32,000 nt of DNA from an uncultured bacterium (GTDB taxonomy: Bacteria; Auribacterota; JACPWU01). The position numbers and the translations under genes are program-made. Numbering within the stretch: position 1 is the first letter of the stretch; every line of letters starts with the position of its first letter. This document shows positions 1 to 32,000 of this stretch, one piece after another. The stretch is from assembly GCA_964640155.1 (NCBI GenBank), contig CAZXEQ010000002.1:330001-362000 (forward strand), written 5' to 3'. The notes under the pieces are model-generated. The model did not search any database. It saw only the letters and a list, made by a program, of their open reading frames with translations, and had not been told where the DNA came from.

Positions 1-1122
1 AATCAACTTGGTAAAAAATACAAAGATCCCAGTGTTGGAGATTATTTTAAAGATAAAAAGTTTATTGAACCTATCATCAGGAATAGATATCTCTCATTAT
101 TAAAAAGAATAGAAAAAGAGGAAAAACCCTCAAAAATTGCGACTGCAACTTCAGAAAAACCATTTTATCTTTGTGGTAATTTTTATACAGATGGGAAAAA
201 TGTTTATACTCATGCAGTTATCGAATATCGAATGGTAGAAAAAGTGGTCAAAGATGCAGATCCCTATAGCTTTAAGCCTTTAAAGGATAATTATTATATA
301 GATAAAAATTTTGCTTATCATTTTTATCAAAAAATAGAAGGTAGTCACGGTCCGACTTTTAAGGTTTTACCTGGAACTGACGGTGTTTATTGTCTAGATA
401 AAAATTATTTATATTACAGTGGTAACCTACTCAAAGATGTTGATGTCAAAAATTATAAATTGATTAAAAATGCCTTTGTTATTTCAGGCCATCACGTTTT
501 TATTTATGGGGAAAAGGCAGATTTCTTGGATGGAGAAACTTTTGAAGTTTTGTCGTCATATTATTTCAAAGATAAAAAAGGTATCTATGGATTAAATGTT
601 TATCCTCTCGATAAAGAATTGGTAAAAGATAGTCTTGAAATTAAAGAGGCGGATAAAGAGACGTTTGAAGTTGTTTTTGATAATTTTGATACTGACTATG
701 CTGGTGGAGAGCATTGTGCTTATGCCAAGGACAAAAATAATGCGTATTTCAAAAATGCTGTTTTAAAAGGAATTGATCCTGAAAACTTTAATTATAAAGG
801 TAAGGGATACTTGATTGATGGCCAGAATATCTATTACCTTAATAAACGGATTCAAGGAAGTGATGCAAAGACGTTAGATATTGATTTGCCTTTCTATTTT
901 GCCAAAGACAAAAACAAGGCTTATTACTGCGGAATAGAATTGCCGAATGTAGACATTAAAACGTTCAAAGTTTTGCCCAACAGCGCTTATGCCCGAGATA
1001 AAAACAAAATATATTATATGAGTAAAGCGATGGTAAATGTGGATATTGACTCCTTTGAAGTCGTTACTTGGAATCAGGCAAAAGATAAAAAATCAAAAAT
1101 TTATATGGATGAAAGAATCTAA
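1..1122 (+). CDS. DKNYY-family repeat protein (5' end runs off the window)
   Basis: The track ORF is 232..1122. The same frame has no stop from base 1 to 231, and its translation (YFKDKKFI, FYTDGKNVYTH) continues the repeat, so the ATG at 232 is probably internal. Repeated D-K-N/K-x-x-Y-Y/F units (DKNFAYHF, DKNYLYYS, DKKGIYG, DKNNAYF, DKNKAYY, DKNKIYY) match the DKNYY repeat family. Confidence 0.6.
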   Translation, partial: NQLGKKYKDPSVGDYFKDKKFIEPIIRNRYLSLLKRIEKEEKPSKIATATSEKPFYLCGNFYTDGKNVYTHAVIEYRMVEKVVKDADPYSFKPLKDNYYIDKNFAYHFYQKIEGSHGPTFKVLPGTDGVYCLDKNYLYYSGNLLKDVDVKNYKLIKNAFVISGHHVFIYGEKADFLDGETFEVLSSYYFKDKKGIYGLNVYPLDKELVKDSLEIKEADKETFEVVFDNFDTDYAGGEHCAYAKDKNNAYFKNAVLKGIDPENFNYKGKGYLIDGQNIYYLNKRIQGSDAKTLDIDLPFYFAKDKNKAYYCGIELPNVDIKTFKVLPNSAYARDKNKIYYMSKAMVNVDIDSFEVVTWNQAKDKKSKIYMDERI

Positions 1123-1176
1123 AGTATAAATTTTTTTGATCTAGAACGTTTCTTTTAACCTACACATCATCTAACC

Positions 1177-1530
1177 ATGAAAAAAGATCAGTTGTTTCAT
1201 GATTATGTTATTCATGAGGTTTTGAAAAACGTTGCTGATATTACCAGCCGTGCCATGTTTGGAGGTTGGGGCATTTACAAAGATGGCATTATTTTTGCAA
1301 TTATCGCTGATGGTGAACTCTATTTTAAAGTGGATGATAGTAATCGTGTTAATTTCGAAAAATTTGACAGCCATCCGTTTGTCTATTCTCAGGGCAAACA
1401 TAAACAGACCACGATGTCTTATTGGTTATTGCCAGAAGAAATTATGGAAGACGAGCTAGAGCTTACTCGATGGGTAGAGGGTTCGGTAAATGTAAGTAAG
1501 CAGAGCAAGAAAAAGATAACTTTGCAATAG
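1177..1530 (+). CDS. TfoX N-terminal domain protein
   Basis: This is a 117-aa ORF. The segment SRAMFGGWGIYKDGIIFAIIADGELYFKVD is the typical core of the TfoX/Sxy N-terminal domain. The overlapping minus ORF 1171..1401 is low complexity and is ignored. Confidence 0.6.
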   Translation: MKKDQLFHDYVIHEVLKNVADITSRAMFGGWGIYKDGIIFAIIADGELYFKVDDSNRVNFEKFDSHPFVYSQGKHKQTTMSYWLLPEEIMEDELELTRWVEGSVNVSKQSKKKITLQ

Positions 1531-1646
1531 AATTTTTCTTAAACATACAGCACATGAATCAATATTGAAGACAGAATTTATTTTATGATCTATCTCATAG
1601 AGCCTGGCAGTCTTTTCCTTTAAGCTTTCTCTCAAAGGAGTGAAAT

Positions 1647-3875
1647 ATGCCTCAAAAAATTATTGTTGTGGGTGGGGTTGCTGGAGGAGCAAGTGCTGCT
1701 GCAAAGGCCAGACGTGTCGATGAACATGCTGAGATTATTATTTTTGAAAGAGGGAGGTATGTCTCTTTTGCAAATTGTGGTTTGCCTTATTATGTGGGGG
1801 GCGCAATCTCCAAGAGAGAGGCTCTTCTACTTCAAACTCCAGAAAGTTTTTGGAAACGTTTCAGAGTTAAAGTGTATATCCTCCAGGAAGTTTTAAGTGT
1901 GGATCGTCCCAATAAAAAAGTGAAAGTTAAAGATCTTGCAACATCTCATGTCTTAGATTTTTCTTATGATAAATTGATTCTTGCGACTGGAGCAGGTGCG
2001 ATCATTCCCCCACTTCCAGGAATTCAAGCCTACAATATTTTTACCGTCAAGACAGTTCCAGATTCTGACAAAATCAAAGAATATATCTCGAAATATCATC
2101 CAAAGCGTGTTGTTGTTGTGGGAGGAGGTTTTATTGGACTTGAATCCGCAGAGGCTTTAAAAAATCTAGGTTTACAAGTGACTTTAGTAGAGGCATTGCC
2201 ACAGATTCTCCCTCCTTTTGATCCGGATATGGCTCGCTTTGTTGCCGATCAGATGACCAATGCAGGGATTGATTTGGTATTGGGAGATGGGATCAAGTCT
2301 TTTCAGGGAGCAGCATTAGCCAATGAAGTTGAATTACAGAGTGGGCGAAAACTTCCCATGGATTTTGCCATTCTTTCGATTGGTGTTCGGCCAGAATTAA
2401 AATTGGCACAGGACGCAGGTTTGATGATCGGTCATTCAGGCGGGATCTCTGTAAATGAATATCAACAGACATCGGATCCCAATATTTATGCAGCGGGAGA
2501 TGCTGTTGAGATTGTGCATCTTGTGACAGGAGAAAAAACAAGAATTCCTCTTGCAGGTCCGGCCAATAAACAAGGGCGTGTGGCTGGAGCTAATGCGGCC
2601 GGAGGACATCTTGTTTTCCCTGGAGCTGTAGGAACGGCAATTGTTGAATGTATGGGAATTACAGCTGCAAAAACAGGCCTTTCGGAAAGGGAAGCAGAAA
2701 AAAATGGATTGAAATTTTATTCGTCTCAAACCCATTCTTTGGATCATGCAGGTTATTATCCTGGAAGTAGTCTGCTCCATATGAAGATGATTGTAGAAAT
2801 AGAAACAGGGCGTTTGCTAGGGGCCCAGGTGATAGGTGAAAAAGGAGTGGATAAACGCATTGATGTATTAGCGACAGCTCTTTTTTGTAAGATGAAAGTC
2901 AGCGACGTTGAAAATTTAGATTTGGCTTATGCTCCTCAATTCTCTTCAGCTAAAGACCCAGTGATTATGGCGGGTTTTGTTGCATCCAATATTCAACGTG
3001 CCGAGTTCAAAGGAATCACTTGTCAAGCTCTTCAAGAAAAACTTCAGAAAAACAAAGATATTCAAATTGTGGATGTTCGCACTCGCGAAGAAGTTGCAAG
3101 TGGCTCGATACCTCAAGCTATTCTTATCCCCCTGGATGAATTGCGAGAATGTTTGGATAAATTAAATCCGGAAAAAGAAACAGTGGTTTATTGTAAAGTA
3201 GGATTAAGAGGATATTTAGCTGCTAGAATATTGGAGCAAAGTGGATTTCATCACGTATTTAATTTGACAGGAGGACTTTTGTCCTGTCCGAGTCATGAAA
3301 AAGCTTTTCATGACATCGGGGGGAAAAATCCTGTTTCGAGTGTGAACGTTCATGAATTAAAAGCAATGGTTGAAAACAAGTCATGCCTTGTTATTGATGT
3401 GAGAGAAAAAGATGAGTTTAGATATGAATTCATTCCTCAGACAAAAAATATTCCTTTAAGTCAGCTGAACTTGGAGAAGAATCAGTTGTCCAAGGAAACT
3501 CCTGTTTATGTGATGTGTCAAGCCGGAGCACGTTCCCGCGTGGCTGTTGATCAGTTGAGATCTTGGGGTTTTACAAGTCCCATTCTTGTCGAAGGAGGGC
3601 TTCAGGCTTGGAAAAATGCAGGTTTTTCGATCAAAAAAGTAGGGCCTCTTCCTCTCATGCGCCAGGTCCAAATTGTTGCAGGAGTATTGATTTTGATAGG
3701 CTCTTTATTACCAGGATTTAAAGGTATTGCAATTTTTGTAGGGGCTGGGCTTGTTTTTGCAGGAGCAAGTGGCTGGTGCGGTATGGCCATGTTGTTACAA
3801 AAGATGCCTTGGAATCAGCGTTTTTCGAAAAACATAAGCTGTGATACCCAGAACTCTCCTTGTTCAAAGAATTAA
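1647..3875 (+). CDS. CoA-disulfide reductase / persulfide reductase-like flavoprotein fused to two rhodanese domains and a DUF2892 (YgaP-like) membrane tail
   Basis: FAD motif VVGGVAGGASAA, redox cysteine in SFANCGLPYY, and second Rossmann motif VVVVGGGFIGLE. Two rhodanese active-site loops follow (CKVGLRG and CQAGARS). The hydrophobic C-terminus ends in GWCGMAMLL. The RBS AAAGGAG ends 6 nt before the ATG. Confidence 0.8.
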   Translation: MPQKIIVVGGVAGGASAAAKARRVDEHAEIIIFERGRYVSFANCGLPYYVGGAISKREALLLQTPESFWKRFRVKVYILQEVLSVDRPNKKVKVKDLATSHVLDFSYDKLILATGAGAIIPPLPGIQAYNIFTVKTVPDSDKIKEYISKYHPKRVVVVGGGFIGLESAEALKNLGLQVTLVEALPQILPPFDPDMARFVADQMTNAGIDLVLGDGIKSFQGAALANEVELQSGRKLPMDFAILSIGVRPELKLAQDAGLMIGHSGGISVNEYQQTSDPNIYAAGDAVEIVHLVTGEKTRIPLAGPANKQGRVAGANAAGGHLVFPGAVGTAIVECMGITAAKTGLSEREAEKNGLKFYSSQTHSLDHAGYYPGSSLLHMKMIVEIETGRLLGAQVIGEKGVDKRIDVLATALFCKMKVSDVENLDLAYAPQFSSAKDPVIMAGFVASNIQRAEFKGITCQALQEKLQKNKDIQIVDVRTREEVASGSIPQAILIPLDELRECLDKLNPEKETVVYCKVGLRGYLAARILEQSGFHHVFNLTGGLLSCPSHEKAFHDIGGKNPVSSVNVHELKAMVENKSCLVIDVREKDEFRYEFIPQTKNIPLSQLNLEKNQLSKETPVYVMCQAGARSRVAVDQLRSWGFTSPILVEGGLQAWKNAGFSIKKVGPLPLMRQVQIVAGVLILIGSLLPGFKGIAIFVGAGLVFAGASGWCGMAMLLQKMPWNQRFSKNISCDTQNSPCSKN

Positions 3876-3949
3876 TAATCAATTTTTGTTTAAAAAATCT
3901 TTTGAATTGTTGTTCTTTTCTAATCTTCTAACATTTATAATTACTCCCT

Positions 3950-4924
3950 ATGACCATCCCTCAAAAATTCTCTCAAGAAAAACTTAGCTCTCTTCTTCAA
4001 AATGCTTTCAATAAGAGAAAGCGGTTGTTAAATATTACAAATGCAATCCGATTGGTGAATGGACAGGGAGATGGTTTAAAGGGATTGGTGATTGATCGAT
4101 ATCATTCTCATTACATGGTTCAGGTTTATGATGATCAATGGGCCTCACGTTTGGAAGAGATAAAAAAGATTATTTTGGATGAAGAACATCCTGAGTTTTT
4201 AATCTTTAAAGAAACCTCCTCAGAAAAATCAGATCAAAATAGTTTTTATCGGGACTTAACATTTATGCAAGCAAGTTCTAAAACCATTGTTGCTGAAAAT
4301 GGTCTAAAATTTGAGGTTGATCTTGATGATGGCATAAATGCAGGCCTTTTTTTAGACATGCGTGCGAATCGTCAAAAAATACGAGAGATTGTAAAAGGAA
4401 AAGAAGTCCTTAATTGTTTTGCCTATACTTGTTCTTTTGGAGTTTATGCTCGTGCAGGAGGTGCCCTCAGAGTTGTGAATGTAGATATCAGTCAAAAAGC
4501 TCTCGACAAAGGGAAAAAGAATTATGAATTAAATCATCTTTCTCTGTCTGAAAACGAATTTGTAAAAATGGAGACGATAGAATATTTGGAAAGAGCCATC
4601 ATTAAAAAAAATGTATTTGATGTTGTCATTATTGATCCTCCTTCTTTTGCAAGATATGATGGGAAAGTCTTTTCTGTAAGAGAGAAAATGGGACGATTGA
4701 TCGAATTTGCAATGAGGATTCTGAAGCCCTCAGGATATTTGTTAATCGCAACGAATTTTTCAGAATTTTCTCTTACGATGCTTGAAAATGAGATAAAAGA
4801 TAGACTGAGATTTCTGGGGAAAAAGATAAAACAGGTGGATGTTTTAGGACAAGACAGTGATTTCCGTGGAAGTGGAACCATGAAGGAAAGTTATTTGGCT
4901 GCAGTTCTCATAAATTTAGTATGA
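3950..4924 (+). CDS. class I SAM-dependent RNA methyltransferase, RlmI/RlmK-like
   Basis: This is a 324-aa ORF. It has the SAM-binding region LNCFAYTCSFGVYA and the catalytic-type motif VVIIDPPSF, as in PF10672-type rRNA m5C methyltransferases. Confidence 0.6.
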   Translation: MTIPQKFSQEKLSSLLQNAFNKRKRLLNITNAIRLVNGQGDGLKGLVIDRYHSHYMVQVYDDQWASRLEEIKKIILDEEHPEFLIFKETSSEKSDQNSFYRDLTFMQASSKTIVAENGLKFEVDLDDGINAGLFLDMRANRQKIREIVKGKEVLNCFAYTCSFGVYARAGGALRVVNVDISQKALDKGKKNYELNHLSLSENEFVKMETIEYLERAIIKKNVFDVVIIDPPSFARYDGKVFSVREKMGRLIEFAMRILKPSGYLLIATNFSEFSLTMLENEIKDRLRFLGKKIKQVDVLGQDSDFRGSGTMKESYLAAVLINLV

Positions 4925-5018
4925 GATGAAACATTTTGATAGAATAATGGGCTTTAGAGGGGTGTAATTATTAGACGGGTTTTTTGATCTTTAGAATACG
5001 ATAGATGAGGTTTTTTTA

Positions 5019-5105
5019 GGAAGGGTGGCTGAGTGGTTGAAAGCGCGGGTCTCGAAAATCCGTTTCCGAGCAATCGGAACGTGGGTTCGAATCCCACCCC
5101 TTCCG
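5019..5105 (+). tRNA. tRNA-Ser (anticodon CGA)
   Basis: Hand-folded cloverleaf. Acceptor GGAAGGG/CCCTTCC. Anticodon stem CGGGT/ATCCG with loop CTCGAAA. Long variable arm TTCCGA-GCAA-TCGGAA. T arm GTGGG-TTCGAAT-CCCAC. Discriminator G. No CCA is encoded. Confidence 0.9.
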
Positions 5106-5128
5106 ATTCTAAAATTTTTTGAATATAT

Positions 5129-5239
5129 GGTAGGGATTCGAAGGGTACCCGAGCGCGTCCTGTGGACGATGAAGCGAGGGACCCCGGCTCCGGAGGAACG
5201 AATGAAATGAGTGGGGTAGGAGGAATCCCACCCCTTCCG
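5129..5239 (+). repeat. tRNA-linked element, copy A (ends with a 17-nt duplicate of the tRNA-Ser(CGA) 3' end)
   Basis: GAATCCCACCCCTTCCG at 5223-5239 is identical to 5089-5105 inside the tRNA. The 5' end GGGATTCGAAGGG (5132-) is shared with copies B and C. Its GGGATTC is the reverse complement of the element's 3' GAATCCC. Confidence 0.6.
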
Positions 5240-5385
5240 TCAGACTACGCTTCTGGGGGGACTTTGTCTGGCAGTGCCAGGCATGTAATCTTTTAATTTA
5301 AGAAGTAGGTGAGAGGGATCTATTAACTAAGTTATTCAAGTTGTGTTAAGATGTCCGCTAAACATTTAGTTTAAAGGAGGTTATT

Positions 5386-5766
5386 ATGGAAGGAATGGTT
5401 ACACGAAAGGTGGAATTAAGAGGAATTGGATTTTTTTCAGTATTTAAGATTTTTTTCTCAATCATATTGTTTTTTTCATTAGTTTTTCTTATCCTGTTTG
5501 ATCTTTTTGGCTTTCAAATTGTGGGGACTTTGGCTGGATGGATAGGGGATATCAGACAGCTTTTTGTTGATTTGCAAACAAAGTTTCCAAGTATTTTTGA
5601 TAACAAGATATTATTTTCTTTGTTTCAATCTTTGTTATTAGGACTTATTTTAGGGCTGTTTATTGGTATTGCAACAGGCATTTTCAACCTTTTTGTAGCT
5701 CTTTTAGGTGGATTGAGTATTAAAATTAGAGAGAAGACCCCCGAGAAAAAAACATCATATCTTTAA
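5386..5766 (+). CDS. small hydrophobic membrane protein, function unknown
   Basis: This is a 126-aa ORF with a strong RBS (AAAGGAGG, 5 nt spacer, ATG). It has several long hydrophobic segments (FFSVFKIFFSIILFFSLVFLILF, LLLGLILGLFIGIATGIF). I recognise no family. Confidence 0.55.
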   Translation: MEGMVTRKVELRGIGFFSVFKIFFSIILFFSLVFLILFDLFGFQIVGTLAGWIGDIRQLFVDLQTKFPSIFDNKILFSLFQSLLLGLILGLFIGIATGIFNLFVALLGGLSIKIREKTPEKKTSYL

Positions 5767-5860
5767 AACTAGGGGATGGGGAGTAGGGCATAGGGTTTAG
5801 GGGAGGTAAGTATGAAAGTATTTTATCCCTGAATTTTAAGCTCTACTCTCTATTTTTGTC

Positions 5861-5934
5861 GCGCCCGTAGCTCAGCTGGATAGAGCACTTGCCTACGAAG
5901 CAAGGGGCCACAGGTTCAAATCCTGTCGGGCGCA
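5861..5934 (+). tRNA. tRNA-Arg (anticodon ACG)
   Basis: Acceptor GCGCCCG/CGGGCGC. D arm GCTC-AGCTGGATA-GAGC. Anticodon stem CTTGC/GCAAG with loop CTACGAA. T arm ACAGG-TTCAAAT-CCTGT. Discriminator A. Confidence 0.9.
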
Positions 5935-5974
5935 CGAATTCACGAGTGCAATAATTACTTGAGTCATTAACGGC

Positions 5975-6065
5975 AGGATTTGAAGGGAGGGCCGGGTGGC
6001 CGACTTGTAGGTCGAAGACCGGAAGGCACCAAATCCTCTCTCCGGAGACGGGCATGCTGTCGGGC
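5975..6065 (+). repeat. tRNA-linked element, copy B
   Basis: It shares AGGATTTGAAGGGAGGGCCGGGTGGCCGAC with copy C. The internal AAATCCTCTCTCCG resembles the tRNA-Ser(GCU) 3' end. CTGTCGGGC (6057-6065) repeats 5923-5931 of tRNA-Arg. The ends AGGATTTG and CAAATCCT are complementary. Confidence 0.5.
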
Positions 6066-6077
6066 CCCAAACTTTAT

Positions 6078-6569
6078 ATGAAGTGTGAATGTATGATACA
6101 AGAGACTCCTATTGATGAAAAAGATATAAAGTATATGACTGAAGCTTTGAAAGAAGCTCAGTATGCTTTTGATGATGGAGAAACACCTGTAGGAGCTTGT
6201 ATTGTGTATGAAGGGAAAATTATTGCACGCTCTCATAATCAAGTGGAGCTTTTAAGAGATTCTACGGCTCATGCTGAGATGATTGCCATGACTCAAGCTG
6301 CCGATTTTCTGAATAACTGGCGATTGTTAAATTGTACACTTTATGTGACAAAAGAGCCTTGTTTGATGTGCACAGGTGCGATTTTGCTTTCAAGAATTCC
6401 TCGGCTTGTTTTTGGTGCTTTTGATGTGAGAAATAGGGGATTAAGAGATTTAATTCATCCAGGTTATGAACCAGAAATGAAACAATTAAATATAGTGCAG
6501 GGAGTTTTAGAAGCAGATTGTCAATTTCTTTTGAAAGAATTTTTTAAGAAGGCTAGAGAAAAATCATAG
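6078..6569 (+). CDS. tadA: tRNA-specific adenosine deaminase
   Basis: Deaminase zinc motifs HAEMIA and PCLMCTGA, with TadA-like size and the context GETPVGACIV. The track ORF starts at 6054 inside repeat B. ATG 6078 or 6093 is the more plausible start. Confidence 0.8.
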   Translation: MKCECMIQETPIDEKDIKYMTEALKEAQYAFDDGETPVGACIVYEGKIIARSHNQVELLRDSTAHAEMIAMTQAADFLNNWRLLNCTLYVTKEPCLMCTGAILLSRIPRLVFGAFDVRNRGLRDLIHPGYEPEMKQLNIVQGVLEADCQFLLKEFFKKAREKS

Positions 6570-6623
6570 GTTGTAAATTAGTTTTTTATTTCGAATTACG
6601 ATATACGAGATACTATTTTTGAA

Positions 6624-6712
6624 GGAGAGGTGGCTGAGTGGCCTAAAGCGACGGCTTGCTAAGCCGTTGTACTGTTAATTCAGTACCGGGGGTTCGAATC
6701 CCCCCCTCTCCG
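6624..6712 (+). tRNA. tRNA-Ser (anticodon GCT)
   Basis: Acceptor GGAGAGG/CCTCTCC. Anticodon stem ACGGC/GCCGT with loop TTGCTAA. Long variable arm GTACTG-TTAATT-CAGTAC. T arm GGGGG-TTCGAAT-CCCCC. Discriminator G. Confidence 0.9.
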
Positions 6713-6913
6713 AAGTTTATTGGTAGCTTTAAAGTTAGCGGAAAGCAGCTTGAGCAAGAGGTCCATGTCGGTTATTGGGATTCGAAGGGAGGCCTGACAT
6801 AGCATAATGCAAATCATGCACTGCATGATTTGCGACTGTTAGGAGGGCCGGGTGGCCGACCGGAGTGAGTGTAACGAACGTAGGCGCCGAATCCCCCCCT
6901 CTCCGAAGTTTAT
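6713..6913 (+). repeat. tRNA-linked element, copy C (bounded by a 26-nt direct repeat of the tRNA-Ser(GCU) 3' end plus 8 flanking nt)
   Basis: CGAATCCCCCCCTCTCCGAAGTTTAT occurs at 6695-6720 and again at 6888-6913. The conserved core GGGATTCGAAGGGAGG starts at 6777, and GGAGGGCCGGGTGGCCGAC is at 6842-6860. An extra perfect 11-bp hairpin lies at 6809-6833. Confidence 0.65.
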
Positions 6914-7602
6914 CAAATCCATCCGGCAAAGAAAGCCACACGTCCTTCTATATTCATTTTATAATTTTTGAAATTTTGGCTCAGAACTTTCTCCAAATCA
7001 GTCGCAGAATCTTTCTGATTTCCAAAAATTCCCTTCTTATTATAGAGATTCATTAATTTTCTTCCTAGAAAGTTGTGTTCAATCCCTCCTCCCAAAATAG
7101 TTGTTCCAAAAATAACTCCTTGGGAACCCATCAAAGGTTTTAAGTGTTCAAAAACCTTTGCTTTATCTTGCATGTTTCCTGGAAGACAATGAAGAAGATA
7201 TCCAAGTCCTATGGATGTGAAGTTTTTCTCATTCAATGGAATGGGCTTGAGAACGTTTGCAACAAGTGTTTTAGGACGATACCGAGCAATGCGTCTGGTG
7301 GTGACCTCTAGACAATGAGGATTTAGATCCAAAAGAGTCAAAGAGAGATGCTGTGACGGGAATTGGCATTTATCTAAAAAGTAACCAGTTCCTACACCCA
7401 CTTCTAAATGATGATCCGTTACATGATTGTTGTAAAAATCTAAAATTTTTTTTGTAGAACATTTCCATGCAAAATGATTTGAAAGTCCTAAAACAAAAAG
7501 ATCATAGAGAGATAATACAAGCTTGGTATATACTGCTGCTCCAGAGTTTTCAGATGTATGTGTAGGGGCCATATGAACCTGGTTTTTCATGCAAGATAAC
7601 AT
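6913..7602 (-). CDS. class I SAM-dependent methyltransferase
   Basis: This is a 229-aa ORF with SAM motif I, HLEVGVGTGYFLD, followed by LTLLDLNP. The start is uncertain (Met codons at 7602, 7590 and 7572). The stop codon abuts the end of repeat C. Confidence 0.6.
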   Translation of the reverse strand: MLSCMKNQVHMAPTHTSENSGAAVYTKLVLSLYDLFVLGLSNHFAWKCSTKKILDFYNNHVTDHHLEVGVGTGYFLDKCQFPSQHLSLTLLDLNPHCLEVTTRRIARYRPKTLVANVLKPIPLNEKNFTSIGLGYLLHCLPGNMQDKAKVFEHLKPLMGSQGVIFGTTILGGGIEHNFLGRKLMNLYNKKGIFGNQKDSATDLEKVLSQNFKNYKMNIEGRVAFFAGWI

Positions 7603-7637
7603 CTTTGTATGGGTAAGAAAATAAAAAGCGATTTTTT

Positions 7638-8447
7638 ATGACTTCTTTACAGAATATAAGTATTCTTAACAATTTTCTCAAATTTTTCAACATTTCTTCA
7701 AGTTTAAATGAAACTATGTTACTCGAGGCTGTTGTAAAGTCTTTTTCAAAGCTTCCTTATGAGAATCTGACAAAGATTATTTGTAAAGCAGAGGAAGGGA
7801 CCCCCCAACGTGCCAGAAGAAATCCACAGAGAGTTTTAGGGGATCACTTTGATTTCGGAACAGGTGGAACTTGTTTTTCTTTAACTTCTACGCTTTTATG
7901 TTTGATTCGTTCACTCGGTTGGCAAGCGGAGCCTATTTTGGCGGATCGGCCTTATGGGCCCAATACGCATTGTGCCTTGCTGATTTGGATAGAGGGTAAA
8001 CCCCATCTTTTAGATCCAGGTTTTCTTATTTTGAAACCTGTGTTTGTAGGTTTTGAAGAAGATCTTTGTTTGGAAACTTCTTTTAATCAAATGATCCTTT
8101 CTTCGCATGACAACCGCTTGAATCTTGCAACTCTTGAAAAAGGACAAAAGAAATTGAGAATGACCTATAAATTAAATCCTGTAGAGAAAAGCGAATTTTT
8201 AAAGGTTTGGGATGAATCTTTTGATTGGGAGATGATGCGATATCCTCTTTTGACAAAGATTGTAGAAAATCATCAGATTTATTTGAGAAAGACCCGACTA
8301 CAAAATCGTTTTGCCAATGAGGCTCATCATTATGAATTAGCCGAAACAGAACTTTTAAAGAAAATTTCTCAAGAATTTAAAATTGCACCCATCATTGTTT
8401 CTAAAGCTTTAAATATTTTAAAGACCCAAGGAGAGCTTTGTGGCTAA
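7638..8447 (+). CDS. arylamine N-acetyltransferase-like protein (Cys-His-Asp fold)
   Basis: GTGGTCFSLTS (candidate catalytic Cys), NTHCALLIW (His) and HLLDPGF (Asp) have the order and spacing of the NAT family triad. This is motif-level recognition only. Confidence 0.45.
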   Translation: MTSLQNISILNNFLKFFNISSSLNETMLLEAVVKSFSKLPYENLTKIICKAEEGTPQRARRNPQRVLGDHFDFGTGGTCFSLTSTLLCLIRSLGWQAEPILADRPYGPNTHCALLIWIEGKPHLLDPGFLILKPVFVGFEEDLCLETSFNQMILSSHDNRLNLATLEKGQKKLRMTYKLNPVEKSEFLKVWDESFDWEMMRYPLLTKIVENHQIYLRKTRLQNRFANEAHHYELAETELLKKISQEFKIAPIIVSKALNILKTQGELCG

Positions 8448-8964
8448 GACAAGTTTTCCAACTCCCGTGAAGCTTTTCGTGGCAGTGCTTTGGACTAATT
8501 CTGATGTTTTGAATAAAGCTTACAAAGTGCTTCAAGAAAAATGGGGATCTTTTGATTTTGAGGGACAAGATCATGCATTTGATATCACTGATTATTATGA
8601 GAATGAAATGGGGAAAAATCTTAAACGCAGATTGATTGCTTTTGAGAAGCTTGTTTCACCTGAAATTCTTGCGGGGGCCAAAATTCTTTGCAATGAAGTT
8701 GAAGAAAAGCTTAAGATTGAAAATAAAAGGCAAATCAATTTGGACATTGGATATTTAGACCATAACAAAATTGTTTTGGCTTCTGCCAAGGGTGCTGGGC
8801 AAAAGATTTATTTAAGAGATGGGATTTATGCAGATTTTATTGCCCGTTTTGGGAAAGGGCATTATCGGCCTTTTGAATGGTGTTTCCCTGATTTTAAAGA
8901 TGGGAGATATGATAAAGAGCTTTTACAGATTCGAGAGAAATATTTAACACAATTGAAGAAATAA
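8440..8964 (+). CDS. DUF4416-family protein
   Basis: GTG start at 8440 with the RBS AAGGAGAG 5 nt upstream. It overlaps the preceding stop by 8 nt, which suggests translational coupling. The motifs FDITDYYENEMG and LDIGYLDHNKIVLAS are as I recall for DUF4416. Confidence 0.5.
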   Translation: MAKTSFPTPVKLFVAVLWTNSDVLNKAYKVLQEKWGSFDFEGQDHAFDITDYYENEMGKNLKRRLIAFEKLVSPEILAGAKILCNEVEEKLKIENKRQINLDIGYLDHNKIVLASAKGAGQKIYLRDGIYADFIARFGKGHYRPFEWCFPDFKDGRYDKELLQIREKYLTQLKK

Positions 8965-8973
8965 TATAGGTAA

Positions 8974-9110
8974 ATTGTCCAACAGAGTGTTCAGGCACGT
9001 TCATTTACCCCGGCGAGGTAAATGAACTCAAGGGAGATCTTGCTCCCCTGATGTCCATCGGGGTCCTTGCTCGCTTGATCTCTAGTGGTCTTCACTCTCC
9101 GTTGGACAAT
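8974..9110. repeat. 137-bp GC-rich inverted-repeat / multi-hairpin element upstream of dnaX
   Basis: The termini ATTGTCCAACAGAGTG and CACTCTCCGTTGGACAAT are near-complementary. Internal features are the hairpin GTTCATTTACC-CCGGCGA-GGTAAATGAAC, the GAGATC...GATCTC stem, and CCCCTGAT-GTCC-ATCGGGG. It is a single copy in this window. Confidence 0.5.
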
Positions 9111-9250
9111 AGACAAGTTGAGTGTCCAAATCTCATATCCATGTGCAACAATTGTCTGTAGATAGAATGCGATGAATAAGAGTTACCTCTTGATCCTATG
9201 AAGGTTTATCGGTTAAAGTTAGTCCTGTAAATTTCTGTAAGGAGAACAAA

Positions 9251-10894
9251 GTGAGTTATCTTGTTTTAGCGCGTAAATGGAGGCCCCAAACTTTTGAAGA
9301 AATCGTGGGCCAGCCCCATGTGGTGACAACATTAAAAAATGCGATTACGATGAATCGTGTTGCGCATGCCTATCTTTTAAGTGGGCCCAGAGGAGTGGGT
9401 AAGACCAGTACTGCTCGTGTTTTTGCAAAAGCACTTAATTGTAAAAAGGCAATAACACCAGAGCCCTGCAATACTTGCGTGAATTGTACAGAAATTGCAG
9501 CTGGCTCCAGCATGGATATTTTAGAAATTGATGGTGCTTCTAACCGTGGAATTGATCAAGTACGGGAGCTTCGAGACAATGTTAAATTTGCTCCTGCCTC
9601 TGGACGCTTTAAAGTGTATATCATTGATGAAGTTCACATGCTGACTCAAGAAGCTTTTAATGCTCTTTTAAAAACTTTGGAAGAACCTCCAAGTCATGTG
9701 AAATTTGTTTTTGCAACTACAGAAATTCATAAAGTTCCTGCGACCATTCTTTCCCGATGTCAGAGATTTGATTTAAGAAAGATTTCTACAAGCCAGATTT
9801 TGAATCATCTCAAAGAAATGGTGAAGAAAGAAAAAGTAAAAGCCGATGAAAAAATTCTTTTTGCAGTTGCTAAAATGGGAGACGGCAGTCTTCGAGATGC
9901 AGAGAGTTTGCTTGATCAGCTCATTTCGTTTTCCGAAGGCCATATCAAATATGAAGAAGCCATGGATATTTTGGGTTGTGTCCCGCGAGAAAAAGTTCTT
10001 CAGCTGGTTGTGGCTTTAAAAGAAGGGGACTGGGAAAATCTTTTTGAAAATATTCGTAAAATGGATGAAGAAGGTAAAGACTTGAGTGTATTTGTGAGAG
10101 AGTTAGGGGCTCATTTAAGAGATCTTTTGATCCTTCAAATGGATTCAAAGCAGGTAGCCTTGGTTGAATTAAGCCCAGAAGATTTAGAGGAAGGTAAGCG
10201 GCAAACTCAATTCTTTTCAAGAGATCAACTTTTGCAAATGTTGGAAGTAACATTAGAAGCAGAAGATCGATTTAAAAATGCTTTATCAAAACGCTTTTTG
10301 CTCGAAGCTTTGTCAGTTCGGCTTTTTTTGATTGGACAGTCGATATCACTAGAAACATTGATTTCAAAAATAGATACTTTGGGGAATCTTCCTGCTTCTA
10401 TCGCTCCCTCTGTAAAAAATAAACAAGAATCTCCAGTGGAAACGCTAAAAAAAAACGAATCTTTTAGTATAACTCCTCGTACAAATAGTGTAGCTCCTGG
10501 TCATAAGCATACCGAAACCTGGGGGAAATTTTTGGTGGACATCGGTGGGCGTAAACCCCTTTTACACGCATATCTAAGAGAAGGAATGTTCCAATCAGAC
10601 GGGATTCGTCTTCAATTGATTTTTCCACAAGATAAAGCCTTTTTTCTAGATTCCTTAAAAGCACCCGAAAATCAAAAAGTGATTCGCGAGGGGATTCAAA
10701 AAACTTTTGGGAATGAATTTTCATTGGAATTTGTTTTAGGTTTCAAGAGCCCAATACAAAAGATGCAAGAGCAACCGAACAAAGTTTCAGAGCCAAGTGT
10801 TGTTGTGTCATCTGACATGGCGATTCAAGATGACCCTATCGTACAAAAGGCACTTGAAATTTTCGAAGGAAAAATTACGGAAATCAAAAAGTAA
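9251..10894 (+). CDS. dnaX: DNA polymerase III subunit tau/gamma
   Basis: GTG start preceded by AAGGAGA. Walker A GPRGVGKTS, zinc module CNTCVNCTE, Walker B IIDEVHML and sensor SRCQRF. Confidence 0.95.
   Translation: MSYLVLARKWRPQTFEEIVGQPHVVTTLKNAITMNRVAHAYLLSGPRGVGKTSTARVFAKALNCKKAITPEPCNTCVNCTEIAAGSSMDILEIDGASNRGIDQVRELRDNVKFAPASGRFKVYIIDEVHMLTQEAFNALLKTLEEPPSHVKFVFATTEIHKVPATILSRCQRFDLRKISTSQILNHLKEMVKKEKVKADEKILFAVAKMGDGSLRDAESLLDQLISFSEGHIKYEEAMDILGCVPREKVLQLVVALKEGDWENLFENIRKMDEEGKDLSVFVRELGAHLRDLLILQMDSKQVALVELSPEDLEEGKRQTQFFSRDQLLQMLEVTLEAEDRFKNALSKRFLLEALSVRLFLIGQSISLETLISKIDTLGNLPASIAPSVKNKQESPVETLKKNESFSITPRTNSVAPGHKHTETWGKFLVDIGGRKPLLHAYLREGMFQSDGIRLQLIFPQDKAFFLDSLKAPENQKVIREGIQKTFGNEFSLEFVLGFKSPIQKMQEQPNKVSEPSVVVSSDMAIQDDPIVQKALEIFEGKITEIKK
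10447..10455 (+). promoter_or_regulatory. A9 tract in dnaX, candidate slippage/frameshift site
   Basis: The tract reads CTA AAA AAA AAC in frame 0. The -1 frame reaches TAG at 10465-10467, and the other frame reaches TAA at 10470-10472. Confidence 0.25.
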
Positions 10895-10895
10895 T

Positions 10896-11495
10896 ATGAG
10901 TTATAAGCTAGATGCTTTTCAAGATTTAATAGATGCTTTTAAGCTTTTCCCGGGTATTGGTACGAAAACTGCTGAACGCATGGCCCTTCATTTATTGAAG
11001 GCTCCTCTTCAGAAAACCAAAGATTTTTCAAGAATGGTCCAGGTTGCGCGAGAGCGCTTGAGATTTTGTTCAGAGTGTTTTCTCTTTACTGAGAAAAATC
11101 CATGTGCTGTATGTCAGGATTCTGAAAGAGATAGAAATATCATTTGTGTTGTGGAGGAGGCTAAAGATGCTTTTGTCCTTGAGAGATCTGGGGGATTTCA
11201 AGGACTTTATCATGTTTTAATGGGGAAAATTTCTCCTTTGGATGGAATTGGTCCTGATGAATTAAAAGTCATGGAACTTTTAAAGCGTGTTCAACAACTG
11301 AAGCCACGAGAAATTATTTTGGCGACAGGAATGGATGTAGAAGGAGAAGCAACAGCGCTTTATTTAGGGAAGTTGTTGTCAACGGAAGGGATTGTTATTT
11401 CTCGAATTGCTTATGGAATCCCTGTGGGAATGGGCTTAGACTATGCAGATGAATTGACTTTGACTAGAGCTTTGGAAGCAAGAACAAGTCTTTAA
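10896..11495 (+). CDS. recR: recombination protein RecR
   Basis: The ATG at 10896 lies 1 nt after the dnaX stop. The track start at 10797 overlaps dnaX and is rejected. HhH motif PGIGTKTAERMA, C4 zinc finger CSECFLFTEKNPCAVC and a Toprim region. Confidence 0.9.
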   Translation: MSYKLDAFQDLIDAFKLFPGIGTKTAERMALHLLKAPLQKTKDFSRMVQVARERLRFCSECFLFTEKNPCAVCQDSERDRNIICVVEEAKDAFVLERSGGFQGLYHVLMGKISPLDGIGPDELKVMELLKRVQQLKPREIILATGMDVEGEATALYLGKLLSTEGIVISRIAYGIPVGMGLDYADELTLTRALEARTSL

Positions 11496-11579
11496 AAGAA
11501 GGGATTTCATTGCATTTGGATCAGACCTGTGTTACTAAAGATGCTTGTTCTACTGTAGAGGAAAGGAAGTAAGAGTTCT

Positions 11580-13517
11580 ATGGCTAAAAAGAAAAAAGGT
11601 TTCCCAAAAGAAATGATGCAAGGTAAGCCCTTTAAGCCAGCGATGTTTTGGATTTTATTAGGCGCAGCCCTTCTCTATCTTTTTAATATTAATAATATTG
11701 CTAAAAAGGGTGTGGATCATCCTTCCTATAGCCAATTCTTTGAGTCCGTGAAAAGTGGCAATGTGCGTGGAGTTGATCTTATGGGCGATATTGTTCGGGG
11801 TGAATATCAAAATGGACAACGGTTTTTACTCAACATTCCTAAGGAAGACAGTGCGTTATTGGCTGCGTTAAGAGAGAATGTTCGAGATTTTAATATTCGC
11901 TCGGAAAATAACCTTTGGGCCAGCCTTCTTTTTTCATTAGCCCCTATGGTGCTCTTTATTGGGTTTTTATGGTTTTTTGTTTATCGTCAAATGAAAGGGG
12001 TTGGAGGCGGTGCGCTCAGTTTTGGAAAATCTCGAGCCAAACTTTTGACCAAAGATCGGGAAAAAATTACTTTCAAAGATGTTGCAGGTGTAGATGAGGC
12101 GAAAGAAGAACTACAGGAAATCATCGAGTTTTTAAAAGACCCTAAAAAATTTCAGAAATTAGGCGGACGTATTCCCAAAGGCGTTTTATTAATGGGACCT
12201 CCAGGTTCAGGGAAAACACTTCTTGCGAAATCGGTTGCGGGTGAGGCAGATGTTCCTTTTTTTACCATTAGCGGGTCAGATTTTGTGGAGATGTTTGTGG
12301 GTGTAGGGGCTTCTCGCGTTCGTGATCTTTTTGAACAGGGGAAGAAGCATGCCCCCTGTATTATTTTTATTGATGAAATTGATGCAGTGGGTCGCCATCG
12401 TGGAGCTGGTATTGGTGGCGGACATGATGAGCGTGAACAAACGTTGAACGCTATTTTGGTGGAGATGGATGGATTTGATACACAAGAAGGCGTGATCATC
12501 ATGGCGGCTACCAACCGACCTGATGTATTGGATCCAGCTCTTTTGAGACCAGGTAGATTCGATCGACAAGTGGTTGTAGATTTACCGGATCTTCATGGAC
12601 GTTTGGGCATTTTAAAGGTGCATACCAAAAGAGTGGTTTTGGCTCAAGATATTGATCTTTCTATCATTGCACGTGGTACGCCTGGTTTTTCTGGAGCAGA
12701 TTTGGCTAATTTGGTGAATGAAGCGGCTCTTTTGGCTGCACGACATGGCAAGAAATCCATTAGCTTGCCGGAAATGGAAGAAGCCAGGGATAAGGTGCGT
12801 TGGGGGCGTGAACGAAAAAGTCGAAATCTTTCTGAAGAAGATAAAAGGATTACTGCCTATCACGAATCTGGACATGCCTTGGTTCTGCATTTGCTTCCAG
12901 AAACAGAACCTTTACATAAGGTAACGATTATTCCTAGAGGTGTCGCTTATTTGGGAGCTACCATGCAGCTTCCAGAAAGAGATAAATACACAGAATCTAA
13001 AAAAGAAATCTTAGGCCAGATTACAGGTATGATGGGGGGTCGTGTAGCTGAAGAAATTATGTTTGGAGAAATTACTTCGGGTGCGTCCAATGACATCAAA
13101 AACGCAACAACACTCGCCCGAAAAATGGTATGCGAATGGGGGATGAGTGATAAGTTAGGCCCTATGACTTTTGGCGAGCATGAAGAACATATTTTTTTAG
13201 GTAGAGAAATTTCAAGATCTGTTGATTATTCGGAATCCACAGCCATTGAAATTGATCGTGAGGTACGTCGCATCATTGATGAATGCTATCAGAGAGCCAA
13301 AAGCATTATTATAGAAAATAAAGACAAATTGATTGCCCTGGCTGAAACTTTAATCAAAAGAGAAGTGATGGAAGGCAAAGAAGTTGATGCGATTATCTCT
13401 GGGAAAGTAGTTCCTCATATCGAACCTTCTGCAAATCCTTATGACCGGATTTTAAAGAAGCGGTCTCAACAAGATGTACAGGCGATTCATGAACCCCAAA
13501 CCGAGTCTGCCCCCTGA
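11580..13517 (+). CDS. ftsH: ATP-dependent zinc metalloprotease FtsH
   Basis: Two N-terminal TM segments, Walker A GPPGSGKT, Walker [30 protein letters not shown] and zinc site HESGH. Confidence 0.97.
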
Positions 13518-14355
13518 AGTAAAATCTATTTGGAAAATTAAAGATCGAACGTTGACCTTTTCTCGGCGTCCTCTCATCATGGCTATTCTCAATGTTACTC
13601 CAGACTCTTTTTCAGATGGAGGGCGATTTTTAGATAGAGGAAAAGCAATTGAGCAGGCAATGATATTGGTTAAAGAAGGTGCGGATATTTTGGACATTGG
13701 AGGGATGTCAACACGTCCAGGTGCAGAGGAAATCCCTGTAGAAGAAGAACTGAGGCGTGTGATTGAAGTAATTCAAGCTTTGAGTTCTCAAATTAAAATT
13801 CCTATTTCTATTGATACCTATCGAGCGCAGGTTGCTGAACAGGCTTTAGCAGCGGGTGCCCATATTGTGAATGATATTGGGGCTTTAGGCCTAGATTCTA
13901 GAATGGCTTCTGTTGTGAGGGACATGGGGGCAGGTCTTATTCTGATGCATATGAGAGGAACTCCCCAGACCATGCAAAAAGACTTACATTATGAAGATTT
14001 ACTAGAAGAGGTTTCGAAATTTTTAAAGAATCGTTTACAAGTTGCTCGAGAAAATGGAATTAGTGAGGAGCAAATGGTTGTGGATCCCGGTCTTGGTTTT
14101 GGAAAAAGTTTCGAGCAAAATTTAGAAATCTTAAAGAATCTAGAGTTCTTTCATCAGATGGAACGTCCTCTTCTTGTAGGCCCTTCCCGAAAATCATTCA
14201 TTGGCCAAATCTTGCAGAATACTCCTGAAAAAAGGCTCTGGGGGACACTTGCTTCTGTCACGGCCTGTTTTTATCACAGAGCAAATATTCTTCGTGTTCA
14301 TGATGTGCTCCCTGTTTTTGAGTTTTTAAAAGTCCTTTGTGAAATTGAGAAATAG
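13474..14355 (+). CDS. folP: dihydropteroate synthase
   Basis: Motifs ILNVTPDSFSDGG, DIGGMSTRPG and VDPGLGFGK. The start is uncertain. ATG 13474 overlaps ftsH by 44 nt, and 13489 is an alternative. Confidence 0.9.
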   Translation: MYRRFMNPKPSLPPEVKSIWKIKDRTLTFSRRPLIMAILNVTPDSFSDGGRFLDRGKAIEQAMILVKEGADILDIGGMSTRPGAEEIPVEEELRRVIEVIQALSSQIKIPISIDTYRAQVAEQALAAGAHIVNDIGALGLDSRMASVVRDMGAGLILMHMRGTPQTMQKDLHYEDLLEEVSKFLKNRLQVARENGISEEQMVVDPGLGFGKSFEQNLEILKNLEFFHQMERPLLVGPSRKSFIGQILQNTPEKRLWGTLASVTACFYHRANILRVHDVLPVFEFLKVLCEIEK

Positions 14356-14365
14356 GTTTTGCTAT

Positions 14366-14490
14366 AAAAATATATTCTTTAAGTAAGAAGCGGGTCCTGA
14401 CGCTTGGCAGCCTCACCATACTTATGAAAAATTGCGCGCGGTGGGGCTTCCCCGCCAAGCGTCACCCATATCTATAAAGAACATACTTTT
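14366..14490. repeat. GC-rich palindromic element, copy E5 (intergenic folP/cdaA)
   Basis: Termini AAAAATATATTCTTTA and TAAAGAACATACTTTT are inverted. The core is GGGTCCTGACGCTTGGCAGCC...GGGGCTTCCCCGCCAAGCGTCACCC, with a 10-bp stem GACGCTTGGC/GCCAAGCGTC. It is homologous to E1-E4. Confidence 0.85.
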
Positions 14491-14585
14491 AATAAGTTCA
14501 ACCGGAAAAGTAGATTTTTGAATTTTCCGTTATCTCTTTCGAATCAAAATGAAGTAAAATCTTTTTAACAACAAAGCGAGATTTT

Positions 14586-15383
14586 ATGTCAAGCATCATT
14601 CACTTTATAGCTACTTCTTGGCGACCCGTCATAGAAGTCTCTATTTTAGCTGTCTTCTTTTACTATCTTTTTGGTTTTATTCAAGGGACACGTGCGGTTC
14701 AAGTGCTTAAGGGATTGGTCATTTTGTTGGCTATTTTCTTTGTAGCGCAACGATTAGACTTAAGTATTGTTAATTGGATTTTAGGGCGTGTCTTTCCTGT
14801 GGCAGTCATTGCACTTATTATTCTCTTTCAGCCAGAATTAAGAAAAGTATTGGCAGGGTTAGGGGGGAATCCCTTTATTCCAAGTCTCGGAAGAAATGAA
14901 GCGGTACTGGATATGATTGCAGAAACGTGTGAAATTCTCTCAAAAAAAAGAATTGGAGCCTTGATTGCCATTGAAGATGATGTAGGGCTTAAAAATTATG
15001 TGGAGAGTGGAATAAAGATTGACGCCCTTGTTTCTCAAGAACTTTTGATTACGATTTTTTTTCAGAAAACACCCCTTCATGATGGAGGAGTGATTATTGA
15101 AGGGGAGCATATTTCAGCTGCTGCTTGTCTTTTCCCTTTAACGCAACAGCCTCATATTCAAAAGTCTGTAGGTACGAGGCATCGTGCAGCCTTAGGACTT
15201 TCTGAAGAAACCGATGCGGCTGTGATTGTTGTGTCTGAAGAAACAGGCAGAATCTCTGTTGCTTTGGATGGGAAATTTGTTGAAGATCTAGATCAAGAAA
15301 CTTTAAAGAAACTTCTCAAAGTTCGGCTTATTGGAGATCAATCAAAAAAGGGTTGGTTTTATACGAGAAGAAAAAAGCTATGA
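14586..15383 (+). CDS. cdaA: diadenylate cyclase CdaA
   Basis: Three N-terminal TM helices followed by a DAC domain (LHDGGVII, GTRHRAALGLSEETDAAVIVVSEETG). Confidence 0.9.
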   Translation: MSSIIHFIATSWRPVIEVSILAVFFYYLFGFIQGTRAVQVLKGLVILLAIFFVAQRLDLSIVNWILGRVFPVAVIALIILFQPELRKVLAGLGGNPFIPSLGRNEAVLDMIAETCEILSKKRIGALIAIEDDVGLKNYVESGIKIDALVSQELLITIFFQKTPLHDGGVIIEGEHISAAACLFPLTQQPHIQKSVGTRHRAALGLSEETDAAVIVVSEETGRISVALDGKFVEDLDQETLKKLLKVRLIGDQSKKGWFYTRRKKL

Positions 15384-16321
15384 ACATTCCATCTTGGTTG
15401 CATCATAATTTTTTGCTCAAAATTTCCTCGGTGCTTTTATCCATTGCGGTATGGACCATGGTGCGAGGAGAAGTGAGGACGACTAAAGTTTTTCATCGAG
15501 TGAACTATCAACTGGAAATTCCTTCTTCCATGGGTGTCGTTGAAAAAAGTGTTCGCTTCCTCAAGATTACTCTTACAGGCCCTCGAGATGTCATGAGAGA
15601 GACATTAAAGAACTCGATTCGTATTGTTCATCGTTTAAAGGGAATTCAAGGACCAGGCGCTGTTCAATTTCAATTGTCTTCGAAGGATTTTGCATTACCA
15701 TCAGGGGTGGAACTCTTAGATGTTTCGCCTAGGTATTTAAGAGTAGTTTTAGATCGTTTGATTGATAAAGAGTTAAAAGTAAAACCTCAATTTGTAGGAA
15801 ATCCAGGACAGGGTTTTCAAATGAGAGAACACTCTGTGAATCCTACGATTGTAAAGGTGAGGGGTCCGGAAGGAAAGTTACAAAAATTAACAGAAATTGA
15901 GACACAACCTATTCTTTTGACTGGGAGAACACGTTCTTTTATTCAAACTGTTGCTTTGAAACCTCTTTTAGAAGAAATTCACCATCAAAAGGTTCAGTAT
16001 GTGGATGTGTATGTAAAAATTCAAACACAGTTATCTAAAAAAACATTTGAACATGTGCGATTGATGACATTACAAGGGAGCAAAGGGGAACCCGTCCATT
16101 TCGAACCTGCTACTGTGAAAGTGACTTTGGAAGGTCCGGGTGATTTCTTGGAGAAAATAAATGATACCGATATTCGAGCTTATGTAGATGTTGCAGATTT
16201 AAAGTCTGGGAAATATCAACTTCCAGTCAATATATTACCTATTCAAGGTACTTCTGTTGTGAATGTAGACCCTCATGTTGTAGAAGTGGAAGTAATTGGA
16301 GCATTGGAGACTGTTTCATGA
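15380..16321 (+). CDS. cdaR: CdaA regulatory protein CdaR (YbbR-domain protein)
   Basis: The ATG at 15380 overlaps the cdaA stop (ATGA), and its own stop overlaps the glmM ATG. It has one N-terminal TM segment and repeated beta-rich YbbR-like modules. Its position between cdaA and glmM supports the call. Confidence 0.75.
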   Translation: MNIPSWLHHNFLLKISSVLLSIAVWTMVRGEVRTTKVFHRVNYQLEIPSSMGVVEKSVRFLKITLTGPRDVMRETLKNSIRIVHRLKGIQGPGAVQFQLSSKDFALPSGVELLDVSPRYLRVVLDRLIDKELKVKPQFVGNPGQGFQMREHSVNPTIVKVRGPEGKLQKLTEIETQPILLTGRTRSFIQTVALKPLLEEIHHQKVQYVDVYVKIQTQLSKKTFEHVRLMTLQGSKGEPVHFEPATVKVTLEGPGDFLEKINDTDIRAYVDVADLKSGKYQLPVNILPIQGTSVVNVDPHVVEVEVIGALETVS

Positions 16322-17676
16322 TCTTAAAATTATTTGGAACAGATGGTATTCGGGGTGTAGCCAATACAGAGCCCATGACTGTTGAGATTGCATTACAATT
16401 GGGCCGAGCAGCAGCTCATGTTTTTGGAAATGAATCTAGGCGACACAGCGTTGTCATCGGAAAAGATACAAGACTTTCTGGTTACATGTTTGAAAGCGCT
16501 TTAGCAGCAGGCCTTTGCTCAATGGGCGTCGATGTATTACTTCTGGGGCCTCTTCCAACACCCGGAGTTGCTTTTATTACAAGGAGTTTAAGGGCAGATG
16601 CGGGGATTGTTATTTCTGCAAGTCATAATTCTTTTGAGGACAATGGGATTAAATTTTTTTCAAACGAAGGATTAAAACTTCCTGAAGAATTAGAGCGAAA
16701 GATAGAATCTTTGATTTCTGAAGGAACCATTACGCATATTCGACCTACAGCACATCATGTAGGTAAAGCTTTTCGTATTGAGGATGCTTTGGGACGTTAT
16801 GTGGAATTCGTCAAAAATTCATTCCCTAAGGGGATGACGTTGGATGGTTTGAAAATTGCCTTAGATTGTGCGAATGGAGCAGCCTACAAAGCTGCTCCTC
16901 TGGTGCTTCGAGAACTTGGAGCAAAACTGACTGTGGATCATAATCAGCCAGATGGAATGAATATTAATAAGAATTGTGGTTCTTTATATCCTGAGCAGAT
17001 TTGCCAAAAAGTTGTCAGAGAGCATGCGGATGTGGGAATTGCTTTAGATGGAGATGCAGATCGTGTCATTTTTTCTGATGAGAAAGGTCGAGAAGTGGAT
17101 GGCGATGATATTATGGCCATTTGTGCAAAAGATTTCTTTAAAGATTCGACACGCAAAAAGCTTCTTGTGGCGACGGTGATGAGTAATTTTGGTTTGGATA
17201 AATTGATTGAATCTTTGGGAGGACAATTGATTCGTGCTCGCGTGGGGGATCGTTTCGTCATCGAAGAAATGCTTAAGCATAATGCTTATTTTGGAGGAGA
17301 ACAGTCAGGTCATATTATTTTTAAAGATTTTACAACAACGGGAGATGGTCTTATTACGGCCTTACAAATTTTAAGAATTATGGTTGAAACTGGGAAAAAA
17401 CTTTCAGAATTATGTCAACCTTTCGAAAGATTTCCTCAGATTCTGCTAAATGTGAAAGTGAGAGAAAAGAAAAATCTTGATGAAATTGCTTCTGTACAAA
17501 AAGCTATTACACATGCCAATGAAATCTTGCAAAAACGTGGGAGAACTTTTGTACGCTATTCTGGAACAGAGCCTATTGCGCGTGTGATGGTTGAAGGAGA
17601 AAATCAAGGTCAAATTCAGGAACTGGCACAAAATATCATTACTGCGATTAAAAAAGAAATAGGGGAAAAACCGTAA
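16318..17676 (+). CDS. glmM: phosphoglucosamine mutase
   Basis: Motifs FGTDGIRG, the phosphoserine loop SASHNSFEDNGIKFF, the Mg site DGDADR, and GEQSGH. Confidence 0.95.
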   Translation: MILKLFGTDGIRGVANTEPMTVEIALQLGRAAAHVFGNESRRHSVVIGKDTRLSGYMFESALAAGLCSMGVDVLLLGPLPTPGVAFITRSLRADAGIVISASHNSFEDNGIKFFSNEGLKLPEELERKIESLISEGTITHIRPTAHHVGKAFRIEDALGRYVEFVKNSFPKGMTLDGLKIALDCANGAAYKAAPLVLRELGAKLTVDHNQPDGMNINKNCGSLYPEQICQKVVREHADVGIALDGDADRVIFSDEKGREVDGDDIMAICAKDFFKDSTRKKLLVATVMSNFGLDKLIESLGGQLIRARVGDRFVIEEMLKHNAYFGGEQSGHIIFKDFTTTGDGLITALQILRIMVETGKKLSELCQPFERFPQILLNVKVREKKNLDEIASVQKAITHANEILQKRGRTFVRYSGTEPIARVMVEGENQGQIQELAQNIITAIKKEIGEKP

Positions 17677-17750
17677 TACGTGATGACGTACTGTGAAAGA
17701 ATTTATCAAACTAAACGCAGGACGAAATACGCATCACGCATGACAAATGT

Positions 17751-18479
17751 ATGATTCATCTAGGCATTAATATTGATCATATTGCAACTTTAAGACAAGC
17801 TCGACAGGGAGTGGAACCAGATCCTGTATGGGCTGCTTCTATTTGTGAACTTGCGGGAGCTTATAACATTACGGTTCATTTGCGTGAAGACCGTAGACAT
17901 ATTCAGTCTCGAGATTTGGTTCTTTTAAGAGAAACCGTTAAAAGTAAACTCAATCTTGAAATGGGAAATAATTCTCAAATTCTTCGTGAGGCTCTTGCAG
18001 TAAAACCTGATCAAGTGACTTTGGTCCCTGAACGACGAGAAGAATTGACCACAGAAGGTGGGCTAAATGTTATTAAACATCGGTCTTCTTTATTAAGTTC
18101 GATTCAAAAACTTCAGAAAAAAGGGATTGAAACGGGTGTTTTTATCGAACCAGATGAAGATCAGGTGAAGGCTTCTTCTGAGATAGGCGTGAGCTTTGTT
18201 GAATTTCATACAGGTCGTTTTGCAAATGCAAAAAATCTAAAAGTTCAAGAAAAGGAATTGATTTTATTGTGCCAGGCCGCTGAAGAAGCACATGGCTTAA
18301 ATTTACATGTTCATGCAGGGCATGGGCTCAATTTTTTGAATATTCATCCCATCAAGAAAATGCCTTATCTTGAGGAGGTTAATATTGGACATGCTATTAT
18401 CAGTCGAGCGGTATTTATGGGACTTCAAAATGCTGTTCAAGAAATGTTGAACCTTCTTCGTGTCCCTAGTCCATTATGA
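17751..18479 (+). CDS. pdxJ: pyridoxine 5'-phosphate synthase
   Basis: Motifs LGINIDHIATLRQAR, HLREDRRHI and HAGHGLN, in a 242-aa ORF. Confidence 0.9.
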   Translation: MIHLGINIDHIATLRQARQGVEPDPVWAASICELAGAYNITVHLREDRRHIQSRDLVLLRETVKSKLNLEMGNNSQILREALAVKPDQVTLVPERREELTTEGGLNVIKHRSSLLSSIQKLQKKGIETGVFIEPDEDQVKASSEIGVSFVEFHTGRFANAKNLKVQEKELILLCQAAEEAHGLNLHVHAGHGLNFLNIHPIKKMPYLEEVNIGHAIISRAVFMGLQNAVQEMLNLLRVPSPL

Positions 18480-18847
18480 AAATTTTAGGCATGGGGTTGG
18501 AAATTTTGGATCATCAAGTCTGGGATCAAAAGATTTCTAAGAAAAGAGAAATTTTTTTAAAAAATAATTTTACACCCTCAGAGAGAAAATATTGTGAGCA
18601 AAAAAGAAATTCTAATATGCACTATGGAGTCCGATGGGCTTGCAAAAATGCGCTCATTCAAGCGTTGCAACTTTCAAAAAAAAATAAAGTTTTTAAAAAT
18701 ATTGAAATAAAATCAAATTCTTCAGGTGTTCCAAAAATTCATTTAAACTCTAAGATCTTTCAAGATAAGTTTAAAATTAAAGAAATAAAGTTAAGTCTTT
18801 CACATTCAGATGCTTATTCTGTTGCTGAAGTGATTGTTTTTGGATAA
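18476..18847 (+). CDS. acpS: holo-[acyl-carrier-protein] synthase
   Basis: This is a 123-aa ORF with a 4-nt overlap onto pdxJ. AcpS-like segments are ILGMGLEIL, FTPSERKYC, WACKNALIQAL and LSLSHSDAYSVAEVIV. pdxJ-acpS adjacency is known from E. coli. Confidence 0.7.
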   Translation: MKILGMGLEILDHQVWDQKISKKREIFLKNNFTPSERKYCEQKRNSNMHYGVRWACKNALIQALQLSKKNKVFKNIEIKSNSSGVPKIHLNSKIFQDKFKIKEIKLSLSHSDAYSVAEVIVFG

Positions 18848-18858
18848 AGGAATTCAAG

Positions 18859-20433
18859 ATGAAAATTGTTTCTTCTGCACAGATGAGAGATTTGGATCGA
18901 AAAGCTATTCAGAATCATGAGATCACTGCTTTGACCTTGATGGAAAGAGCGGGGACTGGAGTCGCAAATTTAGTTTTAAAATTATTAGAAGAAAATCATT
19001 GGTCTCGTAAAGTTGTTTTTTTTTCAGGCAAAGGAAATAATGCAGGAGATGCTTTCGTTGCTGCAAGATTACTCGATGAAAAAGATGTTAAAACTTTGAC
19101 TTTGGTTTTAGCTTCATTTGATCAAGTTAAAGGGGAAGCTAAAGAAAACTTAAAAAAATTGCGTTCACGTACGAATCAGGTTTTAGAAATTAAAACACGT
19201 GAAGATTTGATACGAATCTTGCACGAATTTTCAGATTGTTCAATAGGTATTGATGGAATGGTTGGAACAGGGGTTAAGGGGACCACTTTACAAGGTTTAT
19301 TTGCTGAAGCAGCTGATATTCTCAATGAACTTCCCCTTCGATCTGTTGTAGCTATTGATATCCCCAGTGGATTAAATCCTGATACAGGTTTGGTTGAAGG
19401 TCCTACAGTTAGAGCAGACCATACCTTAACTTTGGGTCTTCCTAAAAAAGGGCTTCTTATTCAAGATGGTTTAGAGTGGGCAGGACAGATTCATGTTTTA
19501 GACTTAGGATTTCCTAAAGATTTATTAGAAGAACTTGTAAGTCGTGAATTTCTTTTGACTCCAGATGCATTAAGTCCTTTACCTCAAAGAAATCGAATCA
19601 GTCATAAAGGCATCTATGGACATCTTTTTATTTTGGGGGGATCTCCTGGTTTAACAGGGGCTCCTTGTCTAGCGGCTCTATCTGCTTTGAGATCGGGTGC
19701 AGGTCTTGTTACAGTGGGGATTGCTCAAAGTTTGAACTCTATTTTAGAGATCAAACTTACGGAGCCCATGACGTTTCCTTTGCCAGAAAACCCAATTGGA
19801 TATATAGGCACAAGAGCTTTAGATTCGATCCTTACTTTTTTAGAACGATGTACGGCGGTTGTTATTGGGCCAGGGCTAGGAAGAGAGAAAGAAACAGTGG
19901 AGATGCTGCATCAATTATTTTTAAAATTAGAAATTCCTGTAGTGATTGATGCCGATGGTTTAAATGCACTTGCACAGGACATTTCTATTTTAAAGAAAAT
20001 GAAAGCGCCTGTCATTTTAACTCCTCATCCTGGAGAAATGGCTCGTCTTATGGGGGAGAAAATTTCAGAAATTCAATCTCATCGTTTGGAAATTGCAAAG
20101 GACTTTGCAAAAGACTATCAAATCACTCTTGTTTTAAAAGGGGCAGGGACTGTGATTGCATCTGCCGAAGATTCTATTTTTGTGAATGTGACAGGCAATC
20201 CTGGAATGGCAACAGGGGGAATGGGGGATATTTTGGCAGGTATTATTGGAGGGTTTTTAGCTCAAGGTGTGAGTCCTTTAGAATCAGCCAAGGCAGGTGT
20301 CTATCTTCATGGCATTTGTGGAGATGAAAGCAAAAAGAAGTATGCAGAAGAAGGTTTACTTGCAAGTGATCTTTTAAATTTTATTCCGTCTGAACTCAAA
20401 CAATTAAAACAAACCAGAAGGAAAAAAACATGA
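18859..20433 (+). CDS. nnr: bifunctional NAD(P)H-hydrate repair enzyme (epimerase/ADP-dependent dehydratase)
   Basis: The N-terminal YjeF_N region has GKGNNAGDAF. The C-terminal carbohydrate-kinase-like region has GGSPGLTGAP, IGPGLG and GGMGDILAG. Confidence 0.9.
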   Translation: MKIVSSAQMRDLDRKAIQNHEITALTLMERAGTGVANLVLKLLEENHWSRKVVFFSGKGNNAGDAFVAARLLDEKDVKTLTLVLASFDQVKGEAKENLKKLRSRTNQVLEIKTREDLIRILHEFSDCSIGIDGMVGTGVKGTTLQGLFAEAADILNELPLRSVVAIDIPSGLNPDTGLVEGPTVRADHTLTLGLPKKGLLIQDGLEWAGQIHVLDLGFPKDLLEELVSREFLLTPDALSPLPQRNRISHKGIYGHLFILGGSPGLTGAPCLAALSALRSGAGLVTVGIAQSLNSILEIKLTEPMTFPLPENPIGYIGTRALDSILTFLERCTAVVIGPGLGREKETVEMLHQLFLKLEIPVVIDADGLNALAQDISILKKMKAPVILTPHPGEMARLMGEKISEIQSHRLEIAKDFAKDYQITLVLKGAGTVIASAEDSIFVNVTGNPGMATGGMGDILAGIIGGFLAQGVSPLESAKAGVYLHGICGDESKKKYAEEGLLASDLLNFIPSELKQLKQTRRKKT

Positions 20434-20906
20434 AAATAAATCATTTTTTTCTAAATACTTTTCTTCTTATATGTACTCTATATGTTATGGGATGTGGAGG
20501 TTCTCCGAAAGAAAAAATTAGTCAACATCGTGTGGGAGAAAAGATTTTGATGGATGACATCGCCTTCACCGTGACTGCGGTTTCTCGTCATCCACAACCT
20601 TCCTCTGAATTTTCCGGGCCCGGAGGCCAAGAACAGCTGGTTATAGATATTGCAGTGATCAATGAAGGAAAGCACCCCGCCGTTTTTAAACTGGAAGAAA
20701 TTTCTTTAAAAGATGCAAATGGTAAAGTTTATCAAGGAACTCCAGCAGGAGGACCTGGAAGTCTTTTAAGTACAGGTCGTTTTTTGGCTATGGGAGATAA
20801 AATCATAGGGTCATTGCTTTATCAGATTAGTCCGGGAACGAAGGGTTTGGTTTTGAAGTATGAATGTAAGAAGTTAAAGAAGACATGCTTCATTAAATTG
20901 GATTAA
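20430..20906 (+). CDS. lipoprotein, DUF4352-like
   Basis: Signal peptide with the lipobox LYVMGC. A beta-rich mature part resembles DUF4352. There is a 4-nt ATGA overlap with nnr. Confidence 0.5.
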   Translation: MKINHFFLNTFLLICTLYVMGCGGSPKEKISQHRVGEKILMDDIAFTVTAVSRHPQPSSEFSGPGGQEQLVIDIAVINEGKHPAVFKLEEISLKDANGKVYQGTPAGGPGSLLSTGRFLAMGDKIIGSLLYQISPGTKGLVLKYECKKLKKTCFIKLD

Positions 20907-20930
20907 TGGCGCCGCAATAATCCTGGTGTT

Positions 20931-22523
20931 TTAATCATAAAGGCAAACCAGTCTTGCCTCAGAGGTTTGATTAGAACTTCTTCGCATTAGATCTCCAAAG
21001 GAAAGTGTTGTCATTTGTTTGCCTAGAAAAATACCATCATCAGATATCTCAAAAGCTTCACAACCTCCAGGTTCAGAGTATTTCCACTTTAATTGACCCG
21101 TTTTTTTATCAAGGCACTGAAGTCGCATAGCTTCTCCAAGGGTTCCCATATCTAAAAGATTCATCGTCGGTCTATTTTCTAACAAATATAGAGAATTATT
21201 TTTGAAAATAGGTTTCCCTGAGCAAAAATCTTTTTGCCATTTTACTTTTCCATCTAAATTTGAAATGCCATATAGGCGATTGACAGAAAAAATATCCTCA
21301 ATGTTAGTTGCCAGAGGAGACTGAACGAGACATAACATCTGCTTTAAAGAGGGAGACAATTTCTTTTTAGTTTTAAAACTTCCCAAGGCATAAATCATTT
21401 TAGGTGCAATCTCCAATTTTTCTCGGGTAATCCCAATAGCCACTTTCCACAACTTTTTCCCATCGGACTTTCGATAGCAACTCAAGTTACTGCCAGAAAG
21501 AACCAGTGGATTTCCTTCTGAGGTGAATTGTATTTGTTCAGGTATACGCTCTAAGGGACGTTTCCACAGAAGCTCTCCTTGTAGATTGAGAAAAAGTAAA
21601 TTTCTTTTTTCTACAAAAAGAATGCCATGAGACTGAATTAAGGGTTGTACAGGTGTATTTAGATTGAGAGAGAAAGCTTTTTGCCAAAGTCTTGATCCTG
21701 TTTTAATTCCAATGGACTGAATGTTTATTTTTTTTGAATTTTCATAATCAACAATGAATAAATTTTCTTCCAAAAATACCATTTGAGTCGGTGTTTTGAG
21801 CTTGAGCATAATCACTTTTTCTTGAAGAAAAGAAGATATGTTGAGCTTGATCAATTGAAAAGAAACAGGCTGCATGGTAATGCCACTCTCGCTTTGCTGT
21901 GAGCGTGGTATTTTGCTTAAAAGCCATAGATGAGACTTAACTTTCAAGGGGGCTTGCGGCATGCTTTCAGGGGCTTGAAAATGGAGCATAGGTTTCCCCG
22001 TAAGGATATCGAGGCCATATAGATTTTTTTTGTCTGCAAAAATGACTGTTTTATTTTGAATTTCTAAAAATGAGAATAGGGGCAAATGAGAGGGAGATTG
22101 AAACTCCCAAAGAAATTTTCCATCTTTTATTTGATAGGCTTTGGCTTGGTTAGATGAAAAAAGAGCGTAAGAAATAGGGTTCTGGGATTTTAGAAAAAAG
22201 GGGGCTTCATTCAAGGTCGTTTCCCAGCGAACTTTCCCTGAAACGTCCGAAGATTTTAAGATGATCCAAAAAGTTAATATTCCTATAATAAGAGAAGGAA
22301 TAATCCACACAAGAGTGATGGCAAAATGATTAGCTTGTCGATCTAAAATTGAGAGTTTTTGTTTTTGATGAGAAGTTAGAATGGGGGCAATTTTCTCTTG
22401 GGCATCTTGTTTACATCGATCACTGCAATAATAACCAAATTCCTGAATGCATTCAGGACAAATATTTTTCCCACAAAGAGTACATTCTCCAACTGTTTTC
22501 AGATGATGTGTCAGACAGGCCAT
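20931..22523 (-). CDS. zinc-ribbon / single-TM / PQQ-like beta-propeller repeat protein
   Basis: The N-terminus CTLCGKNICPECIQEFGYYCSDRC is a Cys-rich zinc ribbon. One TM segment follows (VWIIPSLIIGILTFWIIL). There are then roughly 8 repeats carrying G-K/E-x-L/K-W-x motifs (GKFLWEF, GSRLWQKAF, GELLWKRPL, GKKLWKV, GKVKWQKDF, GQLKWKY), as in BamB/PQQ-type propellers. Confidence 0.55.
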   Translation of the reverse strand: MACLTHHLKTVGECTLCGKNICPECIQEFGYYCSDRCKQDAQEKIAPILTSHQKQKLSILDRQANHFAITLVWIIPSLIIGILTFWIILKSSDVSGKVRWETTLNEAPFFLKSQNPISYALFSSNQAKAYQIKDGKFLWEFQSPSHLPLFSFLEIQNKTVIFADKKNLYGLDILTGKPMLHFQAPESMPQAPLKVKSHLWLLSKIPRSQQSESGITMQPVSFQLIKLNISSFLQEKVIMLKLKTPTQMVFLEENLFIVDYENSKKINIQSIGIKTGSRLWQKAFSLNLNTPVQPLIQSHGILFVEKRNLLFLNLQGELLWKRPLERIPEQIQFTSEGNPLVLSGSNLSCYRKSDGKKLWKVAIGITREKLEIAPKMIYALGSFKTKKKLSPSLKQMLCLVQSPLATNIEDIFSVNRLYGISNLDGKVKWQKDFCSGKPIFKNNSLYLLENRPTMNLLDMGTLGEAMRLQCLDKKTGQLKWKYSEPGGCEAFEISDDGIFLGKQMTTLSFGDLMRRSSNQTSEARLVCLYD

Positions 22524-22535
22524 GTTGGGGATGCG

Positions 22536-22625
22536 TTAAAAACCGCTAAAGTTCCACATGTATTTTATTGCAAGAATCATGAGAAGGGTAACGATCAGAA
22601 TAAAAATAAAGGCTTTCAAGTACAT
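22536..22625 (-). CDS. candidate 29-aa hydrophobic micropeptide
   Basis: This ORF is below the length shown in the ORF track. My own translation is MYLKAFIFILIVTLLMILAIKYMWNFSGF*. AAGGAG lies 6 nt upstream of the ATG. The stop is 12 nt before the ATG of the propeller gene. Confidence 0.35.
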   Translation of the reverse strand: MYLKAFIFILIVTLLMILAIKYMWNFSGF

Positions 22626-22663
22626 GAGAAACTCCTTTATTCCTGAATAGAGTAGATGAATAA

Positions 22664-23146
22664 TTAAGCTTTGTAAGCCTTAACAGAGAGCAGCTTAAAC
22701 TTTTTAGAACTACCAGGCAAAATGACAGTAGCTTCTTCGCCGGCTTGTTTTCCAATTAATCCTTTGGCCAAGGGAGATTGAAAAGAAATAATGCCATTGT
22801 CTGCATCAGAGTCTTCAGGTCCAAGAATAGTATAAGTAAACTCCTCCTTTGAGGATAAGTCTTTTACATGGATAACGGTTCCGATGCTGACACGATCGCC
22901 AGGAACACGTAGATCTTCAATGAATTGAACGGACATAAGGGTTTCTTTGATATTGCCAATCTCCGTCATCACCAGGGCTTGTTTTTGTTTGGCCATTTCA
23001 TATTCAGCATTTTCTCGCAAATCTCCTTTTTCTCTGGCCACGGCGATTTCTTTGGAGAGCTCAATGCTTTCAACTTGCGATAAATGCTCAAGCCGCTCAT
23101 GAAGTTTTTGATGCGTTTTCTTGGTCATGTAATGAGGCATAATCAC
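22664..23146 (-). CDS. greA: transcription elongation factor GreA
   Basis: The N-terminal coiled coil has REKGDLRENAEYEMAKQKQ. The C-terminal globular domain has SPLAKGLIGKQAGEE. Confidence 0.92.
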   Translation of the reverse strand: MIMPHYMTKKTHQKLHERLEHLSQVESIELSKEIAVAREKGDLRENAEYEMAKQKQALVMTEIGNIKETLMSVQFIEDLRVPGDRVSIGTVIHVKDLSSKEEFTYTILGPEDSDADNGIISFQSPLAKGLIGKQAGEEATVILPGSSKKFKLLSVKAYKA

Positions 23147-23215
23147 AAAGTATAGAATTTGTGATGAATCTTTTCAATGATTTATAACAATGTTTGCTCA
23201 ATAGATATTGTAATT

Positions 23216-23339
23216 AAAAGTGTGTACTTTTAAAAAAGTGGCAGGGCCTGACACTCGTCATCCCCACCGTGCTCATAAAAAATTGCGCGCGGCGGGGCTC
23301 CCCGCCGAGTGTCACCCGTATTATAAAGGACACACTTTT
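23216..23339. repeat. GC-rich palindromic element, copy E1 (intergenic greA/pbpC)
   Basis: The termini AAAAGTGTGTACTTT and AAAGGACACACTTTT are inverted repeats. The core has a 9-bp stem TGACACTCG/CGAGTGTCA and a central GCGCGC. Confidence 0.85.
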
Positions 23340-23349
23340 ATACATGCTA

Positions 23350-25551
23350 TCACTCAACATGAATATTCACTTTTGCTGAAGCGCCTGTTTCGTCTGTAAC
23401 GTAAATCTCATGCAGGCCAGGTTGAGGAATCCAAAAAAGAGCTTTTTCTGGACGGGTTTTCCCTATGAGAAGCCCATTCACAAACCACCATCGCCAGGAA
23501 TGAGGCGATCCTCCTATAGACTGAAGAGGTAGTTTTTGATTTTTTTGAAAAGAGGGGGCGTCTAAGAAAAATTTTTGATTTGAAGAAATAGAAGAAATGG
23601 TTAGTTTAGAAATATCTTTTTCAAGTTCAATAGATTTTGCTAAACCTTCGTCCTGGATTTGAGGCCATGGTTTATTTTTCGGCTTTAAGCAAGATAGAAG
23701 TTTTAAAGTCAAGGGTGCTGCCAAAGTTTGTCCAACTAATTCATGAGAGCCTTTCCCAAGAGAGTTTCCAAGCCATGTTACAAGTGTGTATTCATGTGTT
23801 ACTGCTACACACCAAGCATCTTTGTGTGCACTGCTTGTGCCTGTTTTCCAGGCAGGATTAAATGGAATGGCTTCAGGACAAACAGCGTAAGTTCGTTTGG
23901 GATCACTTAAGGCATTCAGTACTTGCCAGCATGCTTTTTGAGATAATATATTTTGATGGTGTGAATAAAAGTGCGGTCCTTTAAAAAGTGGCGGGTCCTG
24001 CCACTCGTCAGCCCCAACGTGCTCACTAAAAGTTGCGCGCGATGGGGCCCCCCGCCGAGTGTCACCCGCATCTGTAAAGGACACACTTTTATCTACAGGA
24101 TTTACATTTTGTGTGGCAGTGTCAGTATTAGATGTTAAAAGAGGAATATAAGTGACAGGCAGATGAATTCCTCCTCGCCCCAGTGTTGCAAAAGCTTCTG
24201 CAAGTTCTATAGGAGAAGCCTCGGCTCCTCCTATAGCTAAAGAAAGGCCATATCGATCTGGAAATTGCTCCAGTCTTTTAAATCCTAAACTTTGTAAAAT
24301 TCCAACTACGCGAGCGATGCCTATTTTAGAAAGTAAAATCATGGCGGGGATATTTCGACTTTGAGCAAGTGCTTCTGCCGCACACATAAAGCCTCTAAAA
24401 GTATGATCAAAATTGCTAGGGGTGTAGCCCTCCCAGCTCAAAGGAAGGTCTTTTAAAATTGTTGTGGGGGTGCAAATTCCTGCTTCAAAAGCGGCTGCGT
24501 AAATAAATGGTTTTAATGTAGAACCTGTTGAATAGTAACGGTTGGATAAATCTAAATTATTTGCATCGTCACATAAATTAATCGAGGCCAAACACTCAGA
24601 AGTTTGTGTGTTTAAAAGAACAAGTGAAAGAGCGTTGATCTGAGAAGATTTTAACTTTTCGAATTCTTGTTTGGCTATGAGGGTTAACTGCTCTTGAATA
24701 TCTTTATCTAAAGAGGTTTTAAATTTTCCTTGTTGAAATTTTTCCTTTAAGGTCAGTAAGATGGGCAGAATTCCTGATTTTTTTTCTTGTGGCAGAGCTT
24801 GCCATGTGGCTTGAATAGGTTCTTCAATAGCGCGTGCGTAATCTTGCTCAGAGATCATTTTTTCTGATAACATTCGAAACAAAACGTGATTACGTCTCTT
24901 AAGTGCACGTTCTATAAAACGATCTGGGCGATAGCGATTGGGACTTTGAGGAAGGCCTGCCAAAAGGGCAGCTTGGCTTAAAGAAAGATTGCGACATGAA
25001 ATTCCAAAATATCTCCAGCTTGCAGCACCTACCCCGATTAAATTCCCTCCCAAAGGACATCGATTGAGATATTCTGTCAAAATTTCATTCTTACTCATTT
25101 TTCTTTCTAATTGATAAGCACGAATAGATTCAATCAGTTTGGATGAGAAAGTCCGTGGTTTTGGATAACGTAAATGTTCAACTTGCATGGTAAGAGTGCT
25201 TGCGCCACGTATGATTTTCATGGCTTTAAAATCTTGCCAAAGAGCAGCAGCAACGCCAATCCAGTCCACTCCATGGTGTTGATAAAAACGATGATCTTCG
25301 ACGGCAACAATTGCTTTAAAAAGATAAGGGCTTATTTCTTCTTCTTTTAATGGAAAATACCATTCATTTTTTTCTGAAACAAAAGCCCCCAAAGGCTTTC
25401 CTTCTCGATCTTCTATCCAAAGGCTGGGTGGAGGTTTTGGAGTGGGAGGATAAGACCAGGAGTAAACTGCAATAGAAAACGAAATACAAATAAAACTGAA
25501 TACGCTAATAATTCCCAGTATGAAAATTTTGAAAGAATGTTTAATGGTCAT
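23350..25551 (-). CDS. pbpC: penicillin-binding protein 1C
   Basis: GT51 motifs EDHRFYQHHGVD and RGASTLTMQ. Transpeptidase motifs STGSTLKPF (SxxK), SRN and KTGTS. A C-terminal PBP1C-type beta domain. A 4-nt overlap with the upstream alpha-2-macroglobulin gene. It carries repeat copy E2 in frame. Confidence 0.9.
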   Translation of the reverse strand: MTIKHSFKIFILGIISVFSFICISFSIAVYSWSYPPTPKPPPSLWIEDREGKPLGAFVSEKNEWYFPLKEEEISPYLFKAIVAVEDHRFYQHHGVDWIGVAAALWQDFKAMKIIRGASTLTMQVEHLRYPKPRTFSSKLIESIRAYQLERKMSKNEILTEYLNRCPLGGNLIGVGAASWRYFGISCRNLSLSQAALLAGLPQSPNRYRPDRFIERALKRRNHVLFRMLSEKMISEQDYARAIEEPIQATWQALPQEKKSGILPILLTLKEKFQQGKFKTSLDKDIQEQLTLIAKQEFEKLKSSQINALSLVLLNTQTSECLASINLCDDANNLDLSNRYYSTGSTLKPFIYAAAFEAGICTPTTILKDLPLSWEGYTPSNFDHTFRGFMCAAEALAQSRNIPAMILLSKIGIARVVGILQSLGFKRLEQFPDRYGLSLAIGGAEASPIELAEAFATLGRGGIHLPVTYIPLLTSNTDTATQNVNPVDKSVSFTDAGDTRRGAPSRATFSEHVGADEWQDPPLFKGPHFYSHHQNILSQKACWQVLNALSDPKRTYAVCPEAIPFNPAWKTGTSSAHKDAWCVAVTHEYTLVTWLGNSLGKGSHELVGQTLAAPLTLKLLSCLKPKNKPWPQIQDEGLAKSIELEKDISKLTISSISSNQKFFLDAPSFQKNQKLPLQSIGGSPHSWRWWFVNGLLIGKTRPEKALFWIPQPGLHEIYVTDETGASAKVNIHVE
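23967..24090. repeat. GC-rich palindromic element, copy E2 (inside pbpC, reading frame kept open)
   Basis: It has the same termini and core as E1. It is translated on the minus strand as DKSVSFTDAGDTRRGAPSRATFSEHVGADEWQDPPLFKGPHFY, between the SRN and KTG motifs of the transpeptidase domain. Confidence 0.85.
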
Positions 25552-28500
25552 GAATGTGAATGGGTTGCAATTTTCATTGTTTCATTGTCACGACTGATGC
25601 TGTTAATTGAAATATCATACATGCATTCAGCTTTTACAGGGGGAACAGTAAAAGTTCCAGGAGTCACAGCCCTGGCTAGATAAGTATATTGTGCTTTCCC
25701 TTTGTCTAACATTTTTCCGTAGAGCACAAGACGATCATCACGAATATCGATATGACTATCCATAAATGTAGTTTGAGTAGGGTCTTTGAGAATAGAAGCT
25801 GAAGTTGCAAGCCTTGGATTTTCAATTTCAAGTCCAGCGGGAAGCAAATCTTCAATGACCATATTGTCATAACCCAAAGGACATTCTAGATGTATCTCTA
25901 CTTGTATCAAGTCTCCACTACAAATTTTATCTAGGGCGATTGCGTGTCCCTGTTGATCAAGATATCTTTTTCTCACACTTATCCCATGATCTTCATTTAA
26001 AGGAGGCTCTTTGGCAAGGCCTGTGATGCTCCATGCAACATAGCCCTTTGTTTTTTCAGCTCCTGAGATTTTAACTGAAAATTCTTTCCCATTCAGAAAT
26101 TTATTTGAAGAATTCCAGAGAAGAGAATCTCCATTCCCTGTTTCAGAAATTTTCTCTGTCCCCGCCCAAAGTTCGGCTGATGTAAAAGGTTCTCCAAAAT
26201 CTGTTTCCTTTAAATAAGACCCCAGTGCAAGAAGAGCAAAAGCATGATCTTGCGTACTTTGCCATTTTTTTTCGCCGCCGGCTTGGGCAAGTTCTTTAAC
26301 CAATTTGGGAAGGGCTGGATTTTGTGGATCAAGTTCAATCAGACTTTGAATTAAAATAGCTTGATCTCGAATAGGGGACCCAATGTTTCCAGATAGGTCT
26401 CTGTTTTGGCGAGGGTGAGGTAGATTCTGAGGAATTAACTTTAAGGCCAAATCTCGTCTGCCAGAATAAAGCCAGGCCAGGGCAAGATAAAAGCGAGTTG
26501 AAGGATGGATGCTAGAGGAGATAGAAGTTGGGAGAGTGGAAGGTCTTTGAAAAATATCTTCCAGACGTGACATCATGGATCTCTGGGGATATCCCGCTTT
26601 AGCAAGAACAAAACAGGCATAAGCCTGAATCTCTAAAATATTGGGTTGATCAGAACTTTCGTTTAATAATTTTCGAACATAATTTAAAAGTCGATCGCGA
26701 AAATCAGTTGGAATAGAGAAGCCGGCGTTTTCTGCTTCGGTGATAAAATGTGTTGCATAAACACTGGCCCAGCTCCAGCTCTCAGTATAGCCAGGCCACA
26801 TAGCAAGTCCCCCTTCAGCTGTTTGCATACTGATCAAACGATTAAGAGCTGTTTCAACTCTTTGATGAATGTATTGAGTATTAAATGGTTCTGGGAAAAT
26901 CTTCTCTCCTAGTTTTTGCAATCCAATGAGAGGAAAGGTGGTGCTAACCGTTTGTTCGGCACATCCATGGGGGTATTCATTGAGATAATCCAAAGCCTTT
27001 GTCAGATTTAAAGTGGGAAATGGAGTTACGTGAATATTCAACTGTGTTGTTCCCTCAATCCATTTTTCTGGAATTCTGATTTTAAAATCTTGATGGGGTT
27101 TAAGGGTTGCATATCCTCCTTCAGAAATTGAAGGACAGGCAGGACGAATAGGGAATATGAGATTTTGCTGATATTCTTGTCCATTGAGTTGCGCTTTGAT
27201 TTTAAGACGAGCTATTCCCATTTTATTCTTAGCTTTCAAAGGAATGGTGATCACGGTTTGAGCGTTATCGGGAATGGAGTTTGTAGTAAAATTGATTTTT
27301 CTTTCGGAGGAGTGTGGAAAATAAACAGGACTTTTATTGTCTAGTTCTATTGAGAGGTTAGCAATGCCTTCACTTCCCGTATGATTGAAAATGACAATCG
27401 GTATTTCAAAATGATCATTATTTGCAGCAAAGCGAGGAGTAGTACTTTGTAACATGAGAGGAGATTTAACAAAAATGGGCTTAGATGCTGATCCAAAAAA
27501 TTTTTTAGAATGAGCAATGGCCATGACTCGCAATTGACCTGTGAATTCTGGAAGACGAAAATCAACTTTTACGTTTCCATTTTCGTCACAGCGAAGTACT
27601 TTTGAAACAAGTGCAACATTTTTCATACGTTGTATAGACAATGGAGTTAAATGACGTGGCTCATAACCTCCATCTCCTCCCACCGAACTTTTAGGATTTA
27701 TTTTTGGAATCTCTGGGAAAAGTTCTCCATAAAGATCTGAAACAAATACGTTCAAAGCTCGATTTCGATGAAAGAATGAAAAAGGATCTGGGGGTGAGAA
27801 ATTCGTGAGTTGAAGAATCCCTTCATCTACGATTAACAAAGTGACCCTTGCATTTTTAGCAGGTTTATTTTGAGGGGTTAAAACTTTTGCTTCAACACGG
27901 ATTTTGTTTTTGGGCAGGATTTCTTTTTTTGTTTGAATCTTTATTTTCAGCTTTTGATCGTTATTGTTGATCGCAAGGCGAGTCACGCCAAAAGCACGAT
28001 GGATTTTCCATGGAGCCTTGGAATGGACGGGCTGAATCACCGTCGCACTTACATAGGCATTGGGACGATAGCTTTCTAAAATATCAATCGGAATAGATAT
28101 ATGAGATTGTGTCATGGTCAGAACTTTGTGAAAGAGAACATTCTCTGTTTCTATCGTTAAAAGAAGTTGCCCTGGGAAAGGACTGCGAACAATGACTTGC
28201 GCTTGACCTCCAACTTTCAAAGAGGACGAATATCTATTAAAGTGCGTCTTTTTAAAAAGAAGTGGGTCCTGCCGCTCGTCAGCCCCATCGTGCTCAGTAA
28301 AAGTTGCGCTCGATGGGGCCCCCCGCCGAGCGTCACCCACATTTTTAGAATCATTTTTTAATTCTTTGCCCATAGGAATAATTTCAATTTGTAATTGCTC
28401 TGGGTTCTCTCGAGAGACTGAATCCTCCCAGCCATTTTCACTGCTCACATAAAATCCATGTGAAGTGAAGCTGCCTGTTTGAGAATCTTTGATAGCAATC

Positions 28501-31289
28501 ACATAAGACCCTTCACTGGGAGGAATGATTTCAAAATGTCCTTTCTCTTGTTCTAAAATTGCATAAGAAGAAGATGCTTTTTCCAGTATACGTGTTGAGT
28601 CATAATGATAGCTCCCATCGCGATAGGTCATGATATTGTTCCAAGTCTCACGAAAAAGTTGTATCTCCATTTGTTTCGAAATCTTGGCTATTTGCCCATG
28701 CCCAGAAACACATGCAATATCAAAAACATACGGAGAACCGGGCTGAGCTTTTTGATTTTGTTGAGGACGTATGCCGACATAATATGGAACAGTATCAATG
28801 AAAACTCTTTTTGTGGCACTGACAGCCCTACCGCCCATTTCTTGAACACTTCCCAGAACAGTTAATTGCCAGGGACCCGTATACGAGGGGGTTTCTTTTA
28901 TAAGAGAGTTCGGGGGGTGATTGAGAAGAAGAGAAAGATCTACTTTCCATTCACCTTTGCCTTTCTCATTTAATTTAATCTTAGGCGACTCAATCGATTG
29001 TCCTTGGGGAAGAATACCTCCAAGTGTTTTAAAAGCATTGGCAGAATCTGTGAAAGTCCATTCTTTCCAATGTTTGGGTTTGAATGGTGCAGGATCGAGA
29101 CGACTTGAAAGTGTTGCATCTGTTCCTGAAGCAGGTTGTCCAAAAAGATAGTTTGCTGCAATATGAACTGAAAGAGATTGTGAGGATAAAGTATAGCGAT
29201 CATGGCGAATATTTTTTAAATTTAAAGCAACTTTCATTCTATCGGGAATAAATTCCTCAACAAAAAAAGAAGTTGTTCCAAATGTTTTAGCATCAGCATC
29301 TTTTGATTTTGGAAGGCCAATGGATACAGTCCAATTTCCAGTGGGAATATCTTGAGGTAATTTGACAGAAAGGTAAACCATTCCAGAACTGTCCACCTTG
29401 GCCATGTGTCCTTTCCAATTTCTCCCATCGGGCCTATAAAATTGACACCAGACAGGAAATTCTTCGGGGGTACTTAAATGAGGCCCTCGAATGATTGCCC
29501 AGAGATGGACTTTTTCACCGGGTCTATAGGCTCCACGTTCAGAGTAGACAAAAGCTTCATAGGCTTTGGATGAATAAGGACTCCCAGAAATATCAAAATG
29601 AGAATAGGAAAGTTCGCTTGTTCTTAAATCTAACCATGTCAAATGGGCGGGCTCTGTGGCAGCGTTAAAATTTGCAACTACTACGACAGGTTTCTCATCG
29701 TTAGAGGTTTCAATGGTATTGATTTTAATAATACCATTTTCATCAGAAATTCCTTCTCCCAAAAGTTGATTCTTATTGGAAAATAAGCGAATGCGTACAT
29801 GCTCCATGGGTTTACCTGTACTTAAAGACAGAGTCCAAACAAAAAGACCATGAGGGAATCTCTTGGCCACTAAACCAATGTCAGATAATGTAACAACCGT
29901 TGTATCGGATAACTCCCAGGCATATCCTTGATTCTCATTCTCGGCTTTGATTTGAATTTCATAAACCCCATTTTGCTTGAGATTTTCAGGCAGGAGCTCA
30001 TCCAAGGATAAATGAATATCCTGAACTTTATTTTTCTCCATTTCTAATTTAAGAGATTTTTGTGCGATTACTTGACTAAAATGATGAAGACCCATCCATT
30101 GATTCTCATAAACCGTGTTTCTCCAATGGACAATATTATTCTCATACATTTTTGTGAGAGTGATTTGAATGTTTTGAACATTGATAGCGTGAGCTAGAAT
30201 CATTCGATTCCCTTTAGCTCCCAAAAACCCATGATCCTGTTCAAACCACACAGAAGCCTTACGATCTGGGATAAAAACACTAAAGAGATCTTCCTGAGGA
30301 TAATTTTTCGAATCATTTTTGATGCGAGGTGCATTTACTTTCAATGCATATCGGTTTCCAGGGATAAAATCTGCCTCAAGACTGACTCCAAACCATTCTC
30401 GAATCAGTGTGAAGGGTAAAATAGGTTCAATAGAAAGAATTTCTTTTAAAATTTCTATATCGACATCATTATTGAAATAAAGTTGCAGTCTAATTTTTCC
30501 TTTTGAAGAAGAATAAGGTTCTACTTTTGTAATCATTAAGTGGCGGTTAAGGGTCAATTGCGTTTCATAAAGATTGGTTAATCCTAAAGGCCCACTAATC
30601 CCACATAGTCCTTCTCGAATCCTTACAATCACTTGAAGATAAGAGGATATATTTTGATAGAGAAAAGGAGTGGGCTCTGTCATCACGCGTATCACATTTG
30701 CGGTTACGCCTTCATAAAGGCGAAAAGGGATTTTTTGATGAACCAGAGATTCAATCTCCAGAAATTTTGCAACTTCAGTTGGAAGCATTTTGTCGTTAAA
30801 TTCAATTTCAATCATAAACTGATTTTTTTCGTCAAAGGCTGCTTGGCGTACAGATAAAATTTGCAAGGCTGGGGTTTTGACGGTTGCAGAATACGACTGA
30901 TTCAGTAAAAACCCTTCCTTGGACTTTAAAGAATGAAGAGGAAAAGTAAAAGTAAAGGCTGTTGCTTTGGGGAGGTCTTTCTGGGGTGTAAAAGTAAGCT
31001 TTCGAGTGTTCACCCATTCCCAATGTCCAGGGATGAGGTAAGACGCATCGCCTGAACTCTTGATGATGACTTTGGATGAAACATCTTCACAAACCATATC
31101 TAAATTAAATTCCCAGGATAAAACAGGCCGTGTTCCTGTCTCAATATTGTTTCCTGGGTTAAAGCGTTCTATTTTAAGAACATTGAGCGTTTTTAATTGA
31201 TAAGCATGATGAAATGCTGCCCAGGCAAGAATATTTGTAATTGCAAAACAAAAAACGGTTATCCAAAATCGTTTGTGTAACATGAACAT
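25548..31289 (-). CDS. bacterial alpha-2-macroglobulin family protein (YfhM/ECAM-like)
   Basis: This is a 1913-aa ORF with an N-terminal hydrophobic anchor, many MG-type beta domains, and the thioester motif GCAEQ. GGAGA precedes the third-codon ATG (31283) at good spacing, so 31283 may be the true start. It carries repeat copy E3 in frame. Confidence 0.9.
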   Translation of the reverse strand: MFMLHKRFWITVFCFAITNILAWAAFHHAYQLKTLNVLKIERFNPGNNIETGTRPVLSWEFNLDMVCEDVSSKVIIKSSGDASYLIPGHWEWVNTRKLTFTPQKDLPKATAFTFTFPLHSLKSKEGFLLNQSYSATVKTPALQILSVRQAAFDEKNQFMIEIEFNDKMLPTEVAKFLEIESLVHQKIPFRLYEGVTANVIRVMTEPTPFLYQNISSYLQVIVRIREGLCGISGPLGLTNLYETQLTLNRHLMITKVEPYSSSKGKIRLQLYFNNDVDIEILKEILSIEPILPFTLIREWFGVSLEADFIPGNRYALKVNAPRIKNDSKNYPQEDLFSVFIPDRKASVWFEQDHGFLGAKGNRMILAHAINVQNIQITLTKMYENNIVHWRNTVYENQWMGLHHFSQVIAQKSLKLEMEKNKVQDIHLSLDELLPENLKQNGVYEIQIKAENENQGYAWELSDTTVVTLSDIGLVAKRFPHGLFVWTLSLSTGKPMEHVRIRLFSNKNQLLGEGISDENGIIKINTIETSNDEKPVVVVANFNAATEPAHLTWLDLRTSELSYSHFDISGSPYSSKAYEAFVYSERGAYRPGEKVHLWAIIRGPHLSTPEEFPVWCQFYRPDGRNWKGHMAKVDSSGMVYLSVKLPQDIPTGNWTVSIGLPKSKDADAKTFGTTSFFVEEFIPDRMKVALNLKNIRHDRYTLSSQSLSVHIAANYLFGQPASGTDATLSSRLDPAPFKPKHWKEWTFTDSANAFKTLGGILPQGQSIESPKIKLNEKGKGEWKVDLSLLLNHPPNSLIKETPSYTGPWQLTVLGSVQEMGGRAVSATKRVFIDTVPYYVGIRPQQNQKAQPGSPYVFDIACVSGHGQIAKISKQMEIQLFRETWNNIMTYRDGSYHYDSTRILEKASSSYAILEQEKGHFEIIPPSEGSYVIAIKDSQTGSFTSHGFYVSSENGWEDSVSRENPEQLQIEIIPMGKELKNDSKNVGDARRGAPSSATFTEHDGADERQDPLLFKKTHFNRYSSSLKVGGQAQVIVRSPFPGQLLLTIETENVLFHKVLTMTQSHISIPIDILESYRPNAYVSATVIQPVHSKAPWKIHRAFGVTRLAINNNDQKLKIKIQTKKEILPKNKIRVEAKVLTPQNKPAKNARVTLLIVDEGILQLTNFSPPDPFSFFHRNRALNVFVSDLYGELFPEIPKINPKSSVGGDGGYEPRHLTPLSIQRMKNVALVSKVLRCDENGNVKVDFRLPEFTGQLRVMAIAHSKKFFGSASKPIFVKSPLMLQSTTPRFAANNDHFEIPIVIFNHTGSEGIANLSIELDNKSPVYFPHSSERKINFTTNSIPDNAQTVITIPLKAKNKMGIARLKIKAQLNGQEYQQNLIFPIRPACPSISEGGYATLKPHQDFKIRIPEKWIEGTTQLNIHVTPFPTLNLTKALDYLNEYPHGCAEQTVSTTFPLIGLQKLGEKIFPEPFNTQYIHQRVETALNRLISMQTAEGGLAMWPGYTESWSWASVYATHFITEAENAGFSIPTDFRDRLLNYVRKLLNESSDQPNILEIQAYACFVLAKAGYPQRSMMSRLEDIFQRPSTLPTSISSSIHPSTRFYLALAWLYSGRRDLALKLIPQNLPHPRQNRDLSGNIGSPIRDQAILIQSLIELDPQNPALPKLVKELAQAGGEKKWQSTQDHAFALLALGSYLKETDFGEPFTSAELWAGTEKISETGNGDSLLWNSSNKFLNGKEFSVKISGAEKTKGYVAWSITGLAKEPPLNEDHGISVRKRYLDQQGHAIALDKICSGDLIQVEIHLECPLGYDNMVIEDLLPAGLEIENPRLATSASILKDPTQTTFMDSHIDIRDDRLVLYGKMLDKGKAQYTYLARAVTPGTFTVPPVKAECMYDISINSISRDNETMKIATHSHS
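26952..26963 (-). other. thioester motif C-A-E-Q of the alpha-2-macroglobulin
   Basis: The minus-strand codons TGT GCC GAA CAA lie in frame with the ATG at 31289 (Cys is codon 1443), in the context YPHGCAEQTVS. Confidence 0.8.
28239..28359. repeat. GC-rich palindromic element, copy E3 (inside the alpha-2-macroglobulin gene, reading frame kept open)
   Basis: The core is GTGGGTCCTGCCGCTCGTCAGCCCC...GGGGCCCCCCGCCGAGCGTCACCCAC. The right terminus is degenerate. It is translated as NDSKNVGDARRGAPSSATFTEHDGADERQDPLLFKKTHF, in the same element frame as E2. Confidence 0.8.
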
Positions 31290-31361
31290 TCTCCAAAATC
31301 CAAAGTTTTTTAGTTAGAAATAGTAGGAAAATAATCTCACATATAAACTTAAGTCCTCGGG

Positions 31362-31495
31362 CTTTTCACCGTCCTTTAGGATGAGGTAAGAAACGGGGCC
31401 TGCCACTCGTCAGCCCTACCGTGCTCATGAAAAATTGCGCGCGGGGCGGGGCTCCCCCCGCCGAGTGTCACCCGTATTGTAAAGGACACACTTTT
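31362..31495. repeat. GC-rich palindromic element, copy E4 (upstream of the alpha-2-macroglobulin gene)
   Basis: The core is GGGGCCTGCCACTCGTCAGCCC...GGGGCTCCCCCCGCCGAGTGTCACCCG. The right terminus AAAGGACACACTTTT is intact. The left terminus is partly degenerate, so the left boundary is approximate. Confidence 0.75.
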
Positions 31496-31709
31496 TTACA
31501 CACGATCGGGAAAATTTTCTTAAAAACACTTTGAGATTTTCGAGAAGCAGGGTCAAGAAGAAAACAGAAGTGATTTATAAAATACGAAGTAACTCGCTGA
31601 AGGAGAGAAAGTAGGGATAAAATTTTTTTGAAAAATTATTTTACAATTAAAAAAACTTGAAGATTTTTCTAAATCTCAAGCTCGAAGTTTAAGGGATTTC
31701 TCAAAAGGA

Positions 31710-32000
31710 TTAAAGCTTTCTTACTTTGACATGAGCTTCTTCTAATAAGCGTAGACTTACATCCCCTACAGAATAGGCATGACTATAAACAACTTCTTTG
31801 ATGCCACTATTGATAATCATTTTGGTACACATCAGACAAGGTGAAAAAGTAGAGTAAATTGTAGAGTCTTTAATGCTGACCCCATGATAAGCCGATTGTG
31901 TGATCGCATTTTCTTCAGCATGTGAGCATAAACATTCATCGAGCTGAGTCCCTTGTTGGGAGAAGCTGTTGCATCGTAGACAACCTCCATCCATACAATT
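31710..32000 (-). CDS. dCMP deaminase (ComEB-like), N-terminus beyond the window
   Basis: Zinc motifs HAEENAI and PCLMCTKMIINSGI. The frame stays open from 31994 to the window edge, and known family members have about 50 more N-terminal residues. Confidence 0.8.
   Translation of the reverse strand, partial: NCMDGGCLRCNSFSQQGTQLDECLCSHAEENAITQSAYHGVSIKDSTIYSTFSPCLMCTKMIINSGIKEVVYSHAYSVGDVSLRLLEEAHVKVRKL

Follow-up and report, generated by a model that had tools for sequence, protein, structure and literature searches.

The elements E1, E2 and E3, which lie behind three tRNA genes in a 32,000-nucleotide stretch of DNA from an uncultured Auribacterota bacterium (hereafter the window), probably belong to a widespread family of putative mobile elements, non-autonomous and coding for a folded RNA; we hold this reading with moderate confidence. 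Their architecture is undescribed and recurs in metagenomes from several phyla, and full-text literature searches returned no description of such elements. Members of the family are about 45–280 bp in size, with the shortest cores only 44 bp, and contain no protein gene.

Three tRNA Genes Are Followed by Elements of a Common Architecture

A first-pass annotation of the window had reported that the last 17 nt of tRNA-Ser(CGA) recur a short distance downstream. This repeat, GAATCCCACCCCTTCCG, is indeed exact (5089–5105 and 5223–5239), has no further matches at ≤2 mismatches and was matched 0 times in 100 shuffles. The first copy, termed X1, covers tRNA positions 57–73, and CCA is not encoded. 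The same arrangement, overlooked at first, is present behind tRNA-Arg (5861–5935) and tRNA-Ser(GCT) (6624–6712). At all three window tRNAs, the order is tRNA, spacer, a segment antisense to the T-loop and T-stem, a structured core, and a copy of the tRNA's own 3′ end (Table 1). The core comprises two or more helices and falls into several conserved sequence classes across the family. A helix (P1), in which the antisense segment pairs with the first 7–13 nt of the 3′ copy, closes a three-way junction. The 3′ copy begins at tRNA position 56/57 (C56/R57) and the repeat ends at the encoded tRNA end, giving 20 nt with an encoded CCA and 17 nt without. The antisense segment invariably terminates in GAA, which is complementary to T54 and T55; the metagenome sample was itself chosen by a motif that forces GGATTYGARGGG. 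In many loci, the element leader holds a terminator-like hairpin.

Table 1. Features of the three element loci in the window (positions are those of the window).
Feature	Position	Strand	Basis
tRNA-Ser(CGA)	5019–5105	+	ARAGORN; Rfam tRNA 60 bits
E1 5′ leader/spacer, ATTCTAAAATTTTTTGAATATATGGTA	5106–5132	+	Conserved with type A elements of L033 and L158
E1 antisense segment, GGGATTCGAA	5133–5142	+	Complementary to tRNA T-loop and 3′ T-stem (positions 54–63)
E1 helix P1	5133–5139 with 5223–5229	+	Covariation
E1 junction J1/2, GAA, invariant	5140–5142	+	
E1 helix P2	5143–5184	+	RNAalifold, compensatory changes (n = 11 type A sequences)
E1 apical hairpin, loop UGU	5156–5160 with 5164–5168	+	
E1 junction J2/3, CGG	5185–5187	+	
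E1 helix P3	5188–5191 (CTCC) with 5219–5222 (GGAG)	+	Covariation
E1 second tRNA 3′-end copy (X2)	5223–5239	+	Repeat comparison; fold
Terminator-like hairpin with T-rich tail, 3′ of E1	5265–5293	+	Consensus scan only
tRNA-Arg(ACG), target of E2	5861–5935	+	ARAGORN; Rfam
E2, type B, shortened form	5971–6065	+	Sequence comparison; CM match E = 0.15
tRNA-Ser(GCT), target of E3	6624–6712	+	ARAGORN; Rfam
E3, type B	6713–6913	+	CM match E = 7e-4; fold z = −4.76

A type A covariance model matched E1 (99.6 bits), E3 and E2, and nothing more within the 32 kb. The E1 leader is part of the element, since in strain L002 the distal repeat is followed by the first 12 nt of this leader. A consensus scan found no promoter-like site preceding E1, and the putative terminator behind it is a possible end of a tRNA-Ser and E1 transcription unit. 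In E2, the antisense is Arg-specific (CGGCAGGATTTGAA at 5971–5984), P1 pairs 5975–5982 with 6030–6037, and the core includes GGAGGGCCGGGTGGCCGAC at 5986–6004. Its 3′ copy is split into CAAATCCT (6030–6037) and ATgCTGTCGGGC (6054–6065) by a 16-nt palindromic insert (6038–6053). E3 consists of a spacer (6713–6776), a P1 helix formed by 6777–6784 (GGGATTCG) with 6888–6895 (CGAATCCC), and a core (6785–6887) that includes a perfect hairpin at 6809–6833. An exact 26-nt repeat at 6695–6720 and 6888–6913 comprises the 3′ end of tRNA-Ser(GCT) together with 8 nt of its flank.

E1 Is Predicted to Fold as a Three-Way Junction

The consensus fold of E1 is reproduced by its single-sequence minimum free energy structure. 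P2 is built from pairs 5143–5146/5181–5184, 5148–5150/5178–5180 and 5153–5154/5174–5175, with a tandem G-A/A-G between the latter two, and shows compensation from GGGU/ACCC to GCCA/UGGC in L158 and from CGUCC/GGACG to CAUCC/GGAUG in L033. P3 covaries at all four pairs (CUCC/GGAG, CUGC/GCAG, CCGC/GCGG, UUUC/GAAA) and encloses conserved purine-rich segments, GGAGGAACGAA and GAGTGGGGTA. The second tRNA copy supplies the 3′ strand of P1 (5223–5229) and leaves the 3′ acceptor strand (5230–5239) as a tail. Compensatory changes occur in 16 of the 22 pairs of the type A alignment. Among 33 elements, 96% of cells were paired compared to 77% after shuffling, and the covariation score of 0.362 (0.107 shuffled) was reached by 0 of 500 shuffles, with slid controls at or below 0.094. 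Of 73 cores, 65 fold more favorably on the sense strand (p = 2.6e-12), and on this ground we rejected a function of the opposite strand.

It had been proposed that the region mimics a tRNA acceptor, T-arm and D-arm. One of the underlying observations was upheld: GGGATTC (5133–5139) is the reverse complement of GAATCCC (5223–5229), and the two form the closing helix with covariation support. The proposed acceptor pairing of GAAGGG with CCCTTC is present in the sequence, but fails in the homologue L033 (type A core, tRNA-Ser(GCT)) because GAAGGG is kept there while the copy ends in CCCTCTCC. Likewise, L033 has GCGGA opposite CCCCC at the position of the proposed T-stem (GTGGG/CCCAC). In the supported fold, GAA serves as a junction and GGGT (5143–5146) pairs with ACCC (5181–5184), and the tRNA-like reading was not borne out. 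Neither ARAGORN nor the Rfam tRNA model (RF00005) detected a tRNA in 5106–5239, 5936–6090 or 6713–6913. We also rejected a tRNA, pseudo-tRNA or tRNA-Sec at 5133–5239, given that no detector called one and the pairings are not conserved.

The suggestion of an sRNA that resembles a tRNA and shares the transcript of the tRNA gene proved half right. Covariation and strand asymmetry indicate a structured RNA in the orientation of the tRNA, and the distribution of promoter-like and terminator-like sites around E1 agrees with co-transcription; the three-way junction is no tRNA mimic. These features also bear on a credible but rather improbable alternative, namely that the elements are host-serving, cis-acting structured RNAs in tRNA trailers that spread by duplication rather than transposition. 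The antisense would pair either with the 3′ part of the tRNA, causing misfolding or masking, or with the downstream copy, in which case P1 would form and the tRNA would be released; maturation of the tRNA would then be tuned by a ligand or protein that binds the three-way junction. Strong covariation, invariant junction nucleotides, conserved purine-rich internal loops, the sense-strand bias, the lack of a promoter-like site of E1's own and the terminator-like site after it all fit this alternative, as does an antisense that remains matched to the tRNA copy. A further parallel is the Xanthomonas sRNA sX4 (RF02223), whose Rfam model consists of tRNA-Ser plus a trailer with a downstream part antisense to the 3′ strand of the tRNA. 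A longer northern band, with a signal of 280–300 nt, is reported for sX4 (PMC3300014). Matches to this model occur at several of our loci, all below the gathering score; they cover the tRNA and spacer, as does the model itself, which does not extend over the core.

One Core Class Occurs Behind Many tRNAs, and the Architecture in Several Phyla

Type B elements were found behind tRNAs for Ser, Arg, Gly and Lys; antisense and 3′ copy match the respective tRNA, and the antisense tracks unusual T-loops (GGGGTTCGAA, AGGGTTTGAA, AGGGCTCGAA). L080 contains five type B scaffolds behind four tRNAs; the non-palindromic T-loops there (Lys) rule out that a sense copy of the 5′ half of the T-arm stands in place of the antisense. 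The core is approximately 80% conserved, with compensatory changes, at different tRNAs of genomes whose tadA proteins are approximately 70% identical. Where the two tRNA copies differ inside P1, the antisense agrees with the tRNA copy (14 of 16 cases) and not the distal one, so P1 is not obviously kept by selection after insertion.

At least 120 metagenome stretches were matched. The 3′ copy was present in 80 of the 121 motif matches among those listed, and at 83 of 211 tRNAs in fetched loci compared to 7 in controls. Hosts include Auribacterota, Omnitrophota, Yonathbacteria and a human gut contig, with GC contents of 0.32–0.64; a gut organism (L105) and an isolate (IMG genome 2806310911, L023) are examples of potentially cultivable carriers. 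No linked protein gene was found: integrases account for 2 of the 62 nearest downstream genes in the fetched loci, and the window has no integrase gene. The fetched loci revealed no larger, gene-carrying versions and no distant third copy enclosing genes. No autonomous IS relative with a transposase was found in the fetched loci, in phage records (one query) or in plasmid records (one query); in BLAST, one element locus compared with phage records and one core compared with plasmid records gave tRNA matches only or none. Viral contigs gave 0 matches to the type A and type B cores. With Rfam 15, only tRNA reached the gathering score in the window and 21 other loci, the remaining matches being at chance level (E up to 10).

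A direct repeat of a tRNA 3′ end is what integration usually leaves behind (PMC9897764). E1 had been proposed to be the fossil attL/attR of a tRNA-targeting integrative element reduced to approximately 110 bp, and a decayed tandem tRNA-Ser duplicate had been set against such element readings. We consider a remnant of an ordinary large island or prophage, and likewise the duplicate, highly improbable. Homologous internal sequence is common to three neighboring tRNAs, the conserved core with its compensatory changes recurs at different tRNAs, and dozens of loci have their boundary at position 56/57. An ordinary integrative element is further contradicted by core classes shared among different tRNAs, with matching 3′ copies, and by the scarcity of integrases; the duplication is excluded by the conservation, across phyla, of a core that has no homology to tRNA.

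Element Boundaries, and Differences Between Relatives That Suggest Mobility

Related strains differ in which elements they carry. L002 has an identical neighboring protein and the same tRNA-Ser(CGA), followed by another core class; L114 and L134 are alike in tRNA and antisense, but different in core. Empty sites are found in L157, where the tRNA-Arg is identical and the E2 site unoccupied, and in L158, L159, L135 and L035. In L002 and L034, part of the type A leader survives beyond the distal copy. Polymorphic pairs of loci are the window (or L001) and L002, L034 and L158, and L080 and L135. There are also tandem arrays and decaying distal copies, although unequal crossing-over can alternatively give rise to such arrays. 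These observations weigh against a host-serving trailer RNA, which would be patchy among close relatives (10 of 17 tRNAs in tadA-anchored loci), missing from many sites, exchanged for another class at the same tRNA in near-identical strains, and decaying in its distal copies. In addition, terminator-like hairpins often separate tRNA and element, and a single function would need many unrelated core classes. The idea of a miniature non-autonomous element came closest among the three initial proposals: multiple copies, presence or absence among relatives and class swaps agree with it, whereas the integrase-type integration that it also implied gained no support.

The duplications are 17–83 bp long, with one edge fixed and the outer edge variable. 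In L068, L041, L059 and L097, flank beyond the tRNA is duplicated, including beside a degenerate distal copy, and some duplications appear to extend through the terminator. Among CCA-less genes, the distal copy has CCA in 4 of 44 cases, plus L159, against a chance expectation of approximately 1; the two copies differ in CCA in L002, L039, L077, L098, L119 and L159.

A stricter form of the miniature-element idea is that attP-only mini-elements parasitize the tyrosine integrases encoded by resident prophages or islands that target tRNA genes. A circle composed of core, tRNA 3′ end, spacer and antisense would recombine at the T-loop in the manner of a phage attP. The extent of the repeat, from the T-loop to the exact encoded tRNA end, is what att identity blocks typically show, the presence of CCA can vary between the copies, and newer elements are tRNA-proximal as in tandem island accretion. 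Even so, we regard this scenario as distinctly unlikely. One core class at many tRNAs would require many different integrases, integrases are rare nearby, no inverted core site matching the T-stem lies upstream of the distal copy, and 44-bp cores are too small for double-stranded circles. Neither the duplicated flank nor the RNA-type strand asymmetry fits.

Comparison With Known Systems

The elements resemble prophages, ICEs and islands that target tRNA or tmRNA genes through tyrosine integrases in having a direct repeat that starts in the T-loop and an intact tRNA gene, and in tandem accretion with older units displaced outward. They differ from such islands in their small size, the absence of an integrase or other gene, the presence of one core class at many tRNAs, and a covarying RNA-type three-way junction with target-matched antisense. 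With MITEs, IS200/IS605-derived PATEs and REPINs, they share a small, non-coding, hairpin-rich, multi-copy and intergenic nature with inverted and direct repeats at the borders. In our elements, however, both repeats derive from the target tRNA and vary along with it, and no parent IS was found. Unlike MITEs, they have no terminal inverted repeats of their own and no short fixed-length duplication. PATEs and REPINs insert without target duplication in genomes that have TnpA or RAYT; in our elements, a duplication or an element-borne copy is present. IS91 targets GTTC, which equals tRNA positions 53–56.

A segment complementary to the insertion site, within a structured RNA whose guide-like part varies between copies, is also a property of group II introns (EBS/IBS), IS110 bridge RNAs and IS200/605 TnpB omega RNAs. 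The present elements differ in having no protein gene, no Rfam match and a far smaller core, and in a 3′ copy that is partly sequestered in P1; their guide role is putative. No TnpB/Cas12-type effector gene is present in the window or near the fetched loci; given this, and a guide already taken up by P1 pairing, we rejected a type V-K CAST homing crRNA or TnpB omega RNA. CRISPR spacer integration and casposons, which depend on Cas1-type enzymes, likewise insert at a fixed "leader" side, duplicate an adjacent palindromic repeat and add new units proximally, and casposons target tRNA 3′ ends. In contrast, no cas1 lies near our elements, duplication length varies, and the units are conserved and structured rather than captured foreign DNA.

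Other RNAs show a more limited likeness. The tRNA-like domain of tmRNA and permuted tmRNA shares the GGAUUCGA(A/C)GGG motif and a 3′ end identical to the T-arm/acceptor strand of a tRNA. However, our elements lack an acceptor stem, a T-arm and a tag reading frame and occur in several copies per genome. No tmRNA (RF00023/RF04321) was found at the gathering score or by ARAGORN, and a permuted tmRNA match over 5079–5141 was weak (13.6 bits compared to a gathering score of 47); we rate this as motif resemblance only. SRP RNA was considered because tadA, SRP RNA and dnaX are linked in Firmicutes, and was rejected as there is no Rfam match and no GGAA/AGCA motif. HDV-like, hammerhead and other ribozymes were dismissed on junction lengths that do not fit and no Rfam match, and an integron attC-like site at G|TT on an antisense incompatible with RYYYAAC.

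A Model for the Spread of the Elements

In the mobile-element model that we favor, the element would be transcribed in the direction of the tRNA, probably by read-through; the terminator-like hairpin between tRNA and element at several loci counts against simple read-through. The antisense may recognize the conserved T-loop region of the target, in which case any tRNA gene would be a possible target. A complete tRNA gene remains upstream after insertion because the 3′ segment is present twice, and this would leave little cost to the host. New elements would enter at the tRNA-proximal side and push older ones outward to decay, and cores may spread within a genome and swap between loci across the conserved T-loop-derived borders. 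Any mobilizing enzyme would act in trans.

More speculatively, and with doubt on our part, the elements may be self-targeting and RNA-based: the antisense would pair with the T-loop region of the (pre-)tRNA or its gene, the RNA would join to the 3′ fragment at 56|57, and the chimera would be copied back behind the gene. This would amount to a bacterial, protein-less and programmable "retro-insertion" or reverse-splicing-like system, a proposal we likewise advance as tentative and improbable. It is hinted at by the fixed start of the copy and its end at the encoded tRNA end, by CCA on distal copies, by duplications through the terminator and by the strand-specific fold.

If mobile, these would be very small site-specific elements that are gene-less, have a target-recognition helix rewritten for each tRNA and leave an essential gene intact. 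They would constitute a new class in the bacterial mobilome, would account for many "partial tRNA" fragments in genome annotation, and would suggest that trans-acting machinery, or else a reaction based on RNA, cuts or copies at position 56/57 of the tRNA. If they are instead host RNAs, candidate phyla and gut bacteria would carry several classes of a widespread structured RNA family, located in tRNA trailers and missing from present annotation.

Three tRNA genes in the window carry similar structured insertions

The first-pass annotation described an exact 17-nt repeat of the tRNA 3' end behind tRNA-Ser(CGA), which we confirmed: GAATCCCACCCCTTCCG had no third site at two or fewer mismatches and appeared in none of 100 shuffles. 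The reverse complementarity of GGGATTC and GAATCCC was likewise present. A repeat search showed that E1, the insertion behind this tRNA, is not unique, with the same arrangement found behind all three window tRNAs, i.e., also behind tRNA-Arg(ACG) (E2) and tRNA-Ser(GCT) (E3); the proposed search for copies beside other tRNAs thus succeeded within the window. Each element comprises a spacer, a segment antisense to the tRNA T-loop and T-stem, a core, and a distal copy of the tRNA 3' end. GGGATTCGAAGGG is shared by E1 and E3, a 19-nt block is identical in E2 and E3, and GGATTYGAARG has three sites in 32 kb, exclusively at the three elements.

Window features associated with E1, E2, and E3
Feature	Position	Remark
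Methyltransferase gene	3950-4924	
Promoter-like site	4921-4948	upstream of tRNA-Ser; consensus match
tRNA-Ser(CGA)	5019-5105	target of E1
61-aa ORF	5025-5210	spans tRNA-Ser and E1; almost certainly spurious
GAATCCCACCCCTTCCG	5089-5105; 5223-5239	last 17 nt of tRNA-Ser(CGA) and exact copy
GGGATTC; GAATCCC	5133-5139; 5223-5229	reverse complements
GGGATTCGAAGGG	5133; 6777	E1; E3
P2 apical hairpin	5156-5168	E1
Terminator-like hairpin	5265-5283	downstream of E1; consensus match
tRNA-Arg(ACG)	5861-5935	target of E2
CGGCAGGATTTGAA	5971-5984	antisense to T-loop and T-stem of tRNA-Arg(ACG)
AGGATTTGAAGGG	5986-6004; 6842-6860	19-nt block; E2; E3
CAAATCCT; ATgCTGTCGGGC	6030-6037; 6054-6065	split copy of tRNA-Arg 3' end in E2
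tadA	6093-6569	directly downstream of tRNA-Arg(ACG)
tRNA-Ser(GCT)	6624-6712	target of E3
tRNA-Ser(GCT) 3' end plus 8-nt flank	6695-6720; 6888-6913	exact 26-nt repeat

The neighboring genes are ordinary (a CoA-disulfide-reductase-like gene, a SAM methyltransferase, tadA, dnaX, ftsH, and others), and those in the window include no integrase, transposase, or reverse transcriptase. E2 occupies the gap between tRNA-Arg(ACG) and tadA, the gene for the deaminase that edits A34 of this tRNA; the gap is short and element-free in comparison loci L157 and L159. Distal copies can carry a small hairpin insert directly after RAATCC, as in E2 (CAAATCCT, insert CTCTCCGGAGACGGGC, ATgCTGTCGGGC, with ATCCT/ATGCT on either side), L159 (GAATCC, insert TAACCAGCCGGGGCAGTATGGCTGG, CCCCTCTCCGCCA), and L049 (AAATCC, insert TTGTCAGCCTCGGGCTGGC, CACCCTCTCCGCCA). 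Judged from these sequences, position 62|63 of the copy may be another site prone to insertion.

Elements differ between close relatives

The methyltransferase protein is identically encoded on three public contigs, one belonging to a MAG of Candidatus Auribacterota (PVC group). In this strain (L002/L003), another element lies behind the same tRNA-Ser(CGA), which here has an encoded CCA. It consists of a hairpin-containing spacer, GAGTGGATTTGAAAGCC, a core that is unlike that of E1 and has GTGACC at its end, and AAATCCCACCCCTTCCG; next comes ATTCTAAAATTT, the sequence directly 3' of tRNA-Ser(CGA) in the window. At T-loop base 57, the two L002/L003 copies have A and the two window copies G, and the antisense motif tracks this base (GGATTTGAA versus GGATTCGAA). 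In L002/L003, the gene for a 126-aa membrane protein has downstream of it (L002 4522-5568) a PMT_2-type glycosyltransferase gene rather than tRNA-Arg, E2, and tadA, and a tadA locus recovered from that sample (L157) shows no more than 83% identity; a synteny break therefore adjoins the tRNA cluster.

Scripted analysis of loci fetched around tadA homologues distinguished three core classes. Type A (GGGATTCGAAGGGTACCCGAGCGC...) occurs behind Ser-CGA in the window (E1) and L158 and behind Ser-GCT in L033. Type B (...GGCCGGGTGGCCGACCGGAG...GGCGCC, then the copy) comprises E2, E3, and elements behind Arg in L033 and behind Arg and Ser-GCT in L034. Type C (...GGGGTCG...GTGACC, then the copy) lies behind Ser-CGA in L002 and L034 and behind Ser-GCT in L159. 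In every case among these relatives, the 3' copy fits the adjacent tRNA and not the core class. Empty sites were found in L157 (tRNA-Arg identical to that of the window, 62 nt from tadA), L158 (Arg, Ser-GCT), L159 (Arg), and L035 (both tRNAs). L158 and L034 have genes 85-90% identical, yet differ in element state at all three tRNAs. The elements are multi-copy, and from one close relative to the next a site may be filled or empty, or one class may have replaced another.

Other loci bear more traces of turnover. A type A leader remnant follows the distal type C copy in both L002 and L034, indicating that newer elements are tRNA-proximal and older ones are displaced and decaying. L114 and L134 have tRNA, spacer type, and antisense in common but cores of different classes, which indicates exchange of cores. 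Five similar type B scaffolds lie behind four different tRNAs in L080, pointing to spread within one genome, and tRNA-Arg(TCG), common to L080 and L135, is filled in the former and empty in the latter. In L112 (about 2131-2232, minus strand), the distal copy GAATCCCACACCCTCCGCCA disagrees with the neighboring tRNA (GAATCCCTCCTTCTCCGCCA) and instead matches the 3' end behind the tRNA in L077; recombination, or a recent transfer from one tRNA locus to another, may have produced this element.

The elements fold into a covarying three-way junction

When 11 type A elements were aligned, a three-way junction emerged: the closing helix P1 (7 bp), formed by the antisense and the start of the distal copy, then GAA, inner helix P2, NGG, and inner helix P3 (4 bp), which runs directly into the P1 3' strand. 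Compensatory changes occur at 16 of 22 pairs (e.g., GGGU/ACCC to GCCA/UGGC in L158), P3 varies among CUCC/GGAG, CUGC/GCAG, CCGC/GCGG, and UUUC/GAAA, and the single-sequence MFE of E1 reproduces the fold. P1 of type B elements changes in concert with the tRNA. A type A covariance model detected E1 (99.6 bits), E3 (E = 7e-4), E2 (E = 0.15), and no other match in the window, together with 33 elements of several classes in 96 other loci. Across these 33, 96% of alignment cells formed a pair versus 77% when shuffled, and the covariation score was 0.362 versus 0.107 (reached by 0/500 shuffles; slid controls ≤0.094), although these values are biased towards structure because the alignment was fitted to the model.

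No tRNA, tmRNA, or other curated family was found in 5106-5239 by ARAGORN and Rfam (E up to 10), the check for a tRNA that had been proposed; the sole match in the area was permuted tmRNA at 5079-5141 (13.6 bits against a gathering score of 47). The fallback reading of the repeat as a decayed tandem tRNA duplicate was rejected, given that the core lacks tRNA homology and is conserved with covariation. Rfam 15 holds no family for the element in the window or 21 other loci. The only model with sub-threshold matches over tRNA plus spacer was Xanthomonas sRNA sX4, which covers a tRNA-Ser together with an antisense-pairing trailer. This sRNA is 156 nt as sequenced, with a northern band of 280-300 nt (PMC3300014). 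One query each of phage and plasmid records returned no element match, and a full-text search of published literature no description of the family.

Of 73 cores, 65 folded more stably as the sense strand than as the antisense strand (mean difference 5.3 kcal/mol, p = 2.6e-12), pointing to an RNA made in the direction of the tRNA. By consensus matching, there is a promoter-like site upstream of tRNA-Ser but none before E1, E2, or E3, and E1 has a terminator-like hairpin downstream. The earlier idea of a co-transcribed, tRNA-like sRNA is supported as regards a structured, sense-oriented element, but not as regards likeness to tRNA.

P2 apical loops are very often C-UGUG-G or C-GGUG-G (E1, L023, L077, L097, L133, and others), which suggests that core classes with little else in common may share a protein or tertiary contact. 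One class (L043, L051, L086, L090, L116, L118, L133, and L147) has an internal loop, AGUGAAUGA ... UCAGAGCC, that is conserved and similar to a kink-turn or box C/D-like motif.

The antisense segment matches its own tRNA

The antisense exceeded the 9 nt forced by our scan pattern (T-loop GTTCRAATCC, 36-78 nt gap, then GGATTYGARGGG) in 75/85 cases, reaching 23 nt in L052. In elements found independently of the pattern, it fits unusual T-loops; the tabulated examples all have type B or C cores. Non-palindromic T-loops show that the segment is genuinely antisense, which rules out a T-arm copy in sense orientation. Its last bases are always ...GAA, complementary to T54 and T55; the next base is G or A, whereas C would complement G53. 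At 14 of the 16 P1 positions that distinguish the two direct copies, the antisense agrees with the tRNA's copy.

Antisense segments matching unusual T-loops
Locus	tRNA	Antisense	T-loop sequence
L080	Gly	GGGGTTCGAA	TTCGAACCCC
L080	Lys	AGGGTTTGAA	TTCAAACCCT
L135	Lys	AGGGCTCGAA	TTCGAGCCCT
L042	Met	GAGGAGTCGAA	TTCGACTCCTC
L144	Met	GTGGGAATTGAA	TTCAATTCCCAC

The elements are widespread

The pattern retrieved at least 120 stretches from the metagenome collection and several clear relatives from viral contigs (e.g., L023, between two tRNA-Ser genes). For 80 of the 121 listed matches, the adjacent tRNA's 3' copy (≤2 mismatches in 16 nt) lay 44-236 nt after the motif. A motif-independent scan covering every fetched locus, 1.09 Mb in total, found a 3' copy behind 83/211 tRNAs versus 7 in upstream and antisense controls, at Ser (34), Tyr (8), Gln (8), Arg (6), Met (5), Lys (5), and other isotypes. 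Element-bearing loci range in GC from 0.32 to 0.64, and neighboring proteins place hosts in Candidatus Omnitrophota (L041, L080), Candidatus Yonathbacteria (L039), and a human gut contig (L105). The viral contig L019 (11380-11600) has a tRNA-Tyr that begins only at the anticodon stem, so that just its 3' part is present, followed by a terminator hairpin and a sequence resembling antisense plus core that continues into an ORF and may be either an element or coding sequence.

One border is fixed and the other variable

The copy has a fixed left edge, at C56/R57. The outer edge is variable: strict identity most often stops exactly at the encoded tRNA end, i.e., at 20 nt where CCA is encoded (11/37) and 17 nt where it is not (10/44), and some repeats are longer, reaching 83 nt, and can take in terminator-like spacer and even antisense. 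Longer repeats yield tandem arrays, [copy-spacer-antisense]-core1-[copy-spacer-antisense]-core2-copy, in L052, L074, L090, L125, L151, and L080-Gly.

The copy's end at the encoded tRNA end hints at RNA involvement, as does CCA on the distal copy at 4/44 CCA-less genes (L039, L077, L098, L119; L159 is one further case); the reverse CCA difference occurs in 7/37 CCA-encoding genes, plus L002. An element-borne 3' end that merely must restore the gene can also explain both the copy end and the CCA. A duplication made at the insertion site is favored by duplicated local flank in L068, L041, L059, and L097; in L068, a copy that was duplicated when already degenerate borders a second element, together with at least 25 nt of local flank.

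E1-E3 are probably non-autonomous mobile elements

The repeated tRNA 3' end had also been read as a fossil att site. This reading is not supported: cores are common to several tRNAs, only 2/62 nearest genes were integrases, and no larger gene-carrying versions were found. Closest among the proposals is a miniature non-autonomous element: the multi-copy occurrence and presence/absence polymorphism support it, with mobility itself inferred. The architecture, target-specific P1, and absence of any linked gene are consistent with E1-E3 and their relatives being non-autonomous mobile elements. In such elements, the antisense segment would be the target-recognition part, the elements would be transcribed with or after the tRNA, and cores would be exchanged via conserved T-loop-derived borders.

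Follow-up and report, generated by a model that had tools for sequence, protein, structure and literature searches.

A family of structured RNA modules inserted behind tRNA genes in bacteria of the PVC group

The 3' ends of tRNA genes are the classic landing site of integrase-borne islands. In the stretch of DNA analysed here (32,000 nucleotides from an uncultured bacterium assigned to Auribacterota, called the window below), the gene for tRNA-Ser(GCU) is followed by an exact second copy of its own 3' end, and only 167 bp lie between the two repeat copies. An earlier note on this DNA had seen in this arrangement the classic signature of site-specific integration, and had also pointed out that so small an insert cannot encode an integrase, which the measured length bears out. 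This raises the question of what has been placed behind the tRNA, and how.

The repeat CGAATCCCCCCCTCTCCGAAGTTTAT has two exact occurrences, at 6695-6720 and 6888-6913, and none of 100 shuffles gave any match. Of its 26 nt, 18 belong to the tRNA (T-loop position C56 to discriminator G73), and the other 8 are flanking sequence beyond the tRNA end, which the earlier note had described. The note was also right that the termini GGGATTCG and CGAATCCC are complementary, and that the stop codon (6913-6915) of the convergent methyltransferase gene (ORF 6913-7602, minus strand) starts at the last base of the repeat. Beyond the nearest relative, synteny of this methyltransferase gene leads to unrelated cyanobacterial contexts. 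The note's "GC-rich structured insert" of about 170 bp had to be narrowed: the description fits the right-hand part of about 110 bp (6777-6887, with a GC content of 0.49-0.57 against a background of about 0.3-0.4), whereas the left 56 bp are an AT-rich spacer. The locus has the following parts, all on the plus strand.

6624-6712, plus strand: tRNA-Ser(GCU), intact, the target and upstream partner of the module (ARAGORN; Rfam tRNA model, 62.6 bits)
6695-6720, plus strand: proximal repeat copy, tRNA C56-G73 and the 8-nt flank AAGTTTAT (exact 26-mer)
6721-6776, plus strand: AT-rich spacer
6777-6784, plus strand: 5' arm GGGATTCG, reverse complement of tRNA C56-C63 (T-loop and 3' strand of the T-stem); forms helix P1 with 6888-6895
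6785-6887, plus strand: conserved three-way-junction core (covariance model, covariation)
6791-6798 and 6842-6849, plus strand: core helix P2, GGCCT-GA-C paired with G-GA-GGGCC, preceded by the junction AAGGGA with which the core begins
6809-6833, plus strand: core hairpin P3; GGGU is next in order, before P4
6854-6861 and 6883-6887, plus strand: core helix P4, 5' strand GGCCGACC paired with GGCGC
about 6866-6880, plus strand: core hairpin P5
6888-6913, plus strand: distal repeat copy, consisting of CGAATCCC (6888-6895), the 3' strand of P1; CCCCTCTCCG, an unpaired tail with the sequence of the tRNA acceptor 3' strand and discriminator; and AAGTTTAT, the flank copy, whose last base (6913) overlaps the methyltransferase stop codon

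A chance repeat or an assembly artefact had to be considered, as one Logan contig (L001), assembled from the same organism, breaks off close to the proximal repeat copy. Besides the result of the shuffles, the same structure is present in the independent assembly L002 and in about 25 loci from other projects. The agreement of independent assemblies refutes this explanation, to which we assign practically no probability.

Occupancy of the site was compared among syntenic relatives. Behind tRNA-Ser(GCU), the window, L002, and L139 carry the module described above (family 1), L138 carries a different element (family 2), and L140 is empty, its tRNA being followed directly by CCAATTTTTTTT. The earlier note had held that mobility would be hard to sustain if all relatives shared the same filled site, empty alleles were missing, and neither an integrase nor a larger parent element with these ends existed; the relatives do not show this pattern of occupancy. 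Because occupancy differs among syntenic relatives, the module is an insertion, and it leaves the tRNA whole. To this extent the note's reading of an integration at the tRNA 3' end is borne out. The Arg(ACG) site varies as well: L138 has a full-length element, L139 and the window have a partial one, and L002 and L140 have none.

The note had assigned the insert to a family sharing a core, and about 25 homologous copies were indeed found, in Auribacterota, Omnitrophota, Planctomycetales, and metagenomes. Our covariance model R1 scores the module of the window (6768-6912) at 118.8 bits (E 1.7e-29) and recovers 23 copies at E <= 1e-8. Nearly all copies immediately follow the 3' end of a tRNA or tmRNA gene and share its strand. 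The genes upstream of R1-scored copies specify tRNA-Ser, Thr, Arg, Pro, Val, Leu, and Glu, tmRNA, and a tRNA containing a group I intron. Modules of the family measure 145-243 bp and share one order of parts: a short T- or AT-rich spacer, the 5' arm, the conserved three-way-junction core, which is rich in tandem G.A motifs, and the second tRNA copy. The 5' arm (7-13 nt) is complementary to the adjoining tRNA from C56 into the 3' strand of the T-stem, so that P1 comprises 7-13 bp, contiguous from C56.

The distal tRNA copy spans C56 to the discriminator, sometimes with a few flanking bases. The exact repeat is usually 18-19 nt long (C56 to position 73), and repeats of 18-35 nt were found at 16 loci other than that of the window. 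The left edge of the duplication is fixed (C56-A58) and the right edge is variable, which accounts for the range of 18-35 nt. Most repeats end exactly at the tRNA end. Where flanking sequence is included (8 nt in the window, 10 nt at L139-Arg, 6 nt at L138-Arg), it is specific to the respective genome. A few loci break these rules: the 3' arms of L026 and L134 bear no relation to a tRNA, and L127 lacks a tRNA upstream. Within a genome, paralogues share 62-80% identity and show no homogenisation; any spread of the family is thus old.

Two further copies precede the module in the window.

5966-6069, plus strand: copy B, a family-1 deletion derivative behind tRNA-Arg(ACG) (5861-5935)
5124-5246, plus strand: copy A, a family-2 module behind tRNA-Ser(CGA) (5019-5105)

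Copy B has kept the 5' arm GGCAGGATTTG (5972-5982) and P4/P5, and has lost P2/P3. Its 3' arm CAAATCCT (6030-6037) is followed by a 19-nt insert (6038-6056) and then by CTGTCGGGCCCCA (6057-6069), the decayed 3' end of tRNA-Arg. With R1, copy B (5966-6054) obtains 41.8 bits (E 1.5e-9); a single nt stands in place of 56 model positions. The two core motifs listed by the earlier note, GGATTCGAAGGG at 6778 and GGAGGGCCGGGTGGCCGAC at 6842, both recur in this copy (5976 and 5986). Copy A shows the architecture of family 1 with a different core: a 5' arm GGGATTC, a two-arm junction, and a 3' copy GAATCCCACCCCTTCCG at 5224-5240. It reaches only 8.9 bits with R1. Its homologue in L138 follows tRNA-Ser(GCU), and the consensus fold contains 3 compensatory pairs.

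The family-1 module is a structured non-coding RNA with base pairs kept by compensatory changes. These occur in every helix from P1 to P5 on the plus (tRNA) strand; both partners vary in 21 of 30 pairs of the model-fitted alignment and in 14 of 30 pairs of an independent MAFFT alignment. In both alignments, 86-87% of the cells are paired, compared to 36-42% in slid controls, and none of 500 shuffles reached the observed values. Wobble pairs give no strand preference (19 G.U vs. 17 A.C). The fold is placed on the tRNA strand by its mismatches, 54 of which are G.A and only 4 C.T, in keeping with the tandem G.A motifs. These motifs also hint at a protein partner of the RNA. A pseudoknot between the junction GAAGGGAGG and the 3' tail was considered and rejected, as it fits only the copies behind tRNA-Ser, while the tails derived from tRNA-Arg and tRNA-Pro cannot pair.

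The core is also conserved as strongly as the tRNA itself. Identity between the window and L002 is 0.98 for the core and 0.97 for the tRNA, 0.78-0.81 for coding sequences, and 0.61 for neutral intergenic DNA. A single change in 111 core positions, set against 61% identity in neutral intergenic DNA, indicates purifying selection on the core. Between the tRNA end and the 5' arm (6713-6776), the two genomes share 83% identity, again compared to 61% for neutral intergenic DNA.

Could the module be what is left of an integrase island? It might represent a decayed remnant or a cis-mobilisable derivative (CIME-like) of tyrosine-integrase islands, with the repeats as attL and attR and the core as conserved att-flanking sequence. 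The repeat from the T-loop to the tRNA end, the use of the tmRNA gene as a target, and the occurrence of empty sites and tandem accretion all agree with this, as does the CCA that follows the distal but not the proximal copy in L017 and L049. However, neither an integrase nor a larger element lies between tRNA and core at any locus. No integrase, transposase, reverse transcriptase, or recurrent protein gene was detected near any of the approximately 25 copies, and no protein gene common to the copies occurs within about 3.5 kb of any of them. Apart from spurious ORFs over the RNA and local synteny, an all-against-all BLAST of the ORFs of 21 loci returned a single gene, AsmA/DUF748, common to two loci. 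According to Pfam scans, the ORFs of the window are all housekeeping genes. Annotations misread the module in places; examples are an N-terminal extension given to the tadA ORF and spurious ORFs over the core.

Searches of mobile element collections agree with this picture. BLAST against phages matched only tRNAs and BLAST against plasmids gave no match; three pattern scans of IMG/VR returned 55 loci, none of which scored with R1, and no family member. An autonomous parent with the same ends was found neither in the retrieved loci nor in the phage, plasmid, and IMG/VR collections, nor among the listed genome matches to one exact 19-mer. Moreover, tRNAs of more than 10 identities are accompanied by this one core, which a single integrase specificity cannot explain. 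The genome-specific flank within the repeats is more readily explained by a local duplication than by an imported attP, and a covarying RNA under strong purifying selection is not what would be expected of decaying att-flanking DNA. For these reasons the earlier note's interpretation as a classic integrase-att signature is not upheld, and we consider a CIME-like origin improbable.

Known RNAs were searched for with Rfam 15 at gathering and E-value thresholds (window and 8 loci), and no Rfam family matches the module; the models compared include those of hammerhead, HDV-like, twister, pistol, and hatchet ribozymes and the RAGATH motifs. All matches (tRNA, tmRNA, RNase P, and one group I intron) lie outside it, and the best score inside a module is that of RAGATH-33 (15 bits vs. 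a threshold of 120). Neither ARAGORN nor Rfam reports a tRNA-like or tmRNA-like unit in the module. A tmRNA or permuted tmRNA was considered since GGAUUCGA resembles the tmRNA 5' domain, and was rejected: ARAGORN finds none in the window and the permuted-tmRNA model reaches 13.6 bits against a threshold of 47. A group I or other intron in the T-loop was likewise rejected on account of the small size of the module, its unsuitable boundaries, and the lack of a matching Rfam model. Sequence and keyword searches of the literature turned up no account of the family.

Strong selection on an RNA beside a tRNA could also mean that nothing mobile is involved. The module might be a host-evolved, cis-acting trailer RNA that serves as a regulatory or processing domain of the tRNA transcript, new copies arising by rare duplication. 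In a read-through transcript, two partners are conceivable for the 5' arm, namely the T-arm of the tRNA itself and the distal copy. Another option joins the distal tail to the 5' acceptor strand of the tRNA, so that the core would stick out from the T-loop of a "super-tRNA". The conservation of the core at the level of the tRNA is consistent with such a role, and so is the constant co-orientation with the tRNA, combined with spacers that could not hold a promoter of their own. The tail is identical to the tRNA at 18 of 18 positions even in old paralogues, and the minimum-free-energy fold of 6624-6913 joins the tRNA 5' acceptor strand to the distal tail (z = -3.95). At two loci, L129 and L133, the core lies inside the T-loop of tRNA-Glu, between the T-stem strands; however, the acceptor stem of the resulting "super-tRNA" in L129 does not pair. 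A purely host-evolved RNA is also at odds with the patchy occupancy among close relatives, with two unrelated cores at the same site in different genomes, with the tandem copies and truncated remnants (L130, L131), and with repeats that include genome-specific flank. We regard this explanation as unlikely, though it deserves more weight than a CIME-like origin.

In V-K CAST, a 17-nt anchor spacer is directed, in inverted orientation, against a tRNA gene beside a GTN PAM, and the left end of the element lies 46-82 nt away (PMC9938897). By analogy with this anchor crRNA or with a TnpB/IscB omega RNA, the module could be the guide RNA of an RNA-guided DNA-targeting system, its core being the scaffold and its 18-nt 3' segment a guide to the tRNA gene beside G53-T54-T55 (a GTN-type motif). 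The 3' segment has at least 18 nt, is identical to the tRNA strand, and starts directly after GTT; the module start lies between 21-31 nt (any flank copy included) and about 90 nt from the GTN-type motif. GTTC is universal in tRNA T-loops, so that a repeat start beside a GTN motif is close to trivial. Neither cas12k, tns, tnpB, or iscB nor a recurrent protein gene occurs near any copy, helix P1 ties up the 7-13 nt of the putative guide that are nearest to the PAM, the orientation is direct and not inverted as in the CAST anchor, and Rfam and the phage collection contain no match. A guide RNA of this kind has, in our view, a low probability.

We therefore consider it somewhat probable that the locus carries a protein-less insertion module specific for tRNA 3' ends, whose payload is a functional RNA that is probably co-transcribed with the tRNA, and which belongs to an uncatalogued family of PVC-group bacteria. 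Transcription would occur by read-through from the tRNA promoter: the spacers of GC-rich members (12-20 nt) leave no room for a separate promoter, and a consensus scan predicted neither a sigma-70-like promoter nor a terminator-like site within the module of the window (6713-6913, spacer included). The 3' arm and tail would derive from the target through a local duplication with its left edge fixed in the T-loop and its right edge variable. The 5' arm would owe its lasting complementarity with the 3' arm to compensatory evolution, driven by the need for helix P1. Insertion may be carried out by an enzyme encoded elsewhere, and the inserted RNA may be useful enough for selection to keep it. It probably acts via its tRNA-identical 3' end, either by pairing with the tRNA 5' acceptor strand or by competing for a factor that reads this end.

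Several observations count against this insertion module. An enzyme, an excised form, or a donor copy was not observed; only presence and absence differ, and mobility is thus deduced from these alone. Within-genome paralogues are diverged to the extent given above, which would also suit a purely host-evolved RNA family. Most repeats stop exactly at the tRNA end, which a selected tRNA-mimicking tail explains as well as a decayed target duplication does. G.U pairs are no more frequent than A.C pairs, and the exceptional loci L026, L134, and L127 have to be accommodated.

A more far-reaching proposal is that these modules form a new class of protein-less elements, in which one structured RNA, holding both a copy and the complement of its target, steers its own insertion behind tRNA and tmRNA genes. 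This might proceed via an unlinked RNA-guided enzyme, via reverse transcription of a read-through transcript, or via RNA catalysis, and the RNA would subsequently be kept as a functional tRNA trailer across several PVC-group phyla. We offer this tentatively, as a minority possibility.

Here, a tRNA 3' landing site is used by units of only 150-240 bp, without a gene of their own, with a deeply conserved folded RNA and with ends that fit the individual tRNA. An RNA that chooses its own target would amount to a minimal programmable insertion system. A host RNA would reveal tRNA-linked RNA biology that has gone unrecognised in the poorly studied Auribacterota, Omnitrophota, and Planctomycetota. 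Either way, Rfam lacks the family, and the covariance model R1 makes it searchable.

Among known systems, islands and prophages with tyrosine integrases that target tRNA and tmRNA genes (T-loop class), together with CIMEs, resemble the module in the direct repeat from the T-loop to the 3' end, the intact tRNA, the tmRNA targets, the empty and filled alleles, and tandem accretion. The module differs in that no locus has an integrase or a parent island and the unit measures only 145-243 bp. It also combines one core with more than 10 tRNA identities, has a 5' arm complementary to the target, and has as its core a covarying structured RNA under purifying selection.

The V-K CAST anchor crRNA is similar in its short tRNA-identical segment (17 nt in CAST, 18 nt in the module), which starts from a GTN motif within the tRNA gene (PMC9938897). 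In both cases, the element starts a few tens of nucleotides downstream of the tRNA. Unlike V-K CAST, the module has no cas12k, tnsB, tnsC, tniQ, or CRISPR array (Pfam scans of the window; ORF clustering of the neighbours) and an unrelated scaffold; it occurs in PVC-group phyla and not in cyanobacteria, and its segment is direct rather than inverted and partly paired in P1.

In TnpB/IscB omega RNAs, a structured scaffold is joined to a guide that is read from the DNA beside the transposon end. The module is comparable in having a scaffold of about 110 nt followed by a 3' sequence equal to the flanking target DNA. In contrast to OMEGA systems, and likewise to IS200/IS605 omega RNAs and PATEs, no tnpB, iscB, or tnpA gene was found near any copy and no HEARO/omega-type family of Rfam matches; in addition, the target half is also copied upstream, and the tRNA thus stays intact. 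Compared to the bridge or seek RNAs of IS110/IS1111, whose DEDD/RuvC-like recombinase does not adjoin any copy, the variable, target-matched parts of the module are the terminal helix and tail, while its internal loops are conserved.

Small RNAs from tRNA 3' external transcribed spacers (3'ETS-leuZ) and tRNA-like 3' modules (tmRNA, viral tRNA-like structures, mascRNA) share with the module that an RNA from or beside a tRNA transcript reuses tRNA 3' features. The module, however, copies only the 3' half (C56-73), and does so specifically for each adjoining tRNA. Finally, elements of the MITE/SINE type are likewise small, structured, and protein-less, with several copies per genome and a duplication with one fixed and one variable edge. 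The module differs from them in lacking an identified partner transposase or reverse transcriptase, in its strict specificity for tRNA 3' ends, in ends that vary with the target instead of fixed terminal repeats, and in copies that are old and under selection.

The tRNA-Ser(GCU) gene (6624-6712, by ARAGORN and Rfam) is followed by a second copy of its own 3' end. The 26-mer CGAATCCCCCCCTCTCCGAAGTTTAT occurs in two exact copies, at 6695-6720 and 6888-6913 (matched in 0 of 100 shuffled sequences), and spans T-loop position C56 to discriminator G73 plus 8 nt of flank. The earlier note had described the sequence enclosed by the copies (167 bp) as a GC-rich insert of about 170 bp, which is accurate for a block of ~110 bp (GC 0.49-0.57, against a background of about 0.3-0.4) but not for the 56-bp AT-rich spacer that precedes it. 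The insert termini are complementary as claimed, since GGGATTCG, which opens the GC-rich block, is the reverse complement of CGAATCCC, which opens the distal repeat copy. The convergent methyltransferase gene has its stop codon at 6913-6915 and thus shares one position with the repeat, the final base of the distal copy. The observation at this tRNA is thus confirmed.

Each of the three tRNA genes in the window is followed by a GC-rich element starting with GGATTYGAAGGG:

5124-5246: unit A, after tRNA-Ser(CGA); second family, with a different core
5966-6069: unit B, after tRNA-Arg(ACG); family 1, a deletion derivative
6768-6913: unit C, after tRNA-Ser(GCU); family 1, full length

Units B and C have the 19-mer GGAGGGCCGGGTGGCCGAC in common, in agreement with the shared family core reported before. 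Unit B lacks helices P2 and P3, and its 3' arm is split by a 19-nt insert (CTCTCCGGAGACGGGCATG), the first part of which resembles the acceptor tail of tRNA-Ser(GCU). The long tadA ORF call (start at 6054) begins within unit B; the start of the 158-aa database protein is at 6093. In the window (5386-5766) and in the syntenic loci L139 (2050-2430) and L140 (1779-2159), tRNA-Arg(ACG) is preceded by a gene for a conserved, hydrophobic 126-aa hypothetical protein without Pfam match; in the window and L139 this gene is located between tRNA-Ser(CGA) and tRNA-Arg(ACG). The gene upstream of tRNA-Arg differs in L002, an independent assembly of a near relative, which indicates local rearrangement.

Unit C belongs to an uncatalogued family of structured-RNA modules that are matched to tRNAs and occur in several phyla. 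Among the matches listed from a scan of GTDB genomes with the 19-mer, most were chance matches in high-GC genomes, and true members were found in Candidatus Auribacterota, Omnitrophota, and Planctomycetales. With a two-block pattern, 14 loci were obtained from metagenomes, every one a true member, and the covariance model built for family 1 (R1) detected 23 copies at E <= 1e-8. A literature search retrieved no description of the motif, and Rfam 15 holds no family matching the module at gathering or permissive thresholds. Nearly all copies come immediately after a tRNA gene (Ser, Thr, Arg, Pro, Val, Leu, Glu) or tmRNA gene (L017; Rfam, 104 bits) and have the same orientation as that gene; in L137, the preceding tRNA is interrupted by a group I intron. 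The target is specific, namely the segment from T-loop to 3' end: the 3' end of each module is a copy of its own neighbouring tRNA from C56 to position 73 (exact repeat usually 18-19 nt), which preserves the tRNA, and the 5' arm is complementary to the same tRNA from C56 into the T-stem. The contiguous terminal helix P1 formed by the two arms has 7-13 bp, and the unit period is 145-243 bp.

Several copies show further peculiarities. The L137 intron (5479-5783, minus strand; Rfam 47.5 bits, E 7e-11, slightly under the gathering score) splits a tRNA that was missed by ARAGORN and precedes a second family 1 module (5268-5416). CCA follows the distal tRNA 3'-end copy and not the proximal functional tRNA in L017 and L049; in L130 it follows the second tandem unit and not the first, and in the tRNA-Arg copy of L139 it is found on both. 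The P5 loop of the L049 module has an insertion (3850-3905) of a palindromic REP-like repeat (CCCCCGATGCTTCGCTTTGCGAAGCAAAGC..GGGGGG), which recurs elsewhere in both Planctomycetales contigs (L049, upstream at about 3550-3600; L026, oriented, at about 5730-5780).

The fold was derived from a MAFFT alignment of 17 members with RNAalifold. The prediction is a three-way junction in which P1, formed from both arms, is followed by the junction strand GAAGGGA; inside P2 (GGCCC-GA-C with G-GA-GGGCC) lie a variable helix and the P3 hairpin; P2 is followed by GGGU, and P4, which encloses the P5 hairpin, abuts the 3' strand of P1. This fold is conserved: 86.4% of the cells are paired (slid controls 36-42%), both sides changed in 14 of 30 pairs, and 0 of 500 shuffles reached the observed value. 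The model-fitted alignment of 23 members, which leans towards the model's own structure, gives 86.7% (slid controls 37-41%), 21 of 30 pairs, and again 0 of 500. In the latter set, the otherwise invariant P2 has three changed pairs. Compensations are also visible in the sequences themselves: the L029 copy at tRNA-Thr(UGU) carries GCUCCGAC:GUCGGAGC in place of GGCCCGAC:GGGAGGGCC, and P4 of L126 has a G:C to C:G swap. In paired columns, G.A mismatches far exceed C.T (54 vs 4), which indicates purine-specific tandem G.A motifs on the tRNA strand; G.U pairs (19) are not above A.C pairs (17), and wobble pairs are thus no guide to the strand. The module is a structured RNA of the tRNA strand.

TadA homologues were used to reach four loci syntenic to the window region, with the gene order tRNA-Arg(ACG), tadA, tRNA-Ser(GCU).

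Occupancy of the two tRNA sites in the window and the syntenic loci
Window: Ser(GCU), family 1, full; Arg(ACG), deletion derivative, 41.8 bits
L002: Ser(GCU), family 1, full; Arg(ACG), empty
L139: Ser(GCU), family 1, 83.5 bits; Arg(ACG), partial, 44.2 bits
L138: Ser(GCU), family 2; Arg(ACG), family 1, full, 93.4 bits
L140: Ser(GCU), empty (tRNA, then CCAATTTTTTTT); Arg(ACG), empty

The earlier note had named a filled site in all relatives as a pattern against mobility; this is not observed, as the Ser(GCU) site is empty in L140 (L138 has family 2 there), so the proposed insertion survives: the module is an insertion, and its occupancy is polymorphic among relatives. Insertion and decay are visible elsewhere too: L130 has a tandem copy and L131 a truncated second unit. 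In L129 (about 390-631) and L133 (1117-1340, minus strand), the core lies within a truncated tRNA-Glu beside an intact one; the order is the 5' portion of tRNA-Glu as far as the T-stem strand, a covarying hairpin (CTGGCTCCCCAACGGGGAGCCAG and CTGGCTCCCGCAGGGAGCCAG, respectively), core, and a diverged tRNA-Glu 3' end.

Unit A scores only 8.9 bits against R1 and is about 85% identical to the element after tRNA-Ser(GCU) in L138 (1340-1478). This second family is built like unit C, from a 5' arm, a two-arm junction, and a copy of the tRNA 3' end. Both share a plan with P1 formed from the arms and two internal arms (three compensatory pairs), and their 3' arms differ exactly as the neighbouring tRNAs do (...CCCACCCCTTCCG in the window, ...CCCCCCCTCTCCG in L138). 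The arms match tRNA-Ser(CGA) (5019-5105) in the window and tRNA-Ser(GCU) in L138; the core, GAAGGGTACCCGAGCGC...GGAGGAATCC, is unlike that of unit C. A terminator-like hairpin (5265-5283) lies 3' of unit A. A third kind of insert, of about 130 nt, follows tRNA-Ser(CGA) in L139 (1633-1779); it contains GAAGGGAGCGAC and ends with the 18-nt repeat CGAATCCCACCCCTTCCG, but a complementary 5' arm is not obvious. Small GIY-YIG nuclease ORFs are found immediately upstream of tRNA-Ser genes in L138 (944-1242, a 46-aa fragment) and L139 (1100-1409, 81 aa), each preceded by a partial duplicate of the downstream tRNA's 5' part, which in L138 ends in the T-loop with GGGGGTTCG. This arrangement is a mirror-image, 5'-side tRNA-gene insertion in the same lineage.

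Identity between the window and L002
Core: 0.98 (1 substitution in 111 nt)
tRNA-Ser(GCU): 0.97
Spacer after the tRNA: 0.83
Two flanking coding sequences: 0.78-0.81
tadA-tRNA intergenic DNA: 0.61

Judged from these identities, the module is unlike decaying selfish DNA and is under purifying selection. Between paralogues that follow different tRNAs, core identity is 62-80%; the copies are therefore old and separately maintained, and did not arise in a recent burst. The unpaired tail is identical to the acceptor 3' strand of the tRNA even where the flanks have fully diverged, which argues for a function of the tail itself. The C-run of the distal copy has 9 C in L002 (5670-5697) and 7 C in the window (6888-6913) and in both proximal copies, a difference due either to polymorphism in homopolymer length or to an error of the assembly.

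The earlier note had seen the classic signature of integration into a tRNA 3' end. Site-specific insertion is upheld, but the evidence does not point to a classic integrase att scar, as neither integrase nor parent element was found near any of the about 25 copies; that interpretation is thus partly supported. The window ORFs are all housekeeping (CoA-disulfide-reductase-like, methyltransferases, TadA, DnaX, RecR, FtsH, PdxJ, PBP, alpha-2-macroglobulin, and others), and ORF clustering over 21 loci gave no recurrent neighbour. Phage BLAST matched only tRNAs, plasmid BLAST gave no match, and IMG/VR scans yielded no family member. A 94-aa ORF (31710-31994, minus strand) matches only the C-terminal half of a cytidine/deoxycytidylate deaminase domain and is possibly a truncated gene or fragment. 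The distal copy was probably derived from the target by local duplication: genome-specific flank is included in the repeat of the window (8 nt), L139-Arg (CCA + 7 nt), L138-Arg (6 nt), and L073, and the left repeat edge is fixed at C56-A58 with a variable right edge, for which local duplication is simpler than an imported attP. The 5' arm would require no special writing mechanism if stepwise compensatory evolution keeps P1, which fits its variable length (7-13 bp). The module would be co-transcribed with the tRNA, because spacers are 12-20 nt long and T-rich in GC-rich members, and no promoter- or terminator-like site was found between tRNA end and distal repeat. When the 290-nt transcript of tRNA plus module is folded at minimum free energy (z = -3.95), the tail pairs with the 5' acceptor strand of the tRNA, and in the tRNA-Glu variants the core lies between the T-stem strands. 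Both favour our guess that the module may act by mimicry of the tRNA 3' half within a read-through transcript.

Among the nearest analogues, OMEGA guide RNAs, 3'ETS sRNAs, tRNA-like 3' modules, and MITE/SINE-type elements each have one trait in common with the module and fail in others. In type V-K CAST, the spacer of the anchor crRNA is 17 nt long and directed against a tRNA gene beside a GTN PAM, and 46-82 nt separate the PAM from the left end (PMC9938897). Similarly, the module has an 18-nt tRNA-identical segment right after G53-T54-T55; unlike type V-K CAST, it has no cas or tns genes, it is in direct orientation, and P1 buries half of the segment. Integrase islands of the T-loop class and their integrase-less CIME derivatives differ from the module in that it lacks an integrase and, at the loci examined, a parent element, but they agree with it in repeat geometry, target, polymorphism, and tandem accretion. 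That the module represents a categorically new, RNA-centred insertion system is considered rather unlikely; it is conservatively classed with the tRNA-targeting insertion elements.

Follow-up and report, generated by a model that had tools for sequence, protein, structure and literature searches.

The 32,000-nucleotide stretch of DNA analysed here, called the window, is 38.7% GC and carries five copies of a GC-rich palindromic sequence in and between its genes. The question it raises is what these copies are: mobile DNA, a structural or regulatory site of the host, or an RNA. A sequence-only reading of the window had proposed a non-autonomous mobile element of the MITE/REP/RPE kind. Our analysis upholds that proposal through terminal inverted repeats (TIRs), a 9-bp target-site duplication, polymorphic sites, a hairpin with compensatory changes, and a window free of transposase genes. 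The sequence is very probably a non-coding mobile hairpin MITE of about 147 bp, marked by TIRs, a 9-bp duplication, insertion polymorphism, copies lying in frame within genes, and a constrained core. The surrounding genes are housekeeping genes (dnaX, recR, ftsH, folP, cdaA, pdxJ, greA and three tRNAs, with a phosphoglucomutase-family gene that is probably glmM). A Pfam search placed every ORF of the window among housekeeping functions and found no transposase, as had been claimed.

Repeat-finding grouped the five copies as a single family, alignable over about 125 nt and nearly invariant in the core. A covariance model, R1, was built from 15 copies and run on the window and on related contigs; the sequence-only reading had proposed such a scan for the whole genome and related genomes. 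It identifies exactly five copies in the window, all on the plus strand and scoring 104-145 bits, and no sixth copy appeared there with filters off. Related contigs contribute another 11 copies, at 77-152 bits, which brings the R1 total to 16. Repeat family, alignment and model agree on the five places originally named. The copies, and the two genes that three of them touch, are as follows, in plus-strand coordinates of the window.

14356..14504, plus strand: E1, full element, 149 bp (R1 match 14365-14492, 127 bits), directly 3' of the folP stop codon and upstream of cdaA
23205..23351, plus strand: E2, full element, 147 bp (R1 match 23215-23341, 131 bits), at the 3' end of pbpC, between pbpC and greA
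23350..25551, minus strand: pbpC, penicillin-binding protein 1C (PBP1C), 733 aa, with Pfam domains Transgly, Transpeptidase and BiPBP_C
23956..24102, plus strand: E3, full element, 147 bp (R1 match 23966-24092, 145 bits), within the pbpC ORF
25548..31289, minus strand: bacterial alpha-2-macroglobulin gene (a2m), 1913 aa, with Pfam domains bMG3, MG2, bMG5, bMG6, A2M_BRD, A2M and bMG10
28231..28372, plus strand: E4, an older copy of about 142 bp with decayed arms (R1 match 28237-28360, 136.5 bits), within the a2m ORF
28265..28344, plus strand: GC-rich core hairpin of E4, 80 nt, the part compared with the ortholog in related contig L011
31334..31507, plus strand: E5, about 174 bp with about 26 extra nt in the left arm (R1 match 31376-31497, 104 bits), between a deaminase gene and the start of a2m, upstream of the latter

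E1 is the most decayed of the full-length copies, and its core is 59% GC. The right terminus of E4 and the left terminus of E5 are degenerate. The ends of E2 were moved by 1 nt on manual reading of the sequence; for E5 it is the left end that was read manually.

The element is longer than had been thought. A length of about 124 bp had been reported, with AAAAGTGTGT and ACACACTTTT as its termini. These motifs are subterminal: homology among the well-preserved copies extends 10-11 nt further on each side, so that the element itself is about 147 bp and the target-site duplication adds 9 bp. Intact copies measure 147-149 bp, and the elements of the window as a whole 142-174 bp. TIRs of about 28 bp (approximately GATCCTGTATATAAAAGTGTGTCCTTTA) enclose an imperfect GC-rich palindrome of about 80 nt. 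In E2, E3 and a copy in related contig L016 the two ends can be aligned with each other in inverted orientation over about 28 nt (GAT..TGTATATAAAAGTGTGTCCTTTA), and in the L016 copy the TIRs are perfect. Open frames within the elements are read-throughs of 40-50 codons only, and in size and lack of a transposase ORF the elements fit the definition of a MITE, for which the upper bound is about 500 bp.

Direct repeats flank the copies just outside these ends:

14347..14355, plus strand: left duplication of E1, GAGAAATAG, which includes the folP stop codon TAG; partner GAAAAGTAG at 14505-14513, matching at 7/9, with offsets of 9 and 12
23196..23204, plus strand: left duplication of E2, GCTCAATAG; partner ACTCAACAT at 23352-23360, 6/9, with the same 10/10 offsets as E3 (register and count read by hand)
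23947..23955, plus strand: left duplication of E3, TATATTTTG; partner TACATTTTG at 24103-24111, 8/9
E4: a weak candidate duplication, GAGGACGAA and TAGGAATAA, 6/9
31325-31333: duplication of E5, AGGAAAATA; partner GGGAAAATT at 31508-31516, 7/9 (register and count read by hand)

The L016 copy is likewise flanked by a direct repeat, an 8-mer matching at 7/8. At one fixed position the background probability of a match of at least 6/9 is 0.012, and of at least 7/9 it is 0.0014; the duplications other than that of E3 are imperfect, and some were located with positional slack.

E3 is the one copy with a clean empty site, and there the duplication can be read directly, in the comparison of filled and empty orthologous sites that the sequence-only reading had recommended. 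The ortholog in related contig L003 has no element and a single CAAAATGTA (gene strand). In the window the codons run ...ACA CAAAATGTA, then the 147-bp element, then CAAAATATA TTA TCT..., and in the relative they run ...ACA CAA CAAAATGTA TTA CCT..., one 9-mer as against two. In L003 the two BLAST blocks around E3 share a 12-nt overlap. What emerges is a MITE of about 147 bp that has TIRs of about 28 bp and makes a 9-bp duplication. The TA that flanks AAAGTG...CACTTT in E1-E3 had suggested a TA duplication of the IS630/Correia style. That candidate was rejected because the outer 10-11 nt belong to the element, so that the TA beside AAAGTG lies within it, and because the empty site shows a duplication of 9 bp. 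A second candidate, that the empty site in L003 had kept the outer ends of the element (AATCCTG...), proved on codon-level comparison to be a coincidental 7-mer.

When 185,579 species representatives, one genome for each species, were scanned with a pattern, exactly one proved to carry the family: a PVC-group MAG, deposited under the name Candidatus Auribacterota bacterium SZ_szas25bin.51, with the element on nine contigs. Six other genomes that matched the first pattern are chance matches, at 65-73% GC. Further carriers are two Logan contigs and one ENA contig. Two contigs of the MAG, L003 and L011, correspond to the window as orthologs, with 73-80% nucleotide identity. The relatives are all metagenome assemblies, in which repeats can cause misassembly, and they compare with the window as follows.

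E2 site: filled in the window, empty in L003
E3 site: filled in the window, empty in L003 and in the PBP1C of the relative (P0005)
E5 site: filled in the window, empty in L011
E4 site: filled in the window and filled in L011, at the same a2m codon position
a2m/pbpC junction: empty in the window, where the genes overlap; filled in L003, in the opposite orientation relative to synteny

The sequence-only reading had made mobility depend on empty sites in relatives, and such sites exist for E2, E3 and E5, with E4 common to both genomes. From these differences it follows that the family has acquired sites, or both acquired and lost them, since the lineages split. In a MAG labelled Chlamydiae, more distantly related and with a PBP1C 61% identical, a2m (L021) has no E4 and the whole family is absent. 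Orientation also varies among relatives. Between contigs L008 and L017 the copy at one orthologous site is reversed, and copies lie in both orientations relative to transcription, inside and outside ORFs. The earlier observation that all copies point the same way therefore holds for the window, where 5/5 are on the plus strand, and fails as a property of the family.

Searches for an autonomous partner covered several sets of sequence. About 120 kb of related sequence contains no autonomous element with matching ends, and the window and the related loci examined contain no RAYT, TnpA or IS1111-like gene. A 5.4-kb segment present in L008 and absent from L017 holds housekeeping and transport genes only, with no transposase among them. 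Twenty-one JGI contigs carry an 18-nt TIR motif; the core is missing from all of them, as is any convincing inverted partner. No cognate IS was found among them, and as candidate family members they were rejected, their number being close to the chance estimate. Contig L034, met in this search, is an unrelated tandem repeat. The core pattern gave no match in JGI metagenomes or viral contigs, and blastn of E3 gave none in plasmids and phages. A search of Rfam, another check that had been proposed, returned only three tRNAs at gathering thresholds and nothing on the elements at E <= 10. Judged against Rfam, plasmids, phages, JGI metagenomes and viral contigs, the family is new, although the kind of element is a known one.

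Two copies, E3 and E4, lie inside ORFs, a location that the sequence-only reading did not mention. Within pbpC, E3 occupies a variable loop in the transpeptidase region, and E2 sits at the stop codon, a TGA (23350-23352, minus strand) that straddles the junction between E2 and its duplication. E4 falls in a linker between bMG6 (aa 839-948) and the bait-region domain (aa 1022-1161) of alpha-2-macroglobulin. The minus-strand read-through of E3 in the pbpC ORF is NPVDKSVSFTDAGDTRRGAPSRATFSEHVGADEWQDPPLFKGPHFYSHH, and that of E4 in the a2m ORF is ...KNVGDARRGAPSSATFTEHDGADERQDPLLFKKTHF.... E3, E4 and the L011 ortholog of E4 are read in one common minus-strand frame and share the peptide GD.RRG.PS.ATF.EH.GADE.QDP, which for E3 and E4 is GD[TA]RRGAPS.ATF.EH.GADE.QDP.

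The dimensions of the element account for this in-frame read-through at the DNA level. Element and duplication together make 147 + 9 = 156 bp, or 52 codons, so an intact insertion leaves the reading frame unshifted, although intact length varies from 147 to 149 bp and frame neutrality may not cover every insertion. One reverse-strand frame of the element is free of stops, and together with the frame-neutral length this means that mid-gene copies can survive. The relative's PBP1C (P0005), at 681 aa, is 52 aa shorter than the 733-aa protein of the window. The intact ORFs suggest that the inserts may be translated as surface loops; the AlphaFold2 model of PBP1C has a mean pLDDT of 56.8, too poor for placing the insert. 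A peptide-profile search of 5.8 billion proteins matched only three ORFs of 50-63 aa, which we take to be spurious calls over intergenic copies, and the insert is therefore not widespread in proteins.

At the nucleic-acid level the core does form the long interrupted hairpin that had been read from its sequence. Every copy folds in this way, with single-copy energies of -45 to -58 kcal/mol and z-scores of -5.4 to -6.8 for E1-E4 and -2.8 for E5; no shuffled sequence folds equally well. The cores are 59-69% GC, as against 38.7% for the window. In the consensus hairpin of 15 copies, 24 pairs are formed and 97.2% of cells are paired, and pairing falls to 34-55% in controls with a slid 3' partner. 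Compensatory double changes occur at three pairs, in 14 cells, a number reached in 0/500 shuffles: an A-U pair becomes G-C in three copies, and C-G pairs become U-A in six and in five copies. G-U pairs are about as few as A-C mismatches, which would read as G-U on the opposite strand (hand tally), so that neither strand is favoured. The covarying stem variants described earlier are real, and only their assignment to copies has to be corrected: the stem reads CGCTTG/CAAGCG in E1, CACTCG/CGAGTG in E2, E3 and E5, and CGCTCG/CGAGCG in E4.

Conservation in the core goes beyond pairing. The tract CCCCGCC is invariant in 16/16 copies though unpaired in the consensus fold, and the core is almost unchanged in many copies in which the AT-rich arms and TIRs have decayed. 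The copy shared at one codon position of a2m allows the rate to be measured. The cores of E4 and its L011 ortholog are identical at 76/80 nt, in a gene that is otherwise 73.5% identical. Third codon positions are identical at 26/26 within the core as against 815/1441 (57%) elsewhere in a2m (Fisher p = 5.6e-7). The best other 26-codon window of a2m reaches 92.3% identity, compared with 94.9% for the 26 codons of the core. In this pair the arms have diverged and carry indels. At 95% identity the orthologs are closer than the paralogs E3 and E4 at about 91% (hand count), and the loop variant CTCAG is common to E4 and the L011 copy and occurs in no other copy. Gene conversion or concerted evolution is therefore unlikely, and the frozen third positions argue for constraint on the nucleotide sequence and not on the peptide. 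A second orthologous pair, L008 and L017, is so close throughout that it adds no information (core about 89% identical by hand count, flanks 86-87%), and the result comes from the one pair in a2m. That pair suggests that the core is held at the nucleotide level in the manner of REP sequences, as a nucleic-acid structure or binding site.

Several other explanations draw on the same observations. The core could be mainly a cis-element of the host, a binding or structural module like REP or BIME sequences, which transposition only distributed and whose copies are kept for the benefit of the host. Synonymous sites of the core frozen between orthologs while the TIR arms of those very copies decay, the invariance of the unpaired CCCCGCC, and a core far richer in GC than its surroundings all point that way. 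No positional rule or host factor was found to go with it, however, copies occur in both orientations to transcription and within and outside ORFs, E2, E3 and E5 are dispensable in the relative, and the constraint was measured on a single orthologous pair; we regard this account as somewhat unlikely. That the hairpins serve as bidirectional terminators, or as stem-loops stabilising mRNA at gene ends, is improbable. E1, E2 and E5 do lie immediately 3' of stop codons (of folP, pbpC and the deaminase gene), and CTTTT follows the hairpin on both strands, but that T run sits within the stem and not in a free tail. A terminator scan called 0/5 copies, with a total count of 17 against 15.1 in shuffles, and E3 and E4 stand mid-ORF in long intact genes that termination would destroy.

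A structured non-coding RNA family, either an sRNA or a cis-regulatory RNA and not mobile DNA, would account for the stable hairpin and its compensatory pairs, and MITE-derived sRNAs are known in Coxiella (PMC5896051). We nevertheless consider it very improbable, since TIRs, duplication and empty sites mean transposition, Rfam gave no match even at the permissive threshold, two copies lie within ORFs, copies keep no fixed orientation to the neighbouring genes, with a reversal at one orthologous site, the promoter/terminator scan found no excess of signals, and the tally of G-U against A-C favours neither strand. Scarcely credible, finally, is a REP sequence spread by a RAYT (Y1 HUH) transposase, or a PATE-type derivative of IS200/IS605, with the shared plus orientation as a replication-strand bias. 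Its attraction lies in the 5/5 co-orientation, in a cumulative GC skew that rises across the window and fits one replichore, and in a core that is a GC-rich palindrome with a CGTC tetranucleotide. Y1 transposition, however, produces neither TIRs of about 28 bp nor a 9-bp duplication, and the elements measure 147 bp as against 20-40 bp. Moreover, the relative's copy at the a2m/pbpC junction is opposite with respect to synteny, one site common to L008 and L017 holds copies of opposite orientation, 5/5 co-orientation has a two-sided chance probability of 1/16, and neither a RAYT nor a TnpA gene occurs in the window or the related sequence examined. The mobile hairpin MITE thus remains the preferred reading.

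Among described elements, two families come closest to this MITE. QMITE2 of Coxiella burnetii (Wachter et al. 2018) is about 190 bp long, with TIRs of 23-29 bp and direct repeats of 7-9 bp unique to each copy; its REP-like GC-rich core outlasts the TIRs, it overlaps the 3' ends and stop codons of genes, its orthologous sites are conserved between strains, one copy is inverted, it is an insertion hot-spot for IS1111, and in functional genes it is reported only at 3' ends (PMC5896051). The present element resembles it in being small and non-coding, in size class, in the lengths of TIRs and direct repeats, in direct repeats that differ from copy to copy, in its durable core, in overlapping gene ends, in conservation at an orthologous site, and in having an inverted copy. 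Unlike that gammaproteobacterial family, it shows no IS1111 insertion in the loci examined and has the mid-gene, in-frame copies E3 and E4, the two being compared by description only. The Rickettsia palindromic elements (RPE-1 to RPE-10; Ogata et al. 2000, 2002) are about 150 bp long and inserted in frame into ORFs (PMC10969869). Shared with them are a palindrome of about 150 bp, an AT-rich genome, a large proportion of copies in frame within unrelated housekeeping ORFs and coding for a conserved peptide, and additional intergenic copies. The differences, again by description only, are a host in the PVC group and not in Rickettsia, and the clear TIRs and demonstrated 9-bp duplication found here. 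TIRs and a target-site duplication are not known as regular features of RPEs. Because the host belongs to a different phylum (its relatives are labelled Candidatus Auribacterota or Chlamydiae, which belong to the PVC group or are allied with it), the element is treated as an analogue of the RPEs and QMITE2 and not as a member of either.

The Correia elements of Neisseria and RUP of Streptococcus pneumoniae are likewise hairpin-folding MITEs with TIRs, 100-155 bp long and often co-transcribed with their neighbours. Both, being of the IS630/TA-target type, duplicate a TA dinucleotide. The present element differs in its 9-bp duplication outside longer TIRs. With REP and BIME sequences it has in common a dispersed, GC-rich, imperfect palindrome of conserved sequence. 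REP units measure 20-40 bp, begin with a head of GTAG or CGTC, and lack both TIRs and target-site duplication (PMC3733652). An element of 147 bp with TIRs and a 9-bp duplication is therefore not of the REP/RAYT type.

These features suggest how the family may behave. We infer that the element is mobilised in trans, probably by a DDE-type transposase whose gene lies in another part of the genome; the enzyme would cut AT-rich targets with a stagger of 9 bp and so leave the 9-bp duplication. Copies landing in tolerant loops or linkers of proteins, such as E3 in PBP1C and E4 in alpha-2-macroglobulin, can survive as hydrophilic inserts of 44-53 residues. Others lie at gene ends, E1 right behind the stop codon of folP and E2 where it supplies that of pbpC. 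After insertion the AT-rich arms decay, and the GC-rich core stays nearly constant, synonymous sites included.

The roughly 80 nt of the core may be a functional nucleic-acid module, protein-binding or structure-forming, that the MITE distributes, and not passive selfish DNA, a suggestion that we make tentatively and consider rather doubtful. If it is true, selection would keep the core more constant than the coding sequence of the host, even mid-gene where a strong hairpin should hinder translation, and copies within genes might pause ribosomes or direct the processing or stabilisation of mRNA. The GC-rich 'byp' inserts in AT-rich yeast mitochondrial genes, which ribosomes bypass, offer a remote analogy to the in-gene copies. 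Whatever the core may do, its frozen synonymous sites within an ORF separate constraint on nucleic acid from constraint on peptide, and so provide a concrete case in which to ask why such cores are conserved.

The family extends the phenomenon known from RPEs and QMITEs, mobile palindromes that survive in protein-coding genes, to an uncultured lineage of the PVC group, and does so with an unusually clean anatomy of TIRs, 9-bp duplication, empty site and frame-neutral 156-bp footprint. There are also practical consequences. The family causes spurious calls of short ORFs, and its presence can leave metagenome assemblies broken or rearranged. PBP1C and alpha-2-macroglobulin, two proteins of the cell envelope, are lengthened by about 50 residues, which is relevant to their annotation and modelling.

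All but one of the window's five element copies lie within 8.3 kb (window 23205-31507), around the pbpC-a2m gene pair, and in a relative there is one additional, fifth element site at the pbpC-a2m gene junction. Elsewhere, the related contigs carry a single copy per locus, over loci of up to 8 kb. Contig L021, from a more distant relative (Chlamydiae MAG GCA_016178005.1), is without this element family and has a different, unrelated palindromic repeat consisting of G-tracts and C-tracts (GGGGAGGGTTAGGGAGGGG...CCCTCCCCTAACCCCTCCC), positioned within the a2m ORF and at the a2m/pbpC junction:

L021 8105-8175, G/C-tract palindromic repeat
L021 9905-9981, G/C-tract palindromic repeat
L021 ~11440-11530, G/C-tract palindromic repeat

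This repeat probably also falls in the same PBP1C loop as E3, the copy inside the pbpC ORF of the window. The a2m-pbpC locus seems to have gathered small palindromic inserts repeatedly.

Two related contigs, L008 and L017, are collinear on either flank of the element at 86-87% identity and carry it at the same site, yet in opposite orientation:

L008 543-668, plus strand, element copy
L017 2079-2205, minus strand, counterpart of the L008 copy
L008 1397-6848, extra segment of ~5.4 kb, missing from collinear L017

The opposite orientation could be an in-situ flip through recombination between the element arms, and it resembles Coxiella QMITE2, for which a comparable inverted copy is found between strains. 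It could also mean that the element inserted at a hot spot on two separate occasions, or that the palindrome was misassembled. About 730 nt separate the element from the extra segment of L008, whose genes are for a chromate transporter, a thioredoxin-fold protein, a beta-propeller protein, a DUF1259 protein and a DUF2231 protein; none encodes a transposase. In a further pair of related contigs, L007 (250-560) and L018 (765-1075) share a segment that starts at the element core; from there onward one side is near-identical, while the other side is unrelated. The breakpoint, which is within the element, was produced either by recombination between element copies or by chimeric metagenome assembly at the repeat.

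Two other features of the window adjoin serine tRNA genes:

5019-5105, tRNA-Ser(cga)
6624-6712, tRNA-Ser(gct)
6695-6720 and 6888-6913, 26-nt exact direct repeat, second copy 193 nt downstream of the first

Window 1313-5105 is 98.5% identical to L020 (JAYRIK010000221.1), which belongs to a related MAG; the remaining contigs of that MAG reach only 73-80% identity with the window. The identity stays at this high level precisely up to the 3' terminus of tRNA-Ser(cga) and is 87% beyond it, a pattern that suggests a recently exchanged island adjoining the tRNA gene, or a mixed bin. The direct repeat comprises the final 18 nt of tRNA-Ser(gct) and the following 8 nt, with the second copy downstream; although the intervening segment is very short, the repeat looks like an att duplication from an integrative element.

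The left arm of E2, the copy at the 3' end of pbpC, holds a weak sigma-70-like match (window 23234-23207, minus strand; TTTAAA, 16 nt, TACAAT; 9/12) that faces outward, in the direction of greA, and is no better than chance; a stronger match, 10/12, lies at window 23177-23149.

One variant copy, in related contig L013, scores only 77 bits against the covariance model. A self-complementary CCCCGATGTCACATCGGGG replaces the left arm CTGCCACTCGTCAGCC, and the long stem is gone, with a local hairpin instead. Three intergenic copies are overlaid by public gene calls:

L013 113-245, variant element copy
L016 315-506, gene call P0001
L017 2063-2233, gene call P0002
L018 837-989, gene call P0003

The three calls, of 50-63 aa, are in the frame of the E3/E4 peptide, and are probably annotation artefacts owing to the stop-free frame of the element.

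Follow-up and report, generated by a model that had tools for sequence, protein, structure and literature searches.

We found a copy of a dispersed palindromic repeat lying in frame within the pbpC gene, which encodes a PBP1C protein, of an uncultured bacterium whose relatives are PVC-group metagenome-assembled genomes (MAGs). Most likely, this repeat is a non-autonomous, MITE-like element that inserted in pbpC after the split from the nearest sequenced relative. Insertion of the ~128-nt element would have added 159 nt in total, and since this length is a multiple of three, one frame is free of stops and the receiving loop naturally varies in length, pbpC would have remained open, its product gaining ~53 extra hydrophilic and supposedly disordered residues. 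A sister copy would have inserted likewise in an inter-domain linker of the neighboring alpha-2-macroglobulin (A2M) gene. The resulting peptide might be a neutral passenger, retained because its orientation and frame yield the most hydrophilic, cysteine-free product, while mobilisation of the element itself would depend on a trans-acting transposase whose gene lies in another part of the genome.

The repeat copy in pbpC and the empty site of a relative

In the window, i.e. the whole 32,000-nt stretch of DNA that was analysed, pbpC occupies positions 23350..25551 of the minus strand. As the original prediction had it, the ORF is not broken by the repeat: all 733 codons are open, the product consists of Transgly, Transpeptidase and BiPBP_C domains (Pfam), and each of the catalytic motifs is kept (EDHRF 85, GASTLTMQ 116, STGSTLK 341, SRN 398, KTGTS 569). 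With 517.5 bits, the protein passes the cut-off (494.2) of the NCBIfam PBP_1c equivalog TIGR02073. Besides this score and the transglycosylase, transpeptidase and BiPBP_C architecture, its identity as PBP1C rests on linkage to A2M, a gene located directly upstream whose stop overlaps the pbpC start by 4 nt; the operon linkage of yfhM and pbpC is on record (PMC4498604).

The repeat copy spans positions 23965..24092 (~128 nt, plus strand), within 2 nt of the 23967-24090 originally proposed. Read on the minus strand, it encodes PbpC residues 487-529 (DKSVSF...GPHFY, in full DKSVSFTDAGDTRRGAPSRATFSEHVGADEWQDPPLFKGPHFY), between SRN and KTGTS. The original prediction had thus put the segment in the right place, yet with ~41 residues instead of the actual 43. 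Expected tryptic peptides of the insert include GAPSR and ATFSEHVGADEWQDPPLFK. At the DNA level, the copy is 91.4% identical to a consensus that we built from 11 copies, and its predicted fold has a free energy of -31 kcal/mol (z -6.1).

The nearest PbpC orthologue (P0002, 75-79% identical) is encoded by L052, a MAG carrying the same repeat family, and the two loci are syntenic (A2M-pbpC-greA-PQQ protein). Alignment with orthologues, which had been suggested as a way of finding out whether the extra residues form a clean indel, gave exactly this result: the pairwise DNA alignment contains one single 159-nt gap in the L052 pbpC, and the protein alignment agrees. The missing segment (23960..24118, minus strand, with a placement ambiguous by a few nt) makes up 53 codons, corresponding to the element plus ~31 nt. 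Together with the 91% identity to the family consensus, this gap bears out the proposal that the segment is an insertion and not an ancestral feature of the protein. The opposite reading, namely an ancestral PbpC loop that came to resemble the intergenic repeats secondarily or by coincidence, could invoke the long loops present at this position in many PbpC homologues. However, the segment shares 86-93% nucleotide identity with the intergenic copies over ~125 nt, terminal inverted repeats included, the closest orthologue lacks it, and other homologues have loops of unrelated sequence. Judging from these comparisons, the ancestral-loop reading is effectively refuted and retains next to no probability.

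Could the repeat copy have been mis-joined into pbpC during metagenome assembly? Repeats are classic mis-assembly sites, and the source is apparently metagenome-assembled, since its closest relatives are MAGs. Against such an artefact, the pbpC copy is identical to no other copy (the best match reaches 93%, in L111, and those within the window at most 86%), both junctions run straight into L052-orthologous sequence, the inserted length preserves the reading frame, and the source contig measures 501,885 bp. We therefore consider this explanation extremely unlikely.

Comparison with L052 also bears on mobility, as there are three sites at which only one of the two genomes carries a copy. Besides the segment in pbpC, the window has a repeat in the intergenic stretch from the pbpC stop to the greA start (23215..23340, plus strand), at a site that is empty in L052, whereas L052 has a repeat between A2M and pbpC, two genes that overlap in the window. 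Since the two genomes carry their repeats at different positions, the element has moved.

Other kinds of insert were considered and rejected. The criteria were, for an intein, splicing blocks and an insert length of 130 aa or more and, for an intron, a match to a group I/II RNA model; the insert comprises 43-53 aa and had no match in Pfam, nor did the element match any Rfam family, either at the gathering threshold or at E≤1. The same Rfam result, in which three tRNAs elsewhere in the window were the only hits, led us to reject an RNA gene as the explanation.

A repeat family with a second intragenic copy

The window contains five full copies of the repeat, three intergenic and two intragenic, all in plus orientation, and its 18-nt core (CCCCGCCRAGYGTCACCC) occurs five times as compared to 0.01 occurrences expected by chance. 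The three intergenic sites had been listed correctly in the original prediction, while the in-frame copy in A2M was overlooked. Apart from the copy between pbpC and greA, the intergenic ones lie between folP and cdaA (14364..14488, plus strand; the most diverged copy, with 79.8% identity to the consensus) and 78 nt upstream of the A2M start (31367..31497, plus strand), the latter with a rearranged or truncated left end. Intergenic copies of the element have been annotated as spurious proteins of 33-63 aa (P0172-P0175).

With a size of 125-131 nt and stops in all six frames of its consensus, the element encodes no transposase ORF. As a whole, it forms a single long imperfect hairpin of 44 pairs, in which 91.8% of the cells are paired (10 copies). 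This hairpin appears to be maintained: nine pairs have changed on both sides in a compensatory manner, and none of 500 shuffles attained the observed score. The outermost helix (columns 3-21 with 115-132; 18 pairs, 85% of cells paired, five pairs with double changes) represents terminal inverted repeats, so that the element ends in AT-rich repeats of ~18 nt (ATAAAAGTGTGTCCTTTA...), with a GC-rich hairpin inside; the genome has 39% GC. A promoter and terminator scan around two copies returned nothing above the shuffled background.

Outside the window, we identified at least six copies. The contigs carrying them comprise two from Logan and four from the MAG JAYRIK01, which is labelled Ca. Auribacterota. 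Contig matches to the GC-rich 18-mer core were mostly due to chance in high-GC genomes, and four true copies, all in one MAG, were sorted out by blastn. The repeat pattern GTGCTCANNAAAARTTGCGCKCG had no matches in JGI metagenomes, which suggests that the family is absent or rare there. By blastn of the element, it is likewise absent from the 22-kb locus of L107, a more distant relative. Two further candidates from a profile search with the encoded peptide, P0176 and P0177, were dropped as chance likenesses to internal repeats of unrelated proteins.

The second intragenic copy (28236..28360, plus strand) resides in the A2M gene (25548..31289, minus strand), which encodes a bacterial alpha-2-macroglobulin of 1913 aa whose thioester motif, CAEQ, is at position 1443. 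It corresponds to A2M residues 977-1018 (LKNDSKNVGDARRGAPSSATFTEHDGADERQDPLLFKKTHFN), lies in a variable inter-domain linker and, when aligned with the L107 A2M (56% identical), stands out as a clean gap of 51 aa. Orientation and element reading frame are the same as in pbpC, and the two peptides are homologous (86% nucleotide and 61% amino acid identity). With three near-open frames available, the two copies could share theirs by coincidence, the chance being about 1 in 3. The frame read in the PbpC insert yields a GRAVY of -0.75, a pI of 6.0 and no cysteine, as compared to pI values of 10.7-11.5, with cysteines, for the other near-open frames.

The presence of the module in both genes of one operon, in like frame and orientation, could alternatively mean that a ~43-aa peptide was co-opted into both periplasmic partners, A2M and PbpC, for instance to engage a shared partner or as a tether or protease-sensitive site. 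In line with this, the two modules agree in 27 of 44 aligned residues, and among 1.84 billion representative proteins covered by the profile search this A2M was the only large one with the module. Yet mismatches to the consensus are spread evenly over the codon positions, both in the pbpC copy (4/4/3) and in the A2M copy (8/8/6), a pattern that, as far as the sequences tell, agrees better with a tolerated passenger than with a selected module. Moreover, the amino acid identity is about what the nucleotide identity would predict in the absence of selection, the intergenic copies code for the same peptide frame simply through their common DNA, disorder is predicted for the module, and the PbpC of the closest relative looks equally intact without it. 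Co-option is therefore very unlikely in our view.

The variable loop of the transpeptidase domain

The insert lies in a transpeptidase-domain loop that is flanked by two helices, one ending in RGG461 and the other starting at C541. Across 107 PbpC homologues, this loop ranges from 10 to 127 aa in length (median, 29). In three other lineages, the same loop harbors unrelated hairpin-forming DNA. All four long loops that we checked at the DNA level contained hairpin DNA, and two of these four include arms of a repeat family that is GC-rich and scattered over more than 120 metagenome contigs. The AlphaFold2 model of the window protein (mean pLDDT, 89.2) matches class A PBPs in Foldseek. Structure prediction had been proposed as a means to see whether the insert is a surface loop, and it indicates disorder: within an otherwise well-modelled PbpC, pLDDT falls below 50 only at residues 476-527, i.e. 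at the insert, with flanks above 87. A comparable arrangement is known from P. aeruginosa PBP1a (PDB 4oon), which has a long, acidic low-complexity segment at the same place between the helix ending in GG and the helix preceding KTG; there, however, the segment is a feature of the PBP1a lineage and is not known to derive from a repeat.

Being located inside the transpeptidase domain, in the SxN-KTG interval, the insertion might have inactivated this domain, leaving a merely still-open ORF that represents an early pseudogene or codes for an enzyme with glycosyltransferase activity alone. Such a loss could be tolerated, given that E. coli can dispense with PBP1C, an accessory PBP; this dispensability, along with the hypervariability of the loop, also makes the label of an essential-type gene, as used in the original prediction, too generous. 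Inactivation is at odds, however, with the full set of transglycosylase and transpeptidase motifs, with the 67 invariant columns of the PbpC alignment (107 sequences, the window protein included), all of which are intact, and with the uninterrupted run of codons. Likewise, the remainder of the model is of high confidence, and in apparently intact homologues the loop at this site can reach 127 aa. Accordingly, we deem inactivation unlikely and assume that PbpC retains transpeptidase activity despite the insert.

Relation to known repeats and implications

The element peptide had no match at E≤10 in Pfam or in NCBIfam, which may hold an RPE1 domain model. The original prediction of RPE-like behaviour in an unrelated sequence is supported by this result and by the two in-frame copies encoding homologous peptides; judged by its sequence, the element acts like an RPE but is no member of these families. 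Like RPE-1 to RPE-10 of Rickettsia (Ogata et al. 2000, summarised in PMC10969869), it is a palindromic repeat in the range of ~100-150 bp that occurs both between genes and in frame within unrelated protein genes. Intragenic RPE copies are read in one frame to give a conserved peptide, as are both intragenic copies here, and RPEs insert at surface positions where the host fold is predicted to tolerate them. Apart from the lack of any sequence relation, the differences are the host, an uncultured PVC-group lineage instead of Rickettsia, the clear terminal inverted repeats and the number of intragenic copies, of which two are documented here.

To call in-frame tolerance unusual, as was done initially, is an overstatement. 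A 2024 review describes in-frame MITE-ORF fusions as 'not unusual', citing ERIC, BOX, QMITE and Anabaena MITEs and treating RPEs as the extreme case (PMC10969869), and a further precedent for in-frame insertion of MITE type has been published (PMC5896051). With these ORF-fusing MITEs (Coxiella QMITE1/2, intragenic ERIC, pneumococcal BOX and Anabaena elements; PMC5896051, PMC10969869), the present element shares its small size, the absence of a transposase, terminal inverted repeats, a dispersed distribution and the occasional in-frame insertion that adds tens of residues to host proteins. It differs in belonging to another sequence family, in that the copies are not flanked by short, well-defined direct repeats, in the single orientation of all five window copies and in the lack of a parent IS in the window. 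REP/BIME sequences with their RAYT transposases (PMC3733652) similarly are GC-rich, imperfect, genome-dispersed palindromes with compensatory changes, and the orientation bias seen here would be compatible with a strand-specific mechanism. Membership in this group was nonetheless rejected: REPs are extragenic, measure 20-40 bp and start with a GTAG or CGTC head, unlike a 128-nt unit with AT-rich ends and two intragenic copies, and the window contains no RAYT gene.

Neither a transposase nor an autonomous element with matching inverted repeats was found in the 32-kb window, and the copies show no consistent target-site duplication of 2-10 nt. The two flanks of the copies do share a weak, imperfect similarity over ~13-25 nt (per-copy p 0.05-0.84; Fisher-combined, 0.024), a 13-mer of the L052 target matches both flanks (p 0.013), and the indels, of 159 and 153 nt, are ~28-31 nt longer than the repeat unit (125-128 nt). 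More tentatively, insertion may produce target duplications of ~20-30 nt, unlike known MITEs. This would be part of a broader scenario that we regard as possible but doubtful, in which the element represents an undescribed, RPE-like family of protein-invading repeats with one preferred frame encoding a hydrophilic, disordered module, and in which the RGG461-C541 loop is a cross-phylum landing pad that repeatedly absorbs unrelated palindromic repeats.

While the kind of phenomenon is already familiar from in-frame insertions of MITE and RPE type in several bacteria, the repeat family is new, and 'selfish DNA inside proteins', best known from Rickettsia, is hereby extended to a poorly known lineage of the PVC group. 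The locus offers two natural in-frame insertions within one operon, together with an orthologue in which the site is empty. Having taken up at least three unrelated kinds of hairpin DNA while tolerating 10-127 residues, the PBP1C loop exemplifies how repeats generate protein length variation and is a candidate permissive site for protein engineering.

In-frame copies of a palindromic repeat in pbpC and A2M

The product of the pbpC ORF (23350-25551, minus strand) is 733 aa long and combines Transgly, Transpeptidase and BiPBP_C domains; it passes the curated threshold of the NCBIfam PBP_1c equivalog (517.5 vs. 494.2 bits) and retains all catalytic motifs (EDHRF 85, GASTLTMQ 116, STGSTLK 341, SRN 398 and KTGTS 569). 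The PBP_1c HMM match is interrupted at residue 476, and an element copy at 23965-24092 makes up residues 487-529, with SRN on one side and KTGTS on the other; both the coordinates and the peptide of this insert had been predicted correctly. A repeat search recovered five plus-strand copies of this ∼125-130-nt element in the window. Three are intergenic, between folP and cdaA (14364-14488), between pbpC and greA (23215-23340) and upstream of the large A2M ORF (31367-31497), and confirm the three sites originally listed. That count, however, had missed a fifth, intragenic copy at 28236-28360. The window holds five occurrences of the invariant 18-nt core, compared with 0.01 expected by chance.

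The fifth copy lies in a 1913-aa ORF just upstream of pbpC (25548-31289, minus strand), a bacterial alpha-2-macroglobulin (A2M) with an intact CAEQ thioester motif; operon linkage of A2M and PbpC is established (PMC4498604). Alignment with the A2M of a MAG labelled Chlamydiae (GCA_016178005.1, locus L107; 56% identical) leaves this copy as a clean 51-aa gap. It is located in an inter-domain linker, with the Pfam domains bMG6 and A2M_BRD on either side, that is variable in all homologues. Relative to their genes the two intragenic copies point the same way; they also share the element reading frame, and their peptides are homologous (identity at 27 of 44 aligned residues; GD(T/A)RRGAPS.ATF.EH.GADE.QDP.LFK).

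An 8.3-kb stretch around the A2M-pbpC operon contains four of the five copies, a clustering that hints at local hopping. All five copies are in plus orientation irrespective of the strand of the host or neighbouring gene; with five copies only, this uniformity and the clustering may reflect either a strand-specific mechanism or local hopping. No transposase was found within the window. The remaining copy is wedged into a housekeeping cluster, ftsH-folP-cdaA-ybbR-glmM (11580-17676), which has the arrangement of a c-di-AMP cyclase operon, in a PVC-group-like genome. Besides, the window holds three tRNA genes (5019-5105, 5861-5934 and 6624-6712), and the direct repeat D5 (5011-5045/6616-6650) is the 5' part common to two of them.

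Filled and empty sites in relatives

The closest PbpC homologue (P0002; 681 aa, 75-79% identical) is encoded on JAYRIK010000275 (L052), from a MAG labelled Ca. Auribacterota (PVC group) that shares the gene order A2M-pbpC-greA-PQQ protein with the window and carries the element family on four contigs. The lineage is labelled inconsistently at NCBI, the next closest relative being assigned to Chlamydiae/Chlamydiota, likewise of the PVC group. In the DNA alignment, L052 pbpC lacks exactly 159 nt (53 codons) of the window gene as one gap, which takes in the element, and the inserted sequence is absent from all other PbpC homologues too, which bears out the original prediction that the segment is an insertion and not ancestral. 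The pbpC/greA interval holds a copy in the window and a short empty spacer in L052; conversely, in L052 a copy separates the A2M stop from the pbpC start, genes that overlap by 4 nt in the window. Such differences are the mark of an element that has been mobile since the two lineages split. This L052 copy (611-718), both outer terminal repeats of which are missing or altered, may supply the intergenic spacer and the translation start context for pbpC there.

The intragenic indels, 159 nt in pbpC (approximately 23960-24118) and 153 nt in A2M (approximately 28224-28376), exceed the repeat unit by ∼28-31 nt. On either side of the copies the sequences are weakly and imperfectly similar in direct orientation (per-copy p 0.05-0.84; Fisher-combined 0.024), and the L052 target 13-mer ACAACAAAATGTA matches both the left and the right flank of the pbpC copy (p 0.013). 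A long target duplication that has since decayed could account for the extra 28-31 nt, and so could drift within a variable loop; we claim neither.

Hairpin, reading frame and a permissive loop

Terminal inverted repeats (ATAAAAGTGYGTCCTTTA ... TAAAGGACACACTTTTAT) bound each copy, and the interior is GC-rich (69% GC in the core vs. 38.7% for the window); no Rfam family matches the element. The best single-stranded DNA fold is that of the pbpC copy (-31 kcal/mol, z -6.1). In a 10-copy alignment the element forms a single imperfect hairpin from end to end, with 44 pairs and 91.8% of cells paired, compared with just 38-57% in slid controls; double-sided changes occur at nine pairs (20 cells), and none of 500 shuffles reached the observed values. 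Compensatory change thus maintains the hairpin, which in a palindromic DNA repeat could stem from selection for transposition competence or from intra-hairpin correction.

No frame of the majority consensus is free of stops. In the used frame, the stop lies within the T6A4 run of the terminal repeat; it is lost in both intragenic copies, where T5 replaces T6. The used frame yields the most hydrophilic peptide, Cys-free and near-neutral (GRAVY -0.75, pI 6.0), whereas the remaining near-open frames give basic, Cys-containing peptides (pI 10.7-11.5); a hydrophilic, Cys-free product is a plausible filter on frame. With two intragenic copies, a shared frame would arise by chance roughly once in three cases, which falls short of significance. 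In both the pbpC copy (91.4% identical to the consensus; 4/4/3) and the A2M copy (82.4%; 8/8/6), the three codon positions have an even share of the differences from the consensus, and at this level the encoded peptide shows no trace of purifying selection.

An AlphaFold2 model of PbpC (107 homologues; mean pLDDT 89.2, pTM 0.83) retrieved class A PBPs in Foldseek, including S. aureus PBP2 (2olv) and E. coli PBP1b (5hlb). Structure prediction, which had been proposed for the insert, returned it as the only low-confidence segment (residues 476-527, pLDDT <50), devoid of secondary structure and confidently flanked on both sides. Across the 107 homologues the RGG461-C541 stretch spans 10 to 127 residues (median 29), and P. 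aeruginosa PBP1a (4oon), the best PDB sequence match, has a long acidic segment at the same position, indicating that the site is naturally permissive.

We examined the DNA of three further long PbpC loops, each from another lineage: in L107 (11439-11563, z -6.0) and at the loci of two other homologues, L108 (11456-11608, z -13.2; a 153-nt segment, 77% self-complementary) and L109 (11537-11726, z -8.3). All three inserts are in frame, strongly hairpin-forming and unrelated to the window's element. L108 and L109 share arms, from which a 21-mer, GTACTCCGGGAGAGGGCAGGG, occurs in >120 metagenome contigs, none of which encodes PbpC, and as inverted pairs in 118 of 120 (e.g. L123, 242-262 and 5189-5209). 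This arm family, a GC-rich palindromic repeat with a wide distribution, bears no relation to the window's element, and its translation product, SPSPGTPGEGRGEG-type peptides, lies in the loops of at least seven PbpC homologues. Together, these cases indicate that the PbpC loop has absorbed at least three unrelated kinds of palindromic DNA.

Relation to known in-frame repeats

A search of 1.84 billion representative proteins with a profile built from both peptides gives a lower bound, as 50% clustering hides PbpC. It matched only the window's A2M and four ORFs of 33-63 aa (P0172-P0175), which are probably spurious gene calls on element copies: the two looked up, on Logan contigs (L110 2063-2233; L111 315-506), are intergenic copies called as proteins in the same frame. 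Two further candidates, P0176 and P0177, were rejected as chance matches. Even as a lower bound, the few matches argue against a proteome invasion on the scale of Rickettsia palindromic elements (RPEs).

In its behaviour the element resembles RPEs, yet it resides in a PVC-group organism and belongs to no RPE family; its peptide matched no Pfam or NCBIfam model, in keeping with the predicted RPE-like behaviour of an unrelated sequence. It also has the size, terminal repeats, copy number and polymorphism of a MITE. The literature regards in-frame MITE-ORF fusions as "not unusual" and RPEs as their extreme form (PMC10969869), and in-frame QMITE2 insertions are documented in Coxiella (PMC5896051). 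The original observation is therefore real and its interpretation correct, while the phenomenon was already known. What is new is the element family and its host lineage. The present analysis adds another in-frame copy within the operon, a comparison with a sister genome that shows filled as well as empty sites, and a PbpC loop that unrelated palindromic repeats have used recurrently.

Follow-up and report, generated by a model that had tools for sequence, protein, structure and literature searches.

A probable old in-frame insertion of a non-autonomous MITE into the MG6/MG7 linker of a bacterial alpha-2-macroglobulin

The alpha-2-macroglobulin gene and its extra segment

The window, i.e., the whole 32-kb stretch of DNA that was analysed, carries on its minus strand a gene for a bacterial alpha-2-macroglobulin (A2M), whose stop codon is overlapped by the start of pbpC. 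The features of this gene discussed below, including the repeat copy within it (termed E3), are the following:

25548..31289, minus strand: host gene, bacterial alpha-2-macroglobulin, 1913 aa (Pfam, PDB, Foldseek)
26952..26966, minus strand: thioester motif GCAEQ, with Cys1443
27618..27737, minus strand: counterpart of the bait region, aa 1185-1224, distinct from the insert (in the stretch that aligns to ECAM RFGGDGDELKRGGKPPVN)
28218..28373, read on the minus strand, element orientation plus: full E3 insertion, aa 973-1024, about 52 codons (gap relative to the orthologue L036)
28234..28363, plus strand: E3 repeat copy as detected by profile (nhmmer E = 4e-39)
28262..28337, no strand assigned: GC-rich hairpin core of E3 (fold z-scores, covariation, identity to the orthologue L015)

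The protein contains the Pfam domains bMG3, MG2, bMG5, bMG6, A2M_BRD, A2M and bMG10, its PDB sequence matches are E. coli YfhM and Salmonella A2M, and the top Foldseek matches are 5a42 and 4u48. With its series of MG domains, CxEQ thioester and adjacent pbpC, it shares the properties that define bacterial A2Ms, as known from ECAM/YfhM and SaA2M (PDB 5a42, 4ziq, 4rtd, 4u48). The window protein differs from both in having about 52 additional residues before the residue aligned to ECAM ~768, where the MG domain ahead of the bait-bearing one begins; neither ECAM nor SaA2M has a comparable insert. The additional segment is located between Pfam bMG6 (839-948) and A2M_BRD (1022-1161); it follows the last MG6 strand and precedes the first one of MG7. 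The nearest relatives of the A2M and pbpC genes are labelled as Chlamydiae or Planctomycetes-type MAGs.

A family of short palindromic repeats

Independently of the initial annotation of this DNA, which had noted related elements in A2M and pbpC, a palindromic GC-rich repeat was found in five copies within the window. Besides E3, these are:

23956..24102, plus strand: copy E2, 147 nt, in pbpC, with 9-bp direct repeats on both sides
23203..23350, plus strand: intergenic copy adjoining the pbpC stop codon (repeat and profile detection)
31382..31510, plus strand: copy upstream of A2M, with unrelated sequence in place of its left end
14356..14497, plus strand: intergenic copy with a plus-strand gene on either side (repeat and profile detection)

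Beyond the five window copies, eight were found in the MAG JAYRIK01 and two more in Logan assemblies, which gives a family of 15 known copies from four assemblies; each of them has an nhmmer E < 1e-22. The DNA examined, either element-bearing or closely related, amounts to ~112 kb. In the GTDB species set the sole other genome bearing the family is a MAG labelled Candidatus Auribacterota. Twelve of the 15 copies are intergenic; the three coding copies go back to two events. Four window copies lie within 8.3 kb around A2M-pbpC, and the MAG has a copy between A2M and pbpC that is missing from the window.

Inverted-repeat ends and a hairpin fold are common to the copies. The terminal inverted repeats (ATAAAAGTGYGTCCTTT ... 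AAAGGACACACTTTTAT; outer ends, e.g., ATGTTGTAT / ATACA..GAT) pair with each other in the predicted folds. The size stays below the ~500 bp usual for MITEs (147 nt for E2, ~150 nt for most copies by profile) and no transposase gene is present, the longest ORF in the element being the element's own frame. REP units, at 20-40 nt, are much shorter. Neither an autonomous IS with matching ends nor a transposase-bearing relative was seen in the ~112 kb. Taken with the dispersal of the copies and the target duplication and empty site described below, these properties make the repeat a new MITE family, with a behaviour resembling that of the RPE repeats of Rickettsia.

The Rfam search returned only tRNAs and no family match for the repeat. 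In a simple terminator and promoter scan the copies were unflagged, at background level, and therefore no claim of a terminator is made. Matches to the core pattern alone were discarded: all 18 metagenome loci were GC-rich chance matches without the element, and 7 of 16 genome matches were chance noise of the same kind.

The copy in pbpC is a transposition product

The element E2 measures 147 bp and has a 9-bp target duplication on its two sides, TATATTTTG (23947-23955) and TACATTTTG (24103-24111). The closest orthologous pbpC (L004/P0068, 75% amino acid identity) has the empty site, namely a single TACATTTTG and no element. E2 is thus a product of transposition. Since element and duplication together make 156 bp (147 + 9), i.e., 52 codons, a full-length insertion never shifts the downstream frame. 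The peptide DAGDTRRGAPSRATFSEHVGADEWQDPPLFKGPHFY of E2 corresponds to pbpC aa 494-529. For most intergenic copies the target duplication is unrecoverable, and an automatic 8-of-9 search gave only unconvincing candidates.

The copy in alpha-2-macroglobulin

The initial annotation had placed a copy of the element inside the 1913-aa A2M ORF, translated in the element frame that is also used in pbpC, and both statements were confirmed: E3 is one of the five window copies, and it is read, as E2 is, from the minus strand in the same frame. With the 15-copy profile its bounds are 28228-28364 (E = 1.8e-40), and it is 86% identical to E2 over 112 nt. The peptide NVGDARRGAPSSATFTEHDGADERQDPLLFKKTHFN covers A2M aa 983-1018 (window 28236-28343). 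A hand count of 25 identities in 33 aligned residues agrees with the 25 invariant columns found from GD... to ...HF; the 33-aa peptide is rich in Gly, Pro and Ala (27%) and in charged residues (33%), as had been described, and Cys1443 of the thioester stands 426 codons past residue 1017, close to the ~430 estimated. The span originally given, 28239-28359, does contain the repeat, yet the whole insertion is larger, ~28218-28373, and comprises degenerate ends derived from the terminal inverted repeats (TIRs) as well as the core. This core has a GC content of 68%, against 39% for the gene, and fold z-scores of -5.6 and -4.3 on the two strands.

The comparison with orthologues shows that the segment is a true insertion of a copy of the repeat family. 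Relative to the A2M of L036 (54.5% amino acid identity), the gap comprises 51-52 residues between the MG6 strand ending in ...EIIP and the MG7 strand KVGGQAQVIVRSPF; in L036, ...KISP is joined straight to VRVGEK with no linker. An orthologue free of the repeat and nonetheless sharing the segment would speak against insertion, as had been pointed out, and here the opposite was observed: the element is undetectable anywhere in the 22-kb locus of L036 and the segment is lacking as well. The size of the E3 insertion (156 nt) agrees with that of E2. By analogy with E2 a target duplication was sought at E3 and none was recognisable, as the flanks are too diverged; the mode of insertion consequently rests on the analogy with E2, from which we infer transposition for E3 too.

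Age of the insertion

In the A2M of the Candidatus Auribacterota MAG (L015, 67.6% amino acid identity) this copy is found again, with junction and frame unchanged. At 97% identity, its core and that of E3 form the second-closest of 105 copy pairs (mean 85%), and the ends are decayed in both copies, unlike those of E2. Since the window and MAG lineages both carry E3, the insertion predates their split. Judged from these alignments, it is ancestral to both lineages and later than the split from L036. Twenty-four more distant A2M homologues have unrelated linkers of ~0-70 aa at the position of E3.

E2 is missing from the pbpC of the MAG, its ends and target duplication are intact, and it is demonstrably younger than E3. 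An equal age of the two coding copies was considered and dropped for this reason. The locus offers a clean natural experiment, in which a young insertion in pbpC, with intact ends, duplication and empty site, stands against an old one in A2M, common to orthologues 68% identical.

Reading frame of the element

The initial annotation had suggested that only the frame in use is stop-free and tolerated. This holds for the complete 147-nt E2, where the used frame is the sole stop-free one, and for the GC-rich core, where it is the only frame open in all 15 copies (in 8-14 of the 15 the core is also free of stops in four further frames). It does not hold for the family consensus, where stops interrupt all frames. 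Across the inner 128 nt the used frame is open in 7 of 15 copies and the other frames in 0-3. The copy in the A2M of the MAG is orthologous to E3, so that the independent coding events are only two (A2M and pbpC), and that both share one of six frame-and-orientation combinations has a chance of 1 in 6.

Position of the loop and the bait region

In the AlphaFold2 model, strands occupy aa 967-973 and 1029-1035, and pLDDT is below 50 for aa 976-1021, although the low value at the insert may be due in part to the alignment lacking this segment, and not to real disorder. The inserted peptide is thus predicted to be disordered. Together with the hypervariable linker of the homologues, the model favours the flexible, tolerated loop that had been proposed from the composition of the peptide.

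It had also been speculated that an exposed loop might alter bait-like properties. In the window A2M the segment that aligns to the ECAM bait (Arg923-Asn963, just before PF00207) is ~aa 1185-1224, within a second stretch of low confidence (pLDDT below 50 for aa 1175-1224, a few isolated residues excepted); in the alignment ECAM RFGGDGDELKRGGKPPVN was numbered F947-N963 by fit to Arg956, Gly958 and Asn963, as named in PMC4498604. The insert and the bait-aligned segment are separate stretches with a folded MG domain between them in the model. As the insert, at the MG6/MG7 junction, lies ~160-200 residues N-terminal of the bait region, the bait idea is unsupported. We infer that the loop is neutral for A2M function. 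That the MG6/MG7 junction of a bacterial A2M and a loop of PBP1C accept ~50 extra residues is useful for protein engineering.

Proposed history of the insertion

It is very probable that a non-autonomous MITE inserted long ago in frame into the MG6/MG7 linker, outside the bait region, and that this copy, E3, has been retained since. The element of ~147 bp consists of a GC-rich hairpin core between AT-rich terminal inverted repeats and generates a 9-bp target duplication upon insertion. Survival in a needed gene would then depend on a frame read through the element without stops and on a site tolerating ~50 extra residues. The MG6/MG7 junction, a linker of variable length in other bacterial A2Ms, may have been such a site, where E3 would be translated as a disordered loop. 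The insertion would have occurred after the split from the linker-less L036 lineage and before that of the window and 'Auribacterota' MAG lineages, and would have been kept thereafter; with the loop outside the bait region, protease trapping need not have changed.

Conservation of the core and alternative explanations

The core of E3 (72 nt, codons 985-1008) is identical to that of L015 at 70 of 72 nt. Neither of the two mismatches is synonymous, and the third positions agree in all 24 codons, compared with 57% over the gene as a whole. Among 1461 sliding windows of the A2M gene (mean 52.9, sd 5.2 identical nt) the core is the best, and it is the only one with 24 of 24 third positions. Such near-perfect synonymous conservation is contrary to what a merely tolerated neutral loop would predict, and the lack of any synonymous change points to constraint at the level of nucleic acid.

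The GC-rich hairpin core might accordingly be a selected nucleic-acid signal, either an RNA structure of the A2M-pbpC transcript or a protein-binding or cruciform DNA, with the peptide as its by-product; we regard this as a tentative possibility, on balance unlikely. The TIR-derived parts of the same insert are strongly diverged, with indels. Compensatory changes across the 15 copies preserve the hairpin: double-changed cells number 15, against 5.3 +/- 1.6 in shuffled alignments (none of 500 shuffles reaches 15), and paired cells make 94.9%, against 33-58% with partners slid; unpaired core positions are invariant too. Against a selected signal, two other windows of the gene reach 22 of 24 third positions, which shows that conservation along A2M is heterogeneous, and the Rfam and terminator searches offer nothing in its favour. 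The counts of G-U and A-C are balanced (10 vs 9), so that no transcribed strand is indicated, and the orthologous intergenic pair L035/L011 is no better conserved (86%) than its flanks (87%). Somewhat more doubtful still is a dual use of the A2M copy, as a translated linker and at the same time an RNA or DNA signal under selection, with the core as a functional nucleic-acid module, which might serve the A2M-pbpC operon as a processing, pausing or binding site. The conservation of synonymous sites is in any case a testable hint of selection on repeats at the nucleic-acid level even within genes; the core is free of synonymous change in a gene where 43% of third positions differ.

One may ask if concerted evolution is responsible instead, with other genomic copies overwriting the core time and again through gene conversion. 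Donors are many, four copies lying around A2M-pbpC, conversion tracts would span the similar core and spare the decayed ends, and cores are alike across genomes in general (e.g., E2 and the MAG copy L011, 95%). Conversion within each genome would, however, draw copies toward those of their own genome, and E3 and the L015 copy are mutual closest relatives across genomes, sharing a combination of variants missing from the aligned copies (the unique CTCAG, G-C at pair columns 51/119 and T-A at pair 71/96). Concerted evolution is therefore improbable. More improbable still is an independent acquisition of E3 and the L015 copy at the same hotspot: the A2M-pbpC locus does draw copies, with four within 8.3 kb in the window and one between A2M and pbpC in the MAG, and recent insertions of a conserved master copy would yield a high core identity, but the two copies agree in junction, orientation, frame and private variants, and both have heavily decayed ends and no recognisable duplication, while the younger E2 is intact. 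Least credible of all, and already largely refuted, is the view that A2M had this linker from the start, or that the segment is a protein-level module, with the repeat derived from it or spreading for the sake of its peptide: the used frame has no stop in the core of any of the 15 copies and ORFs of 33-63 aa made of the peptide are present in public databases, but 12 of 15 copies are intergenic, stops close the used frame over the inner 128 nt in 8 of 15, inverted-repeat ends and a target duplication characterise the element, L036 lacks the segment, and a peptide profile found no other long protein among 1.84 billion representatives, where clustering at 50% could hide insert-bearing variants. 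The database "proteins" of 33-63 aa are probably annotation artefacts. Three weak matches of the peptide profile (P0191-P0193) proved to be unrelated repeat proteins.

Comparison with known repeats

According to their site of insertion, bacterial MITEs and REP-like repeats can exert effects at the level of DNA, RNA or protein (PMC10969869). The Correia/CREE, ERIC, BOX and RUP elements resemble the present repeat in being short and non-autonomous, with inverted ends and stable hairpins (PMC10969869); Rfam gave no match between it and any of them. QMITE2 of Coxiella burnetii (PMC5896051) is of the same size class (150-190 bp, with 7-11 nt direct repeats) and likewise lies mostly in 3' regions or intergenic, occasionally in frame within ORFs or at their ends; one copy was inverted in place between strains of C. 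burnetii (PMC5896051). The hosts are unrelated, and the likeness is drawn from the published description. The coding insertions of QMITE2 are mostly in hypothetical genes or at gene ends, whereas E3 would be an interdomain-linker insertion retained across deeply diverged orthologues, of a kind unreported for QMITE2.

The closest parallel in behaviour is offered by RPE-1 to RPE-10 (Ogata et al., 2000, 2002; summarised in PMC10969869 and PMC1779305), a likeness again drawn from descriptions. These too are interspersed palindromes, 100-150 bp long, of an AT-rich genome; they occupy intergenic sites and also lie in frame within protein-coding genes, where they add a peptide and do not destroy the protein, as the present palindrome does in A2M and pbpC; some are old and common to descendant lineages, e.g., RPE-7 in PheT. 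The in-frame palindromic-repeat phenomenon, best known in Rickettsia, is thereby extended to a poorly known PVC-related lineage; the present host is a relative of a Candidatus Auribacterota MAG and does not belong to the Rickettsiales, the hosts of RPE. For some RPE families nearly half of the copies are reported to lie in ORFs, compared with 3 of 15 copies, from two events, here, and the present repeat differs from RPE in its clear 9-bp target duplication.

Host genes and repeat copies

The repeat search of the window (GC ~39%) returned a single family of five copies, four of them clustered in the 8.3 kb that surround the A2M-pbpC operon (23203–31510). In the window, the pbpC ATG overlaps the stop codon of A2M (ATGA); at that point the related MAG JAYRIK01 carries a further copy between the two genes (L004 602–722). 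This locus resembles a hotspot of the repeat.

Host genes and repeat copies in the window (starts are from the repeat search)
14356–14497, plus strand, repeat copy, start ~14364
23203–23350, plus strand, repeat copy, start ~23215
23350..25551, minus strand, pbpC open reading frame of 733 aa, PBP1C by Pfam, downstream of A2M
23956–24102, plus strand, repeat copy E2, start ~23965
25548..31289, minus strand, A2M open reading frame of 1913 aa, bacterial alpha-2-macroglobulin by Pfam
28228–28364, plus strand, repeat copy E3, start ~28236; family profile 28234–28363 (E = 4e-39), improved profile 28228–28364
31382–31510, plus strand, repeat copy, start ~31367

All five copies share the plus orientation whichever way the neighboring genes run (two-sided chance ~0.06). 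The cumulative GC skew climbs over the entire window, and from this rise the plus strand may be the leading strand. In the copy preceding the start of A2M (31352–31400) the left inverted end is absent, with the unrelated CCTCGGGCTTTTCACCGTCCTTTAGGATGAGG in its place, and the core contains a 4-nt insertion. Three tRNA genes, all on the plus strand, are present at 5019–5105, 5861–5934, and 6624–6712.

Insertion into pbpC and A2M

The initial annotation had proposed that E3 and E2 are translated within their host genes in an identical element frame, with 25 of 33 aligned residues shared; all of this was borne out, the peptides occupying aa 983–1018 of A2M and aa 494–529 of pbpC. In the closest pbpC orthologue (P0068, MAG contig L004; 75% aa identity) the segment is precisely absent. 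The window DNA reads TATATTTTG, the 147-nt element (23956–24102), then TACATTTTG, and the orthologous DNA contains one TACATTTTG only. E2 is thus bounded by a 9-bp target-site duplication, and the orthologue shows the empty site; together these are the hallmark of transposition. The element and its duplication amount to 156 nt, i.e., 52 codons, therefore a full-length insertion leaves the downstream frame unshifted and only stops within the element count.

At the A2M site, among 24 homologues of 35–41% identity the stretch from the last MG6 strand to the first MG7 strand is hypervariable (~0–70 residues), and none of these 24 linkers resembles the element. The insertion reading was tested on a closer orthologue without the repeat (L036, GCA_016178005.1; 54.5% aa identity), reached via its pbpC neighbor. 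There ...KISP abuts VRVGEK directly, the element was undetected in 22 kb, and the window protein has 51–52 extra residues (aa 973–1024, window 28218–28373), a size matching the E2 insertion; the absence of the segment favors insertion. In the Auribacterota MAG, the A2M protein (L015; 67.6% aa identity) has a copy at the junction occupied by E3 and read in the frame of E3, NTGDARRGGPSSATFAEHDGADERQDPPLLGK. The cores of E3 and this copy are 97% identical, which ranks them second among 105 copy pairs (mean 85%); both have common variants absent from other copies, and the ends are decayed in both. Being absent in L036 and common to the window and L015, E3 was inserted after the split of the L036 lineage and before that of the window and the MAG; it is an old insertion. 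E2 is younger and confined to the window lineage. On the decayed right-end side (L015 ~6440–6520) the MAG copy has ~13 codons more than the window copy, EKWNVLFYMPFQI, a secondary indel inside the insert.

A word-indexed protein search with A2M failed to return its two closest orthologues (68 and 54% identical), which came to light only by DNA pattern matching and via the pbpC neighbor; a missing hit in that search carries little weight.

Conservation of the core at synonymous sites

When the A2M genes of the window and L015 are aligned by codon, the core (codons 985–1008) is identical at 70 of 72 nt; all 24 third positions agree and both differences are non-synonymous, against a third-position identity of 57% over the whole gene. 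Over 1461 sliding windows, with a mean of 52.9 identical nt (sd 5.2), the core scores highest and alone has 24/24 identical third positions; 22/24 is reached twice elsewhere in the gene. Between the same two genes, the TIR-derived parts of the insert exhibit heavy divergence and indels. A merely tolerated loop would be expected to drift, and the core did not, which suggests that it may be constrained as nucleic acid, as a putative hairpin or binding site. Repeated gene conversion by other copies could also yield such identity, but is the less likely source. This conservation of the E3 core at synonymous sites is the one feature that merits follow-up.

Reading frame through the element

It was proposed initially that only one frame of the element is tolerated. 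The used frame is indeed the most permissive: no other is stop-free in the full 147-nt E2, none but this one stays open across the core in 15/15 copies, and over the inner 128 nt it is open in 7/15 copies vs 0–3/15 for other frames. The claim has limits: four further frames stay open across the core in 8–14 of 15 copies, and no frame of the family consensus is free of stops. With only two independent coding events, the chance that they agree at random is 1 in 6. Frame selection as a survival filter is plausible, though unproven. When the peptide profile was run against 1.84 billion representative proteins, this A2M was the only long protein with the peptide; four ORFs of 33–63 aa were calls on intergenic copies, and three further matches were discarded as unrelated chance hits. 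Such 33–63 aa database "proteins" (P0187–P0190; L035 2063–2233; L037 315–506) correspond to the open frame of intergenic copies and are likely annotation artefacts.

Position of the insert in the protein

E3 lies between the Pfam domains bMG6 (839–948) and A2M_BRD (1022–1161), and the thioester Cys, placed initially some 430 codons downstream, is residue 1443, i.e., 426 codons past residue 1017. The alignment to E. coli YfhM/ECAM picks up again at window residue 1025, which is chain index 729 of 5a42_A and ECAM residue ~768 (offset +39, derived from the paper's residue numbers). The window segment aligned to the ECAM bait is found around aa 1185–1224; its counterpart comprises the disordered Arg923–Leu942 and F947–N963 (PMC4498604), the latter numbering being fitted from Arg956, Gly958, and Asn963 named there. 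The AlphaFold2 model of aa 830–1240, with ECAM and Salmonella A2M as best structural matches, predicts confident MG-domain strands either side of the insert and two separate low-confidence segments, aa 976–1021 (insert) and aa 1175–1224 (bait). A flexible loop is therefore a reasonable reading of the insert. The suggested bait-like role is unsupported, because the insert is ~160–200 residues upstream of the bait and a folded domain separates the two.

Structure, spread, and relatives of the family

All copies are long imperfect palindromes in which AT-rich inverted ends enclose a GC-rich core (68% GC in E3). Compared with shuffled sequence, single-strand folds are far more stable in four of five window copies (z = -4.8 to -6.4), and z = -2.6 for the 31367 copy with its replaced left end. 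Across 15 copies the core hairpin is maintained by compensatory changes: 15 double-changed cells were counted vs 5.3 ± 1.6 in shuffles (0/500 that high), and 94.9% of cells are paired vs 33–58% with partners slid. Neither strand is favored, since G-U and A-C cells occur about equally often (10 vs 9, counted from pair types).

No Rfam family matches the repeat. In a pattern scan that covered a single genome for each species, it turned up in only one other, the fragmented MAG JAYRIK01, labelled Candidatus Auribacterota (eight copies confirmed by family profile); Logan assemblies added two copies, and a metagenome scan yielded chance matches only. Twelve of 15 copies are intergenic.

The element resembles the Rickettsia palindromic elements (RPE), palindromes of 100–150 bp that are intergenic as well as intragenic in frame, some of them ancient insertions; by host lineage it falls outside the RPE families. 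It is also similar to Coxiella QMITE2 (150–190 bp, direct repeats of 7–11 nt, occasional in-frame insertions, a copy inverted between strains), and it has the structure that defines a MITE, except that a parent IS was not found in the ~112 kb examined. The repeat represents a new family within a known class of elements, and the E3 coding insertion is real and ancient, its mechanism ordinary.

Individual copies show further rearrangements. In L016 (99–257) the left core arm is swapped for a different small palindrome, CCCCGATGTCACATCGGGG, with the right arm and ends retained, making it a variant subfamily or rearrangement. At the orthologous loci L035 (2078–2210) and L011 (541–664), from two related assemblies with flanks 86–87% identical, the cores stand in opposite orientations (inverted match 86% over 114 nt), the result of either an in-place flip via their inverted ends or two separate insertion events at a shared site. 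In L005 (4379–4528) a minus-strand open frame of 229 codons stops within the element (4491–4493), which provides its final few codons and stop; here the element overlaps the end of a gene and is not inserted within one. Most copies of MAG JAYRIK01 (L002, L004, L010, L011, L016) lie no more than a few hundred bases from a contig end, and it is probably the repeat that interrupts short-read assemblies in this lineage.
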